Shown here: in pieces, positions 1 through 64,000 of the stretch | How positions within the stretch are numbered: position 1 is the first letter of the stretch | How the letters are laid out: every line of letters begins with the position of its first letter | Assembly (NCBI GenBank): GCA_963762865.1 | Contig: CAVXNC010000001.1 | Location: 47,787 to 111,786, forward strand | Source of the DNA: an uncultured Actinomycetota bacterium | GTDB taxonomy: Bacteria > Actinomycetota > Actinomycetes > JACCUZ01 | DNA length: 64,000 nucleotides | Direction of reading: 5' to 3' | The notes under the pieces: model-generated | Databases searched by the model: none | Told to the model about the DNA's origin: nothing | Seen by the model: the letters and a program-made list of their open reading frames with translations, nothing else | Translations under genes and position numbers: made by a program

Positions 1-284
1 CGGAATCGGTCGATGATCCCCTTCTGCAGGTCCTCGGCGACGCTGTATCCGGTGAACGTCGCGCCGAACACGACGGTCTGGACGAAGATCCCGGCGATCA
101 GGAACTCCCGGTAGCCGACGCCTGGGACGTCGATCGCGCCGCCGAAGACGTAGGCGAACAGCAGCACGAACATGATCGGCATCATGGTGGTCCAGACCAC
201 CAGGTCCGGCACCCGCTTGATCTTGATCAGGTTGCGCTTGGTGATGACCGACGCGTCGCTGGCGGCCTGGGTGAGGGCGCTCAT
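1..284 (-). CDS. ABC-2 type transporter permease (DrrB-like), N-terminal 94 aa only; gene continues past the window edge
   Basis: The reverse-strand translation starts with ATG at 284..282 and overlaps the upstream ATPase stop as ATGA. The protein begins MSALTQAASDASVITKRNLIKIKRVPDLVVWTTMMPIMFVLLFAYVFGGAI...GYREFLIAGIFVQTVVFGATFTGYSVAEDLQKGIIDRF, matching the conserved N-terminal region of ABC-2 permeases. Confidence 0.7.
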   Translation of the reverse strand, partial: MSALTQAASDASVITKRNLIKIKRVPDLVVWTTMMPIMFVLLFAYVFGGAIDVPGVGYREFLIAGIFVQTVVFGATFTGYSVAEDLQKGIIDRF

Positions 285-1321
285 CGGGCCGCCACCTCCT
301 TCTCCTGCTCGAGATCGACGTCCGGGTCGCTGCTGTCGTCGGTGTCGGTGGTGGTGTCCACGTCCACCGGGCGGCCGGTCAGCGACAGGAAGACGTCGTC
401 CAGGGTCGGCCGGCGCAGGGCGACGTCGTGCAGCGCGATGCCGACCGCGTCGAGCTCGCGCAGCGCGGCGATCAGGGTGCCCGAGCCGCCGTCGACGGGC
501 ACCGTCACGCGACGGGCCCGTCGCTCGACCTTCGGCTCGCCGGCGCCGAGGGGTGCAAGGACGCGGCACGCCTCGTCCAACCTGCCCGCGTCGACCACGA
601 CGAGCTCCAGTCGCTCACCGCCGACCTGTGCCTTGAGCTGGTCGGACGTTCCCTCGGCGATGACCCGGCCGTGGTCGATGACGGCGATCTTGTCGGCGAG
701 GCGGTCGGCCTCCTCGAGGTACTGCGTGGTCAGCAGCAGGGTCGTGCCGTGCCTGACCAGCTGGGCGATGACGTCCCACATCCCGAGGCGGCTGCGCGGG
801 TCGAGCCCGGTCGTCGGCTCGTCGAGGAAGAGCACCGGTGGGCGGGCGACCAGGGCGGCGGCCAGGTCCAGCCGGCGGCGCAGCCCTCCGGAGTAGCCCT
901 TGACGACCCGGTCGCCCGCGTCGACGAGGTCGAAGGTCTCCAGCAGCTCCCTGGCCCGGGTCCGGCTCTCCGACCGGCCCAGGTGGTAGAGCCGGCCGAC
1001 CATGTCGAGGTTCTCGAAGCCGGTCAGGTGCTCGTCGACCGCGGCGTACTGCCCGGACAGCCCGATGATCCGCCGCAACGCCCGCGCATCGGTGACGACG
1101 TCCAGGCCGGACACCGTCGCCCGGCCGGCGTCCGGCTTCATCAGGGTGCTCAGGATGCGCACGCAGGTCGTCTTGCCGGCCCCGTTGGGACCCAGCAGGC
1201 CGAGGATCGTGCCCTCGGGGACCCGCAGGTCGAGCCCGGTCAGTGCATGGACGTCGCCGAAGGACTTGGTCAGTCCCTCGGCCACGATGGCGTCAGTCAT
1301 CTGCTTCTCCCGAGTGGTCAC
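281..1321 (-). CDS. ABC transporter ATP-binding protein (DrrA/daunorubicin-resistance-like)
   Basis: 346-aa ORF. It has Walker A GPNGAGKTT, the ABC signature LSGGLRRRLDLAAAL, and Walker B LLFLDEPTTGLD. It is translationally coupled to the downstream permease. Confidence 0.9.
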   Translation of the reverse strand: MTTREKQMTDAIVAEGLTKSFGDVHALTGLDLRVPEGTILGLLGPNGAGKTTCVRILSTLMKPDAGRATVSGLDVVTDARALRRIIGLSGQYAAVDEHLTGFENLDMVGRLYHLGRSESRTRARELLETFDLVDAGDRVVKGYSGGLRRRLDLAAALVARPPVLFLDEPTTGLDPRSRLGMWDVIAQLVRHGTTLLLTTQYLEEADRLADKIAVIDHGRVIAEGTSDQLKAQVGGERLELVVVDAGRLDEACRVLAPLGAGEPKVERRARRVTVPVDGGSGTLIAALRELDAVGIALHDVALRRPTLDDVFLSLTGRPVDVDTTTDTDDSSDPDVDLEQEKEVAAR

Positions 1322-1408
1322 ACAGCGTCACGCGCATGGGGGTCATCCTCGTCGTGAGGTCTGACAGATCTCGACCCGATTTCTCATCGCCGAGGAGTCT
1401 TCTGGTGT

Positions 1409-1447
1409 AACGCGATACATCGCGTTAAGAACACGATACATCGCGTT
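1409..1447. promoter_or_regulatory. Two tandem palindromic operator-like sites in the promoter region of the ABC efflux operon
   Basis: AACGCGATacATCGCGTT at about 1409-1426 is a perfect 8-bp inverted repeat. AACaCGATacATCGCGTT at about 1430-1447 matches 7 of 8 positions. The centres are 21 bp apart, in a locally AT-richer stretch 90-130 bp upstream of the ATPase start at 1321. Confidence 0.4.
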
Positions 1448-1469
1448 TGGCGTTCGTCAAGTGCCGCCG

Positions 1470-2684
1470 TCAGCCGAACACGAGCGGGTAGCCGGCGGCG
1501 CGCAGCCGGGCGAGCACGTCGTCGCAGTGCTCCTCGCCGCGGGTCTCGAGCTGCAGCCGCACCTCGACCTCGTCGACCCGCAGCCGAGGGTCGGTGCGCA
1601 CGTGCTCCACCTCGAGCACGCTGGCGCCCGCCGCGGCGACCTCGGCGAGCAGCTCGACGAGGGCACCCGGCGAGTCGCTGATGCGGATCCGGAACGACAG
1701 GAACCGCCCGGCGACCGCGAGCCCGTGGCGCAGCACGCGCATCAGCAGCAGCGGGTCGATGTTGCCGCCGGAGAGCACCACGGCAACCGGCGGCTCGAAG
1801 GCCCGCGGGTCGTCCAGCACAGCGGCGACCCCGGCGGCACCGGCCGGCTCGACGACCAGCTTGGCCCGCTCCAGGCAGAGCAGCAGGGCGCGCGATATCG
1901 ACTCCTCGGAGACGGTGAGCACCTCGTCGACGTACTTCTGAACGATCTCGAAGGGCACCGGCCCGGGACAGCCGACCGCGATGCCGTCGGCCATCGTCGA
2001 CATCCGGTCGAGGACCACGGGTTGCCCGGCCGCGAGCGAGGCGGGGAAGGCGGCGGCCCGCTCGGCCTGCACGCCGACCACCCGCACGTCGGGCCGGGTC
2101 GACTTGACCGCGAGCGCGATGCCGGCGAGCAGCCCACCGCCACCGGTGCACACCACGACGGTGCGTACGTCCGGGACCTGCTCGAGGATCTCCAGCCCCA
2201 CCGTGCCCTGCCCGGCCACGATGTCCGGATGGTCGAACGGGTGGACCAGGACGGCTCCGGTCTCCTCCGAGAAGGCCTTCGCCGCCGTCAGGGCATCGTC
2301 CACCGAGTGCCCGTGGAACTGCACCGTGGCGCCGTACGCCTTGGTCGCCTGCACCTTCGGGATCGGCGCGCCCTCCGGCATGAAGACCGTCGACGCGATG
2401 CCGCGCAGCGACGCCGCCAGGGCGACGCCCTGCGCGTGGTTGCCGGCACTGGCCGCGACCACACCGCGCGCCGACTCCTCCGGGGTGAGGCGGGCGATGC
2501 GGGTGTAGGCGCCGCGGATCTTGAAGGAGCCGGCCCGCTGGAGGTTCTCGCACTTGAGCCAGACCGGACCGCCGACCCGTTCCGAGAGCGGTCGCGACCC
2601 CTGGACCGGGGTGTCACGGATGACTCCCTCGAGCAGTGCGCGGGCCGCCTTCACGTCCTCGATCGAGACCGGCAGGGTGGCCAT
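1470..2684 (-). CDS. ilvA: threonine dehydratase / threonine ammonia-lyase (biosynthetic, with C-terminal ACT-like regulatory domain)
   Basis: 404 aa, starting MATLPVSIEDVK. It carries the PLP-lysine motif SFKIRGA and the glycine-rich GGGGL loop, and is full-length for IlvA. It is the 3' part of the long ORF 1470..4565; the upstream part of that ORF is frame noise. Confidence 0.9.
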   Translation of the reverse strand: MATLPVSIEDVKAARALLEGVIRDTPVQGSRPLSERVGGPVWLKCENLQRAGSFKIRGAYTRIARLTPEESARGVVAASAGNHAQGVALAASLRGIASTVFMPEGAPIPKVQATKAYGATVQFHGHSVDDALTAAKAFSEETGAVLVHPFDHPDIVAGQGTVGLEILEQVPDVRTVVVCTGGGGLLAGIALAVKSTRPDVRVVGVQAERAAAFPASLAAGQPVVLDRMSTMADGIAVGCPGPVPFEIVQKYVDEVLTVSEESISRALLLCLERAKLVVEPAGAAGVAAVLDDPRAFEPPVAVVLSGGNIDPLLLMRVLRHGLAVAGRFLSFRIRISDSPGALVELLAEVAAAGASVLEVEHVRTDPRLRVDEVEVRLQLETRGEEHCDDVLARLRAAGYPLVFG

Positions 2685-2689
2685 GCGCG

Positions 2690-3967
2690 TCAGTCTGGCA
2701 GGTCCGGGGCGGCGCTCACGAGGCGGTCGAAGGCGAGCCGGTCGAAGGCGAACAGGGACGCGGCCATGCTGTGCAGGTGGGTGCGTCCCGCGACCGGTCC
2801 GATCTCGCCTGCGGCGAGGAAACCCGCGACGGCCGGCCGGCCCCACGCGGCTCGCACCGCGCTGGCGTCGTGGTCGGACCGGGGGAAGAAGTCGGCGCCG
2901 CGGCCGGTGCAGGAGAAGAGCAGGGCGCCGGCGGGCAGGACGGCGTCGCCCGGATAGGCGCGCAGGAGCACCGAGCGCAGGTCGTCGGCGGCCGTGGCCG
3001 CGTCCCGGACCTGGAACTGCACGGTCCGACCGACCGGGATGACGTCGCCCACCACCAGAGAGCCGCGCGCCGGGTCCGCCCCGACCACACCGCGCACCAG
3101 GAAGCCGCCAGGCGCGTGCTCGTCGGCGTACTCGTCCATCGCGACACCGAGCAGCAGGCCGCCGGTCACCATCGCCTGCTCCTCCGGGGGCAGGGCCGCG
3201 ACGAGTGCCTCCAGCTTGACCGTCGCGGGGACACCGGCGAGCCCGTGCAGCTCGTTCCCCTCCGCGGCCGTCACCGTCATGACCGGCCCCACGGGTCGGC
3301 AGCCGTGGCTGACCAGGGCTGTGGCGGCGTACCGGCCGCCGAAGGTCACCCCGACGGCGCCGCGGTCGTGCACGCGACCGTCGACGAGCAGCCGCGTCGA
3401 GCCCGCGCCGGTGGGCCCGGCGGCGAGCCCGCCGCTGACCGCGAGGCCCGGCAGGACCTCGACCGTCTGCTCGACGAACGAGTCGACCGGGAAGGAGTAC
3501 GGATCGGCCAGCAGCAGCGCAGCGGTGTCGTCCGGCAGCTGCGGAGGCAGACCGAGGACTGCGATCGACTCCGACGTGCGCAGCACCTCCAGGTGGAAGG
3601 ACCGCAGGTGCGCGCCGGGCAGGGCGGCGACCAGGACGCTGACGGCCGAGGCGTGCTCGACCGCCCGGCCGCCGCCGATGACGCCCGGCGCGTTGCAGCC
3701 GACCACGACACGCGCGCCGGTGAGGGTTGCGGCCCGCAGCAGGGCCGCCTCGGCATGGTCGGGGTCCGGCGAGCACGCGAAGATCGCGGCCAGGTCCGGT
3801 GGTGCCCCGCCCAGCGCCGGCAGCGCCGCCGCGACGGCCCGCTCGGCCGCGGCCAGCAGGTCGGCGTCCTCGCCGAGCCCGTCGCCGCACCGCACCTCGC
3901 CGCCGCCCGCTCCCACGCCCGCACCACGCACTCCCCCATCCTGACGACCGAATGTGCGCCGACACAC
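2690..3967 (-). CDS. FIST domain-containing protein (FIST_N + FIST_C sensor-like domains)
   Basis: 425-aa ORF. The N-terminal half (PDLAAIFACSPD...ARVVVGCNAPGVIGGG...SVLVAALPG) and the C-terminal half (GALLFSCTGRG...GFLAAGEIGP) follow the FIST_N/FIST_C consensus patterns. Its stop lies 5 nt from the ilvA start. Which residue is the true start is uncertain. Confidence 0.7.
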   Translation of the reverse strand: MCRRTFGRQDGGVRGAGVGAGGGEVRCGDGLGEDADLLAAAERAVAAALPALGGAPPDLAAIFACSPDPDHAEAALLRAATLTGARVVVGCNAPGVIGGGRAVEHASAVSVLVAALPGAHLRSFHLEVLRTSESIAVLGLPPQLPDDTAALLLADPYSFPVDSFVEQTVEVLPGLAVSGGLAAGPTGAGSTRLLVDGRVHDRGAVGVTFGGRYAATALVSHGCRPVGPVMTVTAAEGNELHGLAGVPATVKLEALVAALPPEEQAMVTGGLLLGVAMDEYADEHAPGGFLVRGVVGADPARGSLVVGDVIPVGRTVQFQVRDAATAADDLRSVLLRAYPGDAVLPAGALLFSCTGRGADFFPRSDHDASAVRAAWGRPAVAGFLAAGEIGPVAGRTHLHSMAASLFAFDRLAFDRLVSAAPDLPD

Positions 3968-4067
3968 CAGTTCGTCGGCGTGTCCGGTGTGTCATCGCAC
4001 AATCGGGGCGCGGGGTGGCCGGAATCGGCTCTGGGTTTCGGCTGCGGCCGGACGTACGGTCGGGACC

Positions 4068-5459
4068 ATGCAGCGACCGAGGACCCTGGGCGAGCTGCGG
4101 GCCTCGGGGCACGCACCGAAGTCCGTCAAGCAGGAGATCCGCGACAACCTGGTGGCCAGCCTGGCCTCCGGCGCGCCGCGCTTCGAGGGCATCGTCGGCT
4201 TCGACGAGACGGTGCTGCCGGCGCTGGAGCGGGCCCTGCTGGCCGGCCACGACCTGGTGCTGCTCGGCGAGCGCGGACAGGGCAAGACCCGGCTGATCCG
4301 CACCCTGGTGTCGCTGCTGGACGAGTGGACGCCGGTGGTCGACGGCTGCGAGATCAACGACCACCCGGAGGCCCCGGTCTGCGCGCGCTGCCGGCGGCTG
4401 CACGCCGAGCTCGGCGACGCACTGCCTGTCGGGTGGCGCCACCGCAGCGAGCGGTACGCCGAGAAGCTGGCCACCCCGGACACCAGCGTGGGTGACCTGA
4501 TCGGCGACATCGACCCGGTCAAGGTCGCCGAGGGCCGCACGCTGGGCGACCCCGAGACGGTGCACTACGGCCTGGTCCCGCGCAGCAACCGCGGCATCTT
4601 CGCGATCAACGAGCTACCCGACCTCGCCGAGCGGATCCAGGTGTCGCTGCTCAACGTCCTGGAGGAGCGCGACATCCAGATCCGCGGCTACAACCTGCGG
4701 CTGCCGCTCGACGTGCTGCTGGTGGCCAGCGCGAACCCCGAGGACTACACGAACCGCGGCCGGATCATCACTCCGCTCAAGGACCGCTTCGGCGCCGAGA
4801 TCCGCACCCACTACCCCGACCTGCTCGAGGACGAGGTCGACGTCATCCGGCAGGAGTCGCACCTGGGCGCGCTGGTGCCGGACTTCCTCCTCGAGGTGGC
4901 CGCGCGTTTCGCCCGCAACGTGCGCGAGTCGTCGTCGGTCGACCAGCGCTCAGGGGTCTCGGCGCGCTTCGGCATCGCAGCCGCCGAGACGGTGGCGGCG
5001 TCCGCGTTGCGCCGGTCGGCACTGACCGGCGAGCGGCCCGCCGTCGCGCGGGTCTGCGACCTGCCCGCGACGGTGGCGACCCTGCGCGGCAAGGTCGAGT
5101 TCGAGGTCGACGAGGAGGGCCGCGAGCTCGAGGTGCTGGCACACCTGCTCCGGCGGTCGACGGTGGAGACCTTCCGCGCGCACCTCGGTGCCTCCGACCT
5201 GCGCCCGCTGATCGAGAAGTTCGACGAGGGCCTGGCCGTGAACAGCGGCGACCTCGTGCCGGGGCGGCGACTGCTGGAGCAGGTCGGTCCGCTCCCCGGG
5301 CTGGCGCACGTGCTCGAGCGGCTGGGCGTCGACGAGGGGGCCGAGACCCCCGAGCTCGCCGCGAGCGGGCTGGAGTTCGCCCTCGAGGGCCTCTTCCTCA
5401 ACCGGCGGATCAGCAAGGACGACAGCACCGACGGCGGCATCCGGTACGAGGCCTCGTGA
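4068..5459 (+). CDS. ChlI/BchI-like AAA+ ATPase (Mg-chelatase-subunit-like, mycobacterial Rv0958-type)
   Basis: 463 aa from MQRPRTLG. It has Walker A GERGQGKT, Walker B VLLVASANPEDY, and LKDRFGAEI, which resembles the ChlI LLDRFG motif. The next gene downstream is a VWA protein. Confidence 0.8.
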   Translation: MQRPRTLGELRASGHAPKSVKQEIRDNLVASLASGAPRFEGIVGFDETVLPALERALLAGHDLVLLGERGQGKTRLIRTLVSLLDEWTPVVDGCEINDHPEAPVCARCRRLHAELGDALPVGWRHRSERYAEKLATPDTSVGDLIGDIDPVKVAEGRTLGDPETVHYGLVPRSNRGIFAINELPDLAERIQVSLLNVLEERDIQIRGYNLRLPLDVLLVASANPEDYTNRGRIITPLKDRFGAEIRTHYPDLLEDEVDVIRQESHLGALVPDFLLEVAARFARNVRESSSVDQRSGVSARFGIAAAETVAASALRRSALTGERPAVARVCDLPATVATLRGKVEFEVDEEGRELEVLAHLLRRSTVETFRAHLGASDLRPLIEKFDEGLAVNSGDLVPGRRLLEQVGPLPGLAHVLERLGVDEGAETPELAASGLEFALEGLFLNRRISKDDSTDGGIRYEAS

Positions 5460-5475
5460 GCCGAGGGGGTCGACG

Positions 5476-7474
5476 ATGACGCGGCCGCGGGGCTACCGGT
5501 ACGGCAGCTGGCACGAGGGGCCAGACCCGCTCGCCCCGCCCTACGACGTGCGGCGCGCCCTGGACCGCCTCGGTGACGACGTGCTCACCGGCTCCACGCC
5601 GCGCGACGCCCTGCGCCGGCTCCTGCGCCAGGGCATGGACGGCGACGGCCCGCGCGGTCTCGACGACATGCTCCGGCGGCTGCGCGAGCAGCGGAAGCGG
5701 CTGCGCGAGAGCGGCCGGCTGGACGGCACCCTGCAGGAGGTGCGCCGCCTGATCGACACCGCGGTCGGGCAGGAGCGGTCGGCGCTCTTCCCGGACCCCT
5801 CCGACGACGCGCGCTTCCGCGAGGCCACCCTCGACGCGCTGCCGTCGGACCCGGCCCGCGCCGTGCGCCAGCTGGACTCCTACGACTGGCGGTCGCCGGA
5901 GGCCGCGCAGACCTTCGAGCAGGTGAAGGACCTGCTGCGCCGCGAGGTGCTCGACACCCAGTTCCGGGGCATGAAGCAGGCTCTCGAGAATCCCGACCCG
6001 GCGGCCATGCAGCGCATCAAGGACATGCTGGCCGGCCTCAACGAGATGCTGGCGGCTGATGCCCGGGGTGAGCACACCCAGGAGCAGTTCGACGAGTTCA
6101 TGGCGGCGTACGGCGACATGTTCCCGGAGGACCCGCGCGACCTCGAGGAGCTGGTCGACCTGCTCGCCCGCCGGGCCGCCGCGGCCGAGCGGATGATGCA
6201 GTCGCTCACGCCGCAGCAGCGCGACGAGCTGGCCGCCCTGATGGCCGGCGCGCTCGAGGACATGGACCTGGCCAGCCAGATGTCCCAGCTCGGCGAGGCG
6301 CTGCGCAGCCGGCGACCGGACCTGGACTGGAGCGGCCGGGAGCGGGTTCGCGGCGAGCAGCCGCTCGGCGCGGGTGACGCGACGAGCGCGGTGCAGGACC
6401 TCGCCGACCTCGAGGAGCTCGAGGCGGCGGTCGGCCAGGACTACCCCGGCGCCAGCCTGGAGGACGTCGACGAGGAGGCGGTGCGCCGCGCGCTCGGCCG
6501 CCGGGCCGCCGACGACCTCAGTGAGCTGCGGCGGCTGGAGCGCGAGCTCGAGGAGCAGGGCTACGTCAACCGGACCGGGCGGCCGGCTGCAGCTGACCGC
6601 GAAGGCGATCCGGCGGCTCGGGCAGACCGCGCTGCGCAAGGTCTTCGCCGACCTGCACGCGACGGCGCGAGGCGGCCATGACGTGAACGACGCCGGCCAG
6701 GCCGGTGAGGTCACCGGCGCGAGTCGCCAGTGGCAGTTCGGCGACGAGCAGCCGCTCGACGTCGTGCGCACTCTCACCAACGCGGTGCGGGCCGGGCGGG
6801 CCTCGATCGGCCCTGACGTCACCCGCCGCGGCATCCGGCTGCGGACAGACGACTTCGAGGTGGCCGAGACCGACCGGCGCACGTCGGCAGCCGTGTGCCT
6901 GCTCGTCGACCTCTCCTACTCGATGGTGCTGCGCGACACCTGGGGCGCGGCGAAGGCGACCGCGCTGGCGCTGCACTCACTGGTCAGCGGGCAGTTCCCG
7001 CAGGACGCGCTCACCATCATCGGCTTCTCGTCGTTCGCCCGGACGCTGTCGGCCACCGAGCTCGCCGAGATGGACGCCGACTACGTGCAGGGCACCAACC
7101 TGCAGCACGCGCTGATCCTCGCCGGCCGCTTCCTCGACGAGCACCCGCAGGCCGAGCCGGTGGTGCTCGTGGTGACCGACGGCGAGCCCACCGCGCACCT
7201 GCTCCCGGGCGGGCAGCCGTGGTTCGCCTGGCCGCCGGAGCCGGAGACGATCGAGCTCACCGTGGCCGAGGTCGACCGGATGACCCGACGCGGCGCGGCA
7301 CTCAACGTCTTCGCCCTCGACGACGACCCGCGGCTGCTCGGTTTCATGCAGGAGCTCGCGCGCCGCAACGGCGGACGGGTCCTGCAGCCCGACCCGCGTC
7401 GCCTCGGGCAGTACGTCGTCAGCGACTACCTCTCGCGACGGTCCGGCGGGCGCCGGGGCCGTCGGGCCGGGTGA
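5476..7474 (+). pseudogene. von Willebrand factor A (VWA) domain protein, Rv0959-like, with an apparent +1 frameshift near 6575-6590
   Basis: The N-terminal ~365 aa are in ORF 5476..6681 and end ...LEEQGYVNRTG. The continuation, ...GGRLQLTAKAIRRLGQTALRKVF...VCLLVDLSYSMV...VVLVVTDGEPT (the VWA MIDAS-type motifs), is in ORF 6374..7474. Total length is 1999 nt, which is 1 mod 3. The shift falls in the run ccgggcggccgg. Confidence 0.65.
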
Positions 7475-8319
7475 CCGCCCCGCGGCTCTTCGGCGTCTCG
7501 GCCCGTGACGTTCCGGTGGTCGCCGTCATCCGCCGCGGACCGAGCAGCTGGTGCCAGCTCGGCCGCTGGACGGTCGGGGCGGAGCCGACGTACGAGCCGG
7601 GCTCCTGGCTGCGGGCGACGGTCTACCCGCAGCGCTGCGCGCTCTCACCGGACGGACGATGGCTGTCCTACTTCGCGCTCGGCGGTCCGGCCAGGTGGGC
7701 CGCCGGCGGCACGTACGTCGCCGTGTCCCGGCTGCCCTGGGCCCGCGCCCTGGCTGCGTGGGGCACCGGCGGCACCTGGACCCTCGGCGCGGAGTTCCGT
7801 GACGACCGGTCGGTGTGGGAGGTCGGTGACCCGGACGAGGGCGATCCCGCTGCCCTCCGGGAGCGCTACGGCTTGGGCTGGGTCCGTCCGGTGACGTACG
7901 CCGCGGAGCGCCGGGCCGGCTGGGTCGAGTCGCCGGCCTCCCCGCCCTACGACCCGGCCGACGTGTGGGAGATCCGCCGCGCCCCGCACATCGTCATGCA
8001 GCGGCCCCGGCCGGCCGGGCAGGAGGTCCTGTCGGTGCGCGGTGCGCTGGCCGCCTACCGCTCCGGCGACGCGCGGCGCTACGGGCCGCCGGACTACCGG
8101 CTCGACGACGAGCCGCTGCCCGGCGTCCAGTGGGCCGACTGGTCCCCCCACGGCGACCTGCTGGTGGCCACGACCGACGGCCGCCTGCAGGTCAGGCGGG
8201 TCGGGCAGGGCGACAAGGGCGGCAGCGGCGGCATCGGCGGCGCGGTCGGCTGGGAGACCGACCTGTCCGGGCTCGCGCCCGACCCGCAGCCGCCGCCTGC
8301 CGACGCCGACCGGTGGTGA
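7471..8319 (+). CDS. hypothetical protein (Trp/Gly-rich, no recognisable domain)
   Basis: The GTG start overlaps the VWA stop as GTGA. The 282-aa product runs VTAPRLFGVSARDVPVVAVIRRG...WLSYFALGGPARWAAGG... Its codon usage is consistent with neighbouring genes. Confidence 0.45.
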   Translation: MTAPRLFGVSARDVPVVAVIRRGPSSWCQLGRWTVGAEPTYEPGSWLRATVYPQRCALSPDGRWLSYFALGGPARWAAGGTYVAVSRLPWARALAAWGTGGTWTLGAEFRDDRSVWEVGDPDEGDPAALRERYGLGWVRPVTYAAERRAGWVESPASPPYDPADVWEIRRAPHIVMQRPRPAGQEVLSVRGALAAYRSGDARRYGPPDYRLDDEPLPGVQWADWSPHGDLLVATTDGRLQVRRVGQGDKGGSGGIGGAVGWETDLSGLAPDPQPPPADADRW

Positions 8320-8658
8320 CGGCCAGAGGTTGACGGCCGGGCCCCGCGCGGAAGCCCTCAGGCCGACGGTCCGACCTGCCGAGTACACTGGTGAGCAGCA
8401 ACCCACCCAGAGGTTGCCCGGAGCACGCCACGTTCGGCGTGCCCGGTCCGTTCACGGCGCAGCGTTGCGCCCAGCACAAAGGGCCCCCGAGGCGGAGCCG
8501 GCTATGGCCGGCCGAGCAGCCGCACCCCACCCGCACGGGTCGGGTTGCCTGGCCGGTGGTCCGGTGGGAGAGGAGACCGTCATGGTCGAGGACGACTACG
8601 GTCCTTGGGACGACTGACCCAGCCGCACGGCTGGTCGGTCCTCCGGGACAGACGACAC

Positions 8659-8692
8659 GACGCCCCGTCCGGCACCTGCCGGGCGGGGCGTC
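8659..8692. terminator. GC-rich stem-loop with nested palindromes between convergent genes; a candidate bidirectional terminator
   Basis: GACGCCCCG-tccggcacctgccggg-CGGGGCGTC forms a 9-bp outer stem. The loop contains a second palindrome, CCGGCAccTGCCGG. There is no U-tract, as is common for terminators in high-GC actinobacteria. Confidence 0.35.
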
Positions 8693-8737
8693 CGTGCGTC
8701 CAGGCCGGCGTTGCCTGGGCGCGCGCGACGGCGCCGC

Positions 8738-9331
8738 TCAGAGACCCGGCAGCGAGATGGTCACCGACGGCAGCGGCGGGAGCGGCAGCGTCGGCCCATG
8801 CGACGGGTCGTCGGTCGGCTCGGTCGGCGCGGTCGGCTCGGTCGACGCCGTGGGCTCGGACGTCGCGCTGACAGTGGGGTCGCCGGTCGGCTGGGAGGTC
8901 GGCTGGGCCGACGAGTCGCCGGTCGACCCGCCCGAGGCGGTGACCGAACCCGATCTCGGCGAGGTCGCAGTGCCGCCGGCCGACCCGCTGCCACCGGCAC
9001 CGGAGCCGACGCCAGCCGCACCGGCAGCGCTGGCAGAGTCGGGCTCGGCGGTGGGGACCGCGCTGGCCTCCGTCGTCGGCTGGGCCGACTCGGGGAAGCT
9101 CAGCAGCGTGGTGCGGCTCGGGCCGTCGGACCCGTGCGAGGTCGCCCCGGCGCTGCTCCCCGGACGACCGGTCCCGTCGCGCAGGGCGGCGCTGGTGAGC
9201 GGCCCGAGCAGGGCCACGGCGGCGACGGTGCCGCCCACGGCGAGCGGGACGGCTGCCTCGGCGGCCCGGGCGGGGCGCCCCCGGCGGCGGTGCCGGCCAC
9301 GGCGGCCGGGCGTTGTGCTGGACACGCGCAT
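8738..9331 (-). CDS. secreted/membrane-anchored low-complexity Ser/Thr/Pro/Gly-rich protein
   Basis: 197 aa from MRVSSTTPGRRGRHRRRGRPARAAEAAVPLAVGGTVAAVALLGPL, an Arg-rich N-terminus followed by a hydrophobic segment. Then comes an STPG-rich region with EPTASTEPTAPTEPTDDP repeats, encoded by degenerate ggtcggctc-type DNA repeats. Several overlapping ORFs exist here in other frames; this one was chosen because of its signal-anchor-like N-terminus. Confidence 0.4.
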   Translation of the reverse strand: MRVSSTTPGRRGRHRRRGRPARAAEAAVPLAVGGTVAAVALLGPLTSAALRDGTGRPGSSAGATSHGSDGPSRTTLLSFPESAQPTTEASAVPTAEPDSASAAGAAGVGSGAGGSGSAGGTATSPRSGSVTASGGSTGDSSAQPTSQPTGDPTVSATSEPTASTEPTAPTEPTDDPSHGPTLPLPPLPSVTISLPGL

Positions 9332-9564
9332 TGCTCCTTCGAGCGCCACCGGACGTACGCCCGCGCTGACCGCGGCCCCCGACGCGCCCCCCGGTGGATG
9401 GGCAGGGAACGGGAGACGACCGTACCGAATCACCGCAAAACGGACAGCACCCGGTGTGTCGGGGACCGTCGCCCCGCCCTCCCAACGACCCCGTGTCCCC
9501 GCAGGTCACGCGGCCCCCCGTCCCCGCCGAGCCCGGTCCGGCCCCCACGAATAGCCTGTGCCCG

Positions 9565-10785
9565 ATGTCACGGTTCTTCGGCTCGTTGCCCCGAGAGGTG
9601 ACGGTGCTCACCGCCGTGGCGTTCGCCGTGGCGGTGGGGTTCGGCGTGGTGGCCCCGGCCATCCCGGTCTTCGCGCGCGACTTCGGGGTGGGCCGGACCG
9701 CGGCCGGGGCCGTCATCTCCGCGTTCGCGTTCATGCGCCTGGTCTCGGCACTGGCCAGCGGCCGTCTGGTCAACCGGGTCGGCGAGCGCGTCGTCCTCGC
9801 GACCGGCATCGGCATCGTGGCGGTCAGCAGCGCGCTCGCGGGCCTCGCGCAGTCCTACACCCAGCTGCTCCTGCTGCGCGGCGTGGGCGGCGTCGGCTCG
9901 GCGATGTTCACGGTGTCGGCCATCTCGCTGCTGCTGCGGGTCGTCGATGCCGACCAGCGCGGCCGGGCAATGAGCATGTGGCAGACCGGTTTCCTCCTCG
10001 GTGCGATCGCCGGCCCGGCGATCGGCGGCCCGCTGACCGACATCTCGCTGCGCGCGCCGTTCTTCGTGTACGCCGCGACGCTGGCCGTCGCGGGCGGGAT
10101 CGGCATGCTCTTCCTCAGCCGCACGTCGCTGCACGACCGGGTCGACGCGACCTCTCCCGAGGACCACACGACGCTCGGTGCCGCCTTGCGCGTCTCCGGC
10201 TACCGGGCCGCCCTCACCGCGAGCCTGGGCAACGGGTGGGCGCTCTACGGCGTGCGGTCCTCGCTCATCCCGCTCTTCGTCACCGAGGGGATCGGCGCGT
10301 CCGGGACGTGGACCGGCATCGGCCTGCTGGTCTCCGCCGCCACGCAGGCCGGCGCGCTCCTGCTGGTCGGCAACTTCACCGACCGGGTCGGCCGCCGCCC
10401 CGGCATGATCGCCGGCGCCGCCCTCGGCATGCTCAGCCTCGGCGCCCTCGCCGTCCACGAGTCGCTGGGCGTCTACGCCGTCTCGATGGCGGTCTTCGGT
10501 GTCGCATCGGCCTTCCTCACGGTGGCCCCGAGCGCAACCGTCGGCGACGTGGTGTCCGGTCGAGGAGGCACGGTGGTGGCCGCCTTCCAGATGGCCGGCG
10601 ACGTGGGCGCCGTCGTGGGGCCGCTGCTCGCCGGCTGGCTGGCCGACAGCTACTCCTTCTCGGCCGCGTGGGGGGTGACCGCCGGCATCATGGCGGCCGC
10701 GCTGGTCATGGCCTTGTTGTCCACCGAGACGCGCCACCGGCCCTCGACGGCATCGCCCGAACCGGCCGCCGGCACCACCGGCTGA
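9565..10785 (+). CDS. MFS transporter
   Basis: 406 aa from MSRFFGSLPREVTVL, with 12 predicted hydrophobic segments. MFS-type motifs are GRLVNRVGERV and GNFTDRVGRRPG (the D-R-x-G-R-R loops). Confidence 0.85.
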   Translation: MSRFFGSLPREVTVLTAVAFAVAVGFGVVAPAIPVFARDFGVGRTAAGAVISAFAFMRLVSALASGRLVNRVGERVVLATGIGIVAVSSALAGLAQSYTQLLLLRGVGGVGSAMFTVSAISLLLRVVDADQRGRAMSMWQTGFLLGAIAGPAIGGPLTDISLRAPFFVYAATLAVAGGIGMLFLSRTSLHDRVDATSPEDHTTLGAALRVSGYRAALTASLGNGWALYGVRSSLIPLFVTEGIGASGTWTGIGLLVSAATQAGALLLVGNFTDRVGRRPGMIAGAALGMLSLGALAVHESLGVYAVSMAVFGVASAFLTVAPSATVGDVVSGRGGTVVAAFQMAGDVGAVVGPLLAGWLADSYSFSAAWGVTAGIMAAALVMALLSTETRHRPSTASPEPAAGTTG

Positions 10786-10795
10786 CCTGCTCCGC

Positions 10796-11629
10796 TCAGG
10801 CAGGCTGCTCCTCGAGGAAGTCGAGGACGACCGCAGCGAAGAGCGGCGAGACGCCGAGGTCGTAGTGGGTCGTGCCGGGGATGATCGCGAGGGCGTGACC
10901 GCCCTTGGGCCGGCCCTCCCCCGTCCACCCGCCGTCGCGCTGCCCGCCGTCGAGGAGCGCGAAGACCTCGACGTAGTGGCTGGGCGGCGCCATGTCGGCG
11001 TCGGCGGCGACGACCAGCGTCGGCACCTGCAGCCCGCGGACCTCCTCGGTGAGGTCGAAGTCGCGCGACATCGACTCGCCGATCTTGTCCAGCAGCCGAG
11101 GGAAGTCCTCGGGCCTCGGGGCCACGCGCTCGTAGAGCTCGTACATCGGTGTCCCCTTCAGGAACTCGGCGGCAGCCGCGTTGACCTGGCCCTGCTGCGC
11201 CAGCATCTCCGGGTAGATCGCATCCCGGCGGATGTTGGCCGAGGCCGACACCAGGCGACCGACCTTGTCGGGGTGGTGGATCGCGGTCATCATCGCCACG
11301 CCGCCGCCGAGGGAGTAGCCGACGACGTCCGGCCTGTCCAAGGCCAGGTGGTCGATCAGAGCGGCGATGTCGTCGGCCATCAGCCGCACGTCGATCGGCC
11401 GGTCGATGTCCGCGGTGCGGCCGTGGCCCTGCAGGTCCACAACGATGACCTGGTGCCGTTCGGACAGCGCGGGGAGCACCGGGCCGAACGTCTCCCCGGA
11501 CATCAGTCCGCCGTGCAGCAGGACCAGCGGGCTGCCGGACCCGTAGGTCGCGACCCACAGGTTGATCCCGTTGACCTCGACGTACCTGCCGGAGCCCTGC
11601 GCGTCGGTCGCCTGGTCGGTGGTGGTCAT
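10796..11629 (-). CDS. alpha/beta hydrolase fold protein
   Basis: 277 aa. It has the HGGLMSGETF oxyanion region, the nucleophile elbow GYSLGG, and C-terminal His/Asp residues. Confidence 0.85.
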   Translation of the reverse strand: MTTTDQATDAQGSGRYVEVNGINLWVATYGSGSPLVLLHGGLMSGETFGPVLPALSERHQVIVVDLQGHGRTADIDRPIDVRLMADDIAALIDHLALDRPDVVGYSLGGGVAMMTAIHHPDKVGRLVSASANIRRDAIYPEMLAQQGQVNAAAAEFLKGTPMYELYERVAPRPEDFPRLLDKIGESMSRDFDLTEEVRGLQVPTLVVAADADMAPPSHYVEVFALLDGGQRDGGWTGEGRPKGGHALAIIPGTTHYDLGVSPLFAAVVLDFLEEQPA

Positions 11630-11692
11630 CCCGTGCTCCTCAGGTCCAGTTGGTTGGTGCGCTGCCCGTCAGACCGTCGGGCCGGGCCGGAC

Positions 11693-13015
11693 TCATCGGT
11701 CGGCGAGCTGCCGCACCAGACGCGCGGCGGTGCCGGGGTGGTCGGCGCTGAGGAGTCCGGCGGCGGCGAGCACGTAGTCGCTGTCGACGACGGTGCGCGC
11801 ACCCTCGGGCACCGGCCAGCCGCCGGCCAGGTCGGCGGTCGCGGGTCGCAGCACCGCGGTGCGTGTCGCGTGGTCGGCATGGCGAAGCACGCCGCCCGAC
11901 CCGACCACCAGCACGACCTCGCGCAGGTCCTTGCCGCCCCGGCCGTGCCGGCGGAGCGCGACGGTCACGGCCAGCTCGGCCAGCCGGGCGTCGACTGCGC
12001 GCTCCGCGTCGTCGGCCGGGAGGAAGCCGGTGTCGCGGGCACGGCGCTCTGCCGACGTACGCAGCGAACGTTCCTCGTCACCGGAGACGAGCCGCTCGGC
12101 GGCGGCCGCATCGACGACACCGACGGCGCTCCACCGCATCCCGAGGTCACCTTCGACGGTGCGGCTGCGCCACATCACCTCGACGACCTCGCGCCGGAGC
12201 ACCGCGTCCTCGCCCTGCGGCGTCACCACCGAGTAGACGTCCGTCGTCGCACCGCCGACGTCGACGACGAGGACGTCACCGACGCCCGGCACGCCGTCCG
12301 CCCCGTCGGCGAGCACCTCGACACCGGAGAGCACGGCGTCCGGCGTCGCCGCGCGGACCAGCGCCGGGAAGTCGGCCCGGCGCGAGAGCCCCTTGCCGCC
12401 GATGACGTGGCGGATGAAGACGTCCCTGATCGCCGCGCGCGCGGGCTGCGGGTCGAGCCGGCCGATGACGGGCAGCACGTTGTCGGTCGCGACGACCGGC
12501 TTCCCGTTGCCGCGCAACAGGTCTGCGAGCTCGTCGCGCAGGTCCACGTTGCCGGCGAGCACGATCGGTACGTCGATCGTGGCGCCGGCGAGCACCCCCG
12601 CGTTGTGCGTCAGCACCTCGGCGTTGCCGCCGTCGGTCCCACCGACGAGCAGGAGTACGTCCGGGTCGGCCGCCTCGACCGCGGAGACGTCGTCGGGGGT
12701 GAGCCGGCCCGACGCGACGTGCACCACGCGCGACCCGGCCGACAGCCCGACCCGGTGGCCCGCCTCGGCTGTCACCTCGCGCTCGTAGCCGACGACGGCC
12801 AGCCGCAGACCGCCCCCGGCGCTGCTGCAGGCGAGCACCTCGACGTCGTCGCCGGCACCGAGCAGCGCCCGGCACTCGTCGACACCGTCCATCACGTCGG
12901 TGCCGATCGTGGTCGGGTGCGACGCCGTGCCGAGCAGCAGGCCGCTGCCGAGCTCGACGTGCGCTGCCTTCGTGAAGGTCGACCCGACGTCGACGCAGAC
13001 GACGGTGCGCGACAC
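11693..13015 (-). CDS. MutL-family (glutamate mutase L-like) protein
   Basis: 440 aa. It has an N-terminal VCVDVGSTFTKAA ASKHA-type ATPase fold motif, typical of MutL/DUF-type proteins. Its start abuts the upstream PLP-enzyme gene. Confidence 0.6.
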   Translation of the reverse strand: MSRTVVCVDVGSTFTKAAHVELGSGLLLGTASHPTTIGTDVMDGVDECRALLGAGDDVEVLACSSAGGGLRLAVVGYEREVTAEAGHRVGLSAGSRVVHVASGRLTPDDVSAVEAADPDVLLLVGGTDGGNAEVLTHNAGVLAGATIDVPIVLAGNVDLRDELADLLRGNGKPVVATDNVLPVIGRLDPQPARAAIRDVFIRHVIGGKGLSRRADFPALVRAATPDAVLSGVEVLADGADGVPGVGDVLVVDVGGATTDVYSVVTPQGEDAVLRREVVEVMWRSRTVEGDLGMRWSAVGVVDAAAAERLVSGDEERSLRTSAERRARDTGFLPADDAERAVDARLAELAVTVALRRHGRGGKDLREVVLVVGSGGVLRHADHATRTAVLRPATADLAGGWPVPEGARTVVDSDYVLAAAGLLSADHPGTAARLVRQLADR

Positions 13016-14152
13016 CTAGCCGAGTGCCCGGGTCAGGTCCTCGACCAGGTCGTCCACCGACTCGATGCCGACCGACAGCCGCACCAGGTCGCCGGGCACC
13101 TCGAGCGGCGACCCCGCTACCGACGCGTGCGTCATCCGGCCAGGGTGCTCGATGAGCGACTCCACGCCGCCGAGGGACTCGCCGAGGATGAACACCTCGG
13201 TGCGCCCGCACACCGCGAGCGCCTCGTCCTCGCCGCCGGCCACCCGGAAGGACACCATCCCGCCGAACGACTTCATCTGCTTCGCGGCGACCTCGTGACC
13301 GGGGTGCTCGGGCAGCCCGGGGTAGTACGTCTCGATGACCTTCGGGTGGTTGGTCAGCACCTCGACGATCCGCTCGGCGTTGGCGCTGTGGCGGTCCATG
13401 CGCACCCCGAGCGTCTTGATGCCACGAAGGACCAGCCAGGAGTCGAAGGGGCCGGCGACGGCGCCCATGGCGTTCTGGTGGTAGGCGACCTGCTCGCCGA
13501 GCTCGTCGTCGCCGAGCACCAACGCCCCACCCACGACGTCGGAGTGGCCGCCCATGTACTTCGTCGTCGAGTGCACGACGGCGTCCGCCCCGAGCGACAG
13601 GGGCTGCTGCAGGTACGGCGACGCGAACGTGTTGTCCACGACGAGGATCGCGCCGGCGTCGTGGGCGAGCTCGGCCACGGCGGCGATGTCGGTGATGCCG
13701 AGCAGCGGGTTCGTCGGGGTCTCGACCCACACGACCTTGGTGGTGCCCGGACGGATGGCCGCGCGGTACGCGTCCACGCTGTCGCCGTCGGAGGGCGTGT
13801 AGTCCAGGCCCCAGCCCTCGAGCACCTTCGCGAAGAGGCGGTAGGTCCCGCCGTACGCATCGCCCGGGATGGCGACGTGGTCCCCCGGCCGGCACACCGA
13901 GCGCAGCAGGGTGTCCTCGGCGGCCAGCCCCGACGCGAAGGCCAACCCGCGCCGTCCACCCTCGATCGCGGCCAGGCACTCCTCGAGCGCGGCGCGCGTC
14001 GGGTTGCCGCTCCGGCTGTACTCGTAGCCGCCACGGAGCCCGCCGACGCCGTCCTGCTTGTACGTCGACACCTGGTAGATCGGCGGGACGACTGCCCCGG
14101 TGGTGGGGTCCGGCTCCTGGCCGGCATGGATCGCGAGGGTCTCGAACTGCAT
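13016..14152 (-). CDS. Cys/Met-metabolism PLP-dependent enzyme (cystathionine gamma-synthase/gamma-lyase family)
   Basis: 378 aa. It carries the signature DAVVHSTTKYMGGHSDVVGG, the PLP-lysine motif, and is full-length for MetB/CGL. Confidence 0.85.
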   Translation of the reverse strand: MQFETLAIHAGQEPDPTTGAVVPPIYQVSTYKQDGVGGLRGGYEYSRSGNPTRAALEECLAAIEGGRRGLAFASGLAAEDTLLRSVCRPGDHVAIPGDAYGGTYRLFAKVLEGWGLDYTPSDGDSVDAYRAAIRPGTTKVVWVETPTNPLLGITDIAAVAELAHDAGAILVVDNTFASPYLQQPLSLGADAVVHSTTKYMGGHSDVVGGALVLGDDELGEQVAYHQNAMGAVAGPFDSWLVLRGIKTLGVRMDRHSANAERIVEVLTNHPKVIETYYPGLPEHPGHEVAAKQMKSFGGMVSFRVAGGEDEALAVCGRTEVFILGESLGGVESLIEHPGRMTHASVAGSPLEVPGDLVRLSVGIESVDDLVEDLTRALG

Positions 14153-14236
14153 GCGCTGAGCGTAGGGGGCGAGTGTGCACCGGGCACGCCCCGGGCGATC
14201 CGGCCGGAGGACGCGGCGGGTGGCAGCATCTCGATC

Positions 14237-15088
14237 ATGACGATCGCAGAGTTCGGTGTCCGCTCCATGTCAGCCGCCCTCCGACGGGTGCTGGTGGTGC
14301 GCCCGACGGGCACCGGCGACTTCGCCGGGGCCGGCTGGCGCGTCCCCGACACGGACGGCTTGCGGGAGGAGCACGAGGGCTTCGTCGAGCTGCTCGACGG
14401 CCTCGGCGTCGAGGTCGTCGTCGCCGACGCACCGGACGGCCTGGTCGACGCCTGCTACGCCTACGACCCGGTGTTCGTCACCGGCGTGGGTGCCGTCGAG
14501 CTGCAGATGCGCAAGCCGGTGAGGCAGCCGGAGCCGGCGTTCCTCGCGGCCGAGGTGGAGAAGGCCGGAGTGCCCGTCGTCGGCCGGCTCACCGGCCCGG
14601 CCACCGCCGACGGCGGCGACCTGTGCTGGCTGGACGAGTCGACGCTGGCGGTGGGTCGCGGCTACCGCACCAACGCCGCTGCGCACGAGCAGCTGCGCGA
14701 GATCCTCGGCCGGGAGGGTGTGACGGTCGAGCGGGCCGACCTGCCGCACCACCTCGGCCCCGACTACGTGATGCACCTGATGAGCGTCGTGTCACCCGTC
14801 GCACCCGACCTGGCCGTCGTCTTCGAGCCGCTCGCGCCGGTGCCCCTGCTCGAGATGCTCGCCGAGCGCGGCTACCGCACCGTCGCGTGCGACCCCGACG
14901 AGCTCGACGCCCAGGGCTGCAACGTGCTCGCCGTCCGGCCCGGCGTGGTCGTCACGGCCGACGGCGCTCCCCGCACCCGGGCCGCGCTCGAGGCCGTCGG
15001 GGTCGAGGTGCACACCTACGCCGCCGCCGAGACCAACAAGGGATCCGGCGGACCGACCTGCCTGACGCGGCCGTTGCTGCGCGCCTAG
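14237..15088 (+). CDS. amidinotransferase/DDAH superfamily protein (dimethylarginine dimethylaminohydrolase-like)
   Basis: 283 aa, ending ...GGPTCLTRPLLRA, with the catalytic Cys near the C-terminus. It is divergent from the PLP-enzyme gene. Confidence 0.7.
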   Translation: MTIAEFGVRSMSAALRRVLVVRPTGTGDFAGAGWRVPDTDGLREEHEGFVELLDGLGVEVVVADAPDGLVDACYAYDPVFVTGVGAVELQMRKPVRQPEPAFLAAEVEKAGVPVVGRLTGPATADGGDLCWLDESTLAVGRGYRTNAAAHEQLREILGREGVTVERADLPHHLGPDYVMHLMSVVSPVAPDLAVVFEPLAPVPLLEMLAERGYRTVACDPDELDAQGCNVLAVRPGVVVTADGAPRTRAALEAVGVEVHTYAAAETNKGSGGPTCLTRPLLRA

Positions 15089-15151
15089 CAGAGCACGCCG
15101 CCGGAATCCCGGTACCGACCCCGTCGTTGGAAAGGGCACAGGAGGTCACAC

Positions 15152-15847
15152 ATGCTCTTCGGCAAGTCCAAGCACGAGCTCGTCACCGCGCAGGACGCCC
15201 TTCCGGGCCGTCAGCAGCGACCCTTCGACATCGCACCGCAGCACGTCGTCCTCGGCACCCCGCTGGAGGGCCCGTGGCCTGAGGGCCACGAGGTCATCAC
15301 CTTCGGCATGGGCTGCTTCTGGGGGGCGGAGCGCATCTTCTGGGAGATTCCCGGCGTCCACGTGACAGCAGCGGGCTACCAGGGCGGGCACACTCCCCAC
15401 CCCACCTACGAGGAGACCTGCACGGCGCAGACCGGGCACACCGAGGCAGTGCTCGTCGTCTACGACCCGGCCGCGGTCGACCTCGAGGTGCTGCTCAAGG
15501 CGTTCTGGGAGAACCACGACCCGACGACGCCCAACCGGCAGGGCTACGACGTCGGCACGCAGTACCGCTCCGCGATCTACCCGACCACCGACTCCCAGCT
15601 GGCCGCCGCGGAGGACTCCCGCTCGCGCTACCAGCAGGCGCTCAAGGAGGCGGGCTTCGGCGAGATCTCGACCGAGATCCGGCCGGCCGCCGAGGCCGGA
15701 CCGTTCTACTACGCCGAGGACTACCACCAGGGCTACCTGGCCAAGAACCCGAGGGGCTACTGCAACCACGGCTTCTGCCAGGTGGCCTACAACCCGGCCG
15801 CGCACGGCCAGGACGCCCCCACCAAGGTCGAGCTGCCCGAGTCCTGA
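15152..15847 (+). CDS. msrA: peptide methionine sulfoxide reductase A
   Basis: 231 aa. It has the active-site motif GMGCFWGAE and an AGGAGG ribosome-binding site 7 nt upstream. Confidence 0.9.
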
Positions 15848-16868
15848 CCGGGTCGTCGCGCACCTCGCAGCGCGCCCGGCTACCGCTTGCCCGCGATCAC
15901 CGGCGTGACATTTTCGGCCTGACGATGTCGGATTGGCCGTTCGACGTTCGTTGACATGGTGACGGCAGACACCGGGTCCGCCCGAGCAAGGGGAGCAGAC
16001 ATGCCCGAGTACCTCATCTACTTCAACCAGCAGTGGGTGGGGGACCACACCGAGGAGTGGTTCCGCGGGCGCGGGCCGCTCGCGAAGGCGGTCGTGGACG
16101 AGATCAAGGCCGCCGGGGAGTACCTCTTCGCCGGGGGCCTGGAGGAGGACGGCCCGGTCTTCAGCGCCGACGCCACGAGCGGCACGCTGACGTTCACCGA
16201 CGGGCCCTTCGTCGAGACCAAGGAGTTCCTGGGCGGTCTGACCGTGGTGGACGTGGCCGACGAGGAGGCTGCCAGGATGTGGGCCGGCAAGATCGCGGAA
16301 GCGTGCGGGTGGCCCCAGGAGGTTCGCCGGTTCGGGCGGCTGCCGGACGTCCCCACCGAGGTCGAGCCGCCCGAGTCCTGACCGGTCGTCGCGCACCTCG
16401 CAGCGCGCCCGGCTACCGCTTGCCCGCGATCACCGGCGTGACATTCTCGGCCTGACGATGTCGGATTGCCCGGTCGACGTTCGTTGACATGGTGACGGCA
16501 GACAGCGGGTCCGCCCGAGCAAGGGAGCAGACATGCCCGAGTACCTCATCTACTTCAACCAGCAGTGGGTGGGTGACCACACCGAGGAGTGGTTCCGCGG
16601 GCGCGGGCCTCTCGCGAAGGCGGTCGTGGACGAGATCAAGGCCGCGGGGGCGTACGTCTTCGCCGGGGGCCTGGAGGAAGAGGACGGGCCGGTCTTCAGC
16701 GCCGACGCCACGAGCGGCACGCTGACGTTCACCGACGGGCCCTTCGTCGAGACCAAGGAGTTCCTGGGCGGTCTGACCGTGGTGGACGTGACCGACGAGC
16801 AGGCTGCCAGGATGTGGGCCGGCAAGATCGCGGAAGCGTGCGGCTGGCCCCAGGAGGTCCGCCGGTTC
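15800..16868. repeat. Tandem segmental duplication of about 533 bp (2 copies, about 99% identical), spanning the msrA 3' end, the intergenic promoter and a yciI-like gene
   Basis: The two copies start at 16001 and 16533 with identical upstream sequence (ccgggtcgtcgcgcacctcgcagcgcgcccggctaccgcttgcccgcgatcaccggcgtgacatt...gacatggtgacggcagaca) and differ by a few SNPs and one 3-nt indel. The junction sits after codon 111 of copy 1 (about 16333). Confidence 0.75.
16001..16381 (+). CDS. YciI-like (YCII-related domain) protein, copy 1, with a chimeric C-terminus
   Basis: 126 aa: MPEYLIYFNQQWVGDHTEEW...DGPFVETKEFLGGLTVVDVADEEAARMWAGKIAEA, a YCII-domain pattern. The last 15 aa (GRLPDVPTEVEPPES) are read from duplicated msrA 3'-end sequence; compare msrA ...[10 protein letters not shown]. 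Confidence 0.75.
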   Translation: MPEYLIYFNQQWVGDHTEEWFRGRGPLAKAVVDEIKAAGEYLFAGGLEEDGPVFSADATSGTLTFTDGPFVETKEFLGGLTVVDVADEEAARMWAGKIAEACGWPQEVRRFGRLPDVPTEVEPPES

Positions 16869-16934
16869 AAGCCAGTCCCGAGATTCAGGGCTGAGTCGGC
16901 TCAGCCGACCTCGGTTACGTCCACCACCTCGTAG
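16533..16934 (+). CDS. YciI-like (YCII-related domain) protein, copy 2, with the presumed original C-terminus
   Basis: 133 aa. It is about 97% identical to copy 1 up to ...EVRRF, then continues KPVPRFRAESAQPTSVTSTTS. Confidence 0.8.
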   Translation: MPEYLIYFNQQWVGDHTEEWFRGRGPLAKAVVDEIKAAGAYVFAGGLEEEDGPVFSADATSGTLTFTDGPFVETKEFLGGLTVVDVTDEQAARMWAGKIAEACGWPQEVRRFKPVPRFRAESAQPTSVTSTTS

Positions 16935-17797
16935 CGCGGCGGGTGCGCCTCGCGCATCGCGTGGCAGGTCAGCAGTCCCGGCCGCTCACCCGCCGTCGCC
17001 AGGACCGTGACGATCAGGTTCCTCGGGTAGTGGCGAAGGCGGACCTGCCACCGGCCGTCGCCGAGGTAGATGGTGCCGGCCGGGGTCAGTGCCTCGATGC
17101 GCATCTCCCCGAGCACACGTCGTGCGTGCGTCGTCGCGGCCTGCGCCGCCGGCGCCGTGGTCGTACGCCCTCGGAGCCGGTCGAGATAGACGTTGCCGGC
17201 CTCGTGGGACTCCACCAGGTCGACGACCTCGCCCGGCTCCACCCGGCCGTAGTACAGGCCGTGCGGCATGGCCAGCACGTTGGCGGCGAACCGGTCGCCG
17301 CCGACGTGCGAGCACTCCCAGGAGCGGCCGGGCCGCACCTTGTCCAGCGCCGCCGCGACCGGCCGGCCCTCGACGGCGCAGCAGGTGTCGTGCCGCCCGT
17401 GCGTGCACACCAGGAAGAACGGTTCCTCGGACCGGGCACCGGAGCTGCCGTCGAGGGGCAGGGTCAGCAGCTCGTCGTCCGTCCCGAAGTCACCCCACCA
17501 GGTCGCTTCCCGGCCCGGTCGTGACGACACGACCGCCCATCGGCGACGGTCCGGCGCCCGGTGCCGACCCGGGCGGCGGACCAGGAGGACCCGGAGACCC
17601 TGGGCGATCGCCCGGCCGGAGACCGCCCGGCCGACGTCGGGGTCGAGACGCGAGCTGGTCAGCGCCTGCCGTCCCCAGCCCCCGGGCTGCTCGAGGAGCA
17701 GGAAACCCGCGGCAGGAGCCGCGGTCCCGGCCATCGAGTCGGCACGCAGCCGGCTGGCCACCGAGCAGCGCAGCGGCGCCTCGTCGGCGACGGTCAC
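16901..17797 (-). CDS. sucrase/ferredoxin-like family protein (thioredoxin-like Fe-S fold)
   Basis: About 298 aa. It has LVCTHGRHDTCCAVEGRP (a C-x-H-x...CC cluster). The GTG start at 17797 overlaps the upstream gene's stop as GTGA; an alternative ATG lies further in. Confidence 0.5.
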   Translation of the reverse strand: MTVADEAPLRCSVASRLRADSMAGTAAPAAGFLLLEQPGGWGRQALTSSRLDPDVGRAVSGRAIAQGLRVLLVRRPGRHRAPDRRRWAVVSSRPGREATWWGDFGTDDELLTLPLDGSSGARSEEPFFLVCTHGRHDTCCAVEGRPVAAALDKVRPGRSWECSHVGGDRFAANVLAMPHGLYYGRVEPGEVVDLVESHEAGNVYLDRLRGRTTTAPAAQAATTHARRVLGEMRIEALTPAGTIYLGDGRWQVRLRHYPRNLIVTVLATAGERPGLLTCHAMREAHPPRYEVVDVTEVG

Positions 17798-19074
17798 CGG
17801 GTGACGTCGACCACGACGACACCCTCGCGCACCAGTCGCCGGGCGCAGGCCATGGCCTCGTCCGCTGTGAGGTCCGGCAGCTCCGCGACGCGCACGGCCG
17901 CGCCGTCCAGGAGGCGCTGCAGCGCCTTGCCCCACGCGCCGGGCAGCCGGACGGTGCGGCCGGACAGCGCCAGCACGAGGTCGCTGTCGCTGCCCTCGTC
18001 GCTGCGCACCAGGTGGTCGAGGTGCTCGCGGACGACGAGCACCGACTCCGTGGAGAGCCGGTCGAGGGCGGCGGCCTGCGCGAGCGGGCCCAGCGGGGCG
18101 GCACGGCGGCTGCCGAGGCTCCGCTCGGCGAGGGCGGTCGACACCTCCGCCGCCGTGATCGAGCGGACGCGGGTGAGCAGCGCCTCGACGGTCGCGTCGA
18201 GGTCCGCCTGGACCTCGGCCGGCTCGGCCAGGTCGATCCCGAGCGGCAGCGAGGTGCGCAGCGCGACGTCGTCGGCCGCCAGGTCCAGCAGCGTCGCCAG
18301 GACGGCGTGCCGGGTCACCGGGTGGATCCCGACGGTGAGGTGGCAGGTGACCCCGCCGAGGGCCACCGCCGAGTGCAGGAAGCCCCGCGGAAGGTAGAGG
18401 GAGTCACCGGGTCGGAGCGCGGTGTCGACGACCGGCGTCTCCTCGGCGCGGGCGGCCACCGCGGCGCGATGGTCCGTCCAGGGTTGGTCGCGAAGCGGCA
18501 GCTCGTGGACGGGCTCGTGCACCCGCCACTGCTTCTCGCCGGCCACCTGGAGCACGAACACGTCATGGACGTCGTAGTGGGCGGCGAACCCCTGCGACTG
18601 GCTCGGGGTGATGTAGGCGTTGACCTGGACCGGGTGACCGAGGTCGGTCATGAGCTGCCCGGCGAAGTCGACCAGCGGCGGCCAGATCCGATGCAGGCCC
18701 TGGAGGACGATGGTGTGCCCGTCGGCGAAGAGCTCGAGCAGGCGGTCGTCGACGACCTGGTCGGAGACCTGCGCACCCGTCCCGCCCGAGCGGGTGTAGC
18801 GGCTCGCCGGCACGACCGAGCCGCCCTTGGCCACCCGGACGAAGGGGGTCCGGAGGCCGCGCCGGGCGACCAGCTCGTCGACCGCCTCGAGCGAGAACAG
18901 GTCCGTGAAGCCGGCGGTCCCCAGGTCGGCCGCCGGCGTCAGCAGCGGCCGCCGGCCCCAGGTCTCGGCCGCGAAGTCGGCAGTGTCGAGGCTGTCGACC
19001 GCCAGCGCGCGCGCCAGGGCGGGGCGCGCGTCACCGCGCGCCCCGACCCCGGCAGTACGACTGTCAGCGGTCAC
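17794..19074 (-). CDS. cupin-4/JmjC-domain protein (ribosomal oxygenase RoxA/YcfD-like)
   Basis: 426 aa. It has the HxD...H Fe(II) triad context AAHYDVHDVFVLQVAGEKQWRV...LHSAVA and a long C-terminal winged-helix-like region. Confidence 0.7.
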   Translation of the reverse strand: MTADSRTAGVGARGDARPALARALAVDSLDTADFAAETWGRRPLLTPAADLGTAGFTDLFSLEAVDELVARRGLRTPFVRVAKGGSVVPASRYTRSGGTGAQVSDQVVDDRLLELFADGHTIVLQGLHRIWPPLVDFAGQLMTDLGHPVQVNAYITPSQSQGFAAHYDVHDVFVLQVAGEKQWRVHEPVHELPLRDQPWTDHRAAVAARAEETPVVDTALRPGDSLYLPRGFLHSAVALGGVTCHLTVGIHPVTRHAVLATLLDLAADDVALRTSLPLGIDLAEPAEVQADLDATVEALLTRVRSITAAEVSTALAERSLGSRRAAPLGPLAQAAALDRLSTESVLVVREHLDHLVRSDEGSDSDLVLALSGRTVRLPGAWGKALQRLLDGAAVRVAELPDLTADEAMACARRLVREGVVVVDVTR

Positions 19075-19083
19075 GCGCAGGGC

Positions 19084-19290
19084 TCAGGCGCCGCTGTCCG
19101 CGCCACCATCGGCACCACTGTCAGCGCCGCCATCGGCACCGCCGTCCGCGCCACCGTCGGCGCCACCATCGGCGCCACCATCGGCACCGCCGTCGGCGCC
19201 ACCATCGGCACCGCCGTCCGAGCCGGTGCCGGCACCTCCGTCAGCGGGGCCGTGCTCCTCAGGGGTCGTGGTCATGTCGTCGTCGAGCAT
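19084..19290 (-). CDS. small acidic repeat protein, (DGGA)n
   Basis: 68 aa: MLDDDMTTTPEEHGPADGGAGTGSDGGADGGADGGADGGADGGADGGADGGADGGADSGADGGADSGA. A GGAGGG ribosome-binding site lies 6 nt upstream of the ATG. The stop is 10 nt upstream of the JmjC gene start. It is encoded by a 12-bp tandem repeat. Confidence 0.35.
   Translation of the reverse strand: MLDDDMTTTPEEHGPADGGAGTGSDGGADGGADGGADGGADGGADGGADGGADGGADSGADGGADSGA
19099..19236. repeat. 12-bp tandem repeat, about 11 units (gccrccatcggc-type), the coding repeat of the (DGGA)n ORF
   Basis: The stretch ...gccaccatcggcaccgccgtcggcgccaccatcggcgccaccatcggcaccgccgtc... has a 12-nt period with no spacers. It is not CRISPR-like. Confidence 0.6.
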
Positions 19291-19380
19291 GCGTTCCCTC
19301 CGTCTCGTCGTGCTGTCGTCCTGCAGGGATGGTGCTGTGATCGTCCTACCCGACGGACCTGGGAGAAACCAGGGCGCCCC

Positions 19381-20751
19381 TCAGCCGGCCGCGAGGAAGC
19401 TGAGCAGGTCCTGGCGGGTGAGCACGCCCGCCGGCTTGCCGTCCTCGTGGACGAGCAGTGCGTCGGACTTCTCGAGCGCTGCGATGGCGGCCGTGACCGG
19501 CTCGCCGGCGCCGACGATCGGCAACGGCTCCGACATGTGCCGCTCCACCGGGTCGGCCAGGTGGGCCCGTCCGCTGAAGAGCGCGTCCAGCAGCTCCTTC
19601 TCGATGACCGACCCGACCACTTCACCTGCTGTCACCGGCGGCTCGGCCTTGACGACGGGCATCTGCGAGACGGCGTACTCGCGCAGGATGTCGATCGCCT
19701 CGCGCACGGTCTCGTACGGGTGGACGTGCACCAGGCTCGGCACGTCCTCGCCCTTGCGCCGCATCACCTCGCCGACCGTCACCCCGCCGGCGGCGTCCTC
19801 GACGAAGCCGTAGTCCGCCATCCAGTCGTCGCTGAAGATCTTGCCGAGGTAGCCACGGCCGCCGTCGGGCAGCAGGACCACGACGACGTCGTCGGCGCTG
19901 GAGCGCTCGGCGACCTTCAGGGCGGCGACGACGGCCATCCCGCAGGAGCCGCCGACCAGCAGCCCCTCCTCGCGGGCCAGCCGCCGGGTCATGACGAAGG
20001 ACTCGCGGTCCGACACGGCCACGATCTCGTCGGCGACGTCCCGGTCGTAGGCGTCCGGCCAGAAGTCCTCGCCGACACCCTCGACGAGGTAGGGACGCCC
20101 GGTGCCGCCGGAGTAGACCGATCCTTCCGGGTCGGCCCCGATGACCTGCACGCGGCCCTCGCTGACCTCCTTGAGGTAGCGCCCGGTGCCGCTGATGGTG
20201 CCGCCCGTGCCGACGCCGGCCACGAAGTGCGTGATCCGGCCGTCGGTCTGCGTCCACAGCTCGGGTCCGGTGGTCTCGTAGTGCGAGCGCGGGTTGTCGG
20301 GGTTGCTGTACTGGTCGGGCTTCCAGGCGCCGTCGATCTCACGGACCAGCCGGTCGCTGACGGAGTAGTACGAGCGCGGGTCCTCGGGCGCCACGGCGGT
20401 GGGACACACCTCGACTCGCGCGCCGTACGCCGTCAGGACGTTGATCTTGTCCTGGGACACCTTGTCGGGCAGCACGAAGACGCACTGGTAGCCACGCCGC
20501 TGGGCGACGAGCGCCAGGCCGACGCCGGTGTTGCCGGAGGTGGGCTCGACGATCGTGCCGCCCGGACGGAGCGCGCCCGACTTCTCGGCGGACTCCACCA
20601 TCCGCAGCGCGATCCGGTCCTTCACCGAGCCGCCGGGGTTGAAGTACTCCACCTTGGCCAGCACGGTGGCCGGCACGTCGGCGGCGACAGAGGACAGCTT
20701 GACCAGCGGGGTGTTGCCGACCAGGTCGACCACCGACTCGTAGTACTGCAT
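19381..20751 (-). CDS. cbs: cystathionine beta-synthase (PLP domain plus C-terminal CBS pair)
   Basis: 456 aa from MQYYESVVDLVGNTPLVKL. It has the PLP-lysine motif NPGGSVKDR, the GTGGTISG loop, and two C-terminal CBS motifs. Confidence 0.85.
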   Translation of the reverse strand: MQYYESVVDLVGNTPLVKLSSVAADVPATVLAKVEYFNPGGSVKDRIALRMVESAEKSGALRPGGTIVEPTSGNTGVGLALVAQRRGYQCVFVLPDKVSQDKINVLTAYGARVEVCPTAVAPEDPRSYYSVSDRLVREIDGAWKPDQYSNPDNPRSHYETTGPELWTQTDGRITHFVAGVGTGGTISGTGRYLKEVSEGRVQVIGADPEGSVYSGGTGRPYLVEGVGEDFWPDAYDRDVADEIVAVSDRESFVMTRRLAREEGLLVGGSCGMAVVAALKVAERSSADDVVVVLLPDGGRGYLGKIFSDDWMADYGFVEDAAGGVTVGEVMRRKGEDVPSLVHVHPYETVREAIDILREYAVSQMPVVKAEPPVTAGEVVGSVIEKELLDALFSGRAHLADPVERHMSEPLPIVGAGEPVTAAIAALEKSDALLVHEDGKPAGVLTRQDLLSFLAAG

Positions 20752-20836
20752 GGCGCGAAGCCTAGGACCAGGCACATCACGCCAGCTCAGCCGCCGCCCT
20801 ACGCTGCCGACGCCCCGGGTCCGCTAGATTCCGACG

Positions 20837-21559
20837 GTGGCCAGCAGCCCTGCCGTGCAGCTCGCGCCCGGCGTGTGGCGCATCGCCACCGCGCCGCGAG
20901 ACCTGGTCAGCTCCTTCGCCTTCGTCGAGGACGACGGGCAGGTCACGCTGGTGGACGCCGGGACCAAGCGGGCGCTGCGCCGGCTGCTCGCCGGCCTGGC
21001 CCACATGAACGTCTCCCCGTCGGACGTCACCAGGATCATCGCCACCCACGCGCACCCCGACCACGTCGGCGGCCTGTCGGCCATGCGCGGCCGCACCGGC
21101 GCGTCGGTCGCCGTGCACGAGCGCGACGCGGCGTACGTCCGCGAGGGCAAGGGACCGGTGCTCGACCGCTCGACGCTCGGCGGCCGTCTGCGACGGCACA
21201 ACTCCGGGAGCACACCGACGCCCGTCGACGCCGAGCTCACCGACGGCGAGGTCCTCGACGTCGCCGGCGGCCTCCGGGTGCTGCACACACCCGGTCACAC
21301 CCCCGGCCACGTGTCGCTGCTGCACGAGCCGACGCGAGTCCTGGTGACCGGGGACTCGATCTGGAACATGCGCGGCCGGATGACCTGGTCGGTGCCGATG
21401 TTCTGCACGGACGCGGCGATGGCCAAGGAGACGGCACACGTCCTGGGCGAGGTCGACTACGAGGTGGCGGCCTTCACCCACGGACCGGAGATCCGGGACG
21501 GCGCGCGCGAGGCAGTGCGAGGCTTCCTGCGGCACAAGCTGGCGGCGGACCGCGCGTGA
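20837..21559 (+). CDS. MBL-fold metallo-hydrolase
   Basis: 240 aa. It has HAHPDHVGG (the HxHxDH motif) and later TPGHTPGH. Confidence 0.8.
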   Translation: MASSPAVQLAPGVWRIATAPRDLVSSFAFVEDDGQVTLVDAGTKRALRRLLAGLAHMNVSPSDVTRIIATHAHPDHVGGLSAMRGRTGASVAVHERDAAYVREGKGPVLDRSTLGGRLRRHNSGSTPTPVDAELTDGEVLDVAGGLRVLHTPGHTPGHVSLLHEPTRVLVTGDSIWNMRGRMTWSVPMFCTDAAMAKETAHVLGEVDYEVAAFTHGPEIRDGAREAVRGFLRHKLAADRA

Positions 21560-22575
21560 CGAAGGCACGGGTGGCGCGCCGGATCGCGATGGCGGCGGCG
21601 TACGGGGGCGGAGGCCTCGGCGTGCTGTCCGCGGGCGCCTTCGGGCTGATCCGCGCAGAGGCAGCGCTGGCGCGGCGCGCGATCGGGGAGCCGACCGGCG
21701 AGCCCCCGTCGGCCGCCGGCCTCTACGGTGCGCACCACGAGGCCGAGCCGATCACGCTGGCCCTGCTGGGCGACTCGAGCGCCGCCGGTCTCGGAGTGGC
21801 CATCCCCCACCAGGCGCCCGGCGCGATGCTGGCCGCGGGGCTCGCGGAGTGTGCCGACCGGCCGGTCCGGCTGGTCTGCCCGGCCGTGGTCGGCGCGAAG
21901 AGCAGCGACCTCGCGGTCCAGGTCGACGCCGTCGCGGAGGACGCCCCGGACGTCGCGGTCATCATGATCGGCGCCAACGACGTCACCCACCGGGTCAAGC
22001 CGCCCACGGCCGTGCGCCACCTCGACCACGCCGTGCGGGCGCTGCGCGAGCTCGGCGCGGAGGTCGTCGTCGGGACCTGTCCCGACCTCGGCACGGTGGA
22101 GCCCGTCGCCCAGCCGCTGCGCTGGATCGCCCGCCGGTCCAGCCGGCAGCTCGCCGCCGCCCAGACCATCGTCGTCGTCGAGGCCGGCGGCCGGACGGTG
22201 TCGCTCGGCGACATCCTCGGCCCGGAGTTCGCGTCGTCGCCGAAGGAGATGTTCGGACCGGACCGCTTCCACCCCTCGCCGGCCGGCTACGCCAGCGCGG
22301 CCGCCGCGCTGCTCCCGTCGGTGTGCGCATCGCTCGACGTCTGGTTCGGCGAGGAGGCCGAGCGGGTGCCGGACCTGACCCGCGGTGAGGGCGTACGCCC
22401 GATCGCCCTGGCCGCCGTCGAGGCAGCCGACGAGCCGGGCACCGAGGTCGCGGGCGCCCAGGTCGGCGGGCGCGACCGGGGGCCGCGCGGCCGCTGGGCC
22501 CTCCTGCGCCATCGCCCCGGCCGCGGCGGGCAGCAGGTCCTGTCCTCCGCGGAGTCGGACGACCCGCTGCGCTAG
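21556..22575 (+). CDS. SGNH/GDSL-family hydrolase (lipase/acylhydrolase-like)
   Basis: The GTG start overlaps the MBL gene stop as GTGA. It has LALLGDSSAAG (the GDS block), IMIGANDV (block III) and DRFHPSPAGY (the DxxH block V). Confidence 0.7.
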   Translation: MTKARVARRIAMAAAYGGGGLGVLSAGAFGLIRAEAALARRAIGEPTGEPPSAAGLYGAHHEAEPITLALLGDSSAAGLGVAIPHQAPGAMLAAGLAECADRPVRLVCPAVVGAKSSDLAVQVDAVAEDAPDVAVIMIGANDVTHRVKPPTAVRHLDHAVRALRELGAEVVVGTCPDLGTVEPVAQPLRWIARRSSRQLAAAQTIVVVEAGGRTVSLGDILGPEFASSPKEMFGPDRFHPSPAGYASAAAALLPSVCASLDVWFGEEAERVPDLTRGEGVRPIALAAVEAADEPGTEVAGAQVGGRDRGPRGRWALLRHRPGRGGQQVLSSAESDDPLR

Positions 22576-22659
22576 CAGGTTGGTTAGACTTGCGTTGTTA
22601 CCGGCCAGTAGGTCCGGGCGGCGAGCGCCCGGCCGGCCCAGGTCTGTCAGGAGGACCTC

Positions 22660-23883
22660 GTGCCCGAGGCAGTCATCGTCGCCACGGCACGCACGCCGAT
22701 CGGGCGCGCGTTCAAGGGATCCCTCAAGGACGTCCGCCCGGACGACCTGGCCACCACGATCGTGCAGGCCGTCCTGGACAAGGTGCCGTCGCTCGACCCG
22801 GCGACGCTGGACGACCTGATGCTCGGCTGTGCGGAGCCGGAGGCCAAGCAGGGCGTCAACATGGCCCGCCGGGTCGCGGTCGCGCTGGGCCACGACTCGC
22901 TGCCCGGCACGACCGTCAACCGGTTCTGCGCCTCGTCGGTGCAGACCTCGCGAATGGCGTTCCACGCCATCAAGGCCGGTGAGGGCCACGCCTTCGTCTC
23001 GGCGGGTGTGGAGTGCGTCTCGCAGTACCCCGCGTTCACCGGCGCCGGCGCCGGTCGCGAGGAGTTCCTCAACCCGCTCTTCGACGAGGCCCGTGCGCGC
23101 ACCGACGCCACCGCGAAGAGCAACCAGGCATGGCACGACCCGCGCACCGACGGGCTGCTCCCCGACGTCTACATCTCGATGGGGCAGACCGCCGAGAACC
23201 TCGCCACGTCGATGGGCATCACCCGTGCCGACCAGGACGAGTTCGGCGTGCGGTCGCAGAACCTCGCCGAGAAGGCCATCGCCGACGGCTTCTTCGAGCG
23301 CGAGATCACCGCGGTGACGACGCCGGACGGCACGGTGGTGTCACGGGACGACGGCCCGCGCGCGGGCGTGACCCTGGACGGCGTCGCCGGCCTGCAGCCG
23401 GTCTTCCGCGAGCTGGGCACCGTCACCGCGGGCAACTGCTGCCCGCTCAACGACGGCGCGGCCGCGGTCGTGATCATGTCGGACACCCGAGCCGCCGAGC
23501 TCGGCATCACCCCGCTGGCCCGGATCGTCTCGACCGGCGTGTCCGGCCTGTCCCCCGAGGTCATGGGCCTCGGCCCGGTCGAGGCCTCGCGGCGGGCGCT
23601 CGCCCTGGCCGGCCTGACCATCGACGACATCGACCTGGTCGAGATCAACGAGGCCTTCGCCGCCCAGGTCATCCCGTCCTACCGCGAGCTCGGCATCGAC
23701 GTCGACCGGCTCAACGTCAACGGCGGCGCCATCGCCCTGGGTCACCCCTTCGGCTCCACCGGCGCACGCATCACCACCACGCTGCTCAACGGCCTGCAGT
23801 CGCGGGACAAGGAGCTCGGGCTGGAGACCATGTGCGTCGGCGGGGGTCAGGGCATGGCAATGGTCGTCCAGCGCCTCAGCTGA
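22660..23883 (+). CDS. fadA: acetyl-CoA C-acetyltransferase (thiolase)
   Basis: 407 aa with a GTG start. The active-site Cys is in NRFCASS. The C-terminus has NVNGGAIALGHPFGSTGARI and CVGGGQG thiolase signatures. An AGGAGG ribosome-binding site lies upstream. Confidence 0.9.
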   Translation: MPEAVIVATARTPIGRAFKGSLKDVRPDDLATTIVQAVLDKVPSLDPATLDDLMLGCAEPEAKQGVNMARRVAVALGHDSLPGTTVNRFCASSVQTSRMAFHAIKAGEGHAFVSAGVECVSQYPAFTGAGAGREEFLNPLFDEARARTDATAKSNQAWHDPRTDGLLPDVYISMGQTAENLATSMGITRADQDEFGVRSQNLAEKAIADGFFEREITAVTTPDGTVVSRDDGPRAGVTLDGVAGLQPVFRELGTVTAGNCCPLNDGAAAVVIMSDTRAAELGITPLARIVSTGVSGLSPEVMGLGPVEASRRALALAGLTIDDIDLVEINEAFAAQVIPSYRELGIDVDRLNVNGGAIALGHPFGSTGARITTTLLNGLQSRDKELGLETMCVGGGQGMAMVVQRLS

Positions 23884-23910
23884 TCCCTGCCCCCGCCAGC
23901 CGGGGTCAGG

Positions 23911-24504
23911 TCAGAGGCGACGGCGTACGTCCGCCAGCGCCCGGCCCGCGTCCCGCACACCCTGCTCCGCCGCGGACGGCAGGCCCGCCACGGCCAGCGC
24001 GGCGAGCAGGTCGTGGCCGGTGACGGCCACCTGGTCACCGACGGCCAGGTCGGGCAGCACGGGCAGGGTGCGGCGCTCGGGGGCTACCGCCCCGGAGCTC
24101 GAGCCGGCCGCCTCGAGGTCCGCGGCCGCGTCGGCCAGCAGCTGGGCGGCGGCCCGCCCGGCCGCGGCCCGGGACGCGTGGTCCGGCCCGCCGTCCGGGG
24201 ACGGACCAGGCGGTGCGGCCAGACGGGTCGCCGACAGGGTCCGCAGCCGCTCGCTGACCCGCCGCACGTCGGCCGCCAGCTCGTCACGGAACGCGGCCAG
24301 GTCCGGCGGGCGCGGGGGCGGCAGCTGGTCCGGCACGCCGGCGAGCGTAGCCGCCGGGGAGTTGGCGACCCGGGGTTGTGGAGCCGCCGGACGTACGGCA
24401 GGCTCGTGACATGGACCGCTGATCGGCACACTGGAGGCGCCAGATGTCCCTGAACCACTCCGAGGCCACGCACCAGCAGCTGCTCGACCGGGTGCCAACG
24501 GCAA
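23911..24504 (-). CDS. hypothetical Ala-rich protein
   Basis: 197-aa ORF with no recognisable domain. It overlaps the 5' end of the divergent DUF4287 gene. Its start is uncertain. Confidence 0.25.
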   Translation of the reverse strand: MPLAPGRAAAGAWPRSGSGTSGASSVPISGPCHEPAVRPAAPQPRVANSPAATLAGVPDQLPPPRPPDLAAFRDELAADVRRVSERLRTLSATRLAAPPGPSPDGGPDHASRAAAGRAAAQLLADAAADLEAAGSSSGAVAPERRTLPVLPDLAVGDQVAVTGHDLLAALAVAGLPSAAEQGVRDAGRALADVRRRL

Positions 24505-24674
24505 CCGGTCGTGACCTCCCCCAGTGGTTCGAGACCCTCGAGAACGGCCCTGGCCTGCTGCGGTTCGAGGAGCGCGTCAACTGGCTGCGCGACGAGCACG
24601 GCATCTCCCACGGACACGCGTCGGCGATCGTGCACGAGCACGACCTGCGGCGCGGCGCCCGGCGGCACGCCTGA
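24444..24674 (+). CDS. DUF4287 domain protein
   Basis: 76 aa. LPQWFETLE...VNWLRDEHGISHGHASAIVHEH matches the DUF4287 pattern (...W...G.GHGHA.A.V). Confidence 0.6.
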   Translation: MSLNHSEATHQQLLDRVPTATGRDLPQWFETLENGPGLLRFEERVNWLRDEHGISHGHASAIVHEHDLRRGARRHA

Positions 24675-25078
24675 CCCCCGAGGCAGCTCGGGACTTCCTG
24701 CGCGCCAACCACCGCGCCGTCCTCGCGACGTTCCGCTCCGACGGCCGCCCGCAGCTCTCCCCGGTCGGTGCCGGCGTCGACGCCGCGGGCCGGGTCATCG
24801 TCTCCACACCCGGGACGACCGCGAAGGCCCGCAACCTGCGGCGGGACCCGCGCGTCAGCGTCTGTGCCTTCAGCGACGGCTTCTACGGCGGCTGGGTCCA
24901 GGTCGAGGGGACCGCGGAGATCGTCGAGCAGCCCGAGTCGGTCGAGCTGCTCGTCGACTACTACCGGCGGCTGGCCGGCGAGCACCCCGACTGGGACGAG
25001 TTCCGGACCGCGATGGTCGACGAGGGCCGTGTCCTGGTCCGCTTCGCTATCGAGCGCTGCTCCGGGCTGCTCGCCTAG
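24524..25078 (+). CDS. PPOX-class (pyridoxamine-5'-phosphate-oxidase-like) probable F420-dependent enzyme; start unresolved
   Basis: The conserved core begins LTPEAARDFLRANHRAVLATFRSDGRPQLSPV...NLRRDPRVSVC at about 24671, immediately after the DUF4287 stop. The only upstream canonical start in frame, ATG 24524, would overlap DUF4287 by 150 nt. Confidence 0.6.
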   Translation: MVRDPRERPWPAAVRGARQLAARRARHLPRTRVGDRARARPAARRPAARLTPEAARDFLRANHRAVLATFRSDGRPQLSPVGAGVDAAGRVIVSTPGTTAKARNLRRDPRVSVCAFSDGFYGGWVQVEGTAEIVEQPESVELLVDYYRRLAGEHPDWDEFRTAMVDEGRVLVRFAIERCSGLLA

Positions 25079-25162
25079 TCGCCGAGGCGGCCGCCGGTAC
25101 GACGACGAAGGCCGCCACCCGGTGCGGGTGACGGCCTTCGTGACGTACGGCGCTGGAGCCGG

Positions 25163-25945
25163 TCAGTCGCCGCGCAGGGCGGCGATCAGCCGCAGGAACT
25201 CGATGTAGAGCCAGACCAGGGTGACGACCAGGCCGAAGGCCGCGAGCCACGAATAGCGCTCGGGGAGTCCGTTCTTGACACCCTGCTCGGCGAAGTCGAA
25301 GTCCAGGATCAGCATGGCCGCAGCGATGGTGATCGCGATCAGGCCGATGAAGATGCCCATCGGTCCGCCGCGGAGGTCGTTGCCGGTGAAGAGCACGACC
25401 CCGAGGTTGACCAGGCTGAAGACCAGGTAGCCGCCGAGGGCGATCAGGACCCCGCGCTGGAACTTCGGGGTGGCGCGCACCCGGCCGCTCTTGTAGGCCC
25501 CCAGCGCCACCGCGAAGACCGCCAGCGTGCCCAGCACCGCCTGGGCGACGATGCCGTCGTAGAAGTCCTCGTAGACCCCGCTGATGCCGCCGACGAAGAG
25601 GCCCTCGAGCGCGGCGTAGCTGAGCATCAGAGCCGGGTTGGTCGACTGCTTGAACGAGATGATCAGAGCGACGACCAGGCCGGCGATCGCACCGCCGAAG
25701 GTGAGCGCGGGGTTCTTCAGGAAGAAGTTCACCGCCGCGAAGGGCACCAGCACGGCGAACATCAGACCGGTCTTGATGACGACGTCGTCCATCGTCATCC
25801 GGCCGGTTTGCACTCCGGTCGCCGTTGGGGCGTTGTACATCTCCTCGAGCGCGCCGGCGGAGGCCGTCGGCGTCTCGTTGAAGGTGGCGTAGCCGCGTCG
25901 TGAGAACGCGTCGCTACGGCCGAAGACCGGATTCCGGCTCTCCAT
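25163..25945 (-). CDS. Bax inhibitor-1/YccA family membrane protein
   Basis: 260 aa from MESRNPVFG, with 7 hydrophobic segments. It shows the BI-1-type layout of an N-terminal soluble region followed by a transmembrane core. Confidence 0.8.
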   Translation of the reverse strand: MESRNPVFGRSDAFSRRGYATFNETPTASAGALEEMYNAPTATGVQTGRMTMDDVVIKTGLMFAVLVPFAAVNFFLKNPALTFGGAIAGLVVALIISFKQSTNPALMLSYAALEGLFVGGISGVYEDFYDGIVAQAVLGTLAVFAVALGAYKSGRVRATPKFQRGVLIALGGYLVFSLVNLGVVLFTGNDLRGGPMGIFIGLIAITIAAAMLILDFDFAEQGVKNGLPERYSWLAAFGLVVTLVWLYIEFLRLIAALRGD

Positions 25946-26080
25946 GAGAAGTCCCTCCAAGGGCTTCTGGCCACGCAGTGGTGGCATGTCTCGTCCGACC
26001 ACCATAACGGCGCGGCGGGCCCGCCCGTTCCCGGAACCCCTGCCCGAGATGCCCGATGTCACCCGATCGCCCGGCACCCG

Positions 26081-26159
26081 TCGCCGGCGCTGGTGCCCCC
26101 GGTGGGAGTCGAACCCACATATGACCCCGCTTTTAAGGCGGGCGCCTCGGCCAGTTGGG
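26081..26159 (-). tRNA. tRNA gene, hand-folded anticodon UAA, with an atypical class-I length
   Basis: The reverse complement is GCCCCTGTAGCCCAACTGGCCGAGGCGCCCGCCTTAAAAGCGGGGTCATATGTGGGTTCGACTCCCACCGGGGGCACCA. It has a 7-bp acceptor stem, a T-arm GTGGG/TTCGACT/CCCAC, and an encoded CCA. The anticodon stem CCCGC/GCGGG holds the loop CTTAAAA, giving UAA. The variable region is only about 7 nt, whereas canonical tRNA-Leu is class II with a long variable arm. Confidence 0.55.
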
Positions 26160-26197
26160 CTACAGGGGCGGCGGGACCGCCACGTCGAGGGTAGTGC

Positions 26198-26731
26198 TCA
26201 GAGGTAGACGCGGCGGGCGTGCAACGCATGCGCGCCGGCAACCCGGTCGAGGAAGAGCAGCCCGTCGAGGTGGTCGACCTCGTGCTGGACTGCGCGCGCC
26301 TCGAACGCGTCGGTCTCCAGGCGTACCGGGGCGCCGCTCCCGGGCGCCATGCCGACCACGACGAGGCGGGTCGCCCGCTTCACGTCGCCGGTGAGGTCCG
26401 GCACCGACAGGCAGCCCTCGCGACCACGCTCCCAGCGGGTCGCCGACTCGACGACCGGGTTGACCAGGACGAGCGTTCCGTGGCTGGTCCGTGCCTTGGG
26501 GTGGCCGGTGACGTCGAGGGAGAACACCCGCGCGCCCACGCCGATCTGGGGTGCCGCCAGGCCGACGCAGCCCGGCGACGACCGCTGGGTCGCGAGCAGG
26601 TCGGCGGCCAGCGTCACCACCTCCGGTGACCTCGGGTCGACCTCGACCGCGGGCCGCCCGAGGCCGGGCGCCGGCGCGCGCACGACCGGCCGGACCCGGC
26701 CCTCCGGGAGCTCCGGGCCGGGGCCGCTCAC
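26198..26731 (-). CDS. def: peptide deformylase
   Basis: It has motif I GLAAPQIG, motif II EGCLS and motif III QHEVDHLDG. Confidence 0.85.
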   Translation of the reverse strand: MSGPGPELPEGRVRPVVRAPAPGLGRPAVEVDPRSPEVVTLAADLLATQRSSPGCVGLAAPQIGVGARVFSLDVTGHPKARTSHGTLVLVNPVVESATRWERGREGCLSVPDLTGDVKRATRLVVVGMAPGSGAPVRLETDAFEARAVQHEVDHLDGLLFLDRVAGAHALHARRVYL

Positions 26732-27246
26732 AGCAGGTCGGGCTCGAGCGGGCGCAGGGACACCTGCACCCCCAGCTCGTCGCCCACTGCCCGCAGCCGG
26801 CCGGTCAGGCCGCCGGCATCCGCGCCGGGCGGCAGGTCGACCTCGGCCACCAGGACGTAGAGGTCGCCGGTGAGGCGCGTCGTGAGGTCGGTGATGTTGC
26901 CGCCCGAGGCGGCCACCTCCGCCGTGACCGCCGACACGATCCCGGGCCGGTCGCCGCCGTGGACCGAGAGCAGGTAGCCGGGCCCGGCCGTGTCCGCGAG
27001 CGCCTCGACGGGGACCTGGCGGACCGTCACCGCCAGGGTCCCGTCGGCGGTGAGCGGCGTGAGCGCAGCCTCCACCTCGGCCGGCGCCGCGTCGGCGGAG
27101 GCGACCAGCACCATCGCGAAGTGCCCCCGGAGGCGGGTCATAGACGAGTCCTCGAGGTTGGCCCCCAGCGCGGCGAGCAGGCCGGTGGCCTCGGCGATGA
27201 TCCCCGGCCGGTCGTGCCCGACGACGGTGACCGCCAGCAGGGCCAC
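26728..27246 (-). CDS. ACT-domain protein (GcvR-like tandem ACT)
   Basis: 172 aa from a GTG start. It has two ACT-like repeats, VTVVGHDRPGIIAEATGLLAALGANL and LSVHGGDRPGIVSAVTAEVAASGGNI. Its ends overlap the flanking genes by 4 nt each. Confidence 0.6.
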   Translation of the reverse strand: MALLAVTVVGHDRPGIIAEATGLLAALGANLEDSSMTRLRGHFAMVLVASADAAPAEVEAALTPLTADGTLAVTVRQVPVEALADTAGPGYLLSVHGGDRPGIVSAVTAEVAASGGNITDLTTRLTGDLYVLVAEVDLPPGADAGGLTGRLRAVGDELGVQVSLRPLEPDLL

Positions 27247-27247
27247 G

Positions 27248-28589
27248 TCAGGTGCCGAGCAGCAGGTCGCGGGTCCGCGGCAGGCCGCTCGCCCCGCCGG
27301 GACCCGGCCGCACCGCCAGGACCTGGTTGACCCCGATCCGGTTGGCCTCGAAGGAGAGCGCCGAGCCGGCCATGTAGAGCTGCCACACCCGCGCACGACC
27401 CTCGGACGTCAGCGCGACCGCCTGGTCCCACGACGACTGCAGGTTGGTGACCCAGCTCCGCAGGGTCAGGGCGTAGTGCTCCCGCAGCGCCTCGACGTCG
27501 CGGACCTCGAACCCCACGTCCTCGAGCACGCCCACCGTCGTCGCCAGGGGCAGCAGCTCGCCGTCGGGGAACACGTAGGCCTCGATGAAGGAGGTGCCGG
27601 CCCGCGAGGGTCCTGGCCGTCGGGAGATCTGGTGGTTGAGCAGCCGGCCACCGGGTGCAAGGAGCCCGTGCAGCCGCCGGGCGTACTCCGCGTAGCCGGC
27701 CTCGCCGACGTGCTCCGCCATCCCGATGCTGGAGATGACGTCGTAGGGGCCGTCGTCGACGTCCCGGTAGTCCTGGACGCGGATCTCGACCCGGTCCGCG
27801 ACCCCGGCACCGGCCAGCCGCTCCCGGGCCAGCGCGGCCTGCGGCTCGGACAGCGTGATGCCGACGCCGCGGATGCCGTAGGTGGTCGCGGCGTGCAGCA
27901 GCATCGAGCCCCACCCGCAGCCGACGTCGAGCATCCGCTTGGAGCTCGCCGTCGACCTTCAGCCCGAGCTTGCGGCAGACCAGGTCGAGCTTGTCGCGCT
28001 GCGCCCCCTCGAGCCCGTCGCCGGGTCCGGACGCGCCTTCCTCGCGCCAGTAGGCGCAGGAGTAGACCATCGACTCCCCGAGCACGAGCCGGTAGAAGTC
28101 GTTGCCGACGTCGTAGTGGTGCGTGACCGACGAGCGGTCGCGGTCCCGGCTGTGGCGTCGCCCGGCGACGACTGCCTCTTCCGGCGGTGGTGCAGGTGCG
28201 CGGCCGATGCCGCCGAGGCGGGCCACGAGTGTGGTCAGCTCGGCCCGCTGCTTGACGGTCAGCGAGCGCGCGTGCGGACGGTCGCCGTCGTCGAGCGGCA
28301 GCGCGCGCAGGATGTCGTAGACGTCGCCCGCGAAGTGCAGGTCGCCACTGATGTACGCCCGGGCCAGGCCCAGCTCGTTGGGCTCGTGCGCCAGTCGCCG
28401 GACCGCGTCCGGCGACTCGACCTCGAGGAGCGGGAAGCTCTCATCACCAGCGGTCGAGCCGTCCCACGCCCGCAGGCGTAGCTGCGGCTGGGTGCCGAGC
28501 ACGAGGGTCAGGATGCGAAGCAGGCTCGCCGCGACCGACGTGCTCTCGCCGGCCCGGCGCTGCCGACCGAGCCCGGTCTGTGTTCTCAC
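27248..28589 (-). pseudogene. cfa: cyclopropane-fatty-acyl-phospholipid synthase (SAM-dependent methyltransferase) with an apparent frameshift near 27935-27950
   Basis: The N-terminal ~215 aa (...HYDVGNDFYRLVLGESMVYSCAYW...KLDLVCRKLGLK) are in ORF 27138..28589. The SAM motif LDVGCGWGS and the rest are in ORF 27248..27934. Length is 1342 nt, which is 1 mod 3. Confidence 0.7.
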
Positions 28590-28607
28590 CCTGCCGTCAC
28601 CTCACCT

Positions 28608-29939
28608 TCACCTGGACGCCTCGCTGAACTCTTCACGTGGCCGTTGCAGTGATCCCAGCGACACGACGTCCCGGCGGAAGAACAATGCCAGGGTCCAGTC
28701 GAGGACGACGCGGATCTTGCGGTTCAGGGTCGGCAGCCGGCTCACGTGGTAGGTCCGGTGCATGAACCATGCGGGCCAGCCGCGCAGCTTGACGCCGTAG
28801 ACCTGGGCCACGCCCTTGTACATCCCGAGGGACGCCACGGAACCGACGTGCTTGTGCGCGTAGGAGTCCGGGGTCCGGCCGCGCAGCACGAGGGCGATGT
28901 TGTCGCCGAGCCTCTTCGCCTGGCGCACCGCGTGCTGGGCACTCGGGCTGCAGATCGCACCCGGCGGACCGGTCAGGTCCGGGACGGCCGCGCCGTCGCC
29001 GGCCGACCAGGCGTCGGCGACGTTCTCGACGCGCAGGTCCGCGTGGCACCTGAGGCGCCCCTTGTCGTCGACGGGCAACCCGGTCGCAGCCAGCATCGGG
29101 TTCGCCTTGACACCTGCCGTCCAGACGACCGTCTCCGCGTCGAACTCCTCGCCGTCGGAGAGAACGATGTGACCACCGACGCAGGACTCCAGCCGCGTCT
29201 CCAGCCGGACGTCGATCTTGCGCTGCCGCAGCTGCTCGACCGTGTACCGACCGAGGTCCTCACCGACCTCGGGCAGGATCCGGTTCGACGCCTCGACGAG
29301 CACGAACCGGATGTCGCCCTTGGACAGGTCGGGGTAGTAGCGGGTCGCGTAGGTCGTCATGTCCTCGAGCTCGCCGAGAGCCTCGATACCGGCGTAGCCG
29401 CCCCCGACGAAGACGAAGGTCAGCAACGCACGGCGCGCGGCGTGGTCGGTCACCGAGGTGGCGATGTCGAGCTTCTCGAGCATCGTGTTGCGCAGCGCGA
29501 TCGCTTCCTCGACCTGCTTGAAGCCGATGCCCAGCTCGGCGAGGCCGGGGATCGGCAGCGTCCGCGCGATGGAGCCGGGTGCCAGCACGACGACCTCGTA
29601 GGACAGGTCGTAGGCCTCGCCGCGGACCGGGTGGATCCGAGCCACCTTGCGGCCGTGGTCGACCGAGTCGACCCGGCCGGTGAGCACCTCGCACTTGTCC
29701 AGGACGCGGCGCAGCGGGACCACCACGTGCCGCGGCTCGACGTTGCCGGCCGCGGCCTCCGGCAGGAAGGGCTGGTAGGTCATGTACGACCGCGGGTCGA
29801 CGACGATGACCTCGACCGTCTTCGCCTTCAGCTCCTTCTTCAACCGCTTCTGCAGACGCAAAGCGGTGTACATCCCGACGTATCCACCACCCACGACCAG
29901 GATCCGGGTGCGCTCCGGAGAGGACGCGGTGTTGACCAT
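28608..29939 (-). CDS. ndh: type II NADH dehydrogenase (NADH:quinone oxidoreductase)
   Basis: 443 aa from MVNTASSPERTRILVVGGGYVGMY. It has two dinucleotide-binding GxGxxG folds, VVGGGYVG and FVGGGYAG. Confidence 0.9.
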   Translation of the reverse strand: MVNTASSPERTRILVVGGGYVGMYTALRLQKRLKKELKAKTVEVIVVDPRSYMTYQPFLPEAAAGNVEPRHVVVPLRRVLDKCEVLTGRVDSVDHGRKVARIHPVRGEAYDLSYEVVVLAPGSIARTLPIPGLAELGIGFKQVEEAIALRNTMLEKLDIATSVTDHAARRALLTFVFVGGGYAGIEALGELEDMTTYATRYYPDLSKGDIRFVLVEASNRILPEVGEDLGRYTVEQLRQRKIDVRLETRLESCVGGHIVLSDGEEFDAETVVWTAGVKANPMLAATGLPVDDKGRLRCHADLRVENVADAWSAGDGAAVPDLTGPPGAICSPSAQHAVRQAKRLGDNIALVLRGRTPDSYAHKHVGSVASLGMYKGVAQVYGVKLRGWPAWFMHRTYHVSRLPTLNRKIRVVLDWTLALFFRRDVVSLGSLQRPREEFSEASR

Positions 29940-29941
29940 GG

Positions 29942-30703
29942 TCAGAGCGTAGAACCGCTCCCGCCTCGATGCTTCGCCAGATCCGCCGAGCGGCCCAGCA
30001 CCTGGTCGAGCATCGGTGCCGTCAGTCGCCCGGTGAAGGTGTTCTGCTGGCTCGGATGGAAGGACCCGAGGACCACCAGGGGGCCGATGCGCACCTCTGC
30101 GCCGTGACCGAACCTGGGCCGCGGCCGGGGCACCGGGAGGCCGAGCTGCTGCAGCGTCGACAGCAGCGACTGCCAGGCGAAGGCGCCGAGCGCGACGGCC
30201 ACCCGGAGACCCGGCAGCACCAGCTCGACCTCCCGGACCATCCACGGCGCGCAGGTGTCGCGCTCGGCCGGCGTCGGCTTGTTGTCCGGCGGCGCGCACC
30301 GGACAGCGGCCAGCATCCGGGTGCCGATCAGGGCCTGGCCGTCACCGACGTGGGTGCTGGTCTCCTGCACCGCGAGGCCGACGCGGTGCAGCGAGGCGAA
30401 GAGCCAGTCGCCGCTGCGGTCGCCGGTGAAGATGCGGCCGGTCCGGTTGCCGCCGTGCGCGGCAGGAGCCAGCCCGACGATGAGAACCGCCGGTTGCTCG
30501 GCACCCCAGCCAGGGATCGGCCGGCCCCAGTAGGTCTCGTCCGCGAAGGCCTTGCGCTTCTCGCTGGCCACCCGCTCGCGCCACTCGACCAGCCGCGGGC
30601 AGGCCCGGCACGCGGACACGGCGTCCTCGAGGTCACCCAGCCGACCGGCTGTGGCGGCGTACGACCGGACCTCGTCAGGACCGGACGCGACGGGCACGCC
30701 CAC
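29942..30703 (-). CDS. uracil-DNA glycosylase, family 4 (Fe-S type)
   Basis: It has the CRACPRL cysteine motif, GLAPAAHGGNRTGR (the GxxPG and GNRTG active-site region), and HPS near the C-terminus. Confidence 0.8.
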   Translation of the reverse strand: MGVPVASGPDEVRSYAATAGRLGDLEDAVSACRACPRLVEWRERVASEKRKAFADETYWGRPIPGWGAEQPAVLIVGLAPAAHGGNRTGRIFTGDRSGDWLFASLHRVGLAVQETSTHVGDGQALIGTRMLAAVRCAPPDNKPTPAERDTCAPWMVREVELVLPGLRVAVALGAFAWQSLLSTLQQLGLPVPRPRPRFGHGAEVRIGPLVVLGSFHPSQQNTFTGRLTAPMLDQVLGRSADLAKHRGGSGSTL

Positions 30704-30719
30704 ACGCGACCCCGGCCGG

Positions 30720-31403
30720 CTAGAGCCGGGACTTGAGCAGGTCGATCGTGCGCCGCCAGGCCTGCTGGCTGTGGTCGGCGTCGTGCACCTCGGGCCGCTG
30801 GTCGTTGAAGAACGCGTGGTGCGAGCCGGGGTAGTCGTAGACCTCGACGTCGCCGCCGGCCTCCTGGATGCCCTTGACGGCGGCCTGTACGCCGTCGGCG
30901 CGGGACGTCCCGTCCTCCTCCGACGCGTGGATCATCGCGGACTTGTTGGCGTAGCTGCCCCACGTCGGCGACATCTTCTCCCAGGGCACCGCCGGGTAGA
31001 AGCCGACGGCGACCTTGACCTCGTCGGCGAGCGCACCGCTCCACAGGGCCAGCGAGCCACCCATGCAGAACCCGACCGTTCCGACGCCGTTGCCGGTGGT
31101 CTCGCCGCGGCTGTCGAGGTACTGGGCGGCACCTTGGATGTCCTTGGCGGCGCGGTCCATCGCCAGGCCCATCAGCAGGCGCTGCGCCTCGTCGGGCTCG
31201 TCGGTCTTGGCGCCGTGGAAGAAGTCCGGCGCGAGGGCGACGAAGCCCTCGGCGGCGAAGCGGTCGGCCACGTCCTTGACGTGGTCGACGAGGCCCCACC
31301 ACTCCTGGACCACGATGACGCCCGGGCCGCTCCCGGAGTCCGGCACGGCCAGGTAGCCGTCGCAGCTGTCACCGTTGCTCGGAAAGGTCACCATCTCGCC
31401 CAC
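30720..31403 (-). CDS. dienelactone hydrolase family protein
   Basis: 227 aa. It has GYLAVP...GPGVIVVQEWWGL, the nucleophile motif GFCMGG, and a C-terminal His. Confidence 0.8.
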   Translation of the reverse strand: MGEMVTFPSNGDSCDGYLAVPDSGSGPGVIVVQEWWGLVDHVKDVADRFAAEGFVALAPDFFHGAKTDEPDEAQRLLMGLAMDRAAKDIQGAAQYLDSRGETTGNGVGTVGFCMGGSLALWSGALADEVKVAVGFYPAVPWEKMSPTWGSYANKSAMIHASEEDGTSRADGVQAAVKGIQEAGGDVEVYDYPGSHHAFFNDQRPEVHDADHSQQAWRRTIDLLKSRL

Positions 31404-31629
31404 GGGCGGGCCTCCTCGTCGTCGCGCGGCCCGTCGACGCGGCGGGCACTGTCCGACCCTTCCACGCGGTGGCCCGGGCTACACCACGGGGTCAGCGCTT
31501 CCTGGTGCCTGAGGTCGTGGGCGACGGCGTGGGTGACTCGACGCGCGACGGCGGCTGGGGCCTCGACACCGACCAGCGGCGGCGCGTCCCCTGGCGCGGT
31601 CGAGCCGGCGCGTCCTACGGTGCTCGGCC

Positions 31630-32607
31630 GTGAGCCGAGTGCAGACGAGGGCCTTCGAGGCGGGCGACTCCGAGGCCGCGGGGGTGCTGCTCGGGGAGCG
31701 GCACGCTGCGCTGCGTCGGGCCGAGCCGCTCTTCGACCCGAAGTTCGAGGAGCCAGCCGTCGCGCGCGCCGAGGTCGAGGCGCTGCTTGCGGACGGGGCC
31801 ACCGGGGCCGTCGCCCTCGAGGGCGGCGAGGTGACCGGCTACCTGCTCGGCCGGCACCGGGAGAACCAGCCCGGCTGGGGCGCCAACCTGTGGGTCGAGG
31901 CCGCCGGGCACGCGGTTCGCGACGCCGAGACGATCCGCGACCTCTTTGCCGAGGCCGCACCGTCCTGGGTGGAGCGCGGCTGGGACGCCCACTACGCGCT
32001 GGTGCCGGCGCACGACTCGGCTCTCGTGGACTCGTGGTTCCGGCTGGGCTTCGGCCAGTCGCACGTCCACGGCATCCGCGAGGTGCCGGCCGAGCCGTGG
32101 CAGCCCCCGGCGCACCTCGTGGTGCGGGGGCCGCGCCGCGAGGACGTCCGGGCCCTCGCCGAGCTGGACGTCGCGCTGCCTGACCACCAGCTGCTGGCCC
32201 CCACCTTCGCGGCGGGCGAGGCCTTCACGGTGGAGGAGGCCATGGCCGAGTGGGAGGAGTCCTTCGACTCCGGCGAGGACGACGGCTACCACCACGTCGT
32301 CGTCGAGCACGAGGGCCGGGTCGTCGGCGCCGCGACCGCGTGCGCCCTCGTGAAGTCGCCCGGGCACCAGGGCCTGACCCGGCCGCCGCATGCCGGTTTC
32401 CTCGGCTACGCCTCGGTCTTCCCGGACGCCCGCGGGCTCGGTGCCGGTCGCGCTCTCGGCGAGGCGACCCTGGACTGGATGCGGGAGGCCGGCTTCACCA
32501 GCGCAGTCAGCGACTGGCGGGCGACGAACCTGCTGTCGTCGCGGGCCTGGACCGCGCTCGGCTACCGGCCGTCCTTCTACCGGCTGCACCGCCGCATCGG
32601 CCACTGA
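31630..32607 (+). CDS. GNAT-family N-acetyltransferase (two-domain)
   Basis: 325 aa. It has two acetyltransferase-like halves, with RGLGAGRAL in the second, CoA-binding, half. Confidence 0.65.
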   Translation: MSRVQTRAFEAGDSEAAGVLLGERHAALRRAEPLFDPKFEEPAVARAEVEALLADGATGAVALEGGEVTGYLLGRHRENQPGWGANLWVEAAGHAVRDAETIRDLFAEAAPSWVERGWDAHYALVPAHDSALVDSWFRLGFGQSHVHGIREVPAEPWQPPAHLVVRGPRREDVRALAELDVALPDHQLLAPTFAAGEAFTVEEAMAEWEESFDSGEDDGYHHVVVEHEGRVVGAATACALVKSPGHQGLTRPPHAGFLGYASVFPDARGLGAGRALGEATLDWMREAGFTSAVSDWRATNLLSSRAWTALGYRPSFYRLHRRIGH

Positions 32608-32611
32608 CCGC

Positions 32612-33247
32612 TCAGATGCCGAACCACGGACGGCAGGCGTCAACACCCTCGACCGAGATGCCGGCGCCCCCGCCGCTGGCAGCCCAGTCGTCCGCCGTCA
32701 TGCGCAGGTGGACCAGCGTGTCGACACCGTCACCGCGCGCCAGGAAGGACTCACCGTTCGGCCGGTAGCCGAGCGACCGCGAGACGCCGAGCGACGCGTA
32801 GTTGTCGTGCCACGCCGAGGTGATCGCGGCCCGGGCACCGAGATGGTCGAACGCGAGGCTCAGCACCGCGCGGCGCATGGCCTTGCCGATGCCAGTGCCG
32901 CGTACCTCGGGTACCAGCCAGGACGACGTGTCGACGGTGCGCAGCGTCGGGAAGTCGTTGCCCTCGAGCTCCTGCAGCCCGATCAGGTCTCCGTCGCGAC
33001 GCGCCGCCAGGTGGAACCGCCACGCGTGCGGGCTCCACGTGCCGTACGACCGCCAGTACTCCATGTGCACCACGACGGCCCGGTGCACGCCCTCCGGGAT
33101 GTCGAACCTTGTCGCGTGCGGGTTGAGCTCCACATCGGCCGGCATCACCCGAACCACCTCGGCGAGGTCGGCCTCGACCAGCGGCCGGAGCTCGAGGTCG
33201 CCGGTCGTGATCTGCAGGTCCAGCAGCGGCCAGTGCGAGTTCGGCAC
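32612..33247 (-). CDS. GNAT-family N-acetyltransferase (RimJ/RimL-like)
   Basis: 211 aa, with the CoA-binding loop VRGTGIGKAM. Confidence 0.75.
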   Translation of the reverse strand: MPNSHWPLLDLQITTGDLELRPLVEADLAEVVRVMPADVELNPHATRFDIPEGVHRAVVVHMEYWRSYGTWSPHAWRFHLAARRDGDLIGLQELEGNDFPTLRTVDTSSWLVPEVRGTGIGKAMRRAVLSLAFDHLGARAAITSAWHDNYASLGVSRSLGYRPNGESFLARGDGVDTLVHLRMTADDWAASGGGAGISVEGVDACRPWFGI

Positions 33248-33251
33248 CTAC

Positions 33252-34187
33252 CTACCGTCCCACGGCCAGGCTGAAGGCGATGCCGTCGAGGATGTCGTGC
33301 TCGGAGACCAGGACCTCGTCGACCGGCACGTTCTCGAGGACGACGGCGAGCACCAGGGCGCCGGCGCCGATCACGTCCACCCGTCCCGGGTGCATGAACG
33401 GCAGCGCCGCCCGCTGGTCATGGGTCATCGCGAGCAGCGTGCGCGCCACGTCGTGCACGTCGGCGGCGGAGATGCGGGAGTGGTGGATCCGCTCCGGGTC
33501 GTACGCCGCCAGGCCGAGCGCCATGGCCGCCACCGTGGTGACCGAGCCGGCCAGGCCGACGAGGGTGCGCGCCTCGGCCAGCGGGACGGTCCGGGCGGCA
33601 TCCCGCACGGCCTCCTCCACGTCGGCGCGCGCAGCGGCCACCTGCCCGGCGGTCGGCGGGTCGTCGTGCAGGTGCCGCTCGGTCATCCGCACGCAGCCGA
33701 CGTCGACCGAGCGCGCTGCCGTCACGTCGCGATCGCCGAGCACCAGCTCGGTCGACCCGCCGCCGATGTCGACGACCAGGAAGGGCGTCGCGGCGTCGCC
33801 GCCGAGCAGCTCGCGGGTCGCGCCGGCGAACGACAGCCATGCCTCCTCGTCACCGGTGACGACCTCCGGCTCGACACCGAGCCGCTCCCGCACGCCGGCG
33901 ACGAAGTCGTCGCGGTTCTCGACGTCGCGCGACGCGGACGTGGCCACGAAGCGCACCCGCTCGGCACCGGCCGCTCGGATCACCTCGGCGTAGGCGTCGC
34001 AGGCCGTGAAGGTCCGCTCCAGGGCGGCGGGCGACAGCCGCCCGGTGCGGTCCACGCCTTCACCCAGCCGGACGATCTCCATCCGCCGGTCGACCTCGCG
34101 CAACGGAGCTCCCTCGGCCTCGTCCACGTCGGCGACAAGCAGCCGGATCGAGTTGGTGCCGCAGTCGACCGCCGCGACCCGCGTCAC
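33252..34187 (-). CDS. ppx: Ppx/GppA-family exopolyphosphatase
   Basis: 311 aa from a GTG start. It has AAVDCGTNSIRLLVA and VVDIGGGSTE (the ASKHA phosphate-binding loops). Its gene-order position matches mycobacterial Rv1026. Confidence 0.85.
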   Translation of the reverse strand: MTRVAAVDCGTNSIRLLVADVDEAEGAPLREVDRRMEIVRLGEGVDRTGRLSPAALERTFTACDAYAEVIRAAGAERVRFVATSASRDVENRDDFVAGVRERLGVEPEVVTGDEEAWLSFAGATRELLGGDAATPFLVVDIGGGSTELVLGDRDVTAARSVDVGCVRMTERHLHDDPPTAGQVAAARADVEEAVRDAARTVPLAEARTLVGLAGSVTTVAAMALGLAAYDPERIHHSRISAADVHDVARTLLAMTHDQRAALPFMHPGRVDVIGAGALVLAVVLENVPVDEVLVSEHDILDGIAFSLAVGR

Positions 34188-34717
34188 ACCTCGCCCCCGG
34201 CGGCTGCTCGGACACAGGATCCCGACCGCCACCACTCGGGCAAGGCAGCCAGTGCCTCGTCACCGAGCGGGTTCGCGCCCGGACCTTCGGCGAGCGAGTG
34301 CGCGACGAGCACGTGCAGGCACTTGACCCGGTCGGGCATCCCGCCCGCGGTCACGCCGGCGATCTCGGGCACCACCTCGACCGACTCCCGCGCGGCGAGA
34401 TAGCCCTCGTGTGCCGAGCGGTACGCAGCCGCCAGGTCGGCGTCGGTCGCGAGCCGCTCGGTCATCTCGCGCATCATCCCGCCGGCCTCGAGGGTCCCGA
34501 TCGCGCCGGCCGCCTTGGGACAGGTCAGGTAGTAGAGGGTCGGGAAGGGCGTGCCGTCGGGCAGCCGCGGGTCGGTCTCGACCACGTCCGGCGCGCCGCA
34601 TGGGCAGCGATGGGCTACCCGTCGCACACCACGCGGATCACGGCCGAGCTGCTCGCCGACAGCAGCGAGGTCGGCGACTGTGGGGCTCGACCGGTCCGCA
34701 CCCGCGGGGTCGGTCAC
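34184..34717 (-). CDS. DUF501 domain protein
   Basis: 177 aa. It has LYYLTCPKAAGAIGTLEAGG...VKCLHVLVAHSLA. Its gene-order position matches Rv1025. Confidence 0.7.
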   Translation of the reverse strand: MTDPAGADRSSPTVADLAAVGEQLGRDPRGVRRVAHRCPCGAPDVVETDPRLPDGTPFPTLYYLTCPKAAGAIGTLEAGGMMREMTERLATDADLAAAYRSAHEGYLAARESVEVVPEIAGVTAGGMPDRVKCLHVLVAHSLAEGPGANPLGDEALAALPEWWRSGSCVRAAAGGEV

Positions 34718-34718
34718 G

Positions 34719-35174
34719 TCACTCCTTGCCGGCTGCCTCGACGCTGTGCCAGAGGTCGGTGAACCACGGCTTGCGGTCGACCTCCGCGGGCAGCTCGCGC
34801 ACGACGCCGTCGGGGGGCGGCGCCTCGTCGGCACCGAGGACGACGTACGACGTCTCCCCCGGCATCACGTAGTGCAGCCGCTCCCGCGCCTGGGCCTCGA
34901 CGTAGGCCGGGTCGTTCCACCGGGCCCGCGACTTCTCCAGGGCCGCGACCCGCTTCTCCTGCTGGCTGACCTCGGCGCGCAGGTGCCCGATGTCGCTGCG
35001 CTGCGACAGGTACTCACGCAGCGGGTAGGCCAGCGAGATCGCCAGCAGGCACACGACCAGCGCGAGCATCGCCGCCCGGCCCGTGAGGTTGGGCCGGTCG
35101 CGCGGCGCCTCGCCCTCCTCGGACGGGGGCCCGGCGTGAGCGCCCCGAAGGGTCGGGGGTCGGCGGGACGGCAC
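34719..35174 (-). CDS. septum-formation initiator (FtsB/DivIC-like) membrane protein
   Basis: About 151 aa. It has a single transmembrane helix AAMLALVVCLLAISLAY, then a coiled-coil RAEVSQQEKRVAALEK. Its position matches Rv1024, just downstream of eno. Confidence 0.6.
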   Translation of the reverse strand: MPSRRPPTLRGAHAGPPSEEGEAPRDRPNLTGRAAMLALVVCLLAISLAYPLREYLSQRSDIGHLRAEVSQQEKRVAALEKSRARWNDPAYVEAQARERLHYVMPGETSYVVLGADEAPPPDGVVRELPAEVDRKPWFTDLWHSVEAAGKE

Positions 35175-35188
35175 CGGTCGGCGCGCCC

Positions 35189-36529
<1,341 letters not shown>

Positions 36530-36610
36530 CTACCGGCGCGGCCGCGTGACCAGCCGCAACGCCCACCAGGCGGGAGAGTCCCACCGGCAACCTGCGGGGT
36601 GTCGCCGGCG

Positions 36611-38275
36611 TCAGACCCCCAGCAGGGTGCGCAGGTGCCGCGGCGCCGGCGAGCCGTGGGCCAGCATCTCGTCGTGGCGCTCGCGCATCGACGACCCCGG
36701 ACGGGCGGTCGCCAGGTCGCGGGCCAGGTCCCGCACCTCGACGTAGCCGACGAAGTAGGTCGAGAGCTGAGCGCTGGTCAGCTGCGCCCTGCGCCACTTC
36801 CCGGCCGCCTCGCCGTCCTCCTGGTGCCCGCGCTCCATCATCAGCCGCATCGCCTCGTCCTCGGTCATGCCGTGGGCGTGGACGCGGGCGTCGAGGATGG
36901 CGTTGATGGTCATCCGCAGCTGCATCTTGAGCTGCTGCATCCGCAGCGCGTCCGAGAGCCCCTCGGCGGCCCGGTAGCCCGAGTCGACCATCACCTCCTC
37001 GGCGTAGACTGCCCAGCCCTCGACGAACGAGCCGCTCCACAGTGCCTTGCGCACCTGCACCGGCGCCGAGTAGCGCGCATTGTGCGCGAGCTGCTGCACG
37101 TGGCCGGGCATCGCCTCGTGCACCGTCAGGTTCTGCAGCATGTGCGCGTTGTACTCGCGGAAGAACGACGCGACCCGGTCGGGCGACCAGTCGGACGGTG
37201 TCGGTGACACCGCGAAGTAGGTCGGGAGCTGGGTGCTCTCGAGCGGCCCCGGCGGGTTGCAGTAGGCGACTGCCACGCCGCGGTGGATCTCGGGCATCAC
37301 GATGATCTCGACCGGGTCGTCGTGCACGGTCACCAGATCGTTGGCCCGGACGAACTCCGTCGTCTGCGCGAGCGCGCCCTCGCAGAGCCCGACGATCGTG
37401 TCGTCGTCGACCGACCCGTCGCGGGCCAGCGCATCCAGGACGCGGCGGACCCGGCCCTCCACCTGGGGGTCGTCGTCCAGCCGCGCGGCGGTCTCGGCGA
37501 TCTGCTCCTCGATCGAGGCGAGCTCCGCCTCGGCGCGCGCCAGGACCGCGTCGGCGTCCGAGGCGGTGTCCAGGGTCAACGCCAGCTTGCGGGCGTAGGC
37601 AGCGGCCCCGAGACGCGGGTCGCGGTCTGCCGTGTCCAGCGCCGCCCGGAGCCAGTCGAGATGGCTGTCGATCGCGGCCAGTGCGCTCTCCCTGGCCGGC
37701 TCCACCTCGGCGCGGAGGCCGGGCTCCTCCCCCATGGCGCGCTCGAGCTCGGTCGCGAGCAGCGTGCGGGTGCCGGTGAACTGGCCGATCGCGGTCTCGA
37801 CGTGCACGCGCGGCATGCCGTCCAGGGACGCCCGCGCGGTCTCCAGGGCGCCGGGCACGGCTGCCAGCCGGCCGGCCACCGACCGCAGCCGGTCGCCGAG
37901 CGGCGCGAAGTCGCGCGCCAGCAGGGTGTAGACCGCGGTGCCCGGGTTGGCGCTCAGCGGGTCCCACTCGTGCTCGCGCAGCTCCTCGAGCTCGAAGCGG
38001 CGCAGCTCGAGGGCGTTGACCAGGATGGCTGCGTCGACCTGCTCGGCCGGGCTCAACGAGCCGCCGGCCACCCCGCGCAGGTCGGCCAGCCGACGGCCCA
38101 CCCACCGTGCCTCGTCATCGAGCGCGGACTCGCTTCGGTCGCCGAGCCGGTCGTCGTAGCGGTGGTCGCCGAGCACCGTGGCAGCCTCGGGGTGCCGTTC
38201 CAGCAGCTCGTCGAGCACCTGCCCGGCGAGGGCGGTGAACGTGTCGCTCGGTCCGGTGGGTGTCACGTCGCTCAC
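36611..38275 (-). CDS. DUF885-family protein (putative metallopeptidase-like)
   Basis: 554 aa. It has the HEAMPGHVQQ (HExxH-like) motif characteristic of DUF885. Confidence 0.7.
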   Translation of the reverse strand: MSDVTPTGPSDTFTALAGQVLDELLERHPEAATVLGDHRYDDRLGDRSESALDDEARWVGRRLADLRGVAGGSLSPAEQVDAAILVNALELRRFELEELREHEWDPLSANPGTAVYTLLARDFAPLGDRLRSVAGRLAAVPGALETARASLDGMPRVHVETAIGQFTGTRTLLATELERAMGEEPGLRAEVEPARESALAAIDSHLDWLRAALDTADRDPRLGAAAYARKLALTLDTASDADAVLARAEAELASIEEQIAETAARLDDDPQVEGRVRRVLDALARDGSVDDDTIVGLCEGALAQTTEFVRANDLVTVHDDPVEIIVMPEIHRGVAVAYCNPPGPLESTQLPTYFAVSPTPSDWSPDRVASFFREYNAHMLQNLTVHEAMPGHVQQLAHNARYSAPVQVRKALWSGSFVEGWAVYAEEVMVDSGYRAAEGLSDALRMQQLKMQLRMTINAILDARVHAHGMTEDEAMRLMMERGHQEDGEAAGKWRRAQLTSAQLSTYFVGYVEVRDLARDLATARPGSSMRERHDEMLAHGSPAPRHLRTLLGV

Positions 38276-38308
38276 CCCCGCGACCCTATGCCCGCGGCCC
38301 TGCCGGGA

Positions 38309-39298
38309 TCACGCCTCTGCTGCGCGCACCCGGTCGGCGTAGCGGCGGGCAGCCGCCCGCAGCTCGGCCTCGGCGTCCAGGCCGGCGACCTGCGCCTCGG
38401 CCACCGCGAGCATCAGCCGGGAGCCGAGCCCGTCGTCGTCCGCGGGGTCCACCTCGACGCCGTGCGAGGCGGCGCGGTGCATCAGCTTGGCCGCCAGCGC
38501 CAGCGCGGGGAGAGCAGGCGGCACGCCCTCGACCGCGGACCCGCGACCCTTCTCCGCGGCCTTGCGGGCGTGCCAGGTCGCCTCGACGTCCGCGGCCGTC
38601 TCGACCGCTCCGGCACCGTCGCCATCCCCGGTGACCGCGAAGACGTGCGGGTGGCGGCGCACCAGCTTGGCGACGATGTCGCCCGCCACGTCGTCGACCG
38701 ACCACGGGTCGGCCGGGTCCTCCTGGGCGATGCGTGAGTGGAAGACGACCTGCAGCAGCAGGTCGCCGAGCTCCTCGCGGAGGTGCTCGCGGTCTCCGGT
38801 CTCGATCGCCTCGAGGGTCTCGTAGGTCTCCTCGAGCAGGTACGTCGTCAGCGACTCGTGCGTCTGCTCCGCGTCCCACGGGCAACCGCCCGGCGACCGC
38901 AGCCGGTCCATGGTCGCGACCAGATCCAGCAGCGCGGCGCCGGGCAGGTCGTAAGACCCGGGCAGCATCTCGAGCGCGACGGGCACCCCGCTCTCGGCGA
39001 GCTCACCGAGCGCCCGTCCCAGGTCCGGGTCCCCGTGGTGACCGACGAGCCACACGGCTGTGCCGTCGGCCGCTGCCGCTAGCAGCCGGCCGGCCAGGGC
39101 GCGTGCGTCGGCGGCGCTCTCCGGACGTACGGCCACGTCCTGCTCGGCGAGGTAGGGCACCAGCGGATGACCCGGGTCGGCGAGCACCTGGTCGGCGGCG
39201 AGCAGCTCACGCCACGCCTGGCCGGAGAGCAGCCCGGTGGCTACCCGAGGGGACGTCGAGAGCAGGACCAGCCGGCCCGTCACGGCCGGCCCGCTCAC
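38309..39298 (-). CDS. mazG: nucleoside triphosphate pyrophosphohydrolase MazG
   Basis: It has an N-terminal methylase-like region, then the MazG EExxE motifs LLEETYETLEAIE and LREELGDLLLQVVFH. Confidence 0.8.
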   Translation of the reverse strand: MSGPAVTGRLVLLSTSPRVATGLLSGQAWRELLAADQVLADPGHPLVPYLAEQDVAVRPESAADARALAGRLLAAAADGTAVWLVGHHGDPDLGRALGELAESGVPVALEMLPGSYDLPGAALLDLVATMDRLRSPGGCPWDAEQTHESLTTYLLEETYETLEAIETGDREHLREELGDLLLQVVFHSRIAQEDPADPWSVDDVAGDIVAKLVRRHPHVFAVTGDGDGAGAVETAADVEATWHARKAAEKGRGSAVEGVPPALPALALAAKLMHRAASHGVEVDPADDDGLGSRLMLAVAEAQVAGLDAEAELRAAARRYADRVRAAEA

Positions 39299-39957
39299 GC
39301 GCCGGACTTCTTCAGCTCCGCCGCTGTCTTGGAGAGCCCGCCGCTCACGAGGGGAGTGATCCCCGACGTCGGGTCCCACTCGCCGTAGCGCGGGTTGATC
39401 TCGATGTCGAGGGAGTCGCCGGCTTCGGACAGCTGGTTCTGGACCTCCTCGAGGACCTGCTGCGACTCGGGCTCGGCGGTGTTGAGCGGGCCGCCGCCGA
39501 TCTTCTCCGCGATCGCGTTGAAGAGCAGCCGGTCCTTGACCCAGTCCTCGACGTCATCGGGCGGCAGCACCGTCGGCTGGTCCTGGCTGTTGGCGAGGGT
39601 GCGCACCAGGCCGCGGCGACCGTTGAAGCTCTCGAAGAGGTTGTCCCGCTCGGCGGCGATGCGACCGGGGCGGACGTGCACGTCGTTCTGCCGGGCCACC
39701 TCCTCGAGGACCTCCGTGATGACGATCCGCTGCAGGATCGCGACCTGAGCGGCTCCGGCGTCGGCACCGGGCACGATCTTCAGGTAGTCGCGGGTGTCCT
39801 GCTGGAGCTCGTCGACCGTCGTCACGTTGCCGTTGACGACGGCGGCCGCGCCGAGCCTGGAGTCGCCGCCGCAGCCGGCGAGGCCGAGGGTGGCGACCAG
39901 CACCAGAGCCGACGTCCCGAGGACGCGGCGGACCCGGCGGTGTCCGGTAGTCGTCAT
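39295..39957 (-). CDS. lipoprotein with a SurA-N-like chaperone domain
   Basis: 220 aa. It has a signal peptide plus lipobox LGLAGC, then AAVVNGNVTTVDELQ. Confidence 0.7.
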   Translation of the reverse strand: MTTTGHRRVRRVLGTSALVLVATLGLAGCGGDSRLGAAAVVNGNVTTVDELQQDTRDYLKIVPGADAGAAQVAILQRIVITEVLEEVARQNDVHVRPGRIAAERDNLFESFNGRRGLVRTLANSQDQPTVLPPDDVEDWVKDRLLFNAIAEKIGGGPLNTAEPESQQVLEEVQNQLSEAGDSLDIEINPRYGEWDPTSGITPLVSGGLSKTAAELKKSGA

Positions 39958-39962
39958 TGCGG

Positions 39963-42900
39963 TCAGGCGTCCTTCGCAGTCGTCGCGGCGGCCGGCAGGT
40001 CCAGCAGCACCGCATCCACCAGGTCCCGGCACCAGTGGAGGAGCTCCACGTCGGCCAGCGGCCGACCACCGACCCGGGCGGTCGACGGTCTCGGCACCAG
40101 GATCGTACGGACCGCGGGCTTCAGGACGGTACCCGGGTAGAGGCGCTGCAGCCGCAGCTGCTGGCTCTCCCGCAGCTCGACCGGCGAGAACCGCACGTTG
40201 CGGCCGGCGACAGCGACCTCCCCCAGGCCGGCGCGGCGCGCCAGGCTCCGGAACCGCGCGACCTCGAGCAGGTTGAGCACCGGCACGGGGAGCTCGCCGT
40301 AGCGGTCCTCGAGCTCGGCGCGGATCGCGTCGAGGTCGTCGTCGGAGGCGACCGCGGCGATCTTGCGGTATGCCTCCAGTCGCAGCCGCTCGCCGGGGAC
40401 GTACTCGTGCGGCAGGTGGGCGTCGACCGGGAGCTCGACCTTGACGTCCCGCAGTGCCTCCTGGCCCTCGCCCTTGAAGTCCGCGACGGCCTCGCCCACC
40501 AGCCGCACGTACAGGTCGAAGCCGACGGCCGCGATGTGCCCGGACTGCTCGCCGCCGAGCAGGTTGCCGGCGCCGCGGATCTCCAGGTCCTTCATGGCGA
40601 TCCACATGCCGGAGCCCAGGTCGCTGTGGGCCGCCATGGTCGCGAGCCGGTCGTGGGCCGTCTCGGTCAGCGGCTTCTCGGGCGGGTAGAGCAGATAGGC
40701 GTACGCCCTCTCGCGGCTGCGGCCGACCCGGCCGCGGAGCTGGTGCAGCTGCGAGAGACCCATGACGTCGGCACGCTCGAGGATCAGCGTGTTGGCGTTG
40801 GAGATGTCCAGCCCGCTCTCCACGATCGTGGTGCAGACCAGGACGTCGAAGCGCTTCTCCCAGAAGTCCAGGACGACCTGCTCGAGCGCGTGCTCGTTCA
40901 TCTGGCCGTGCGCGGTGGCCACGCGCGCCTCGGGCACCAGGTCACGCAGCCGTGCGGCGGCCCGGTCGATCGACTCGACCCGGTTGTGGATGAAGAAGAT
41001 CTGACCCTCGCGCAGCAGCTCGCGACGTACCGCCGCGGCGATCTGCTTCTCGTCGTAGGGACCGACGAACGTCAGGACGGGGTGCCGCTCCTCCGGCGGC
41101 GTGAGGATCGTCGACATCTCGCGGATGCCGGTCACCGCCATCTCCAGCGTCCGCGGGATCGGCGTCGCCGACATCGTGAGGACGTCGACGTTGGTGCGCA
41201 GGTGCTTCAGCTGCTCCTTGTGCTCGACGCCGAAGCGCTGCTCCTCGTCGACGATGACCAGGCCGAGGTCCTTGAACTGCACCTCGGCCGAGAGCAGACG
41301 GTGCGTGCCGATGACGATGTCGACAGACCCGTCGATCAGCCCCGCCTTGACCTGGTTGGCCTCCTTGTCGCTCTGGAAGCGCGACAGGGCTCTCACGTTG
41401 ACCGGGAAGCTGGCGTAGCGCTCGGCGAAGGTCGACAGGTGCTGGTTGACCAGCAGCGTCGTCGGCACGAGCACGGCGACCTGCTTGCCGTCCTGCACCG
41501 CCTTGAAGGCGGCCCGCACGGCGATCTCGGTCTTGCCGTAGCCCACGTCGCCGCAGACGATCCGGTCCATCGGGACGGTCTTCTCCATGTCTCCCTTGAC
41601 CTCGTCGATCGCGCCGAGCTGGTCGGGCGTCTCGTGGTAGGGGAAGGCGTCCTCCAGCTCGCGCTGCCACGGGGTGTCCGGGCTGAACGCGAAACCCGGC
41701 GCCGAGGTGCGCGCGGCGTAGAGCCGGATCAGCTCGGCCGCGATCTCCTTGACGGCCTTGCGCGCGCGGCCCTTGGCCTTCTGCCAGTCGGCTCCGCCGA
41801 GGCGGTGCAGGGACGGCTGCTCGCCACCGACGTAGCGGGTCACCTGGTCGAGCTGGTCGGTCGGCACGAAGAGCCGGTCGCCGGGCTGACCGCGCTTGGA
41901 GGGGGCGTACTCGATGACGAGGTACTCGCGGGTGGCCTCCTGCACGGTCCGCTGCACCATCTCGACGTAGCGGCCCACGCCGTGCTGCTCGTGGACGATG
42001 TAGTCGCCCGCCTGCAGCTGCAGCGGGTCCACGGTGTCGCGGCGGCGGCTGGGCATCCGTCGCATGCCCTTGGTCGACGGGCCGGCCTGACCCATCAGGT
42101 CGGTCTCGGTGAGCACCGCCAGCCGCAGCGTCTCGCTGACGAAGCCGCGCGGCAGGCACGCGCAGGCGACGTGCACGACGTGGGCGTCCGGGACCGCGTC
42201 CAGCGACTCGTCGAGCCGCGCGGCGATGTCCTCGCCGGCCAGCACCTCGGTGATCCGCTGCGCCGAGCCGTGACCCTCGGTCAGCACCGCCACCCGGTAG
42301 CCCTCGCCCAGCCAGCCCTTGATGTCGGCCAGGGCGCGTGCGGTGTCACCGCGGTAGCCCTCCACGCCCTGGGCCGCGACGAGCGAGGTCTCCTCGTCGT
42401 CGGCGGCCTCGTCGGCGGCGAACGGGCTCATCGACCACCAGGGCATCCCGAGCCCGCTCGCGCTGGCGCGCACGTCGGCGAGGCTGCGGTAGGCGGCTGC
42501 GCCGAGGTCGATCGGGGTGGCTGCGCCCGCCGCGGCGTTGGCCCAGGAGGCCTCGAGGAACTCCTTGCTGGTGTCGACCAGGTCGTGCGAGCGGGTGCGG
42601 ACCCGCTCGGGGTCCTGGACGACCACGACGGTGCCGGCCGGCATGGTGTCGAGCAGCAGCGCCATGTCGTCGACGAGGACCGGCGCGAGTGACTCCATGC
42701 CCTCGACGGCGATCCCCTCGGCGAGCTGGCCCAGGACGTCGGCCAGCCCGGGGATGCGCGCGGCCAGCTCGGCCGCCCGCTCGCGCACCTCGTCGGTCAG
42801 CAGGAGCTCCCGGCAGGGCGGCGCCCACAGCCCGCCCTGGGCCACCTCGAGCGACCGCTGGTCGGAGACCTTGAACCAGCGGACCTCCTCGACGGTGTCG

Positions 42901-43529
42901 CCCCACAGCTCGACGCGCAGCGGGTGCTCGTCGGTCGGGGGGAAGACGTCGACGATCCCGCCACGGACGGCGAACTCGCCGCGACGCTCCACGAGGTCGA
43001 CGCGGGTGTAGGCAGCCGCGGCCAGTCGCTCGACGAGGTCGTCCAGGTCGACCTCGTCACCGGCCCGCAGAGCCACCGGCGCCAGGTCACCGAGACCGGC
43101 GACCATCGGCTGCAGCAGGGCGCGCACCGGCGCGACGACCACCTGCACCCGGCCGTGCTCGACGTCGCCGGCATCGGGGTGCGCCAGCCGGCGCAGGACG
43201 GCGAGCCGCCGGCCGACCGTGTCGCTGCGCGGGCTGAGCCGCTCGTGCGGCAGCGTCTCCCAGGCCGGGAAGTCGACGACGGCGTCCCCCGGCAGCAGGT
43301 CGCGCAGCGCGGTCGCCAGCTCCTCGGCCTCCCGGCCGGTCGCCGTGACGGCCAGCACCGGACGGCCGGCGCGGCCGGCGACCGCCGCCAGGGCGAAGGG
43401 CCGGACTCCGGGCGGTGCCGTCAGGTCGAGGTCGGCCCGGGCGCCGCTGCGGGCAGCCTCCAGGGCGGCCCGCAGCGCCGGGTCTCCACCGTCCTCGACG
43501 AGGACGTCGAGCAGGCCGGTCAGGCTCAC
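39963..43529 (-). CDS. mfd: transcription-repair coupling factor
   Basis: 1188 aa. Walker [10 protein letters not shown] is in the superfamily-2 helicase core. The DEEQRFG, TRCD and RNAP-interaction regions are present and the protein is full-length. Confidence 0.95.
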
Positions 43530-43723
43530 GGGTTCTCCTGGTGCAGGCGTGCGGGGTGTCGGGCCGGGTGTGCGGGCAACGCAAGCAACCCCGGACCGCG
43601 AGGCGGGCGGGGGTGCCGTGGTGCTCCGGTCAGCCTACGTCCGGCCACCGACCAGCTCCGCCGACGCCGTCCGCGGCCCCGGTGCCGGGCACCAACCACC
43701 ACCTCGGACGGGTCAAGACAGGG

Positions 43724-44914
43724 GTGCTGTCGCGTCGATGGAACAGGGTGCACCTTTCCTCCTCGGCCCGCGCCGCGCTGTCCGCCGTGACGAGCGTGCT
43801 GCTGGCGACAGTGGTCGTGGCAACGGCCAGCGCCCCGGCGGACGCCCGGGCACCTCGAGGGGGTGGCAAGTCGCACAAGCCGACGGCGAGTGCCACCGCG
43901 AGTCCGACGGCCAGCTCGTCGCCGAGCCCCAGCCCCACGGCCAGCCCGACGTCGTCCGACACCGCGACGCCAACTGCCTCAGCACCGACCAGCCCGGCCC
44001 CGAGCGGGAGGGTGACCGCCTGCGGCCGGGCCCTCTGCCTGGACGGGAGGGTGTGGCGCCTGCACGCCGCCTCGGTGCTCGGCGCGCTGGACCGACCGAG
44101 GGACACGGTGACGCTGGCCGTGCAGGCCCGGCTGAACACGGTCCGCGTCACGGACTGGCTCGACACGTCGGGAAGTCCGGCGACGGCGGCGTACGACGAG
44201 ACCCGCTGGCGGCGTCTGGACGCGCTGGTGGCTGCGGCCGGCGACGGCGGCCTGCACGTGGTGCTCGACCTGTCGACCTACCGCAACCTGCTGGCGCGCA
44301 ACGGCATCAACCCCTACACCTACGACTGGGCGCCCTTCCTCACCTGGGTGGCGGGCCGGACCAACACGGTGAGCGGTGTGCGCTACGGCACGGACCCGAC
44401 CATCGCCCTGGTGAGCTTCGCCGGCGAGGTGGAGCCGCCCAACGGGTCTGACAACACTCTCGGTGTGACGACGACCCAGGTCACGACCTTCTTCGACAAG
44501 GTCTTCAGGCTGTGGGGCACGCTCAGTCCCGGGACGCTGCGGAGCACCGGCGGGCTGCTGCAGCTGGACTGGGGCTCCGGCGTCGACTGGAAGGCGATCA
44601 TGGCACTGCCCGGCAGCGACGTGTGCGCCATCCACACCTACTCCGACGCGGACCGCCTGGTCACCCTGCCGGCGGTGAGCACGTACTGCGGCGCCCTGGG
44701 CCGGCCGTGGATCGACGAGGAGTTCGGCTTCGAGCTGGGGATGGGCGACGCCGCGCGGGCCACGGCGATGACGGACACCTACCGCCGGGTGGCCGCCGCG
44801 GACGGCGCCGGGGCAGGGATCTGGAACCTCGGCTTCCAGGTCACCAGCCCCACCTACGACGTCAACACGGCCACCCCGTTGGCCTTCGACGCCGTTCGCA
44901 CGGCCGCTCCCTGA
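43724..44914 (+). CDS. secreted glycoside hydrolase, GH5-like (cellulase/mannanase-type TIM barrel), with an STP-rich linker
   Basis: The GTG start gives a signal peptide ...LLATVVVATASAPADA, then a PTASATASPTASSSPSPSPTASPTSS linker. Candidate catalytic motifs are FAGEVEPPNG (acid/base, NEP-like) and PWIDEEFGFELG (nucleophile, TEfG-like). It is convergent with the glycosyltransferase operon. Confidence 0.5.
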   Translation: MLSRRWNRVHLSSSARAALSAVTSVLLATVVVATASAPADARAPRGGGKSHKPTASATASPTASSSPSPSPTASPTSSDTATPTASAPTSPAPSGRVTACGRALCLDGRVWRLHAASVLGALDRPRDTVTLAVQARLNTVRVTDWLDTSGSPATAAYDETRWRRLDALVAAAGDGGLHVVLDLSTYRNLLARNGINPYTYDWAPFLTWVAGRTNTVSGVRYGTDPTIALVSFAGEVEPPNGSDNTLGVTTTQVTTFFDKVFRLWGTLSPGTLRSTGGLLQLDWGSGVDWKAIMALPGSDVCAIHTYSDADRLVTLPAVSTYCGALGRPWIDEEFGFELGMGDAARATAMTDTYRRVAAADGAGAGIWNLGFQVTSPTYDVNTATPLAFDAVRTAAP

Positions 44915-44918
44915 CTCC

Positions 44919-46615
44919 TCAGCGCCGCGACGTGGTCCTCGGCGTGACCCGGTAGAGCCGCCAGTCCCGGCCTTCCACGACAGGGTTGCGGAACTCCTTG
45001 ACGAGGGTCGCGATGCCGGCGCCGTCGGCGTAGAGGGACGGATGGGCGACGGTGAGCGCGTCGTAGCCGGCCTGCGCCGACACCAGCAGGTAGCGGACCC
45101 GGCCGAGCCGCGGGTCGGCGAGCAGCTTGGGGAAGTCCCGGTCCGGCGTGATCACGAACTGCCGGGCGTGGTCCGAGGCCAGGAAGATCTCGAAGCCGGA
45201 GGCCAGATCCATCAGGACGCTGCCCTCCGGCAGGTGGCGGGCGTCCAGGTATGCGGCGACCCTGCGGTCCGTGCCTGCCCACCCCAGCCGGCTGGTCGGT
45301 TCGTCGCGACCTTCGAGGCTGGCCAGCACGCTGCCGCCCTGCGGCACGTCTTCTGGGGCGAGCCGGGCGTCGGAGACCGCCCGCGGGACGGTCACCCACG
45401 GGGGCACCGCCACCGCGAGGACGGCGAGCGTGGCCGCGACGGGAGCGAGCAGCCGCAGCAGGCGACGACCGCGCAGTGGCCCTGGCAGCCCCTGGGCCAG
45501 GTGCCCGGCAGCGAGGACGCCGAGCGGGACGACGTAGACCTGGAACCGCAGCCAGCCGAAGGTCTGCCCGCTCAGGGCCAGGCCGGCAGAGATCGCCACG
45601 GTGCCACCGAGCACTGCCAGTGCGGCCGCGAAGCGGATGTCACGTCGGACCAGCGCGAGCAGCACCGCTGCCACGACGAGCGCCCAGGCGACCGGCTGCA
45701 AGGCCGCCATCTGGTCCAGCACCGGCGGCAGCGCACCTTCCCCGCCGTACATCGTCCGCTGGGCGGAGTTGCCGTACTGCGAGCTGAGCTGCTCGAAGGG
45801 GTGCCCCACGACGACGAAGCTGGTGACGGCGAACAGCACAGCCCCTACGACGGCCGGCAGCGCGACCACCAGCACATCGCACACCGCCGCATCGACACGG
45901 GCCCGCCGACGACCCGCCGTGCGGACGGCCGTGACGGTCGCGACGAGCAAGGTCGCTCCCGCGACCGCACCGACCGCCTCGTAGCGCGTGAGGTACGCGA
46001 GCGCGAGGGCGAGCCCGGCGTGGGCAAGGTCCGTCGAGTGGTCGTGGCGCAGCCACCGGGCGAGCGATTTGGTCGCAGCGAGAAGCCACAGGAGGAGCAG
46101 CGCCTCGGTCATGCCGTTGGCGCCGTACAGCAGCACGATAGGGGTGGGCCGCGAACGAGACCACCAGACCCCAACGCGCGGCCCTGGCCCACACCCAGGT
46201 CCTGGAGGTAGCCGCGGACGACGACCGCTCCGGCCGCCGCAGCCACCGCGCTCTGCAGGCTGATGACGAGGCCGGTTTCCATGATCCCCGGGACGACCCG
46301 CCCGACCAGCACGAGAGGCAGCAGCAGCAGCGACGGCAGGGGGCTCCACACGAAACCCAGGGCGGCGAGCTTGGGGTCCCGGCCGTCGAGGACCGCCTTG
46401 GCGTTGGCGACCCGGGAGACGCTGTCACCCATCAGCGAGTCGAATCCCACGACCAGCACGAGCGCGAGGACGAGCTCGACGGTGAGGACGGTCGCGAAGA
46501 CCACCCACGGCTCCGTCCACCTTCGGCGACGGTGCTCCGCACCGGTGGTGCCGACAGGGCCCCGGTCGGGGACCTCCGCCTGGGGGGTCCTCGTCGGCAG
46601 CTGGAGCAGGGTCAT
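44919..46615 (-). pseudogene. polytopic membrane protein, putative GT-C-type glycosyltransferase, with apparent frameshift(s) near 46130-46170
   Basis: The N-terminal ~150 aa (MTLLQLP...FATVLTVELVLALVLVVGFDSLMGDSVSRVANAKAVLDGRDPKLAALGF...) are in ORF 46109..47515. The rest (...IVLLYGANGMTEALLLLWLL..., many transmembrane segments plus a ~200-aa C-terminal soluble domain) is in ORF 44919..46349. A third frame bridges the two for about 15 codons. The ATG overlaps the GT2 stop as ATGA. Length is 1697 nt, which is 2 mod 3. Confidence 0.5.
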
Positions 46616-48087
46616 CGCCGCTCCGCGGGGCTGGCGTGGTCGAGACCGTGCACCGTCTTCTCCCAGAACGACGGCGCCGTGACCATCTGCACCGCGGCCT
46701 TCGCCGCGGCCGCCGACATCAGCACCCAGTAGGCGGGCAGCAGCAGCAGGCTCCTGGCCAGCGATGCCCGACCGCACTCGCGGGCCGCGAGCAGCGAGCA
46801 GTAGACCGAGCCGGTGAGCCCGCCCAGCCAGACGAGCATCTCGAGGTGGTAGAGCGGGCTCGGGAAGATGGCTGCCAGCTGCGACGAGCCGGAGAGCAGG
46901 TAGAACAGGCTCAGCGTCCACAGCACCGGGTTCAGCAGCGCGAGCAGCGGCGTCCCGCCGACGAAGAGCAGGAAGCCGGCCGTCCCCCGCGGGCCGAGCT
47001 CGTCGACCAGACGACGGGGGTCGCGGGTGTGCACCAGCAGGGTCTGCAGATAGCCCTTGTACCAGCGACTGCGCTGCTTGACCCAGTTGACGACGTCGCT
47101 GTTCGCCTCCTCCAGCGTCACGCTGTCGAGCACCCGCACCCCGAAGCCCGCGCGGGCCAGCCGCACGCCGAGATCCGCGTCCTCGGTCACGTTGTACGGG
47201 TCCCAGGCGCCGATGCGCTCGAGCACCTTGCGGCGGATGTGGTTGGACGTGCCCCCCAACGGGATCGGGTGGCCGGCCCGGACGAGCCCGGGCAGCCAGA
47301 ACCGGAACCACACGTCGTACTCGTTGGTGAACCAGCGGGTGAGCAGGTTCTGCTCGGCGTTGTGGTAGGCCAGCCGGGCCTGCAGGCAGGCCACGTGCGG
47401 CGGCAGCCTGCTGAAGGCGACGGCGGCGCGGCGCAGCTGCAGCGGGTCCGGCCGGTCCTCCGCGTCGTAGATCGTCACCAGCGAGCCGCGGGCGCACATC
47501 AGGCCGACGTTGCACGCCTTGGGTTTGGTCCGTGGCTCGCGGACGGCGATGCCGACGGGCGTGACGTAGGGCGGCAGGTCCAGGTCGACGAGAGCTTCGA
47601 ACGTCTCCTCGTCGTCGTCCTCGACGAGGAGAAGCACCTCGAGACGGTTTCGTGGGTAACTGATGCGGTCGATCTCCTCGAGCACCCGGCCGACCATCGT
47701 GGGCTCGCGGTAGACCGGCACGAGCACCGTGTAGACGGGCAGGTTGCGTCGAGGGAAGCCGCGCGCTTCAGCGTCACTGACCGACTCCATCTCGACGCTG
47801 CGCAACGAGCCGGTGAAGAGCACGACTCGGTGCCACAGCACCGCGGCGTGGGCGGCGGTCACGAGTGCCACCAGCACGGTCGCGGTGGCGAGCGGCACGA
47901 CGGCGAAGCCGATGAACAGGACAAGGCCGACGCAGACGACCGTCAGACGCTGCACGCGCGACCAGCCGCGCTGCGCGGACAGGCCGGGATTCCTGCGGTC
48001 GAGCGACTCGCTGGCCAGCTCGGCGATCGCATCCGGCGACAGCGAGCGGACTCCCCGGACCCGGGCCCGCGCCGGCGAGAGCCTCAC
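46612..48087 (-). CDS. processive family-2 glycosyltransferase (cellulose/chitin/hyaluronan-synthase-like)
   Basis: 491 aa. It has 2 N-terminal transmembrane helices, a GT-A catalytic domain with the DAED and QRSRWYKG (QxxRW) motifs, and about 4 C-terminal transmembrane helices. Confidence 0.8.
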   Translation of the reverse strand: MRLSPARARVRGVRSLSPDAIAELASESLDRRNPGLSAQRGWSRVQRLTVVCVGLVLFIGFAVVPLATATVLVALVTAAHAAVLWHRVVLFTGSLRSVEMESVSDAEARGFPRRNLPVYTVLVPVYREPTMVGRVLEEIDRISYPRNRLEVLLLVEDDDEETFEALVDLDLPPYVTPVGIAVREPRTKPKACNVGLMCARGSLVTIYDAEDRPDPLQLRRAAVAFSRLPPHVACLQARLAYHNAEQNLLTRWFTNEYDVWFRFWLPGLVRAGHPIPLGGTSNHIRRKVLERIGAWDPYNVTEDADLGVRLARAGFGVRVLDSVTLEEANSDVVNWVKQRSRWYKGYLQTLLVHTRDPRRLVDELGPRGTAGFLLFVGGTPLLALLNPVLWTLSLFYLLSGSSQLAAIFPSPLYHLEMLVWLGGLTGSVYCSLLAARECGRASLARSLLLLPAYWVLMSAAAAKAAVQMVTAPSFWEKTVHGLDHASPAERR

Positions 48088-48854
48088 GGACCGTCCGCCC
48101 GGAGCCGGACCACGCCGTCGCTGCTGACGGAACGGCTGTCCTGCAGGGTGACGAGCCCGCGACCTACCGTCGTCAGCAGCCGACCGACTGCCGCGACGCG
48201 GTCTCCGGTCGTGGCGTTGTGCGTCACGACCGACTTCACGACAGGTGAAGGGACACCGCCGGACGAGTCGAGCACCGGCACGACGCGCTGTCGGGTGTCG
48301 ACCATCAGCAGGACCACGCGCTCGTACTCGGTGCGACCGTCGGCACTGGTGACCGGGCGTTCCCAGTGCAGTGCCGTCCAGTCCCTGCCGTCACGCGGGT
48401 CGAAGTACGAGAGCAGTGTGCCGCGGACGGCCGGGCTGAGCCGTACCTCGCGGGACGAGCGGACGTCGAAGCCGTGGAACGAGTAACACGCCTCGATGCT
48501 GTAGGTCCTCATCCGCAGCAGGCTCGGCGTGGTGACGACGTCCGTCAGGATCGAGGCGGACTGCCGGTCCCCGAGCAGCTCGCCGCTGATGGTGCCTGGC
48601 GACAGCGAGAGCAGACTGCGATGCCACGTGGACGCCGACCCGAAGTACTGGGTTGCCCACGGGATGGAGCCGAGCGCTGCAGTCGAGAAGCCGGGCAGAG
48701 CCACCGGCTGGTCCGCGTACGACGCGACGTCGGCGCCACCAACGGGGTCGCCGAGCCCGGCAACAGCTGCCAGCCTGCTGTTCGCTCCCGCGCCGACGAC
48801 GACTCCCACGACCAGCACAGCTGCCCCTAAGACGGGCACCGGTCGCCGTGCCAC
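48084..48854 (-). CDS. exosortase-associated EpsI-like periplasmic protein (putative)
   Basis: 256 aa. It has an N-terminal transmembrane/signal segment RRPVPVLGAAVLVVGVVVGA, then a beta-rich soluble domain. It sits between the exosortase and the GT2 gene and overlaps both by 4 nt. Confidence 0.4.
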   Translation of the reverse strand: MARRPVPVLGAAVLVVGVVVGAGANSRLAAVAGLGDPVGGADVASYADQPVALPGFSTAALGSIPWATQYFGSASTWHRSLLSLSPGTISGELLGDRQSASILTDVVTTPSLLRMRTYSIEACYSFHGFDVRSSREVRLSPAVRGTLLSYFDPRDGRDWTALHWERPVTSADGRTEYERVVLLMVDTRQRVVPVLDSSGGVPSPVVKSVVTHNATTGDRVAAVGRLLTTVGRGLVTLQDSRSVSSDGVVRLRADGP

Positions 48855-49836
48855 CTGGCGCCGGGTGGCTGCAGGCGTCGCCGGCTCGCGCCGGCCGGCG
48901 AATGCGAGGCCGAAGTCTTCGCAGCCGCCAGAGCATCACCGCGATCCCGATGTTGCTGAGCACCAGCCCGAGCACTGGGTGCAGGACCTCCATGGCCGCT
49001 GCGAGTCCCCACTGCCCGGCGACGAGGAAGAGCACCAGGACCCGCAGCAGGTTCAGCATCCAGGCGAGCGCGGTACCGCAGATCAGCCAGCAGAGCTTCC
49101 GCCTGGCCGGCCCCTGGGTGAGGCCCATCAGCAGGGACCCGACCACCAGGTAGCTCACCGTGCCGTTGAGACCGGCACAGGCGCTCGCGACGCTGAGCCG
49201 GATCGCCTCCCCGCCGTGGTCCACGGTGAACAGCGAGCCGTCCGAACCGGCGGCCTGCTGGGCGAGCCCCAGCGGCGCGGCCAGTGCGGCGACCGCGGAG
49301 GTCGTGGCCGTGGCCACCTGGTCCTGGACCAGGGAGAGCAACCGGGACCAGGGCATCGGCCAGGCGAGGAACAGCATTGCGAGCCCGAAGCGGACACGCC
49401 ACATGGTCCGCACCCCGAGAAGGACCGCCGTCGCGCCGGCCGCGAAGAGCGGCAGCAGCAGGAGATCGAGACGCAGCAGCCAGAAGGTGTCCCCGAGCCG
49501 GTGCTGCAGGACCAGCTGGCCGACGAGGGACACGGCGATCAGCGGGCCGCCGACGATCAGGTCCAGCTGACGGTCCTCGATGTCCGGCTCGTGCACGCGT
49601 CGCCGGGCGCGGACGGCTGCGATGACCACCGCCCCGCCCGGGACCAGCCCGAGGTAGGCGAGCGGCGAGTCGATGAGCAGGGCCTCGCCGAGCTGGCGGA
49701 GCGTGACGTGGAAGGCCACGACGCAGGCGAGGACCACAGCGGCTCCGAGAGCCGCCGGTCGCCAGGCCGGCTCGTCGCGCGCGGGCGTCCCGACAGCACC
49801 AGCTGTCGGGACGCCCGCTCCCTGGGGGGGACTCAC
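48855..49836 (-). CDS. exosortase-family transpeptidase; the 3' end is unresolved because the ORF continues to 48391 in a frame overlapping the EpsI-like gene
   Basis: The N-terminal 308 codons (49836..48912) are polytopic. They carry the conserved Cys in VASACAGLNG, the Arg in LNLLRVLVLF and the Asn in LSNIGIAV, which is the exosortase/archaeosortase triad context. Beyond ...MLWRLRRL the frame is Arg-rich noise. This is either an exosortase-EpsI fusion with an indel, or an overlapping stop. Confidence 0.6.
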
Positions 49837-49854
49837 TGGTCGCGGAACCCCTCG

Positions 49855-50461
49855 TCAGGCTGCGAGGGCCGGACCACCGCTGGCGCGGCGGCGCCAGAGG
49901 AAGAACCCGAGCGGCGACGAGAGCTCCCGAGACCGGAAGCAGGATCGCGATGGACGCCTCGGGAATGACCGGCGGCGACGAGATGTCGACGCACAGGATG
50001 TTGCTCTTGTCGGTGAAGCCGACCGCTGAGGCATCCGTTCCGGACACTGCTGCCCGGTCGCACACCGTGTCGTCCGGGCTCGCCTCGACGGTGAAGGTCG
50101 TCGTCCCCGACGAGCCGGTCCCGTCCGCGGTGAAGTCGACGTCCTTCTCGTCCGAGCCGACGAGCGTCTCGCCGTTGTAGGCGCCGTTGCCGTCGGAGTC
50201 GATCCAGATGCAGTCGCGGAGGCGGTACGAGCCGGGCGCCCGGTCGACGTAGACGGAGTACGTGAGCGTGTAGGTCCCGTCACCGTTGTCGACCAGGCTG
50301 ACAAGACTCTTGTCGGCCAGGTTCTCCTCGCCGGCCTGGCCGGACAGGACGCCGGCGCAGGACGTGGTGGAGTCCTCGGCGCTGGCGGGTCCCGCCAGCA
50401 GGGTGGCGCTGCCCAGGACCGTGGCAAGCACGGCCAGCAGCGCGATGAGCAGTCGTCTCAT
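49855..50461 (-). CDS. secreted PEP-CTERM-like exosortase cargo protein (signal peptide plus C-terminal PEA-TM-RRR sorting signal); the C-terminus needs a 1-nt frame change
   Basis: It has the signal peptide MRRLLIALLAVLATVLGSATLLAGPASA and a ~170-aa Thr/Gly/Asp-rich domain with 4 Cys. It then reads ...SSPPVIPEASIAILLPVSGALVAA. The adjacent frame supplies ...LGFFLWRRRASGGPALAA followed by a stop at 49855. Length is 607 nt, which is 1 mod 3. Confidence 0.5.
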
Positions 50462-50593
50462 CGAACCTCCTCAGTGTCGGCCGCGCCGGTGACTCGCAGC
50501 TATCGACCTGCAGCGACCACTTCGCGGTGTGTGTGACGGACTGTCCGCCGTGAGGAGGCGCGCGGACCATGCCCTGTTGGTACTGCCGGGACC

Positions 50594-50608
50594 AGTACGT
50601 ACTAGTAC
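50594..50608. promoter_or_regulatory. overlapping perfect palindromes AGTACGTACT / GTACTAGTAC in the AT-richer divergent intergenic region
   Basis: The sequence ccAGTACGTACTAGTACgaa lies 135-150 bp upstream of the cargo gene on the minus strand and about 160 bp upstream of the response-regulator gene on the plus strand. Confidence 0.3.
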
Positions 50609-50763
50609 GAACAACAACAGCCCGTCGTGACCGTTAGACGGATAGTGAAAGTTCGCATCTGTCCTGGTCAGGGCGGCTTTCTCGGGTGACACTGACGCAA
50701 CGCGTTCGGGTCAGGCATCGGCCCACGGGTACCAACGGGGGCCCATGGGGGGGTAAACCGAGC

Positions 50764-51382
50764 ATGAGACGCGCGACCGTCCGCTGTGTCGTCGCGGACG
50801 CTTCGCCGCTGGTCGTCGCCGGCCTGCGCACCGTCTTGGTCGAGCACGGGTTCGGCACGCCGGTCGCCGAGGCCGATCAGCCGCGACGCGCCGTCGAGGT
50901 GACCCGTCGGGTCAAGCCCGACATCCTCCTGTGCGGTCTCGGCCCGCTCGCCGCCACGTTCAGCATCGCCGAGCAGGTCGCCCCGGTCCCGGTCCTGGCG
51001 CTTGTCTGGACCTGCACCCGGTCGCGAGGCAGCGGAGGCCATCACCGCCGGAATCGGCGGACTGGCGCTCAAGGGCGCGCCGGTGCAGCACCTCGGTACG
51101 GCGATCGCCGCAGTGATGGGCGGAGCAACGCCTGTCCCACGGGCGGCGAGCTACGAGGCACCCGTCGAGCTCCGCGGCGTGCAGCGCCTCACGAGTCGCG
51201 AGGCCGCCGTCGTCGAGCTGGTGTCCAGCGGCCTGAGCAACACCCAGATCGCCGGCCGGCTGGGCATCGCGCCGCAGACCGTCAAGAACCACCTCCGCTC
51301 CGCGATGGGCAAGCTCGGCGCCCACAGCAGGGTCGAGGTGTGTCTCTGGACGGGCAAGCGGCCGGCCATGGAGCTCGCCTGA
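50764..51382 (+). pseudogene. NarL/LuxR-family response regulator (REC plus HTH) with an apparent frameshift near 50995-51005
   Basis: REC N-terminus MRRATVRCVVADASPLVVAGLRTVLVEHGF...DILLCGLGPLA...PVPVLAL is in ORF 50686..51390. REC C-terminus plus the LuxR HTH (...AITAGIGGLALKGAP...LTSREAAVVELVSSGLSNTQIAGRLGIAPQTVKNHLRSAMGKLGA) is in ORF 51002..51382. Length is 619 nt, which is 1 mod 3. Confidence 0.65.
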
Positions 51383-51453
51383 CAGCCTGATCAACCATCT
51401 CGGATCGCGGGCGAAACGCGTCGGGCCGGACGTGAGCGACCTATCGTCGAGCC

Positions 51454-54240
51454 GTGGTGGGTGTCGACGAGCAGGCTGCGTCTCGCGGGAGCGAGCAAGC
51501 AGCGTTGCGCGAGAGCGAGCAGGCGGCGTTGCGCGCCGACGTGCGCCGCCTCGGCAACCTGCTCGGCGAGAGCCTGGTGCGCCAGGAGGGTCCCGAGCTC
51601 CTGGCGCTCGTCGAGGAGGTCCGGCACCTCAGCCGTGGCGACGTACCGGCTGGCGCGCAGCAGGGGGCAGGCCGTGGCGACCTGGCCGCACTCCTGGAGG
51701 GGGTCGACACCGCGACCGCGGCGCTGCTGGTGCGGGCGTTCGGGACCTACTTCCACCTGGCCAACGTGACCGAGCAGGTCCACCGGGCCCGGGCCATGCG
51801 CGACGAGCGGCGACTCAAGGGCGGCTGGCTGGCGCAGACCGCCGAACGCGTCCGCGCGGCCGGACTGCCCGCCGACGAGGTGGCCGACCTGGTGGCCCGC
51901 CTCGCCGTGCGGCCGGTCTTCACGGCGCACCCGACCGAGGCGGCCCGCCGGTCGATCCTGTCGAAGCGGCGGCGGGTCGCCGAGCTGCTCGACGCTCCCG
52001 ACGACCCGCGGATCGACCGGCGGCTCGCCGAGGTCATCGACCTGCTCTGGCAGACCGCCGAGCTCCGCCTCGACCGGCCCGAGCCGCTCGACGAGGCGCG
52101 CAACGCCGCCTACTACCTCGACGAGCTGATGCTGCACACCGTCGGCGACGTGCTCGAGGACCTGGCCGACGAGCTGACCGGCCTCGGTGTGGACCTGCCG
52201 GCGACCGCGCGGCCGCTGCGCTTCGGCAGCTGGATAGGCGGCGACCGCGACGGCAACCCCAACGTCACACCCGACGTGACCCGTGACGTCCTGGTCCTGC
52301 AGCACGGCCACGCCATCCGCGACCTCCAGCAGGTCGTGACCGAGCTCCTCGAGGACCTGTCGTCGTCGCAGCGCATGATCGGCGCGAGCGACGCGCTGGT
52401 GGCCAGCATCGAGGCGGACCTGGCCGCGCTCCCCGAGCTGGACCCGAGGGTGCGCCGGATCAACGCGGACGAGCCCTACCGGCTCAAGGGCCGCTGCATC
52501 GGGCTGAAGCTGGAGAACACCCGGGTGCGCATCGCGGCCGGCGCCGAGCACCGGCCGGGTCGCGACTACCTCGGCAGCGAGTCACTCCTCGACGACCTGC
52601 TGGTGATGCGCGACTCGCTGGCCGAGCACAAGGGCCAGCTGCCGGCGACCGGCCGCCTGGACCGGGTGATCCGCGTGGTCGCCGCCTTCGGCCTGCACCT
52701 TGCCACCCTCGATGTCCGCGAGCACGCCGACGCGCACCACCACGCGCTGGCGCAGCTCTTCGACCGGCTCGGCGAGCTGTCGTGGCGCTACGCCGACCTG
52801 CCGCGCGGCGACCGCTTCGCGCTGCTCGGCCGCGAGCTCGCCAGCCGGCGTCCGCTGGGCTCCGGACCGGCGCAGCTCGACGACGCCGGTGCCCGCACGC
52901 TCGAGGTCTTCACGACCGTGCGCGACGCGATGGACACCTTCGGGCCGGAGGTGTGCGAGAGCTACATCGTGTCGATGACCCGGGGCGCCGACGACGTGCT
53001 GGCCGCGGTGGTCCTGGCGCGCGAGGCCGGGCTCGTCGACGTGCACCGCGACGTCGCGCACATCGGCTTCGTGCCGCTGCTGGAGACGGTCGGGGAGCTG
53101 CGGGAGGCCGGCCGGGTGCTCGACGAGCTGCTCTCCGACCCGTCCTACCGGCGGCTGGTGGCCGCGCGGGGCGACGTGCAGGAGGTGATGCTCGGCTACT
53201 CCGACTCCAACAAGGAGGCCGGGATCACGACGTCCCAGTGGGAGATCCACCGGGCCCAGCGACAGCTGCGCGACGTGGCCGGGTCCCACGGCGTACGCCT
53301 GCGCCTCTTCCACGGCCGAGGCGGGACGATCGGCCGCGGCGGCGGGCCGACGCACGACGCGATCCTCGCCCAGCCGTGGGGCACCCTCGACGGCGAGCTC
53401 AAGGTGACCGAGCAGGGCGAGGTGATCTCGGACAAGTACTCGCTGCCGGCGCTCGCCCGCGAGAACCTCGAGCTGACGCTCGCGGCCACCCTCGAGGCGA
53501 CGCTGCTGCACCGCGAGCCACGGACGACCGGAGACGCGCTCCGGCGCTACGACGACGTCATGGACAGCCTGTCGTCGGCGGCGCAGGACGCCTACCGCGG
53601 GCTGGTGGAGCACCCCGACCTGCCGGCCTACTTCGTGCAGTCGACCCCGGTGGAGCTGCTGACCGACCTCAACATCGGGTCGCGCCCGTCGCGCCGGCCG
53701 GACAGCGGGACCGGGCTGTCCGGCCTGCGGGCGATCCCGTGGGTCTTCGGCTGGACCCAGTCCCGCCAGGTGGTGCCGGGGTGGTTCGGTGTCGGGTCCG
53801 GCCTGGCCGCCGTCCGCGCTGCCGGGCTCGGCGACACCCTCGACGAGATGTACGACGGCTGGCACTTCTTCCGGACGTTCCTGTCCAACGTCTCGATGAC
53901 CCTGGCCAAGACCGACCTGCGCATCGCCGGCCACTACGTCGACACCCTGGTCGACCCGGACCTGCGGCACGTGTTCGACCTGGTGCGCCAGGAGCACGAC
54001 GTGACGATCCGCGAGGTGCTCGCCGTGACCCGCGAGGGCTCGCTGCTCGGGTCCAACCCTCTGCTGGCGCGGACCCTCCAGGTCCGCGACGCCTACCTGG
54101 ACCCGATCAGCTACCTGCAGGTGTCCCTGCTGCGCCGCTGGCGAGCCGGCGCCGCGACGGCGGAGCCGGACCCGCGGGTGCGCCAGGCCCTGCTGCTGAC
54201 CGTCAACGGCATCGCCGCCGGCCTCCGCAACACCGGCTGA
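51454..54240 (+). CDS. ppc: phosphoenolpyruvate carboxylase
   Basis: 928 aa. It has the VFTAHPTE motif, the Gly-rich [14 protein letters not shown] loop, and the canonical C-terminus ...GLRNTG. It is intact. Confidence 0.95.
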
Positions 54241-54266
54241 CGCCGACGGCGGCGTGAACGCACGCG

Positions 54267-54563
54267 TCAGCCGGTGAGCACCGGGGTGGCGGGCAGTCCC
54301 AGCGGCCGCTCGGCGAACGCCTGCGCGTCGGCCACCGGGTAGCAGAGGTTCTCGCTGGAGTCTCCGAGGGTGGTGTCGACCCAGTCCTGGACGGCCTGGA
54401 CGGAGTCCGACTCCCAGAGACACGTCACCTTCGACTGGTCCTGGCTCGGGTAGAACTGCAGGACCTGCACACCTGCCGGGGCACCGTCCCCCGAGATGAG
54501 CCGCTGCCCGCGCTGGAACGCGGTGTCCGGGTTCTTGATCTGGTGCTGCACGACGACGTACAT
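54267..54563 (-). CDS. small hypothetical protein (about 98 aa, possibly an ABM/Dabb-like alpha+beta fold)
   Basis: A perfect AGGAGG ribosome-binding site lies 8 nt upstream of the ATG. The local GC is lower than that of the surroundings. It lies downstream of the large LuxR regulator on the same strand. Confidence 0.5.
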   Translation of the reverse strand: MYVVVQHQIKNPDTAFQRGQRLISGDGAPAGVQVLQFYPSQDQSKVTCLWESDSVQAVQDWVDTTLGDSSENLCYPVADAQAFAERPLGLPATPVLTG

Positions 54564-54702
54564 GGCTCGGCCTCCTGTTGCGACGAATGGTGCGACGAAA
54601 GGGTGCTTCGCACGCTAGGTGGGTCACCGAGGTCGACGCCTCGCTCGGATCAACCATCTTCGCCGGCTGCCGATGGTGCCTCCTGACCACACGGCGCCGG
54701 GG

Positions 54703-56355
54703 TCAGACCAGGTGGTGCTCGTAGGCGAAGGCACCGGCGGCGGTCCGCGACTGAACGCCCACCTTGGCGAAGATGTTCTGAAGGTGCCGGGCCACGGTGT
54801 GCTCGCTCAGGACGAGCGCCGCCGCGATCTCCCGGTTGCTCTTCCCGGTGGCGACGAGACGGAGCACCTCGCACTCGCGGGGGCTGAGACCGTGCACCCG
54901 GGGAGCCGCCCGCGGGGGAAGGAGGGCGGCCACTTCGGCGAGGTCGGTCTGCGCGCCCAGACCGGCGAAGACCTCCGTCGCGGCTTCCAGCTCGAGCGCC
55001 GCCGTGTCGTCGTCACCGACGAGACTGCAGGCCCGGCCGATCAGCCATCGACACCGCGCCGCGTCGTACGGTGCCTCGAGCTGCTGCCAGGCGGTCAGCG
55101 CACGGCGGAGCTCGACGAGCGATGTCGTGAGGTCTCCCTCGGCAAGTGCGAGTGCGCCCCGCGCCTGCCACGACATCGCGTCGATCGCCTCGCTCGCCTG
55201 CCGGCCGGCGATCTCCGCCAGCTCGCGGCAGCCGCCTGCTGCGGCGTCGATGTCGCCCACCGCCAGCATGATCTCCACGTAGGCCGGCAGCAGTGACACC
55301 CGCGGCAGTCCGCGGGACGCCTCGGCCACGGCACGGCGGATGGTCGCGGCGGCCGAGTCCGATCTCCCCTGGGCGAGGCGCACCTTGGCCAGGCCGGGCT
55401 GCGGTTCGCGCCCTAGGGCGCTCGCCGTCCGGTACGACGCCTCCGCGAGCTCGAGCTCACCTCGAAGTCGGTGCACCTCCCCCTCGAGGTAGGCCGCGTC
55501 ACCACCGGCCCGCTGGTTCAAGGCCCCTCGCCGCAGCTCGTCGCCGAGCAGTCGCAGCTCCACGAGCGCGTCGTCCCAGGCTCCGCCGAACGTCATGATC
55601 TCGGCTCGGTGCACCAGGCAGACGCCCGTGTGGGCCACCATGTCGGGCTGCCGAGCGCACCACCGTGTCAGAGCGGTGGTCCACTCCCGCACTCGGCGCA
55701 GCTCGTAGACGCTCCGGCAGAACGCGATCGTGTTGCAGTAGACGATCCCCGCGACGATCGGTGATGTCTCTCCGGACGTGACCGACACCATCGTCTCGTC
55801 GATGAGCCGCGTCCCCTCGGCCGACCGGCCCAACCGGACCAGGGCGTGGCCCTGTTCCATCATGCCGATGGCGACCAGGTCGCGGTCGCCGAACCGCTCG
55901 CCGATGTCGAGCACCTCTGTCGCCACGGCGAGCGAGCCCTGTGCGTCACCCTTGACCAGGTGCTCGAGCATCTCCGAGATCTTCACGTAGCCGCGCTCGA
56001 CGACGTCGCCTTGCTCGCGGTCCATCCACCGCTGGGCTCGCGCGAACCAGCCGGAGGCCGGGCCCAGCTGTCCGCGAAAGAGCCAGCTGTGCCCGATCCA
56101 GAAGGCACACCTGACCGCCGGCAGGTGCTCCCCGACCTCGAGGTAGGCGCGATAGGCACCTTCGAGGGCAGTCACGTAGTCGTCGTCATGCCCGAGCATG
56201 TAGGCCGCGCGCCCGAGCAGCTCGAGGTCGGAAGCCCCGAGGGGGGTCTCCTCGTGCGCCGCGGTCAGTGCCTCGTAGGCATCCCGCCAGGCGGCCTCGC
56301 GGAAGGAACGGCGCCCGCGCGCCAGGTCTGGGACGGCAGCCACGGACCCTCCCAT
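54703..56355 (-). CDS. LuxR-family transcriptional regulator with TPR-like helical repeats (MalT C-terminal-like, no ATPase domain)
   Basis: 550 aa. The C-terminal [47 protein letters not shown] is preceded by about 450 aa of alpha-helical repeats. Confidence 0.8.
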
Positions 56356-56412
56356 CGCCGAGGACGCACTCGGCCAGCGGGAACCGACGCGGCCATCATG
56401 GCACCGGGGTGG

Positions 56413-57000
56413 TCAGGTGTTGAAGGTGTTCTGGGCCCGCTCGAGACCCTGGGTGACCAGCGCCTCGACGGCGTCGGCGGCCCGGTCGACCTCGTAGTCC
56501 AGCTCCTTGCGCTCCGCGCCGCTGAAGTCGCGCAGCACGAAGGTCGCCGGGTCCATCCGGCCTGGCGGGCGGCCGATGCCGATGCGCACCCGGTTGAACT
56601 CCCCGGACCCGAGCGAGCGGCGGATCGCCTTCAGCCCGTTGTGACCGTTGTCGCCGCCCCCGAGCTTGAGCCGCAGCCCGTTGAACGGCAGGTCCAGCTC
56701 GTCGTGGACGACGACCATCCGGTCGAGGGGCACCTTGAAGAAGTCGAGGAGCGCCGAGACCGGGCCGCCGGAGTCGTTCATGTAGGACCGCGGCTTGGCG
56801 AGTACCACCCGCGAGCCGCCGAGGCGGCCCTCGACGATCTCGGCGCGCGTCTTGTGGGCCTTGAAGCGCCCCGACATGCGGCCGGCCAGCAGGTCGACGA
56901 CCTGGAAGCCGACGTTGTGCCGGTTGCCGGCGTAGGCCGGGCCGGGGTTGCCGAGGCCGACGACCAGCCAGGCGCCGGTGTCGGAGGCGTCGTCCTGACC
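56413..57000 (-). CDS. pth: peptidyl-tRNA hydrolase; no canonical in-frame start found
   Basis: ...[42 protein letters not shown]...[12 protein letters not shown]...RIGIGRPPG is continuous. No ATG or GTG occurs in frame between the rplY stop (57045) and the LVVGLGNPG motif; only CTG codons do. Confidence 0.75.
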
Positions 57001-57044
57001 GCCCGCCGGCGCGCTGGCGCGCGACCGGCGGGGACGCAGCAGGC

Positions 57045-57761
57045 TCAGCTGTCGGCCTTGTCGCCCTCGGCCGACGCGCCCTCGGCACCCTCGGCGGACT
57101 CGCCCTCGCCACCAGCGCCCTCGGCGGCAGCCTCGGCCTCGGCGGCCTGCTCCTCCTCGGTGGGCTCGTGGACGATGCCGACCTCGGCCTCGGCCTCGGC
57201 GAGCTCGGCCTCGAGCTGCTCGGCGGTCGGGGCGGCGGTCACGTTGATGACCAGCGCGTTCGGGTCGGTCACCAGGGTGACGCCGGACGGCAGCGAGACG
57301 TCCTTGGCGTGGATCTGGTCACCGACGCCCAGGCCGTCGACCGAGACGTCGACGCCGGTCGGGATGTTGGTGGCCTCGGCCTCGACCGACAGGGTCGTGG
57401 TGTCGAGGTTGACCAGCGTCTCGGGAACGGCGTCACCGATGACGTGGATCGCGATCTCGACCGTGACCTTCTCACCGCGACGGACCACGACGAGGTCGAC
57501 GTGCTCGAGGAAGCCCTTGATCGGGTCGCGCTGGACGTCCTTGGGGAGAGCGAGCTGGTCCTTGCCCTCGATGTCGAGGGTGAGCAGCACGTTGGCGGTC
57601 TTGAGGGCGAGCATCAGCTCGTGGCCAGGCAGCGAGATGTGCCGCGGCTCCGTGCCGTGCCCGTAGAGGACGGCCGGGACCTTGTCGTCCCGGCGGATGC
57701 GGCGGGCGGCGCCCTTGCCGAACTCGGTGCGCGACTCGGCGACGATACGGACCTCGGACAC
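57045..57761 (-). CDS. rplY: 50S ribosomal protein L25 / general stress protein Ctc
   Basis: 238 aa. It has [36 protein letters not shown] and an acidic Ala/Glu-rich C-terminal tail. Confidence 0.9.
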
Positions 57762-57858
57762 GGCGACTGACTCCTCGGGACGGCTTCGGGTGCTGCGGTG
57801 GTCGGCGCACGGCGGGGCGGCTCGAGACCACCGCGTCGATCACGGAGGCCTGTGGCCA

Positions 57859-57887
57859 CTGTCAGGACAGGTTCCCTGTCGGGACAG
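57859..57887. promoter_or_regulatory. two adjacent 12-bp palindromes CTGTCagGACAG and CTGTCggGACAG in the prs-rplY intergenic region
   Basis: The sequence ccaCTGTCAGGACAGgttccCTGTCGGGACAGcgg lies about 100 bp upstream of the rplY start and about 150 bp downstream of the prs stop. It may be an operator or small terminator hairpins. Confidence 0.3.
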
Positions 57888-58035
57888 CGGTCCGGGCTTC
57901 CCTCGCCGGGCAACTGCGGCAGTCTAGCCGCGCTCGCGGGCCGGGCCCAAACCGGTGGTACGTCCGGCTGCTGGGTCGCTCGTCACACCGTGTTCAGCAG
58001 CTGGTCGACCGGCCTTCCGGCGCCGGCGCCCTTGG

Positions 58036-59016
58036 TCAGCTGTGGCCGTCGAACAGGCTGGTGACCGAGCCGTCGTCGAACACCTCGCGGATGCCGCGGG
58101 CGATGAGCGGCGCGATCGAGAGGACGGTCAGCTTGTCGAAGCGCTGCTCCTCGTTGATCGGCAGCGTGTCGGTGACGACGATCTCGCTGATCCGGGAGTT
58201 CTTCAGCCGGTCGACGGCCGGGTCGGAGAGGACGGCGTGCGTCGCGGCCACGATCACGTCGGCGGCGCCGGCCTCGAAGAGCGCCTCGGCCGCCTTGGTG
58301 ATCGTGCCGCCGGTGTCGATCATGTCGTCCTGCAGGATGCAGGTCTTGCCGGCGACCTCACCGACGACCCGGTTGGCCTTGGCCTCGTTCGGCACCAGCG
58401 GGTCGCGGGTCTTGTGGATGAACGCGATCGGCGCGCCGCCGAGGGTCTCCGACCAGCGCTCGGCGAGCCGCAGGCGTCCCGAGTCGGGGGAGACCACGGC
58501 GACGTTCTTGCGGTCGACCCGCCGGTTGACGTGCGACGCGAGCAGCGGCAGCGCGAAGAGGTGGTCGACCGGGCCGTCGAAGAAGCCCTGGATCTGCGCG
58601 GTGTGCAGGTCGACCGCCATCAGCCGGTCGGCACCGGCCGCCTTGAAGAAGTCGGCCATCAGGCGCGCGCTGATCGGCTCGCGGCCACGATGCTTCTTGT
58701 CCTGCCGGGCGTACCCGTAGAACGGGGTGACCACGGTGATGCGCTTCGCCGACGCGCGCTTGAGCGCGTCGGTCATGATGAACTGCTCCATCAGCCACTT
58801 GTTCAGCGGGAACGGGTGGCTCTGGATGACGAAGGCGTCGCAGCCGCGGACCGACTCCTTGTAGCGGACGAAGATCTCGCCGTTGGCGAAGTCGTAGGCA
58901 GTCGTCGGTGTCAGCTCGATGCCGAGCTCCTCCGCCACCGCCTCGGCGAGCTCGGGGTGAGCCCGGCCGGAGAAGAGCATCAGCTTCTTCTCCCCCGTGG
59001 TCTTGATGAAGCTCAT
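58036..59016 (-). CDS. prs: ribose-phosphate pyrophosphokinase
   Basis: 326 aa. It has the PRPP-binding loop DLHTAQIQGFFDGPVDHL and the ...VATHAVL motif. Confidence 0.95.
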   Translation of the reverse strand: MSFIKTTGEKKLMLFSGRAHPELAEAVAEELGIELTPTTAYDFANGEIFVRYKESVRGCDAFVIQSHPFPLNKWLMEQFIMTDALKRASAKRITVVTPFYGYARQDKKHRGREPISARLMADFFKAAGADRLMAVDLHTAQIQGFFDGPVDHLFALPLLASHVNRRVDRKNVAVVSPDSGRLRLAERWSETLGGAPIAFIHKTRDPLVPNEAKANRVVGEVAGKTCILQDDMIDTGGTITKAAEALFEAGAADVIVAATHAVLSDPAVDRLKNSRISEIVVTDTLPINEEQRFDKLTVLSIAPLIARGIREVFDDGSVTSLFDGHS

Positions 59017-60485
59017 GCGCCCGACCCCTTCTTGTCACCCGCGCGTGGATCCGCTGCCGCGGCCTCGGCAGCGGCCTGTGCCGCCTGAGCTGTGCGTGTG
59101 CCTGCCCGCCGGCGGGCAACCCAGCCCGCGACGTTGCGCTGCGTGCCCCGGGCGACCGCCAGCTCGCCCGGGCCGACCCGGTCGGTCACCGTGGAACCGG
59201 CCGCGACGTAGGAGCCGTCGGCGATCTCCAGGGGCGCGACGAGGACCGAGTCGCTGCCGACGAAGGAGTGCCGCCCGACCGTGGTGGCGCTCTTGGTGAC
59301 CCCGTCGTAGTTGGCGAAGATCGTGCCGGCGCCGATGTTGGTGCCCTCGCCGATCGTCGCGTCCCCGACGTAGGACAGGTGCGGCACCTTGGCGTCGTCG
59401 CCGACGTCGGCCGCCTTCATCTCGACGAAGCCGCCCGCCTTGGCCCCGCGCCCCAGCCGGGTGCCCGGGCGCAGGTAGGTGTAGGGCCCGACGGTCGCGT
59501 CCGGTCCGACCACGGCGCCGTACGACGTCGTGTTGACGACCTCCGCGCCCGCACCCACCTGCGTGTCGACGAGCAGGCAGTTGGGTCCGACCTTGGCGCC
59601 GCCGGCGATGTGGGTGGTGCCGCGCAACAGGGTGTTGGGCTCGAGGACCGCGTCGGGCTCGACCGTGACGTCGGCATCGACCCAGGTGGTCGCGGGGTCG
59701 ACGACGGCGACACCGGCGCGCATCAGCCGCTCCACCGTGCGGCGGTTCAGCTCGCGATGCAGGGCAGCCAGCTGCACCCGGTCGTTGGCGCCCTCGACGG
59801 CCCAGGTGTCGGCAACGGGGAGGGCACCGACGCGACGGCTGTCGGCGACCGCGTGCGCCACCACGTCGGTGAGGTAGAGCTCACCCTGCGCGTTGTCGGT
59901 GTCGAGCCGGGCGAGGCAGGCGCGCAGTGTCTCTGCGCCGAACGCGTAGACGCCGGAGTTGACCTCGCGGACCGCGGCCTGCTCCTCGGTGGCGTCCTTC
60001 TGCTCGACAACGGCGACGACCGCGGCGTCGTCGCCGCGCAGGACGCGGCCGTAGCCGGACGGGTCGTCGAGGTACGCCGTGAGGATGGTGACGTCGTTGC
60101 CCTGGACTTCGTGGGCGTCGAGCAGCCCCTGCAGCACGTCGGCGGTCAGCAGCGGTACGTCGCCATACGTGACCACGACGGTGCCGTCGAGGGGCGGGAG
60201 CGCCGCGAGCGCGACCTGGGTCGCGTGGCCCGTGCCGAGCTGGTCCTCCTGGACGACGGCGGCGGCCTTCGGGGCGACCTCGGCCAGGTGAGCCATGACC
60301 TCTTCGCGTCCGTGGCCGACCACGACGACCAGGTGGTCGGGGTCGAGGGCTCCGGCAGCGGCGACCGCGTGGTGGACCAGGGTCCGCCCGCCAACGGCGT
60401 GGAGCACCTTCGGGATCGACGACTTCATCCGCGTGCCCTCACCGGCGGCGAGGACGACCACGGCGGCCGGTCGGTCGGGGCTCAC
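59013..60485 (-). CDS. glmU: bifunctional UDP-N-acetylglucosamine pyrophosphorylase / glucosamine-1-phosphate N-acetyltransferase
   Basis: 490 aa. The N-terminus LAAGEGTRMKS is the nucleotidyltransferase motif. The C-terminus has left-handed beta-helix hexapeptide repeats. It overlaps the prs start by 4 nt. Confidence 0.95.
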   Translation of the reverse strand: MSPDRPAAVVVLAAGEGTRMKSSIPKVLHAVGGRTLVHHAVAAAGALDPDHLVVVVGHGREEVMAHLAEVAPKAAAVVQEDQLGTGHATQVALAALPPLDGTVVVTYGDVPLLTADVLQGLLDAHEVQGNDVTILTAYLDDPSGYGRVLRGDDAAVVAVVEQKDATEEQAAVREVNSGVYAFGAETLRACLARLDTDNAQGELYLTDVVAHAVADSRRVGALPVADTWAVEGANDRVQLAALHRELNRRTVERLMRAGVAVVDPATTWVDADVTVEPDAVLEPNTLLRGTTHIAGGAKVGPNCLLVDTQVGAGAEVVNTTSYGAVVGPDATVGPYTYLRPGTRLGRGAKAGGFVEMKAADVGDDAKVPHLSYVGDATIGEGTNIGAGTIFANYDGVTKSATTVGRHSFVGSDSVLVAPLEIADGSYVAAGSTVTDRVGPGELAVARGTQRNVAGWVARRRAGTRTAQAAQAAAEAAAADPRAGDKKGSGA

Positions 60486-60583
60486 GCGCGGAGCGCTCCT
60501 CGGCGAGGCGGCGGACGGGACGTCTTGCGGTCCGAGGATACCCGCCGTTCAGGACCCGGATCCCCAGGCGTCGAACCCACAAG

Positions 60584-60655
60584 CTCCCGGGAGAGGACTC
60601 GAACCCCTATCTGACTGGACCAAAACCAGCTGTGTTGCCGTTACACCACCCGGGA
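60584..60655 (-). tRNA. tRNA-Gln (anticodon TTG)
   Basis: The reverse complement is TCCCGGGTGGTGTAACGGCAACACAGCTGGTTTTGGTCCAGTCAGATAGGGGTTCGAGTCCTCTCCCGGGAG. It has a 7-bp acceptor stem, the anticodon loop TTTTGGT, the T-loop GGTTCGAGTCC, and no encoded CCA. Confidence 0.8.
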
Positions 60656-60863
60656 CGGATCGCTCAGGCTAGACGGTACGGATCTGCGGGTCGGGTGCGT
60701 GCCTTCCGGATCCGTTGCAGTTCACGGTGTTCCTGACCGGACGACGACACGTCGATCCGGAAGGGACGCACCGCCCGCCCCGGCCGGCGCGACGGTTCGA
60801 CCGGTTACGGGTCCGTAGGTTACCTTCGCGTAGGTACGAGGAACCGAGCCGGAAGGCCGCCGA

Positions 60864-61808
60864 ATGACCGCACCCGTGACCGACCGACCCACCCCCGACC
60901 TGCCCGCGGGCACGCTCGGCGGCGAGCGCAAGGGGCTGCTCGAGCAGGTGGCGCTGATCGCCTTCGTCGCCGTGCCGTTCGTGGCGATCCTGCTGGCGCT
61001 CCCGGTCGCCTGGGGCGGCTGGCTCGGCTGGTCGGACGTGGTGCTGTCCTTCGTCTTCTACGCCGTCGCGGGCCACGGCATCACGGTCGGCTTCCACCGC
61101 TACCTGACCCACGGGTCGTTCAAGGCCAAGCGGCCGCTGCGGGTCGGTCTCGCCGTCGCGGGCAGCCTGGCCATCGAGGGGCCGGCGATCCGGTGGGTCG
61201 CCGACCACCGCAAGCACCACAAGTTCTCCGACAAGGAGGGCGACCCGCACTCGCCGTGGCGCTACGGCGAGACGGTGCCCGCGCTGGTCAAGGGCCTCTG
61301 GTACGCCCACATGGGCTGGCTCTTCGACGTCGAGCAGACCCCTGCCCGGCAGTACGCCCCCGACCTGCTGGCCGACAAGGACATCGTCAAGGTCAGCCGG
61401 GCCTTCCCCGCCCTCGCACTCGCCTCGCTCGCTCTCCCGCCCGTGCTCGGCGGCCTGATGACCTGGTCCTGGCACGGTGCCCTGACCGCGTTCTTCTGGG
61501 CGAGCCTGGTCCGCGTCGGCCTGCTGCACCACGTCACCTGGTCGATCAACTCGATCTGCCACGCCATGGGCGAGCGACCGTTCGAGAGCCGCGACCGCGC
61601 AGGCAACGTCTGGTGGCTGGCCGTGCTGTCCATGGGCGAGTCGTGGCACAACCTGCACCACGCCGACCCGACGTGCGCGCGCACCGGCGTGCTGCGTGGC
61701 CAGGTCGACTCCGGCGCCCGGGTCATCCAGCTCTTCGAGGCGTGCGGCTGGGCGTACGACGTCCGGTGGCCCAAGCAGGAGCGACTCGACGCCCGACGGG
61801 CCGCCTGA
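60864..61808 (+). CDS. acyl-CoA (stearoyl) delta-9 desaturase, DesA3-like
   Basis: 314 aa. It has the three His boxes HRYLTH, HRKHH and HNLHH, plus transmembrane segments. Confidence 0.9.
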   Translation: MTAPVTDRPTPDLPAGTLGGERKGLLEQVALIAFVAVPFVAILLALPVAWGGWLGWSDVVLSFVFYAVAGHGITVGFHRYLTHGSFKAKRPLRVGLAVAGSLAIEGPAIRWVADHRKHHKFSDKEGDPHSPWRYGETVPALVKGLWYAHMGWLFDVEQTPARQYAPDLLADKDIVKVSRAFPALALASLALPPVLGGLMTWSWHGALTAFFWASLVRVGLLHHVTWSINSICHAMGERPFESRDRAGNVWWLAVLSMGESWHNLHHADPTCARTGVLRGQVDSGARVIQLFEACGWAYDVRWPKQERLDARRAA

Positions 61809-62491
61809 TGGCGACGACGGGGGACGCTCGCGGCACCCTGCCCGAGCAGGGCAAGCCGCGCCGCGACGGCCGGGCCGTCCGGATGACCGGCAAGGAGCGG
61901 CGCGAGCAGCTGCTCGACATCGGCCGCTCGCTCTTCGCCCAGAAGGGCTTCGACGCCACGTCCGTCGAGGAGATCGCGCAGAAGGCCGGCGTCTCCAAGC
62001 CGGTCGTCTACGAGCACTTCGGCGGCAAGGAGGGCCTCTACGCAGTCGTGGTCGACCGCGAGATGCGTGCCCTGCTCGACTCGATCACCGGTGCCCTCAC
62101 CAGCCAGGGCCACCCGCGCGAGCTGCTCGAGCACGCGGCCTTCGCGCTCCTCGACTACGTCGAGTCGTCGACCGACGGCTTCCGGATCCTGGTGCGCGAC
62201 TCGCCGGTGGCCCAGTCGACCGGCACCTTCGCCTCGCTGATCAGCGACGCCGCGACCCAGGTCGAGCACATCATGGTCAGCCAGTTCAAGATGCGCGGCT
62301 TCGAGCCGAAGTTCGCCCCGATGTACGCCCAGATGCTGGTCGGCATGGTCGCCCTCACCGGGCAGTGGTGGCTCGATGCCCGCAACCCCAAGAAGGCCGA
62401 CGTGGCAGCGCACCTGGTCAACCTCGCGTGGAACGGGCTCTCCGGCCTCGAGGCGAAGCCGGAGCTGCGGGACACCTCCGAGGGCCGCTAG
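61808..62491 (+). CDS. TetR/AcrR-family transcriptional regulator
   Basis: 227 aa. The N-terminal HTH is RREQLLDIGRSLFAQKGFDATSVEEIAQKAGVSKPVVYEHF. Its ATG overlaps the desaturase stop as ATGA. Confidence 0.85.
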   Translation: MATTGDARGTLPEQGKPRRDGRAVRMTGKERREQLLDIGRSLFAQKGFDATSVEEIAQKAGVSKPVVYEHFGGKEGLYAVVVDREMRALLDSITGALTSQGHPRELLEHAAFALLDYVESSTDGFRILVRDSPVAQSTGTFASLISDAATQVEHIMVSQFKMRGFEPKFAPMYAQMLVGMVALTGQWWLDARNPKKADVAAHLVNLAWNGLSGLEAKPELRDTSEGR

Positions 62492-62871
62492 CGGGTCGGC
62501 GGCCCGGCGACCGGCTCGAGCAGCTCGACCCGGTTGCCGACGGGGTCGGTGACGTAGCACCGGCGGTAGCCCGGGAAGTCGCCGTCCCACTCCACCGCGA
62601 TCCCGCCTGCGGCGAGCCGGGCCACCAGTCCGTCGAGGTCATCGACGAGGAGCCCCGGGTGCGCCTTGCGCGCCGGACGGAAGTCCTCCTCGACCCCCAG
62701 GTGGATCTCGACGCCGGCCGACCGGAACCACACCCCGCCGCGGGCGGCGAGGACCGGCGGCTTGGCCACCTCGGGGACGCCCAGCAGGTCGTCGTAGAAC
62801 GCGCGGAGCACGTCCTCCGACCCGCCCGGCGCCGCGAGCTGCACGTGGTGCAACCCGGTCACCGGGCTCAC
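62488..62871 (-). CDS. VOC/glyoxalase-family protein
   Basis: About 127 aa from a GTG start. It has LHHVQLAAP...VEIHLG...YVTDPVGNRVEL, the betaalphabetabetabeta module motifs. Confidence 0.65.
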   Translation of the reverse strand: MSPVTGLHHVQLAAPGGSEDVLRAFYDDLLGVPEVAKPPVLAARGGVWFRSAGVEIHLGVEEDFRPARKAHPGLLVDDLDGLVARLAAGGIAVEWDGDFPGYRRCYVTDPVGNRVELLEPVAGPPTR

Positions 62872-63647
62872 GGCTCGCCCCGACGGGCCACGGCGAAGAT
62901 CCGGCGGTACGGGAGCACGGTGCCCCACGGACGCTCCGGGTAGGCGGGCGCGACCAGGGCGCGGTACTCGGCCACGAAGTCGGCGCGCTCCGCGTCGTCC
63001 AGCGCACCGAGCACCGGCCGGAGCCCGGTGCCGCTGATCCAGCGAACAACTGCGTCCGGACCCTTCAGCACCTGCAGGTAGGTCGTCTCCCACACGTCGG
63101 CCGTGCAGCCGAGGCCGACCAGGGTCTCCAGGTAGACCGCCGGGTCCTCCGACGACGGCTGCTCGATCTCGAGGCCGGCCAGCCGTTCACGCCAGCACGG
63201 CGCGGCGCGCAGCTCGGCGATCGCGGTGTGGCTGCGCTCCCCGAAGTTGCCGGGCACCTGGAAGGCGAGCCAGCCACCCGGTCGCACCGCCGACACGAGC
63301 CGCTCCAGCAGGTCCAGGTGACCCGGCACCCACTGCAGGGTGGCGTTGCTCAGCAGCACGTCGACCGGCTCCTCCGGGGACCAGTCACGCAGGTCCCCGA
63401 CCCGGAAGCGCAGCCGGTCGGTCTCTCCGTCGGAGGTCGCCCGCTCGACCATCTCCGGCGAGGAGTCGATGCCCTCGACCGCCGCATCGGGCCAGCGGCG
63501 GGACAGCAGCCGGGTCAGGTTGCCCGGCCCGCAGCCCAGGTCGACCACCCGGCGCGGCGCCTCGGCCGGGACCCTGGCCACCAGGTCGACGAACGCCCGA
63601 CCGCGCTCGTCGCCGAACTGCAGGTACTCACCCGGGTCCCAGTGCAT
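62868..63647 (-). CDS. tam: trans-aconitate 2-methyltransferase (SAM-dependent, Tam)
   Basis: 259 aa from MHWDPGEYLQFGDERGRAFVDLV. It has the SAM motif VVDLGCGPGNLT. Confidence 0.85.
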   Translation of the reverse strand: MHWDPGEYLQFGDERGRAFVDLVARVPAEAPRRVVDLGCGPGNLTRLLSRRWPDAAVEGIDSSPEMVERATSDGETDRLRFRVGDLRDWSPEEPVDVLLSNATLQWVPGHLDLLERLVSAVRPGGWLAFQVPGNFGERSHTAIAELRAAPCWRERLAGLEIEQPSSEDPAVYLETLVGLGCTADVWETTYLQVLKGPDAVVRWISGTGLRPVLGALDDAERADFVAEYRALVAPAYPERPWGTVLPYRRIFAVARRGEP

Positions 63648-63668
63648 GCCGCTCACCTCGTCGATCCC

Positions 63669-63714
63669 GCGCCGATGTCTTGATGTCGAGATATCTTGGC
63701 GACGTACAATCTTG
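63669..63714. promoter_or_regulatory. paired MarR-type palindromic operator boxes in the tam/marR divergent promoter
   Basis: TCTTGAtgTCgAGA at about 63669-63682 and the perfect palindrome TCTTGAtgTCAAGA at about 63701-63714 are spaced 32 bp apart. The region is AT-richer. A GAGGAGG ribosome-binding site precedes the GTG start of marR. Confidence 0.45.
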
Positions 63715-63776
63715 ATGTCAAGAATCTTTGCATGGATACTCGACGCATCCCGTGAGCTGACGCGAGGAGGTCGGGG

Positions 63777-64000
63777 CGTGCAGGACGAGGTGGACCGGCT
63801 GGTCGCCGCGTGGGCCCGCGAGCGCCCGGACCTCGACGTGCGGCCGCTCGAGGTCCTCAGCCGGGTGACACGGCTCGCGCGGCACCTCGACCGCGCGCGG
63901 CGCACCGCCTTCGCCGCGCACGGGCTGGAGACCTGGGAGTTCGACGTGCTGGCCGCGTTGCGCCGCGAGGGCAAGCCCTACGTGCTCTCCCCCGGCCAGC
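63777..64000 (+). CDS. MarR-family transcriptional regulator (N-terminal 74 aa; 3' end truncated by the window edge)
   Basis: VQDEVDRLVAAWARERPDLDVRPLEVLSRVTRLARHLDRARRTAFAAHGLETWEFDVLAALRREG is the MarR wing-helix N-terminal pattern. Confidence 0.7.

What the first reader, a model, noticed from the sequence alone, without database searches (positions are those of the whole stretch)
49855..50461. Single dedicated cargo: small Cys-containing secreted protein whose PEA-TM-RRR sorting tail is split across two frames
Frame A gives a signal peptide (MRRLLIALLAVLATVLGSATLLAGPASA), a ~170-aa Asp/Gly/Thr-rich beta-type domain with 4 Cys, and then ...SSPPVIPEASIAILLPVSGALVAA. Frame A then runs on with no stop for more than 1 kb. 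The +1 frame continues LGFFLWRRRASGGPALAA and reaches a stop at 49855.

Joining them gives a textbook PEP-CTERM architecture: PEA, a ~21-aa Gly/Ala/Leu transmembrane helix, an RRR cluster, a short tail and a stop. It lies immediately upstream of the exosortase.

So either a 1-nt indel disrupts the sorting signal, which would leave an unsorted, possibly inactive cargo, or the sequence contains an error. A single cognate substrate next to its sortase is the pattern seen for dedicated exosortase/archaeosortase systems.
Basis: partly seen in the sequence, partly recalled or inferred. Interest (0 to 1): 0.7.

Follow-up and report, generated by a model that had tools for sequence, protein, structure and literature searches.

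The report
Exosortase cargo gene, probable assembly frameshift
A small secreted surface-protein gene beside its membrane sorting enzyme is broken by one extra base that all related sequences covering the site lack, most likely an assembly error in a public metagenome genome; the intact gene belongs to an uncatalogued actinobacterial version of the exosortase protein-sorting system.

Summary
The minus-strand gene starting at ATG 50461 encodes a signal peptide, a beta-sandwich domain and ...PPVIPEAS-IAILLPVSGALVA. It then loses its frame, and the TM end, RRR and stop (49855) lie in the +1 frame. The cause is one extra C at 49911. Three related contigs that cover the site lack it, and the 93%-identical orthologue P0001 reads straight through (...GALVAVGFFLWRRRASGGPALAA*).

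It is not an isolated event. The regulator (51026), exosortase (48916) and 564-aa membrane protein (46185, 46136) also carry window-specific 1-nt insertions, and a CMAS gene is split at ~27,940. With the extra bases removed, every broken gene shows purifying selection (dN/dS 0.05-0.22), even downstream of the breaks. The run-on 544-aa product is on record from a 153.7-kb public MAG contig. The most likely cause is consensus error (~0.7); recent real inactivation is ~0.2.

The system is real: an exosortase fused to a Mog1/PsbP-like domain, found in Actinomycetota, Chloroflexota and Dormibacterota. Its cargo tails read [VI]PE[AVS][PS]..LLP-TM-RRR. They follow the PEP-CTERM design but fail every curated sorting-signal model. 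"Single dedicated cargo" is only partly supported.

The parts
49912..50461 (-). Cargo CDS, part 1 (frame of ATG 50461). Signal peptide aa 1-28 (50378-50461). Ig/FN3-like beta-sandwich aa ~49-159 (49985-50317). Linker, PPVIPEAS motif and the first 13 residues of the TM segment.
49911..49911 (-). The extra base (C on the coding strand) that splits the sorting tail. It is not in a homopolymer.
   Evidence: absent from L001, L002 and L083. P0001 and P0216 translate through the site.
49855..49910 (-). Cargo CDS, part 2 (+1 frame): (V)GFFLW-RRR-ASGGPALAA and stop TGA 49855-49857.
49952..49975 (-). Signature motif of the sorting signal, PPVIPEAS. P-E is invariant across the family.
   Evidence: P10 and E11 invariant in 33 tails.
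49885..49951 (-). TM segment (IAILLPVSGALVA|VGFFLW), interrupted by the insertion, followed by RRR.
   Evidence: alignment. (helix at residues 167-194 in the model of the orthologue).
49781..49818 (-). Perfect 17-bp stem / 4-nt loop hairpin between the cargo stop and the likely exosortase start. Candidate attenuator or mRNA-stabilising element (inferred).
   Evidence: MFE -61.9 kcal/mol, z -3.8. (kept in L001 and L002, with one U-A to U-G change).
48084..49836 (-). Exosortase fused to a C-terminal extracytoplasmic domain (550 aa in intact relatives). In the window it is split by an extra A at 48916, with a further -1/+1 pair at 48862/48853.
   Evidence: family scores. (intact 550-aa orthologue; indels). 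(invariant Cys187, Arg232, His253). (Mog1/PsbP-like C-domain).
46612..48087 (-). Family-2 glycosyltransferase, 491 aa. The only locus gene left unbroken.
   Evidence: PF13632 85 bits, PF13641 79 bits. (dN/dS 0.16-0.20).
44919..46615 (-). 564-aa polytopic membrane protein with weak PMT_2/GT-C-like similarity. Broken by extra bases at 46185 and 46136.
   Evidence: PMT_2 19 bits, below cutoff. (insertions absent from four relatives).
50764..51382 (+). Divergently transcribed LuxR/GerE-type response regulator. Broken by an extra base at 51026.
   Evidence: GerE 64 bits.. (frame switch at 51024 with no stop for 364 nt).

Best explanation
What the gene is. It encodes a Sec-exported, roughly 170-residue Ig-like beta-sandwich surface protein that ends in a tripartite sorting signal (PPVIPEAS motif, TM helix, RRR). 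The signal is recognised by the exosortase encoded immediately downstream.

How it works (by analogy with archaeosortase A, not shown here). The polytopic Cys/Arg enzyme cleaves at the motif at the outer face of the membrane and transfers the protein to a surface acceptor. That acceptor is possibly a product of the co-encoded GT2 and GT-C-like glycosyltransferases.

Why the tail is split. There is one extra C at 49911. It is one of at least six window-private frame-breaking single-base insertions, five of them in this locus. Selection signatures show the genes were functional essentially up to the present. The sequence is a deposited metagenome-assembled contig. The extra base is therefore most probably a consensus error, not biology.

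Shown: gene structure, the insertion, intact orthologues, the enzyme family, the association between tail and enzyme, and purifying selection.
Inferred: cleavage and anchoring, the acceptor, and the technical origin of the insertion.
For: - The insertion is absent from three independent related contigs, and orthologues are intact.
- Other window-private +1 insertions lie at 51026, 48916, 46185 and 46136. They are absent from L001, L002 and L083, and the last three also from L086.
- A CMAS gene is split at ~27,940; its two pieces match PF02353 positions 1-61 and 66-273.
- With the inserted bases removed, dN/dS is 0.05-0.22 in the broken genes, the same as in the unbroken GT2 and flanking genes.
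- Downstream of each break, substitutions stay biased to the third codon position of the ancestral frame: 4/2/18, 11/10/40 and 1/0/6.
- The exact 544-aa run-on product is on record from a 153,694-bp NCBI/ENA contig, so this is a deposited MAG.
- A sister long-read-style contig of the same population has abundant single-base indels outside homopolymers (34 of 53), and another has its own frameshift in this same gene (P0004).
- Enzyme: TIGR04178 and PF09721 pass, with invariant Cys, Arg and His.
- Tail-enzyme association: 86 of 10,635 true C-termini match the tail pattern, against 3 of 19,595 internal control windows.
- 33 of 73 loci have a tailed ORF ending 99-620 bp upstream of the exosortase on the same strand, 31 of them within 305 bp.
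- The tails sit on unrelated passenger domains; only 1 of 86 is homologous to this cargo.
- Mechanistic precedent: PMC9263693 and bioRxiv 10.1101/2023.06.07.544157.
Against: - Five of the six or seven detected frameshifts fall within 4.9 kb of a 64-kb window. Uniform random error does not predict that, whereas decay of one locus would.
- All are insertions and none lies in a homopolymer, which is not the commonest long-read error type.
- The window's substitutions look biological (third-position biased), so the assembly is not generally noisy.
- No reads were available, and no second contig of the window's own strain, so the error was not observed directly.
- Cleavage, the acceptor and surface anchoring are untested for any member of this subfamily.
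Confidence: 0.7

Rival explanations
1. Genuine, very recent inactivation of the whole locus in this strain. Real single-base insertions knocked out the regulator, cargo, exosortase and membrane glycosyltransferase, for example under selection to lose a surface structure, or as neutral decay after a first hit.
For: - The breaks cluster in one functional unit: five in 4.9 kb, with flanking mfd, PEPC and other genes unbroken.
- The frameshifted product is what is deposited.
- The rest of the window is mostly clean.
Against: - There is no excess of non-synonymous change in the broken genes (pooled Nd/Sd 64/136, vs 10-13/23 in the unbroken GT2), and no loss of codon-position bias downstream of the breaks.
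- Five neutral indels would normally come with dozens of neutral substitutions (my estimate from general knowledge of bacterial pseudogenes).
- In this locus six extra bases and one missing base (48862) separate the window from its relatives, whereas bacterial pseudogenes usually show a deletion bias (general knowledge).
- At least one identical-type break lies 18 kb away in an unrelated gene.
Confidence: 0.22
2. Programmed +1 ribosomal frameshifting or another recoding event joins the two frames, so the split is a regulatory feature.
For: Only that the two frames join into a sensible protein.
Against: - The extra base is absent from every relative that covers the site, and all of those encode the tail in a single frame.
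- The site GCC-GCU-CGG-GUU has no slippery or stop-codon context of the kind known for +1 frameshifting (by inspection and general knowledge).
- Four neighbouring breaks in other genes would each need their own recoding site.
Confidence: 0.02
3. The frame-A run-on (544 aa) is the true product and the protein has no sorting tail.
For: A public gene caller called exactly this product (P0215).
Against: - GC3 of frame A collapses to 0.35-0.6 beyond ~49,800, while the exosortase frame rises to 0.9-0.97.
- All nine full-length homologues end 30-36 residues after the motif.
- The run-on overlaps the exosortase gene.
Confidence: 0.02
4. The tail is only a C-terminal membrane anchor, or a sortase (LPXTG-type) signal, and is not processed by the exosortase.
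For: - Many related tails give sub-threshold to marginal hits to the LPXTG_anchor model through their TM-Arg part (20 of 33 at E<=10).
- No processing data exist for this subfamily.
Against: - There is no LPXTG-like motif; the invariant residues are P-E.
- The motif abuts the TM segment with no spacer, as described for signals cut by membrane-embedded enzymes.
- Positional linkage to the exosortase is strong, and the tail is shared by unrelated passenger domains.
Confidence: 0.04

Closest known systems
PEP-CTERM / exosortase (XrtA/EpsH) systems of outer-membrane-bearing bacteria
   Same: - Polytopic EpsH-type enzyme (PF09721 and TIGR04178 pass).
- Cargo with an N-terminal signal peptide and a C-terminal motif-TM-Arg signal, the motif abutting the TM segment.
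- Embedded in a glycosyltransferase/EPS-type locus with a LuxR-family regulator.
- The tail is shared by unrelated passenger proteins.
   Different: - Scores far below the XrtA cutoff (54 vs 208 bits) and below every named Xrt subtype.
- The tails fail TIGR02595. The motif is [VI]PE[AVS][PS] plus a conserved LLP, not PEP.
- The enzyme is fused to an extra TM helix and a Mog1/PsbP-like outer domain.
- Hosts are Actinomycetota, Chloroflexota and Dormibacterota, whereas PEP-CTERM is described for lineages with an outer membrane.
- There are one to a few cargos near the enzyme, rather than the 20 or more per genome described there; whole genomes were not examined here.
Archaeosortase A (ArtA) / PGF-CTERM of Haloferax volcanii
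   Same: - Homologous enzyme superfamily, with conserved Cys and Arg residues.
- Tripartite signal.
- It is the only member with experimental proof of cleavage plus C-terminal lipid attachment (PMC9263693), so it is the mechanistic model used here.
   Different: - Archaeal, with a PGF motif and a lipid acceptor known there but unknown here.
- The ArtA model scores 16.8 vs cutoff 75.
- No fused C-terminal domain.
Dedicated one-to-one sorting systems (enzyme and single target as adjacent genes), as defined by Haft
   Same: - Cargo directly upstream of the enzyme on the same strand.
- Seen in the window, in its close relatives and in 33 of 73 related loci.
- Only one tailed ORF in the 64-kb window.
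   Different: - 17 of 54 tail-positive related loci carry 2-5 tailed ORFs, and the passengers are mostly unrelated. Family-wide, the pairing is therefore not strictly one-to-one.
- Genome-wide cargo counts are unknown.
XrtG (Gram-positive exosortase family) with its associated GT2 glycosyltransferase
   Same: Exosortase homologue in monoderm-type bacteria, next to a family-2 glycosyltransferase.
   Different: - XrtG model 18.4 bits vs cutoff 102.75; XrtG-associated GT2 model 23 vs 364.
- XrtG is a short protein (187-position model) with no fused domain.
EpsI partners or fusions of exosortases
   Same: An extracytoplasmic domain attached to or partnered with the exosortase. That EpsH-EpsI fusions exist is my recollection and was not tested.
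   Different: - The C-domain matched no Pfam or NCBIfam family. Its fold matches are Mog1/PsbP-like.
- Relationship to EpsI was not established.

Membership tests
PEP-CTERM sorting domain (TIGR02595) | Score at or above the curated cutoff (16 bits) of the PEP_CTERM model | tested here: not met
   The repaired window tail gives no hit at E<=10 (member 1). Orthologue tails score 10.1 and 14.9 bits. Only 10 of 33 family tails hit at E<=10, best E 0.018.
PEP-CTERM sorting domain (TIGR02595) | Tripartite architecture at the extreme C-terminus: signature motif abutting a TM segment, then an Arg cluster | tested here: met
   After removing base 49911: PPVIPEAS + IAILLPVSGALVAVGFFLW + RRR + 9 aa + stop. 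A helix at 167-194 appears in the model of the orthologue.
PEP-CTERM sorting domain (TIGR02595) | Pro-Glu-Pro signature | tested here: not met
   This protein has P-E-A-S. In 33 family tails P-E is invariant, followed by A, V or S and then usually P.
PEP-CTERM sorting domain (TIGR02595) | N-terminal signal peptide on the same protein | tested here: inconclusive
   MRRLLIALLAVLATVLGSATLLAGPASA|ED has the n-h-c and AxA layout by inspection. No signal-peptide predictor was available.
PEP-CTERM sorting domain (TIGR02595) | Host with a periplasm and outer membrane (as described) | tested here: not met
   The closest named Prs relatives are 'Actinomycetes bacterium' MAGs. The enzyme subfamily occurs in Actinomycetota, Chloroflexota and Dormibacterota. 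Envelope type is inferred from taxonomy only.
Exosortase/archaeosortase superfamily (TIGR04178, PF09721) | Pass the curated thresholds of the signature models | tested here: met
   TIGR04178 50.6 bits vs 23; PF09721 76.7 vs 25.7. The intact orthologue scores 46.0 and 73.2.
Exosortase/archaeosortase superfamily (TIGR04178, PF09721) | Conserved catalytic Cys and Arg (critical in ArtA: Cys173, Arg214, Arg253) | tested here: met
   Cys187, Arg232 and His253 are invariant in 26 subfamily members. They are present in the window ORF (ASACAG, LLRVLV, LHPVLG). Residue-by-residue equivalence to ArtA was not aligned.
Named exosortase subtypes (XrtA-XrtY, CrtA/C, ArtA/C) | Score at or above the subtype's curated cutoff | tested here: not met
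   The best is XrtA at 54 vs 208 bits. All 20 subtype models fall far below their cutoffs.
Dedicated (one-to-one) sorting system | Enzyme and target encoded by consecutive genes | tested here: met
   The cargo stop at 49855 lies 18-118 nt before the exosortase start. 33 of 73 related loci show the same arrangement.
Dedicated (one-to-one) sorting system | Only one protein with the signal per genome | not testable with these tools
   Only 64 kb of this genome is available, with one tailed ORF in it. Related loci of <=21 kb hold 1 (37 loci) or 2-5 (17 loci) tailed ORFs.
EpsI family (exosortase partner) | Match of the fused C-terminal domain to an EpsI/DUF3485 model | tested here: not met
   No Pfam or NCBIfam hit beyond the EpsH domain at E<=0.1 and E<=10 respectively. 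The fold is Mog1/PsbP-like.

The most novel reading that the evidence does not exclude
The five single-base insertions outside homopolymers, confined to this 4.9-kb operon, are real. They would record a very recent, locus-targeted shut-down of a surface-display system in a soil actinomycete: regulator, cargo, sorting enzyme and glycosyltransferase all hit while the flanking genes are untouched. That would imply either strong selection to shed the structure (for example phage or predator pressure) or a localised insertion-prone mutational process.

Separately, and much more probably (about 0.7), the intact system is an undescribed exosortase class of monoderm-type phyla with its own sorting signal.
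Probability: 0.15. Interest if true: 0.55.

Novelty: new variant of a known kind. Interest (0 to 1): 0.33.

Why it matters
The frameshift itself matters mainly as a warning.
- A public MAG carries a 544-aa chimeric 'protein' that is really a 201-aa cargo run into its neighbour.
- Sister assemblies carry other breaks in the same gene.
- Databases of this small family (10 homologues among 5.8 billion proteins) are therefore already contaminated with artefacts.

The system underneath is more interesting.
- Exosortase/PEP-CTERM sorting is described as a trait of outer-membrane-bearing bacteria.
- Here a coherent subfamily (84 or more proteins, 80 genomic loci) in Actinomycetota, Chloroflexota and Dormibacterota pairs a domain-fused exosortase with a distinct tail class ([VI]PE[AVS][PS]..LLP-TM-RRR).
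- No curated model recognises that tail, so these surface proteins are currently annotated as hypothetical, or risk being mislabelled as LPXTG proteins.
- A dedicated HMM pair would fix the annotation.
- The compact cargo-enzyme-glycosyltransferase operon is a tractable place to ask what acceptor a bacterial exosortase attaches its substrates to, which remains unknown for bacteria.

Tried and rejected
- GC3 periodicity could not decide the frame of the 60-nt tail (0.78 vs 0.83 by hand). Homologues decided it.
- Curated sorting-signal models gave nothing above cutoff.
- The HMM-style frame tracker flagged 59034/59118, 44010, 34234, 31589 and 10738. On inspection these are normal gene junctions or are contradicted by gap-free alignment to L002. 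The tracker also missed the cargo break because it is close to the gene end, so its sensitivity is imperfect.
- L083 was too noisy to serve as a reference for the rest of the window (207 indels in 21 kb).
I could not see its record, technology or coverage.
- The genome-collection scan found no relative closer than 43% identity, so no named close genome was available.
- Literature searches found no description of an actinobacterial system of this type. The 2012 archaeosortase/exosortase paper is not held. Absence from this library is not proof of novelty.
- Programmed frameshifting was considered and rejected because the site is not conserved and has no recoding context.
- Local GC content does not explain the cluster (0.71-0.72, as elsewhere).

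Full report
**Observation.** On the minus strand, ATG 50461 (preceded by GGAGG) opens a frame that encodes a signal-peptide-like N-terminus and an Asp/Gly/Thr-rich region with four Cys, followed by ...SSPPVIPEASIAILLPVSGALVAA. This frame continues without a stop to 48827, giving 544 aa. The +1 frame reads LGFFLWRRRASGGPALAA and stops at 49855-49857. Third-position GC in the ATG frame is 0.85-1.00 from 50458 to about 49980. It then falls to 0.35-0.6, while the frame of the next gene rises to 0.9-0.97. The body is therefore coding and the run-on is not. The tail itself is too short for this test.

**What splits the gene.**
- A search of 5.8 billion proteins found only ten homologues.
- Nine are full length (197-263 aa). 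All nine read through the junction in one frame, with a conserved PPV[IV]PE[AS] motif, a hydrophobic segment and RRR.
- The closest, P0001 (93% identity, 201 aa), ends ...PPVIPEASLAILLPVSGALVAVGFFLWRRRASGGPALAA.
- Its contig L001 and two further related contigs, L002 and L083, align to the window at 93-96% nucleotide identity. All three lack one base, the C at window 49911 in GTCGCCG[C]TCGGG.
- Removing it restores ...GALVA-VGFFLWRRR...

**The break is not peculiar to the cargo.** Relative to the same contigs, the window has further private single-base insertions, none of them in a homopolymer:

| Position | Gene | Notes |
|---|---|---|
| 51026 | divergent LuxR/GerE response regulator | |
| 48916 | exosortase | plus a -1/+1 pair at 48862/48853 |
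| 46185, 46136 | downstream 564-aa membrane protein | |

- A fourth sample, L086 (JGI), is 99.55% identical to L001 with no gaps. It lacks the extra bases at 48916, 46185 and 46136.
- In the intact relatives the exosortase is a single 550-aa protein. In the window it appears as a 481-aa ORF plus a 256-aa ORF in another frame.
- Only the GT2 gene of the locus is unbroken.
- A GC-periodicity frame tracker over the whole window, followed by inspection, found one unambiguous split elsewhere. A CMAS-type methyltransferase breaks at ~27,935-27,940, and its two pieces match PF02353 positions 1-61 and 66-273.
- One further split is probable, at ~6,576.
- Other tracker flags were normal gene junctions.
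- All detected shifts are in the +1, insertion-like direction.

**Error or biology?**
- With the extra bases removed, the window-versus-L001 comparison gives dN/dS of 0.05 (regulator), 0.20 (cargo), 0.13 (exosortase; 0.10 for the part downstream of its break) and 0.22 (564-aa gene). The unbroken GT2 gives 0.16-0.20 and the flanking genes 0.17-0.33.
- Downstream of each break, substitutions remain concentrated at the third position of the ancestral frame: 4/2/18, 11/10/40 and 1/0/6.
- There is therefore no detectable period of relaxed selection. The breaks are either extremely recent or not real.
- The window's exact run-on product (P0215, 544 aa) and its GT2 (P0217) are on record at NCBI and ENA from one 153,694-bp contig. 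The sequence is thus a deposited metagenome-assembled contig, and the frameshift was taken at face value by a gene caller.
- The closest named Prs relatives are 'Actinomycetes bacterium' MAGs.
- Sister contigs with long-read-style names show the same kind of damage. L002 has its own deletion in a G run of this very gene (protein P0004). L083 differs from the clean short-read-style L001 by 56 indels in 8.1 kb, and 34 of its 53 single-base indels lie outside homopolymers.
- I therefore favour consensus error (about 0.7).
- The main argument against is clustering: five breaks within 4.9 kb, with flanking mfd, PEPC and other genes intact. A local coverage trough or strain mixture could explain that, and the cargo has the highest dS of the locus genes (0.19). 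That explanation is inference, and I could not see the reads.
- Real, very recent inactivation of the whole locus remains possible (about 0.2).
- Programmed frameshifting is excluded for practical purposes, because the site is not conserved and has no recoding context.

**What the system is.**
- The neighbour passes the generic exosortase/archaeosortase models (TIGR04178 50.6 vs 23 bits; PF09721 76.7 vs 25.7). It falls far below every named subtype, the best being XrtA at 54 vs 208.
- The intact 550-aa form has 84 detected homologues of about 510-640 aa. Sources name them only 'exosortase/archaeosortase family protein'.
- Cys187, Arg232 and His253 are invariant, and the C-terminal half carries an invariant EACYxFHGY-type motif.
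- An AlphaFold model (pLDDT 79.9) shows the helical EpsH core, an extra TM helix, an alpha/beta domain and a final helix.
- Downstream lie a membrane GT2 and a polytopic protein with weak PMT_2/GT-C similarity.

**The sorting signal.**
- One scan of species-representative genomes returned 80 loci with this fused exosortase (32-43% identity). They come from Actinomycetota (Acidimicrobiia, Frankiales, Microthrixaceae, and Aquihabitans sp. McL0605 as a complete genome), Chloroflexota and Dormibacterota.
- Six-frame ORFs in these loci were screened for a P-[ED] motif, 13-28 hydrophobic residues and a basic cluster near the stop. This matched 86 of 10,635 true C-termini, against 3 of 19,595 internal control windows.
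- The consensus of 33 tails is xPxVPEAPxAxLLPxxGxxxxGxxxxxxRRRR, with P-E invariant.
- In 33 of 73 loci with enough upstream sequence, a tailed ORF ends 99-620 bp (31 of them within 305 bp) before the exosortase on the same strand.
- Only one of the 86 passengers (L014, also adjacent to its enzyme) is homologous to this cargo's body. The tail is thus a portable module on unrelated proteins, which is one of Haft's criteria for a true sorting signal.
- The tails nevertheless fail the curated models. The repaired window tail hits nothing at E<=10. TIGR02595 reaches E<=10 in only 10 of 33 tails. The commonest weak hit is the TM-Arg part of the LPXTG anchor model.
- The architecture is therefore PEP-CTERM-like, but membership was tested and not met.

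**Mechanism (inferred).** In Haloferax, archaeosortase A cleaves a tripartite PGF-TM-basic signal, and the substrate then receives a C-terminal lipid. The conserved Cys173, Arg214 and Arg253 are required (PMC9263693). By analogy:
1. The cargo is exported by Sec and held by its C-terminal helix.
2. It is cleaved at or near PE|AS by the adjacent enzyme.
3. It is transferred to an acceptor that is unknown for bacterial exosortases. The co-encoded glycosyltransferases make a surface glycan a plausible candidate.

A perfect 17-bp hairpin at 49781-49818, between the cargo stop and the exosortase, is retained in the relatives with a U-A to U-G change. It could raise the cargo-to-enzyme expression ratio. 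That role is untested.

**'Single dedicated cargo'.** Within the 64-kb window this is the only ORF with the motif in any frame. Close relatives show one cargo in 8-21 kb. Family-wide, loci of up to 21 kb hold one tailed ORF in 37 cases and two to five in 17 cases, and 26 of 82 loci have none within reach. The claim is plausible for this lineage but unproven, and it does not hold for the subfamily as a whole.

**Novelty and score.** The split tail is most likely an artefact and scores low on its own. The underlying system is a variant of a known kind.
- It has an exosortase-type enzyme with an unusual fused domain.
- Its hosts are phyla usually regarded as lacking an outer membrane, whereas PEP-CTERM is described for outer-membrane-bearing lineages.
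- Its tail class is not captured by NCBIfam release 20 or Pfam.
- I found no description in the searchable literature, which is weak negative evidence.

Overall interest is 0.33.

Noticed in passing
window 49781-49818 (minus strand): Perfect 17-bp stem / 4-nt loop hairpin (GGGCGUCCCGACAGC...) 37 nt after the cargo stop and before the likely exosortase start. MFE z-score is -3.8. It is kept in L001 and L002 with a U-A to U-G change, and no U-tract follows. It also lies inside the N-terminal extension of the GTG-49836 ORF, which suggests the true exosortase start is further downstream.
   Followed up: partly
window ~27935-27940 (minus strand; ORFs 27941-28589 and 27248-27934): A cyclopropane-fatty-acyl-phospholipid/mycolic acid synthase (CMAS) gene is split between two frames. 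The two pieces match PF02353 positions 1-61 and 66-273. The shift is in the +1 (insertion-like) direction, as in the exosortase locus.
   Followed up: yes
window ~6576 (plus strand; 5458-6576 and 6577-7432): Probable further +1 frame switch without a stop (next stop of the old frame is 103 nt on). It lies between a DUF445-like N-terminal part and a VWA_2 domain part. It was not confirmed with homologues.
   Followed up: partly
window 48853-48916 (minus strand): Besides the +1 at 48916, the exosortase linker has a -1 at 48862 and a +1 at 48853 relative to four related contigs. This gives three indels in 63 nt in the low-confidence linker between the EpsH core and the C-domain, with a net shift of +1.
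   Followed up: partly
window ~51479-51526 (plus strand, N-terminus of PEP carboxylase): The window has an in-frame 24-nt direct duplication relative to L001, seen in the protein as ...[16 protein letters not shown]... It lies in a region where the PEPC N-terminus is otherwise much more diverged from L001 (dS 0.25) than the neighbouring genes.
   Followed up: no
L001:3801-4625 (= window 48084-48912), exosortase C-terminal half: The unannotated ~280-aa C-terminal domain has a Mog1/PsbP-like fold, a near-invariant EACYxFHGY motif (C417, Y418, F420, H421) and a final TM helix. It matches no Pfam or NCBIfam family. Whether it is related to EpsI was not established.
   Followed up: partly
L002:977-1603 (P0004) and L083 (whole locus): Public gene calls for this small protein family include other artefacts. 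P0004 is the same cargo frameshifted by a deletion in a G5 run. L083 has prs, L25, PEPC, the exosortase, GT2 and mfd all fragmented.
   Followed up: yes
tails of cargo ORFs in L003-L082 (alignment A3): 20 of 33 tails give weak hits (best E 5e-4) to the LPXTG_anchor model through their TM-Arg part, although they have no LPXTG motif. This creates a risk of mis-annotation as sortase substrates.
   Followed up: partly
L019 (Aquihabitans sp. McL0605, NZ_CP188252.1 887075-908559): This complete genome carries the fused exosortase but has no tail-bearing ORF within 10 kb on either side. In some members, therefore, the cargo is encoded elsewhere.
   Followed up: no
window 43881-44895 (plus strand) / L002:6519-7421: A GH5-like (cellulase family, sub-threshold 21 bits) secreted-type protein is encoded convergently at the end of the locus. 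It may be part of the same surface-glycan module.
   Followed up: no
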